DNA of 64,000 nt, from the NCBI RefSeq assembly GCF_002571385.2, contig NW_019218373.1, positions 1-64,000 of the forward strand. The letters are read 5' to 3'. The translations under genes were made by a program, and so were the position numbers. Source of the stretch: Stylophora pistillata (lineage: Eukaryota). Positions 1 through 64,000 of this stretch are shown piece after piece (the stretch's first letter is position 1; the number at the start of each line of letters is the position of its first letter). Below the pieces are notes generated by a model. The model had not been told where the DNA came from. It searched no databases and saw nothing but the letters and a program-made list of their open reading frames with translations.

Positions 1-34777: not shown

Positions 34778-36108
34778 CAAAATAACAACCTTACCAGTCC
34801 ACTCTTCAATTATCAATGGAGCATATGAAAAATCTGTAAGAATAATTGCGACATCAATAACTGTATTTTCTTGAATAAGCATGCAAATTTTGGCGTATGG
34901 GATGGGTGCTTATTGGAAGGACACTTAATCAAGGGGGGGGGAGTTACAGTATATTAAGCACAGCAATAGGTAAAAAATTAAAAGAAAAGATATTGCACAT
35001 AAAGGAACCCTGCTAGCATGTAGAGATAGAAATAACTGGAAGTGACTTTAATGGAAAGGAAACTATTCTCTAGCACTGATTCCACTGCAGTTGAAGTTTA
35101 CAAAGGCATAAGTAAAGTGGCAATAGAAACAGGTTTTCCTTGTATCCCTAATATTCAAGAAAGTGAGGGAGGAGAGGGGAGCTTGTTTGACCTTATGGCC
35201 TAGGGGGCAGGGGCTTATTACAGCAAAGGTGCCTAGTGTAGGAAATATGGTAAGAACAATACTTTTTCTAGGACAAGTTTGGTTTAAAAAAATTACTAGG
35301 TATTTGATAGTTGTGGGTATATCAGTCATTAATCAACCAGACAGCTGATTTGTGATAAATAATCTAGGAACTTTGCATAAGCAGAATGTTAGATTCTGTT
35401 ACATCAGAGCATACCATTTTCTTCATTCTTGTGACCTTAATGTGTAAGTCAAGGGTGGTATTATGAGAAATTTGAAGCTGGTCACTCTTGGGATCAAAGG
35501 GTTAACAACTCTTTCTAGTGTCTATGTTTTTTATCATCACAGTTATAATTGCATGGAAATACATTTGACAATGTGATTTGGCACCATTTGATTGTCTTTC
35601 AAGTGTATCAAATAATTTGTCACACTTTGTGTATTCTTCTCATTCTAGTTTTGATGCCAGAGATGATGCTGTACGAGACTTCACTACTAACGATGATAAT
35701 TTTTGGAATTTCAAATCCAGTGAAAGATCAGGGTTTCTTATTTCAATTGAATTAATTTTGGTTTTCTAAATGTTTCATAATTTCACCGTAGCTAATTATT
35801 TGTTTCATTGTAAACTTATGGAGGAAAGTCTTGTTTACTTCCACACACATCAAAGCCAAAAAAATTGCAATTATTTAAAATTCTTATTGGTTTTACCATT
35901 GCCTTTTAAGGTCGTGGTAAAGCATTTTTTAAGCCCAGCGAAGTTTATAAAGAACATCAAGTAATAAGTGAGAGTATTATTTGTGAGTTGAAGCTTCTTG
36001 GAAAGTATCAGGCAAATGATGGCAGAAGTTTCCAAGAGCACCATATGAATACTGTATGCTTTTTTTAGTCTACATGTACCACCTTTCAGTAATGAATATT
36101 TAATTTAA

Positions 36109-36890
36109 GGTGGCTCGTACCAGTTTTCATCTTTTTGATGGTTTGTAACTTTGAAAGAATACAACAGAAAGACTGACCAAGGCCAGTTGAAAACTTTTAT
36201 GGGGTTGAATTACATAATCATTGGTTATCCAAAAATAAGTGTCATTTCGTCACTAGCAGTTTCCATGGCAACGCTTTCATAGGCTCATTCAGACGCATAA
36301 AANNNNNNNNNNNNNNNNNNNNNAAAATCTGGATTCTATAAGATCAACATTTGCTCATGATCTGTTTTAGCTACCGCTGACAATTGCGTGTGCTCGCGCG
36401 AGCACCCACGATGTTTACAGACATTTACTGCTAAGAAAATCATTAAACAGCTGTGAAAGACAGCCTCCCGGGCTCATCTTAAAAATCCTACACATGACTT
36501 CTGGCTATATCATATTATTTTTCCTTGAAGTTTCAAAGTCTTCCTCCACTTCAGGTAGATTATCCTTCACTTGAGTTCTTTTTTCGCCATCGCAAGATTT
36601 CATATGGGTTGAATGTTTCTTTTAAATGTGAAGTGAAGCAACCTTTACTTCAGTCTCCGAAAATCATCTTCGTTATCTTAATTTCTATCTCCTGCATTCA
36701 CAGTAGCCGCTCAACATATCAAATACAAGCTCCTAGGTAAACTACCCACAAAAGTAGAAAAAATTCCACGCGCTGCCATCTTTGTTTTGAATTTTCATCT
36801 TTTGATCTCGCACTTCTTTCACACGTTTCTCTTGCGTGCGTCACGCAAGAGTGACCTGTTCCCCGCGCAAGAAAACTGGTACGAGCCACC
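36109..36890. mobile_element. Non-autonomous Kolobok-type DNA transposon
   Basis: Perfect 20-bp TIR GGTGGCTCGTACCAGTTTTC, TTAA on both sides (36105-36108, 36891-36894), RR..YY termini. Contains an N gap at 36303-36323. Confidence 0.8.
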
Positions 36891-37649
36891 TTAATATACA
36901 TTTGCACTACAAAATCTTAAGAGTTTTGACCATTTTAATTGACAAATTTCATTTCTTCGGTAGGACTTCTGCCCTTTTTATTATTATTTTTTTTTGGCTG
37001 AGTTGATGGCATAAGTTAGGCTGGTGAGATCGTTGTTGAATTACAAACAATATTACAATAAAATTATATTACTCGTACAAAAAAATGTTGTTACAAAAGA
37101 CAATTGTGGTTGTTATTTAACGAAATTAACCTGCACTGGACTGCCATCCTGTTCAGGGAGAGTTGCAATACTCAAAGTCACTTCATTTATGGAAATTAGG
37201 ATAAGAGCAAACTTAACTTGTCATAGACTGGATAAATACTTACAGCTCACAAGCCACATTAACCTGATTGCATGTTGTTTCCTTCCAGAAGATTATCCCA
37301 CATCCACAATCACAATATATACTTTTTTTTTCATTCATTTAAGACTGATGCTGGTATCTATATTCACAGAATTAAATTTCCTAATACTTGCATGACATAT
37401 TTACAAAAATGATGTTAAAAACACATCTTTCCAGAACAGTGATACCATAATTATTCATGATTGACTCAACTTTGCCAGAAACAGATCAGAAAACAACAAA
37501 ACAACTTAGACTGTAAAATAAGTTTGACTGTACATATTTACATGAATCTACCAGAAAAAAAAAAAAAAACCAACATATCCTCCTGATTTTCATTGCCAGG
37601 CACCAAGCCTACTAGCCAAGTCTACTAATGTCTTCTTTTCATCTTTAGT

Positions 37650-40600
37650 TTACGTACTAGAGTCCATATCCTGCACTCCTGTCATAGATTCTTCCTCGTC
37701 ATTCTCTGGTAACTCTTCCAAATTCTCCTCATTTTCCTTCAACAGCTCTACCTGGTAATCTGAGGTAGAGTACTCAAAGTAGCTGGCTATGTGATGCTGT
37801 AAGAAGAACAGGACACATTAATTTTTATCATGAGTAGGTACTTGTATGTAATGAGTAAGACAGTCTTGCAGTATCTGAACAAGGCTGTAATTTTAGATTC
37901 TACGAGTATACATCTAAGCTCTGAGTAACCAGTAATTTGAAAGTATTGAGTGAAAATAATCAAACAAAAAACAATCTCAATTTGGCATCCAGGAACCCTA
38001 TGTACCAGTAAGAGAGTTGTGTCAAAAAAAGTTTTCAGTCCCAGAAATTGTTTTTCTTCAAAGCAATAAACAATGTACATGGGATCCACATCCATGATAA
38101 AAAGATAAAAAAGGGCTGTAGGTAAGTCTGAAATCAAGCCTTCTGGGCCTTTCCCAAATGGGCAGGTTAGCAAGAAAGGTTGCCTGTCTGGAAGAGTAAT
38201 TTTCATGCCCTTGATGAATGGAGAGTTCCTCTAAATCTGGATTACCAGTACTCTTAAAATGGTGCACTTTGTTACAGATGGGCAGATATTGAGAGAGCAA
38301 GACTTTCAGCTGTTTGACTGTCAAGCAATTTAATGAAGTGATACATATGATACACGATCCTCGCAGTAGATAGCGCTATTTAAGCAATAGCGAAAATCAG
38401 ACCTGAAAAAAATCAGGCCTGTATGGGATTCGAACCACTGACCTCTGCGATACTAGTGCAGCGCTCTACCAATTGAGCTAACAAGCCAACTGGGAGCAGG
38501 CCGTTAAGTTGATTCGTAATAAACCCGTGAAAGTGATAAATCAGATACAATGAAATAATTATATGAAGTTCATATATTTTGAACTGNNNNNNNNNNNNNN
38601 NNNNNNNNNNNNNNNNNNNNNNNNNNNNNNNNNNTACAGGCCTGATTTTTTTCAGGTCTGATTTTCGCTATTGCTTAAATAGCGCTATCTACTGCGAGGA
38701 TCGTGTATCATATGTATCTAATACCGCAGTTCAAAATATATGAACTTCATATAATTATTTCATTGTATCTGATTTATCACTTTCACGGGTTTATTACGAA
38801 TCAACATAACGGCCAGCTCCCAGTTGGCTTGTTAGCTCAATTGGTAGAGCACTGCACTAGTATCACAGAGGTCAGTGGTTCGAATCCCATACAGGCCTGA
38901 TTTTTTTCAGGTCTGATTTTCGCTATTGCTTAAATAGCGCTATCTACTGCGAGGATCGTGTATCATAATTATGTATCTAATACCGCAGTTCAAAATATAT
39001 GAACTTCATATCTTTCATTGTATCTGATTAATGAAGTGAATAGAAATGATCAAATAGTGAGTAATTAATTACATAAAAACTACCTCTTTGAGTGGCTTGA
39101 TACACTGAACCATGTTTGCCAGCCTAAAGATTGTCCTTACTAAAAGATCCTTCACCTTAAAAAAAAAAAAAAAAAAGGGCAAACTTAAGAGAGCAAAGCT
39201 CCAAGTAAGAGATTAAAAGTCCTAAATCATAGAGGGTGAACCTCAGTGGCATAAAGACCATCACATCTATTGAAGAACAGTAAAGTCTGCATTTGAATCA
39301 GAGAGCACACTCAGTCACTCCTTATCCTGGCTTCTGTGCCATGAAGTGCCTGGATGTATTTTTACTCCACCTGGGTTGGATGCTTGTCCTTCGCAGCTTA
39401 ATACCCCTCATCATTATTTTTGTCAGGCTTCCCTCTACACCCTAACATCAGTATACATATTCCCCACACTGTTCTTTGTGCATTTCCTAAGGTGCTCATA
39501 AGGAGAACTTGTTTAACAATCAAGAGCTGCTCTAGTTGATGATCATTTCCTTTATTCTCGTGACCATAGTGTTGATTCAGGAGTGATATACTAAGGAGAA
39601 ATTAGATGCTGGTCACTCTCATGGGGTGAATTTTAAGGATTCCAAGGTGGAGAGGAGAAATGTGAGGGTAAAGTGCCTAGCCCTCATATTGAATGAAAAC
39701 ATCAATAATCCATTGTACCTTGGTTCTGCTCATGAATGCAGCCCTTGGATCTTTGATATCCCCATTCAATGTTCTCAGCTTGTTGGTCAACTTTTCCAGA
39801 GATGGCTTGATAAAGAATATAACCAGAAAATAATTATTGCCACTGACAGTAATAACTCAATCATATGTCAGGTCTCACACATTTACATTTAAGGTGGTAA
39901 GGGTACCATGGTACTCTTGTATACCCACTGGTGAAAATGTGTATTTGTGAAGTCTAAAAAATTAATCTGTTGTGTAACCTGGTGAGATTCATGCAAAAAA
40001 TTCAGTCAATGAAAACTTTTAATTCAAGGTGATTTCTTTGAAATGAAAACTGTTGAAATATTTTTTGGAAACTTTCCTGTTTTGAGAACTACAATTATTT
40101 GGTCCCCATGCTTGTTCAAGAGAATCCTATATACATATACAGTATCTTGAAAAAGTAAAACAATTAATGAAAATTTTCTTTAAGAGAGGTCTGAGGAAAT
40201 GTTTAGCCACTTTGAAACTTGGAAAAATTCCTTATCATTTGCATTTGCCTCTACTCACTGGAAAAGTACTTCAAAAGGCTTTGATAGCTTAATCATGAAT
40301 AATGATTTACCCTCTCTTTAGATGGCAAGTCCTCACTTCCAACAGCAAAGCTGATCAATGAGATAATTGTGTGCAACAAGAAATAGTCTGAGTCATCTGT
40401 AGGTTTAATCTGCGATACAAGTTTAATCAAACTGGCTACCTGTAAAAAATGGGCAGAAAAAAAGGAATTCCTTGACCTACTGAGAGCTTGTGTTTTTTAA
40501 AAAATGTTGCATTGCAGCAAATTTTAAGACTACCATTTCCCTTTCCAACCATCAAGGATGCCCTAATCTGCAAGTACAGGTTTTTAACTTTTTGATTTAA

Positions 40601-43600
40601 CAGTACATGAATATGGACATTGCAAAGGGACTATATTTTTTCCCTAGGAATATCATCGTGTTCATTCTTTGTTACACTCAACAGGTCCTCTCAAGCATGT
40701 TTCCCTATCACAGCAGACTACCACAAAGTGACTGTAAATTGTATGTAAATGGTTGTAATTTTAAAAAACCCACACAACTTAACAAAAATCTCTTCACCAC
40801 TTACACAAACCCCCCTTGATACTAACAGTAATTTCTTGGTGCCCTTTTTTCTTTTCCCGGAAGTGAAAGGGTTCACTTATTCACAGTTGTTGCAATAAAC
40901 TAATTCTCATTAACCTGCTAACCCTTTAACTCCCAGTCATGATTAACATGTAACTTCTCCCTATAATATCCATACATTATCCAGCAAATAGGTAATGAGA
41001 ATACTCAAACTTGTCAGTTAGAAGGTATCTTGATCTAAAACCCAACTCCTGTAACTAATTTACCAGAAAATGTGTAGATGCCAGAGGGGAGAGAGAATAA
41101 AGAACAAGATCTTTAGAATTCAATGGTTGGTATTATTTTTTTCTTATTCATCCAACCATCTCACCTCAACATTGTCTGGAACAGTTCCGTTGCATCTGTC
41201 ACCATCTGGGTTTTCTTCAATTTCCTCACGGCTATGAAACTTGGGCACCAACCAGTGAACCAGTGTCAAACTAAGATGGCGCTGAAGCTCAATGCCATAA
41301 GTTGATGGGGGCTGAATCTCCACAAGATGCAACAGGTTCCGATGGTTTGTGCTCAGTTTTGTCAAAATACCACACAACTCTTTAATCTGAAATGTACAAA
41401 CATGTCACACATTCAGTCAACTCTACTCTGCATACAGAGTTCACTGCTCTTTGAAAACCAGAAATAATTGCCTTTTGATAAGGCCACTCGACGTAGAACT
41501 AGCCATCTCCTAGCATGATTAGAGGCAAGGGAGAAGAATGCTGCAGTTGTGAGGTTGGAAGCCATCAGTGCATGGAAAAGATAATAATTTTACTGACTCA
41601 TTCGTAGTTAACCTTCACAAAACTCCCGCTAGAGATCTAAATGGCTCTTTGGTAAGCCTCCAATCACAGAAAAAGCATCAAGACAATTGAACAAATCTGT
41701 TCATTATTTTCAAATAGTGCAGTTATTTTTGCTCTACATTAATTTATAGAGCCATTTTGTCTTCCTCTCTCTCCTATGAGAGTACTTCCTCACATGATTG
41801 TAAAAGGAGAGGAGATGTTTTCTTCCAATAAGGTATTTATCTAAGTGCTCGGCATCACATATTTAGATCTTGTCCTGATTGTAGGTTTGATCTTGCTAAT
41901 TTACAGTTAGCAAGCCTTCTCATCAGAGTTTGGGAAGACACCTCACACGCCTGACAGGCTTAAATAACTGATAGCCCAACAGAGACACTAGAGTCAGTAC
42001 CTCATCAGGCCACTGTGTCTCTCCAAAACAGCTTAGCACTGCTGCAATACACATCTCAATATCAAACACTACAGTTTGAAGTCTAGTATCTAGAGCCAAG
42101 CGACACATCAGCACCATGAGGTTTCTTAAATCCTGAACAGTGTACAACTGAGGACACTTTTGAAGACTGTGAGTAAGCAGCTGAACAAGGTGCATCACAT
42201 TGATTAGAGGAAAAGATTCAGTCTGCATTACACCTCCAACTGTTTCTTCTTCCATATGGATTGCATCTGAAGAGTTCTCACTTAACAAAACTTCACTTAT
42301 ATTCAATTGATTAACAAGCTCTCCAGGATAAAGCCTTGGAATCCTAGCACCATAGGAAAACAGCTCTTTTAAGACTGTCTTGATACCAGGAACCCACAGG
42401 GTACCTCTGGAGTTTGCTGGGATATCATCTCTATCCTGCGATAAAGAATACATGTCATTTGCTCTATGAGACAAGATTACAACAAATCACTGTTACAATA
42501 AACAACAGTTTTCATGCCACCTTGAATCAATGTAAATTAAACACAGTGGACTTATGTAAAACACCATCCAAAAGTCTACGAGTTAATTCCCCAAACTAAT
42601 GGAAATTTTGCACATGTCATACCTTATTTGGAGTGTTTCACAAAGACATCTGCCATAGGTTATACACCTCTACTAACTTAAATCTGATGCAAGCACTCTT
42701 AAATAAAAATTGAACCTTCAACTAGTTCTTGATTTGGATGCTATTTTTGCCAAAGAGTGCTCACTTCATTTTTAAGCCTTGTCTCCAAGAGCAAGATCAT
42801 TTTTTTCCAACTATGTTTCATTTAAACTGTCTACCATTACCAGATCCTATTCTGCTTGAATTGCTTTGGGAGAACAAGATTAAAAGAGAAAGCAAGGTCT
42901 CGAAAGTTGTAATTCCATAATGTATGAACCACATTACATGTAATTCTGTGTGCAACACAAGATTTTTTTGCTTTGGAAGTTAGTTGTCATTCTGCATACC
43001 AAATAAGCTTTATATGTTGCTTTAGGCCCGTAAAAAAAATTCGTAATGAGTGAAAATGAGAACATTAATTTTTTCATCATGGCAGCCCCTCAAAGCACTG
43101 TGCTAGATGTACATCTACCTCTGTAGCTGCTTCCAGCATGATCCAAAGGACTTGAAAACATGTGTTGATGATATGCTGATCTGTGTGACGACACATGATC
43201 TGGAATAGCCATTCTGCCACTTCAGATGGGCAGAGTGTATCCAGGTAATGCTGCAGTACCCATCCTCCACACAACAACTCCTGCAGCTCAATGTCTGAAG
43301 CTGATACCAGCTTTGCCTCAAAAGAATTGCCATGTGGATGAGGAACCATTGACAGATGGGGAAAATCTTGAGACTGAACAAAAAAACATTACAATCAAGT
43401 GTAATGCTCTCATAACACTTTTAAAATAAGTAGATATATTTTCTAAGAGAGGGTCAGCCATTGAATTCAACTGTGAAAGACAATGGAAACTTCAGAAACT
43501 TACTGTAACATTAGGATGAAACACTGGGAAAATATCCTCTCCAGGCAGCTCTTCAGAAAAATCATGCACCTCCACAAGAAACTTTTTAAAGTCCTGAGGT

Positions 43601-46600
43601 AAGGAGCAGTCTCTCAGGTCACGTCCATCTGCATTCGAAGGTAAAAGTATGAGTGTAAGTACTGTTCAAACCTTCAAGTGTACTGACTATCTTGCACAGC
43701 AACACAACAAATCCATTGTATGAGTGGTTATAATATACATATTCTTGTGAAAAAAATTGTTGTTTAAATAATAGTATGGGTACATGTCGATTGTGTGATG
43801 TGATTGTCTAGTTGAAGGTAAATGCAGTCTTTTTATAGACTGTTGCTGGTGACAGCAAATAATTTTTTGACAATCTGAGTAGATTCCAATTGACCACAAT
43901 AATAGCCAGAATCATATGTCTCCTTTCAAATTGTCAAAGAAATTTCCTATCCACAACAATCCTTATCAGGACTCCCCTCTGCCAAACATGATCTAATGTA
44001 TCCAATTTACAAAAGGTATAACTTGTATCCTGTCTAAGGATAAACAACGAAAAAAGAACAGGTATAAAACTCTTATTTGGAGAAGTGTATAACCTGAGTA
44101 TCAGGCTTTTGGGGGAAACATCAGGCTCTCGGGGGAAAAATTAGGGGAGAGGGAAAGAGGGGAGAGCCTGACACAAAACAATCTAGAAGCCATTCCGCCC
44201 CCTTCTTAGACTCCCCGTTGATGTAAGAAAAGTAGCCAATCACAATCACTTAGGTTGTCATGTTGTCACGTCAAAACACACATCATGGCCAGATCATTTT
44301 TTGGCATGAAATCGTCTAAGCCCTTGACAGTGTGTCACTGAATGTAAAAAAGAATAAAAAATCTGCAAAATCAATTTGATAGTAAGGTGAAACAAGCTGC
44401 ATCAGTTCCTTTGTTAACCGAAACAACAAACAAAGAGCTTTTAAACTCCGTTGGGAAGAAATCCCTTGTATTACACGATCTTCTTTGGTTTATCGGCATA
44501 AACATCCGAGCTTCCAATCAATGTTTCGTGTGTGTGAAGTGCGCCAGAAAGGTAGTTAATTGCTACAAGATATCTAAAGGGCTCAAGGAAGCTTTAAAAG
44601 AAGCAGTTAATGGCGTAGGTTCCCCTGAAAGAATTCAGCAGGCGGTAATTCATGAACTTTCACCTACGGGTGTAACTCCATCGGGAAAACGCCGAAAACC
44701 AACGCGCAATGGAACAACGATGACAACAACGGAACTTTCGAGTAAAAGATAATTATTCAAAGCACATACAGACCTGATGAAACTTCAGTTGAAGATGCTA
44801 TTAGTAATCTAATGAACATTGATGTATGTTGTGATGTAAACGTGCCACCTTTAGTCAAGGTAAGGCTGAAAGCATGTTTACGTTGATCAGAATAATTCTT
44901 TGATTGTTAAAACTGTTAAAATTACTTGGGTTACAATGCTTCTTTTATGACTACTACTGTCTAAGAATATATCTTCATTATTCGAAGATAAGCTGATTTT
45001 AAAATAAAAGTATCTTAACACGAGTGACAATAGAGAATATCCGCCGATCCTGAGCTATTATAACTTAATGAATTTTCACATTTAAGATATTGCATGCATC
45101 GCTTCTGCTCGGTTTTCAGCGAGATGCCAGGAAATATCTTGAGGCTTTCTTCGAGGGCTTTTTCAAATTCTTCCTGATCCATTTAGACTTTTTTTTTAAC
45201 AAGAAATATGGTAAATAACGTCTGTCACGTCTCACAAAAACAAGATGGCGGAGCATGGCACCTACATGTGGAATTTCACTTCCGTTTTGGGTTCCTACTG
45301 TTTAAGTGACAAATCAAAATAACATTCGGAATCCGAATGTTTGACACGACTTTTAATGGCTTTTGTGTCAGGCCTTCCTTTCTCCCCTCCCCTCCCCTCC
45401 CCCCTAAACCCTAACCCCCAACCCCCATTAAAAGGCCTGATACTTGGGTTAAGAAGTGTATAGTGTAATAAGCACAAAATTTAACTGGTTGAGACTTTGG
45501 GAGATAATTGGGGCACTATTAATAGTTACTCAAACAAAAATCCTCCTTGCTGTAAATTCCTTACTTGTCTTGCTAAAATCTTTTCAGAATTTTTTTCAAC
45601 CAAGACCAAAACTGTTGTGAATGACACGAGATGACAATTCTTATCATAGAATTTGACTAATTTGAATTATCATTTTACATTGTACTCCTTCTTTCATGAT
45701 GAATTTAGCAGGTGGTGTTAAGGGGTGTGTCTCTCTCCAAGTTATCCACTCAAAGGAAACTTACCATCGGTCAGTTCCTCCTCTGATTCTATGTCACTGA
45801 AGGTACTTGGAACCGGCAGTTGACCAATGCCTCCATTATCTATCCCTTGCTGTAACTCTTCCTCCATCTTAGCAAGTTCAGCATTCCTTTCTCTGTGCTT
45901 TGCTTTGTCAGCAATTAACTTGTCAAATGAGAGTTTATACTTGACAGTCTTCTCCTCTCCCTCTCCTCTGGCAACTGGGGAGGGGGTAAAATAAGCTGGA
46001 GCAACTCCTTTTTCAGGAGTGCAAATATCTGGTTTCAACCTTGTCTTTTCATAGAGAAATCTTGGCGGAGTTAACAGATCCTCATCGGAAGAATCGGAGC
46101 GTTCAGGTAAAGTTCCTTCATCCTCTTGACAAAAATTATTGCTGCTAATGAATTGGTCCCTGTCTTTATCAAATTCTTCTTCTTTACCTTCATCAGAGCT
46201 GCTATCTTGGTCTGCTCCCTTGTAAGGAAGCATGCCAGAATCTGTAGAAGAACCACAATCAACAATAGTCTCCTCAACATGTGCATCAAATTTGACTATA
46301 TAGTCACTGTCGCCAACTATACTTGTGTGAGGTCTCTCCATAAAATCTTCAAAAATATTGTTGTTACTGACTTTTACACTGTTAATCTTTGATTTTAATG
46401 ATGTTAATGCTCCTGTTGGTGATATGCTCACAGAATCACAATCTTTTCCACTTCCTCTTTCATTCAACATGTCATCACCTTGTTCTTTTTTCTTTAAAAC
46501 TTTAAAACTCTTTTCTTTGTTCTCCAAATCTTCAACAGTCAACTCTTGGTGGATTTGATTGTACGCATCTTTTGTAAAAAACAAACTTTCATTTACATCA

Positions 46601-57800: not shown

Positions 57801-59403
57801 ACGCCGATGAAACAGGACACGTTCGCATATGAGAAAAATCTAAATTCATTGATCATGACTCTAACTGGTTCAGCCGTGAGTTTAAGAAGCCATCCACATA
57901 AGACTTTATTCTAATGACATCAATAGAGATAACAGAATCGAAATTCCTAGAGCATGTATGCCTACTATCGAAAAACATAACAGCCGATCAGGAACAAAGC
58001 GCACCAATGAGGGAATAACATACGATAGTCGGAAAAATAATGAGGACCGAAATGCACCAATGACATTGCCCCATAACACACCAATGATAAGAAACCAAGG
58101 TGCCATAAATGGCAACACGTAAACTTTCGGCTTCGTCGCTTGACAAAGACTATCAGTATAACAGTCGAAATGTCGCGATCAATACACGCTTCCGATTGAG
58201 CAGCCTGATTCTTACGTGCATCGTAAGACAAACGATTAAACGTCTATTTCTTTATAAACCCACGATGAAAAACAACAATTCTATTCTCAAAAGTTTTTCA
58301 CTCTGGCGTAAAGACTGACCAACAATTGTTATCTAACGGGCTCTGCGGGGAGGGGGGGGGGAGAAAGAAATTTTGCTATACGTCTTTAGCAGTTTTCGGC
58401 ATTCTTTATTTAAGTATATGGCTTCTACGTGTTTTGGTCTCCCCAGGAAATATCAGATATATTTTCTGATTTAATTTCCAATACCTTTGCAAGCAGATGG
58501 ATTAGGAGAAAGAAGGAAGATTTAAGATTTGCTTTATTTGATACCAATTTCTCTAGACTGAAATATCAAGAAATGCATAGTAAAAAGTATGATATTTCGA
58601 ACCGAGGATTGAAAAAAGTTAGAATACGTACAGTTCAGCTTACGCTCACTTGTTCTTATCATAACTTAAGTCAGCCTGTTTTAGGCTCTTAGCTAGTGGA
58701 TACAATGAAAAAAAAAAAGGCATTCGCCAGAGCTTTCTCTATCATCTCTATTAGGGGAAAACTTAACACATTGTTAGGAATTGTGTCGACTACCGCTCGT
58801 CGTTCTGAACTTCGAGACACAGCGGTCAAACGTCGGGCATGCCGTAGGTGGATTAGTTTTAGCCAGCCATGCCGCCTCAGATATTTCCCGCCTAAAAAAT
58901 TAAAAAAAAAACATAGAAAACAAACGTTGCCACGCGAAACATAGGAAAATTTGAAACGGTAAAAGAAATCTGTAGAAGGAAAGAAAAACAGTGAAAGGGT
59001 AAACTCGAATAGTTAACGCGATGCACGCAAGTCGAAGGTCAAGTGACGATAAAATGATGAGACCGGCGTTTTTTTTTCTACATGTCATAAAAATAAAACA
59101 GTTTAATCACAATAGCGTTAACCAATAAGAGCAAAGGTCAACATCTGTAGGAAGCGACCTTATTTAGCGAGTGACCAAATCATATTGTATTTATTTGGTT
59201 GAGAGGACAGACACATTTTCACTTGAGTGTCGAAAGTAATCCGGTGTTTCTTTGGTTTTTCTCTTTGATTCGTCCAGAAAAATCGCGCCACTGTCTCAGC
59301 CAATCAGATGTTAGACTAAAACCAATCATGTCAACTTGGTCACTCGCGTTTTCCTGCACTTCAAACAAGTTGCCTCTTTTTACCTCCGAGTTCTCGTTGG
59401 TCT

Positions 59404-59577
59404 ATAGCCCATTTCCGAATTACCCTTGCCTCATTTTTAAAACGAGTCCTGGTGCTCATCCTTTCATATGATTATAAGTTTTCATTTACATGCAAATTAA
59501 ACTCATTTTCACCAGAATGGTTGAGCACCAGGCCTCGTTTTGAAAAAGAGGCCAAGTATAATTCGGAAATGGGCTAT
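59404..59577. mobile_element. Palindromic MITE nested in an interspersed repeat (59215-59645)
   Basis: ATAGCCCATTTCCGAATTA...TAATTCGGAAATGGGCTAT termini with inner inverted match CCTGGTGCTCA/TGAGCACCAGG. Confidence 0.8.
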
Positions 59578-59754
59578 TAGGATGTTAACCTGTGTTGTGA
59601 TTGGTTGTTGTGATAACATTGGTTTGGTACTATTGACATTCAGTGATGAGCTGCCCTTCTACGCGTGTTTTTCAAACCGATCATACAACGAAAAAGTAAT
59701 TCTTTTGGCACGTGATTGATATTGCTCTAAATTCATGCCACAGTAACTAGTAAG

Positions 59755-60273
59755 AGTAAAAACCCGCGTGTAAGAACCTAGTTTTTTTCATGCCTGGCAA
59801 AATAGATTCTTATGTTTTGGGGTACTTACTGACAACTTAGGCAAAACAGGTTCTTAATAGGTTCTTTGCCTCAATATTTCAGACGTGAGGACATGCCAGA
59901 CTTAATTTTCTATACTATACTGTACAATACACTGTGTACTGAACAACGTACTTAATTATACAGTTTAGAAGTTTATGCCCAGTAGTACATCTTTTTGAAC
60001 TTGCTTTAATACATAACTGGGAGCCATAAATACAGTGGGGAAACTGTATTGTGACATGTTTTATGGAAGTATATCAAATGTATAGAAAACATTTATTTTA
60101 TAGTTACAGACATATTTTGCTACAACATTGTTTCGTTATCCAGAATGACTGTTCATATAAGAACCATGCAGCCTTTGCTGGGTAAACAGGTTCTTATATT
60201 TTTGGGTATTAAAATCCAAAAATTTCTGCCAAAAAGGTTCTTAATTACTAGGTTCTTACACACGGGTTTTGAC
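59755..60273. mobile_element. MITE with about 27-bp TIRs
   Basis: AGTAAAAACCCGCGTGTAAGAACCTAGT ... ACTAGGTTCTTACACACGGGTTTTGACT, with internal GGTTCTTA repeats. Confidence 0.7.
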
Positions 60274-60499
60274 TATAATACAACACAGTTTATACCAAGA
60301 GAACGACACATGAGATATTAATGCAAATGACTGTGAAATAAGATCTTGCTAAGTTTCAAAATAAAATCAATACGATCATGATAACTTGCTATTTAAACTC
60401 TTTCTATTATCAGACGATCTTGACAGCGGTAACAGCAGGTTGAAGTTATAATCTCTCTATAGTAACGGATGCACTAGAGTGTCCGCTTCTTGTACATCT

Positions 60500-62338
60500 T
60501 CAATGGCCTTCGCCACATAAAGTAGAGGCTGCATTCTAAGAAATTGAAAGGAAGTATCTTTAGCCACATAAGCGTCAACTTAACGAGTCCGGATAGTGGT
60601 TTGCGTGGTCTGAACTGTTATCCTCGGACAACAATATTCGTCATCACAGTGGTCAAAATGTTGTGGACCCACGATGCACAGCCGAGTGGGTCCACAACAA
60701 ATCTGCTTGAAAAACTAATCAACATCTTTCTTTTTGTTGAACAGATAGAAAACTTACAGTTGAATTCCGAAGTCGTTGCGAAAATTAATCGATGCAATGC
60801 GCAAATATAGTGTTTGAAAAAGTCATATTCCAAATTTATACTTTTCTTAGCATTGTTTTATCAAAATAACCTGATGTTTTCTACAATACACCTAATGAAA
60901 AAATCACTTCCCAAAACAATTGTCTTTATTATGAAAATATAATTTTGACCTCTACTCTGGCCGAACAAAACAAACTATGGATTAAGCCGCCATGAAAGAA
61001 CGCAAGCATTAGATTGGTAATTCCTGTTGCGGAGATTAGGGAGAGAGGGGAAAACTCGATCCGAATTTAAAGTAACGGGGAGATACAGATGAAAGGCAAA
61101 ATCGAACTTGTTCCCATTCCCCATCCAACGAAATCCAAATTGCGTTACCTTCTTTATAATTCTCCATTCAAGTTTATTCCTTCAATTGGTCTGTTTGTCG
61201 TTTGTTATTATTTTTTTTTTTCGCTTTTATTTTTCTCAAGTACTACTCCGGCTCAGGCACGCAAGAAAAACATTTTGTCTTTCAAAATCCATACATATCG
61301 GAGCTTAAACCCAAAAACATATTTTAACAAGGTTCCCCGTCAATTTTGTTTTGTTTTGTTTTTTTGTTGTTGTTATCCCAACCCCTCCCCTAGATAGTGG
61401 CGGTATATGGCATGCTGGTAAAAGATGTTAGAAAAGGCTCAACAGGAAAGAAGAAAATAACGTATTAGGGACCAGTCATTATTTATCAGCAAAGGGGTGA
61501 GAGGGGGGGGGGAGGGGGGGTTGAGGATATTCGGGATTACACGGTTTTCAGGAGAAACGGAGGAAGAATCAGCCGTCGCCAACAAAGCATTTTAAAGGGG
61601 GATTTAGAACATTGACCGGTAATTAACTGCCAATGAGAGGTATCTAAGGAATATCAAAGAGCCCTATGGGGAAATCAGGTAGGTGAATTTCATGATGACA
61701 TGACATAAATCCTCCGATCCCATCCCCCACCCCTCCCCCCCTCGGCGATAAATAGTCAGACCGGTCTGGATAACCAAACCGGTTCCTTGGTTTTCCTTCT
61801 TTTTTACCTGCAGATTGAACAGCAAATTTTCCCCTGAATGAGAATCAGCAAGGCTCGTCGCCAAAAGGTTGCAAAATTCCTGGTGAGAGCTTTCAGAGAT
61901 GCTAACGTTTGACACTGATGAGGGAAACTGGCCCACATGCTGTTGTGGGAACTGGAACTGATTTGGTAACTCGGTGTAAGCTGGTGGCAACGCAGCTGGG
62001 AACGGAGGTGGAAATGACTTAGCTGTACTGCTTTCCATTTCAAAATCTGGCTGGAACATGTGGGAGTTCACCGCAATGTTATAGCCTTCCTGCCCGTGAA
62101 CAGAATTCTGGATGTAATCTTTCAAGCTTCGGATGTAGTTTGTGGCAATCCGTAGCAATTCTAGCTTAGTTTTCACCCTGGTATCCTCATAATTTGGAAT
62201 GGCGCTTCGAAGTTCTTCAAAGGCGTCATTCATTTTTCGCACACGTTCTCTTTCACGCCGGTTTGCTAGGACTCTTTTAGCTTTTGACATTTGTCTTTTT
62301 CGGGTTTTCTTTGTTCGGTCGTCTACGATACCTTCCAT
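60500..62338 (-). CDS. Atonal-superfamily (group A) bHLH transcription factor, about 188 aa
   Basis: Exon 62338-61808 with KRVLANRRERERVRKMNDAFEELRSAIP..KTKLELLRIATNYIRSL, ending at CAG|gtaaaa. Probable last exon 60535-60500 (NAASTLCGEGH*). A splice acceptor lies 2 nt before the ATG, so an upstream exon is likely. Confidence 0.85.
61466..61768. mobile_element. MITE in bHLH intron
   Basis: GGGACCAGTCATTATTTATC..GGGG at left and CCCCCCTCGGCGATAAATAGTCAGACCGGTC at right form imperfect inverted ends. Confidence 0.55.
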
Positions 62339-64000
62339 GACTAGAATTAAATAAAAAAAAAATGAAAGAAAGAAAGGAAAAAGAGGAAATACAAGTTAAC
62401 CCTCTCACTCCCACGATCTCATAAGTAATTTTATTTATTGTCTCCCATAAAATTATTGCGATGTTACTTTGGAGAATGTTAAGATGGATCATCTAAAAAT
62501 ACCCTAATTGATATTTCCTTAATTCTCATCACCTAGTTTTCACCCTGTTCGCACTTTTCCACGAGCTTCGCTCTCGGAAAACTGTTTGCATCGTGGGACA
62601 GATAATGTCCACGGACAAACATCGGTGCATATTTTCGCGCCAAATAGAGATTATTGTATGTCTACCGCACCGGTATATGGTACTTTTCGCGCGCGTTGAT
62701 TGGCTAGTTTGGAAGTGAATAATGAGTACTTTTCACCTTCGAACAAAATCGCGCGTGGAGAGTTTATTTTTGACCATTTTTCGCTATATTGAAAGAAATA
62801 AAGTTTTTGGTATCTGTGTGATGTATGCTAAAATAATTATTCACATTGGTGTCGGAACTCGGAACTCGGAACTCCCTACCCAAAGTTCAAACAGTCAAAG
62901 AGCGTAACGCGGAATCAACATTACGCACTCCACTAAGCAGTAATCCTTTTATCACTCGTAAATGGCGCCATCCTACGCTATACAACTGAATGTTTCATTG
63001 CAAAGGTGTGCCAGATATTTCATTAAAAGTCTGGATTTAGACAGATTCAGATTTTGCACTAGTTACATAAAAAAAAAGTGGTAAGGCGCAATAACATTAA
63101 GTATAGAATATAAATCAAATATAAGGTAAGAAGTATCTCAATTCATACCAATTTATTTTTTCTCAGACGATTCTCAAACTTTGCATTGATTTTTGTTCAT
63201 TCGTCAATGTCACATGCTTTGGAAAACATTTTTTAATCGGGTGTAAATATCATTTTTCTGATAAAAAAAAAAACAGTAATTTAATATGCTCTCGTTTTTA
63301 TTGGAGATGTTTGTAGATGTTCTAAGTAATTGTTCGTGATGCAATAAAAAGAGAGTACATCCAAATTTTACATAAACCGATCAACAACTTCCGTATAAAG
63401 CTCTTGAGTTTCAATTCGTGACATTTAAGGAAGATGTGGTGTATATAGTGTGGTTCTTTGCAATTTAAAAACTTGTTTTTATCGCTTAACCGTGCGTGCA
63501 TAATTGTTTCTTTGTGACAGTAAATCCTCTGTGAAGGTTGAAGCAGGCGAAACTACTTTTCTAAAAAGAAATTTGTCCCTCTAGTTGATGATAATCAGCA
63601 GAAGAAGCATTTGCCATGGACCGGTTTGCTGTTAGGGGCATTCTAGGACAGTTGTTTCTACGATATTCGTCAGTATAGTTTTTCTAAGAATTATTGATGC
63701 ATATTCACAGTGAGTTCGAGGCAAGCGCGCTATTTTAGACCCAGCCTATCAAAGCAGCCTTTTCCAAACTCAACGTTTGACTTTTCATAGTTTTGCGACC
63801 GAAAGTGAATCATCAGAATAACTTGGTATTAGAAACCGTAATGGTGTTGCAATAGAATATTATTCCTAAGATTTTTATACGAATAGAGATTCCAAAAGCC
63901 AATGAAGAGATTCTTATTGATATGAAACGTTATGCACGGTATTGTATCTGTATTTCTGCAATCTATCATGATTGCACAACAAACAAAATTTCACAATATA

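Follow-up and report, generated by a model that had tools for sequence, protein, structure and literature searches.

How does a tRNA-bearing repeat come to lie in a coral genome as one inverted copy followed by a partial direct tandem, and what might the tRNA part do for it? The question is raised by positions 38330-39039 of a 64,000-nucleotide stretch of Stylophora pistillata DNA (contig NW_019218373.1, positions 1 to 64,000; hereafter the window). We analysed this locus together with copies of the same family from the 398-Mb assembly. Unit positions are counted from tRNA +1, and two 3'-end sites, about 51 nt apart, are defined as site 1 (unit positions 140-155) and site 2 (183-205). The features in the window are as follows.

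38330-38341, no strand: left TSD copy, 12 bp; exact match, two occurrences only within the window
38340-38586, minus strand: inverted arm without a tail, 0.97 unit, with a 3' end that falls at site 1 (unit position 148 from tRNA +1)
38398-38421, minus strand: U7-loop hairpin pairing with the acceptor 3' strand, inverted arm (predicted fold)
38415-38487, minus strand: tRNA-Thr-derived mimic of the inverted arm (ARAGORN; Rfam RF00005, 49.4 bits)
38587-38634, no strand: assembly gap of 48 N, covering the head-to-head junction
38635-39029, plus strand: direct arm with a tail, 1.54 units, with a 3' end that falls at site 2 (unit position ~195-200)
38785-38825, plus strand: leader; in the predicted rod fold it pairs with the mimic's D and T arms
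38826-38898, plus strand: tRNA mimic of the direct arm (ARAGORN; Rfam); the 30:40 pair has decayed in this copy
38857-38860, plus strand: self-complementary anticodon-loop tetramer CTAG, positions 32-35
38892-38915, plus strand: U7-loop hairpin capturing the acceptor 3' strand, with the T run at 38901-38907 (predicted fold)
38978-39029, plus strand: PLE-type "tail" of ~51 nt between the two 3'-end sites, on one arm only
39028-39039, no strand: right TSD copy, 12 bp; exact match, two occurrences only within the window
24458-24694, plus strand: a further copy of the family, with a single arm that ends at site 2; its tRNA mimic lies at 24501-24573

The exact 12-bp duplication and the arms of 0.97 and 1.54 units bear out the initial annotation, which had described one inverted copy and about 1.5 direct copies between TSDs. 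The 73-nt cloverleaf with an imperfect T stem that it had drawn inside the unit was recovered by both ARAGORN and Rfam, with two mismatches in the T stem; such tRNA-Thr(AGT)-like sequences lie at 38415-38487 (minus strand), 38826-38898 (plus strand, 42.6 bits in Rfam) and 24501-24573 (plus strand). Other details stood in part. The 255-bp unit is correct for this locus, where it results from a private 4-nt insertion, but the family unit is 251 nt long; the T7 run does lie in a hairpin, but a larger one, whose 9 bp take in the acceptor 3' strand; and the "near-identical" monomer placed at 24456-24694 belongs to the same family and ends at site 2, but spans 24458-24694 at 91-96% identity and has a damaged U-run hairpin of its own.

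The inversion is not an artefact of the gap, a possibility that the initial annotation had named as fatal to its reading. In contigs of all four public runs (two studies), the left unique flank is joined to the inverted arm with zero differences, and in contigs of one of the four the direct arm is joined to the right flank, so that the inversion is anchored in unique DNA; gap-free head-to-head junctions were found at 24 other loci as well. The junction inside 38587-38634 was not closed by contigs of the four runs.

The family is highly amplified: a 22-nt tag of the repeat gave 7,416 exact matches in the assembly, and the reversed control gave none. The unit is non-coding, with no ORF, and measures 251 nt in 99 of 134 extracted units (subfamily A) and 247 nt in subfamily B, in arrays that reach about 11 units. 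An older subfamily with anticodon GGT is also present in the genome, and relatives were found at no fewer than 120 loci in coral-type metagenome contigs. Between subfamilies A and B, 43-48 columns differ, but a block of about 90 nt made of the leader end and the tRNA is free of such differences, and on this comparison the tRNA mimic appears as the conserved part of the unit. A family unit is predicted to fold as a rod (MFE z -5.9), and the same rod is predicted for all five family consensuses. The unit was also found in contigs of three RNA runs (three studies); since such contigs reveal neither strand nor ends nor level and may include DNA, we give this no weight as evidence.

The mode of insertion was read from a positional sample of 49 loci, corresponding to 97 of the first 100 listed tag matches on two contigs (C1 and C2) and holding 51 insertions, all selected for carrying the 22-nt tag. 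Head-to-head arrangements accounted for 28 of the 51; seven insertions were left out, five with an end at a gap and two complex. Among 25 head-to-head insertions, 23 joined a site 1 arm to a site 2 arm, two combined site 1 with another position, and neither site was ever paired with itself (0/25 each). The 38330-39039 locus obeys this rule, its inverted arm ending at site 1 and its direct arm at site 2. A separate sample taken by best score (35 insertions, 7 dropped), which is query-biased, includes this locus and was not pooled with the positional one, gave the same pairing in 6/6 head-to-head insertions. The TSD measured 12-16 bp in 22/25 head-to-head insertions, and since random flank pairs gave 10 bp or more in only 1/254, these duplications are not due to chance. 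Single arms ended at site 1 in 15 of 19 cases, with a TSD in only 2 of the 16 testable.

At the other extremity, no 5' end out of 66 lay within 3 nt of tRNA +1, and none lay at positions 36-40. The 5' ends are spread along the unit in a manner compatible with a uniform distribution (KS p=0.34); seven of the 66, from five insertions, fall at positions 72-78, where they start in or next to the U-run and not exactly behind the discriminator. Ends meet the unique flank or the TSD directly, with no poly(A) or simple-repeat LINE-type tail, and several arm junctions lie on palindromes of the unit or carry short templated inserts. Arms diverge by 1.4% within one insertion versus 3.7% between insertions, and variants are common to both arms in 76/166 cases within an insertion versus 471/5507 between insertions (33 of 39 insertions testable, both samples pooled for this count). 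Judged by these shared variants, the two arms of an insertion have one source copy or template.

These ends bear directly on the most ordinary explanation, a LINE-mobilised tRNA SINE or a satellite whose inversion and tandems are assembly artefacts. Copies of a tRNA-derived SINE (SINE2) begin at the tRNA head and carry a LINE-type tail. The coral repeat does resemble SINE2 elements in its tRNA-derived Pol III module, as judged from sequence, in its non-autonomy and in its high copy number, and many of its arrays abut gaps in a short-contig assembly. However, its tRNA is internal and followed by a U7 run, its copies do not start at the tRNA, it has two fixed 3' sites and it lacks the tail. The strict complementarity of sites 1 and 2 and the 12-16-bp TSDs were seen at gap-free loci, and flank junctions were reproduced in independent runs; the end statistics already contradict a SINE or satellite origin, which we regard as highly improbable. 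The initial annotation was therefore right to set the repeat apart from classical SINEs.

It is very likely, instead, that the repeat was mobilised by a Penelope-like element (PLE), because its insertion footprint matches that of autonomous PLEs in the same genome. Two young autonomous RT-GIY-YIG PLE families of S. pistillata have two 3' ends each, separated by about 62 and 95 nt; among 11 listed arm pairs from these families, 5 combine one tailed arm with a TSD of 11-16 bp, a length like that in the repeat. In the available parts of the literature, the PLE tail is described at one end only (PMC8557442), and the PLE RT is reported to use two internal start sites and to prime both target strands (PMC11167929). 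EN+ PLEs (Penelope/Poseidon, Neptune, Hydra, Naiad and Chlamys) and their non-autonomous forms such as MRC1, as described in these sources, have in common with the coral repeat partial tandems, 5' truncation, an inverted 5' arm, a tail on one end and two internal 3'-end sites (PMC8557442, PMC11167929). The non-autonomous, PLE-type insertion proposed in the initial annotation is accordingly borne out by the fixed 3' ends, variable 5' ends, partial tandems and inverted arms of the genomic copies.

What the copies record is that head-to-head insertions pair an arm ending at site 1 with an arm ending at site 2, that the pair lies within a 12-16-bp TSD and that, by their variants, both arms derive from one source copy. 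From this we infer, with high confidence, that both strands of the target are nicked by a PLE dimer, which starts reverse transcription from each of the two internal sites; the resulting cDNAs would then be joined head to head, sometimes at palindromes of the unit.

In contrast to PLEs, the coral repeat has no ORF, no hammerhead and no detectable sequence in common with any PLE examined, a tRNA mimic lies inside its unit, and its tail is about 51 nt long versus 30-40 nt in the PLEs covered by the partial sources. Non-autonomous Chlamys elements, in those sources, generally share 3' ends with their partner, whereas the repeat shares none with the PLEs examined. We searched for such a partner by GIY-YIG domain (90 matches from 150 scored of 1,590 candidates; 50 loci examined) and by RT domain (150 matches from 724 candidates; 40 loci examined). 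Sequence shared with an autonomous PLE, whether at the 3' end or in the pLTR, was found in none of these 50/90 GIY-YIG and 40/150 RT matches, with Naiads not among the queries. Together, the scans gave several hammerhead-bearing PLE families with a C-terminal endonuclease, none of which shared unit sequence, and an older RT family without a detected endonuclease (~90% identity among copies) showed no link to the unit in 11 of 12 loci. One suspected Naiad (L164) proved to be a BEL/Pao-like insertion adjoining a C-terminal-endonuclease PLE. The idea that the unit is the pLTR of a coding element was dropped, with no common body beside the unit in 84 loci. By the lengths of tail and TSD, one of the two young families (L200 type) is the nearest to the repeat, no more than a hint of partnership. 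The linkage to RT/GIY-YIG ORFs anticipated in the initial annotation was thus not found in the loci examined; because the footprint matches autonomous PLEs of the same genome, the missing partner weakens only the idea of sequence sharing.

We next consider the tRNA part itself. A hammerhead core was found on neither strand of the unit by a search that was positive in 14/20 PLE control loci and that cores with two or more changes could escape, and no ribozyme family in Rfam matched the unit at E<=5, the tRNA being the only hit. We conclude that the repeat is genuine and highly amplified, a non-autonomous element of PLE type that carries a tRNA mimic where related elements have a ribozyme. Our literature search returned no hammerhead-free, tRNA-bearing, PLE-mobilised tandem element and no TSEN processing of one, within a scope that excluded Repbase, Dfam and subscription journals, which could list the family under another label; the available part of PMC5786205 likewise holds nothing on such an element.

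By its sequence, the mimic is derived from tRNA-Thr and is not a working gene: it has diverged from the host tRNA-Thr(AGT) genes and scores 48.9 bits in Rfam versus 64.2 bits for a host gene. Among five family consensuses, the T stem is broken only in subfamilies A and B, the 31:39 position is A.C in all five, and compensatory changes at 6:67, 7:66 and 28:42 keep the acceptor and anticodon stems. In a separate covariation count, element copies and host tRNA genes were pooled; this count attests ancestry from tRNA and not selection. The U7 run, which probably serves as a Pol III terminator in the hairpin at 38892-38915, forms the loop of a 9-bp hairpin that includes the acceptor 3' strand; across families this hairpin has 9-11 bp, and it covaries with the acceptor strand in 5/5.

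The predicted consequence is a fold that depends on where the transcript ends. In a 79-nt monomer ending in the U-run, the acceptor stem is predicted with P=1.0, whereas in read-through RNA it has P=0.0 in 4/4 unit variants, because the U-run hairpin captures the acceptor 3' strand. In a dimer running from +1 to the second U-run, the acceptor stem is predicted to form between unit n and unit n+1 (P 0.99-1.0). According to these folds, an acceptor stem would form only in RNAs that end in a U-run and would be absent from RNAs that extend past the hairpin.

This has consequences for the proposal of the initial annotation that RNase P and/or RNase Z cut multimers at the mimic, in the role that hammerheads play in other PLEs, or that a small tRNA-like RNA is released. 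The cloverleaf covariation, the stable acceptor stem of the terminated monomer and the 7/66 5' ends at positions 72-78 are in its favour. Nevertheless, the predicted loss of the acceptor stem in read-through RNA, the T stem broken in the young and most amplified families and the complete lack of ends at +1 count against such processing, as does the start of the 72-78 ends in or next to the U-run, and we consider this explanation improbable. Release of a tRNA-like Pol III RNA of about 79 nt is plausible in its own right.

The leading candidate mechanism is a different use of the mimic. Transcription by Pol III would start at tRNA +1, and most transcripts would stop at the first U7 run. In a transcript that passed one U-run and stopped at the next, the first acceptor 3' strand would be locked in the U-loop hairpin, pairing would link the 5' half of unit n to the 3' half of the following unit, n+1, and a bulge-helix-bulge (BHB)-like junction with a C32-G pair would arise from the palindromic loop. 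As a specific prediction, to which we give a little less than an even chance, TSEN would then cut out exactly one unit and RtcB would circularise it, and rolling-circle RT on the circle would yield arrays with unanchored 5' ends. The evidence for the insertion mechanism is good; that a PLE copies a 251-nt repeat whose tRNA mimic lets TSEN/RtcB make its circular template RNA is a tentative proposal, somewhat short of probable. The 38330-39039 copy has no two consecutive tRNA mimics on one strand and would be a dead end under the splicing model.

The splicing model was examined by folding seven natural dimers, an eighth (L307) being dropped for a false anchor match. The hybrid acceptor stem was predicted with P 0.51-1.00 in all seven, the T stem being broken in A and B, and the hybrid cloverleaf with its BHB-like junction was 5.0-7.9 kcal/mol better than the in-register cloverleaf and 1.6-4.2 kcal/mol above the MFE. 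Replacing the loop with non-palindromic sequences cost about 5 kcal/mol in these predictions. Shuffling of the leader (40 shuffles per subfamily) did not significantly change the hybrid preference (real -6.9 vs -4.4 +/- 2.1; -7.6 vs -5.6 +/- 2.1). For tricRNAs, one study describes as determinants a proximal C-G pair, a bulge of 3 nt and a spacing of 6 nt to the 5' cut (PMC6614914), and all of these are present in the 4-bp register of the dimer. By sequence, a C32-purine proximal pair with a 3-nt bulge is possible in 5/5 families, with an unconstrained P(C32-G35') of 0.01-0.93 and of 0.09 in the dominant subfamily A. At lowest energy, positions 31-36 are predicted to form a 6-bp helix and 37-39 the bulges; since 31:39 is an A.C mismatch in every family, this register is shifted by one position from the canonical one. 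The excised piece is predicted to be exactly one unit, a rod with its ends side by side, and the spread of 5' ends, with none at +1 or 36-40, is what a circular or long template predicts.

Other considerations weigh against the splicing model. It needs read-through of one U7 run; natural tRNA introns, in the accessible text of PMC10485636, are mostly 15-30 nt, so that an intron of 251 nt is far longer than usual; and over-strong helices are described, in part of PMC6614914, as impairing splicing. The palindrome itself could have another origin. Positions 32-35 are palindromic in 5/5 consensuses, as CCGG (the older and other-coral families) or CTAG, and the loop of host tRNA-Thr(AGT) is itself CTAG. 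In metagenome copies the tetramer is CCGG in 79/127, CTGG in 14, CCAG in 10 and CTAG in 4, the pattern that CpG decay predicts, and a non-palindromic CTGG loop with CAT is common to 9/90 old-type copies (counted by eye). The palindromic loop could therefore be inherited from tRNA-Thr(AGT) or be mutational, CCGG to CTAG being a double CpG decay.

Splicing is also not the only way to supply a template. The repeat may be mobilised by a PLE with the mimic acting only as an internal Pol III promoter or a passenger, the template being a long linear read-through transcript of a genomic multimer that receives no processing; this is on the unlikely side. The D-loop and T-loop boxes, compared with the promoter-box consensus, are intact despite the broken T stem. 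In four arrays the haplotype switches follow one common order, a pattern better explained by a linear multimeric master or an assembly artefact than by a single circle. In vitro, the PLE RT starts internally and prefers unprocessed RNA (PMC11167929, in part), and tandem promoter logic is known from SM-alpha (PMC6765202, in part). On the other hand, a promoter alone needs neither compensated acceptor and anticodon stems nor a palindromic loop nor a U-loop hairpin that covaries with the acceptor, Pol III should terminate at the U7 run that directly follows the promoter, short of both RT start sites, and the 84 loci have no flank in common as an element body.

A further alternative leaves out nucleases altogether: the palindromic anticodon loop would mediate RNA-RNA kissing and so load the two RT start sites on a PLE dimer. 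In the predicted rod, a hairpin displays the 6-nt palindrome (31-36), and the pairing of one arm with each site in 23/25 insertions would be in keeping with two loaded start sites. Both arms nevertheless appear to come from one source, no A/B mixed pair was seen among the head-to-head insertions, and autonomous PLEs give the same two-arm pattern without such a loop; we see only a slim chance for kissing.

Returning to the splicing model, the element it describes can be set beside several known systems. Animal non-LTR retrozymes, in the parts of the sources available, are alike in their tandem non-coding units of 150-450 nt (in corals too), long TSDs, highly self-paired fold and PLE link, and RtcB has been proposed as their ligase (PMC7229834; bioRxiv 10.64898/2026.07.22.740005). 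Retrozymes are, however, defined in these texts by a type I hammerhead, in place of which the coral repeat has a tRNA mimic and a U-run hairpin, and its circles are predicted only; with no hammerhead detected in its sequence, the repeat falls outside the retrozymes. The schistosome SM-alpha and Sj-alpha elements share tandem repeats and an internal Pol III promoter and need two units to propagate, but they self-cleave by hammerhead, and the available part of their description mentions neither a PLE footprint nor a terminator behind the promoter (PMC6765202). Intron-containing pre-tRNAs, whose excised intron is circularised by RtcB into tricRNAs, resemble the dimer in predicted features, namely its mature-domain fold, its proximal C-G pair and its BHB-like motif (PMC6614914 and PMC10485636, each in part). 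In the dimer, by contrast, the "intron" would be the whole 251-nt mobile unit, built from two tRNA halves in tandem, the lowest-energy fold has its register shifted by one and the T stem is broken.

In summary, even without a splicing step, the family is a natural record of PLE integration that is thousands of copies deep. The rule of one arm per site, together with a stagger of 12-16 bp, supports the priming of both strands by a PLE dimer at two internal sites, which has so far been shown only in vitro and for one element, and thousands of "tRNA-Thr genes" called in coral genomes are parts of a mobile element. Beyond this, we put forward, as a rather doubtful but specific possibility, a ribozyme-free class of PLE parasites in corals in which the tandem tRNA mimic would switch folds under the control of termination: by skipping one terminator, a Pol III transcript would become a pre-tRNA with the whole element as its intron, from which TSEN and RtcB would make the circular intermediate. 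If TSEN and RtcB do make the circle, the tRNA-splicing pathway of the host would stand in for the processing ribozyme of a retroelement. This would represent a non-tRNA substrate for animal TSEN and a new route to circular RNA, and would offer a testable handle on why PLE-type repeats carry processing motifs.

The closest candidate partner of the tRNA unit, that is, the autonomous Penelope-like element (PLE) that would mobilise it, is, by geometry only, the young family at the fetched loci L200 and L201. This family and the other repeats considered here are listed below, with coordinates given within each locus or within the window.

L200:2197-5079 and L201:3767-5490, young high-copy PLE with RT and C-terminal GIY-YIG
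L131, L152 and some 25 loci related to them, the other young PLE family
L214, L220, L222, L223, L232, L240-L251 and L372-L383, older PLE-type RT family
L156:1108-1181 and L161:7691-7765, separate tRNA-headed repeat, distinct from the tRNA unit
Window 52824-53467, long palindromic element with 254-nt arms (93%), inner arms nested
Window 10248-11127, duplicated unit of ~420-460 nt with internal inverted repeats

The L200/L201 family carries a variant hammerhead core and a tail of ~62 nt, and displayed a 13-bp TSD in a two-arm insertion. The L131/L152 family has a canonical hammerhead, a tail of ~95 nt and TSDs of 11-12 bp. At L018, the terminal repeat of a PLE of the latter type is interrupted by an inserted tRNA unit.

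Copies of the older family share ~90% identity, and its 3'-end tag yielded 149 exact matches. Its RT frame ends where the linker to GIY-YIG starts in other families, and in the loci that were read an endonuclease was detected on neither flank of this frame. The family has a short 3' UTR, with a single main end; in 4/12 copies a common sequence adjoins the element, running on from it. The tRNA-headed repeat, whose loop is non-palindromic, resembles a conventional SINE.

Within tRNA-unit arrays at L027, L028, L029 and L071, the units switch between the same two haplotypes in identical order, which reflects either a master that is truly heterogeneous or an artefact of the assembler. The insertions at L105:884 and L105:2414, separated by 1.5 kb, have the same left flank, probably representing a duplicated haplotype in the assembly. 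Inserts of 20-41 nt separate the two arms at the L029, L099, L102 and L109 junctions; those at L029, L099 and L109 resemble small fragments of the unit that were copied again, suggesting repeated re-priming or end-joining repair.
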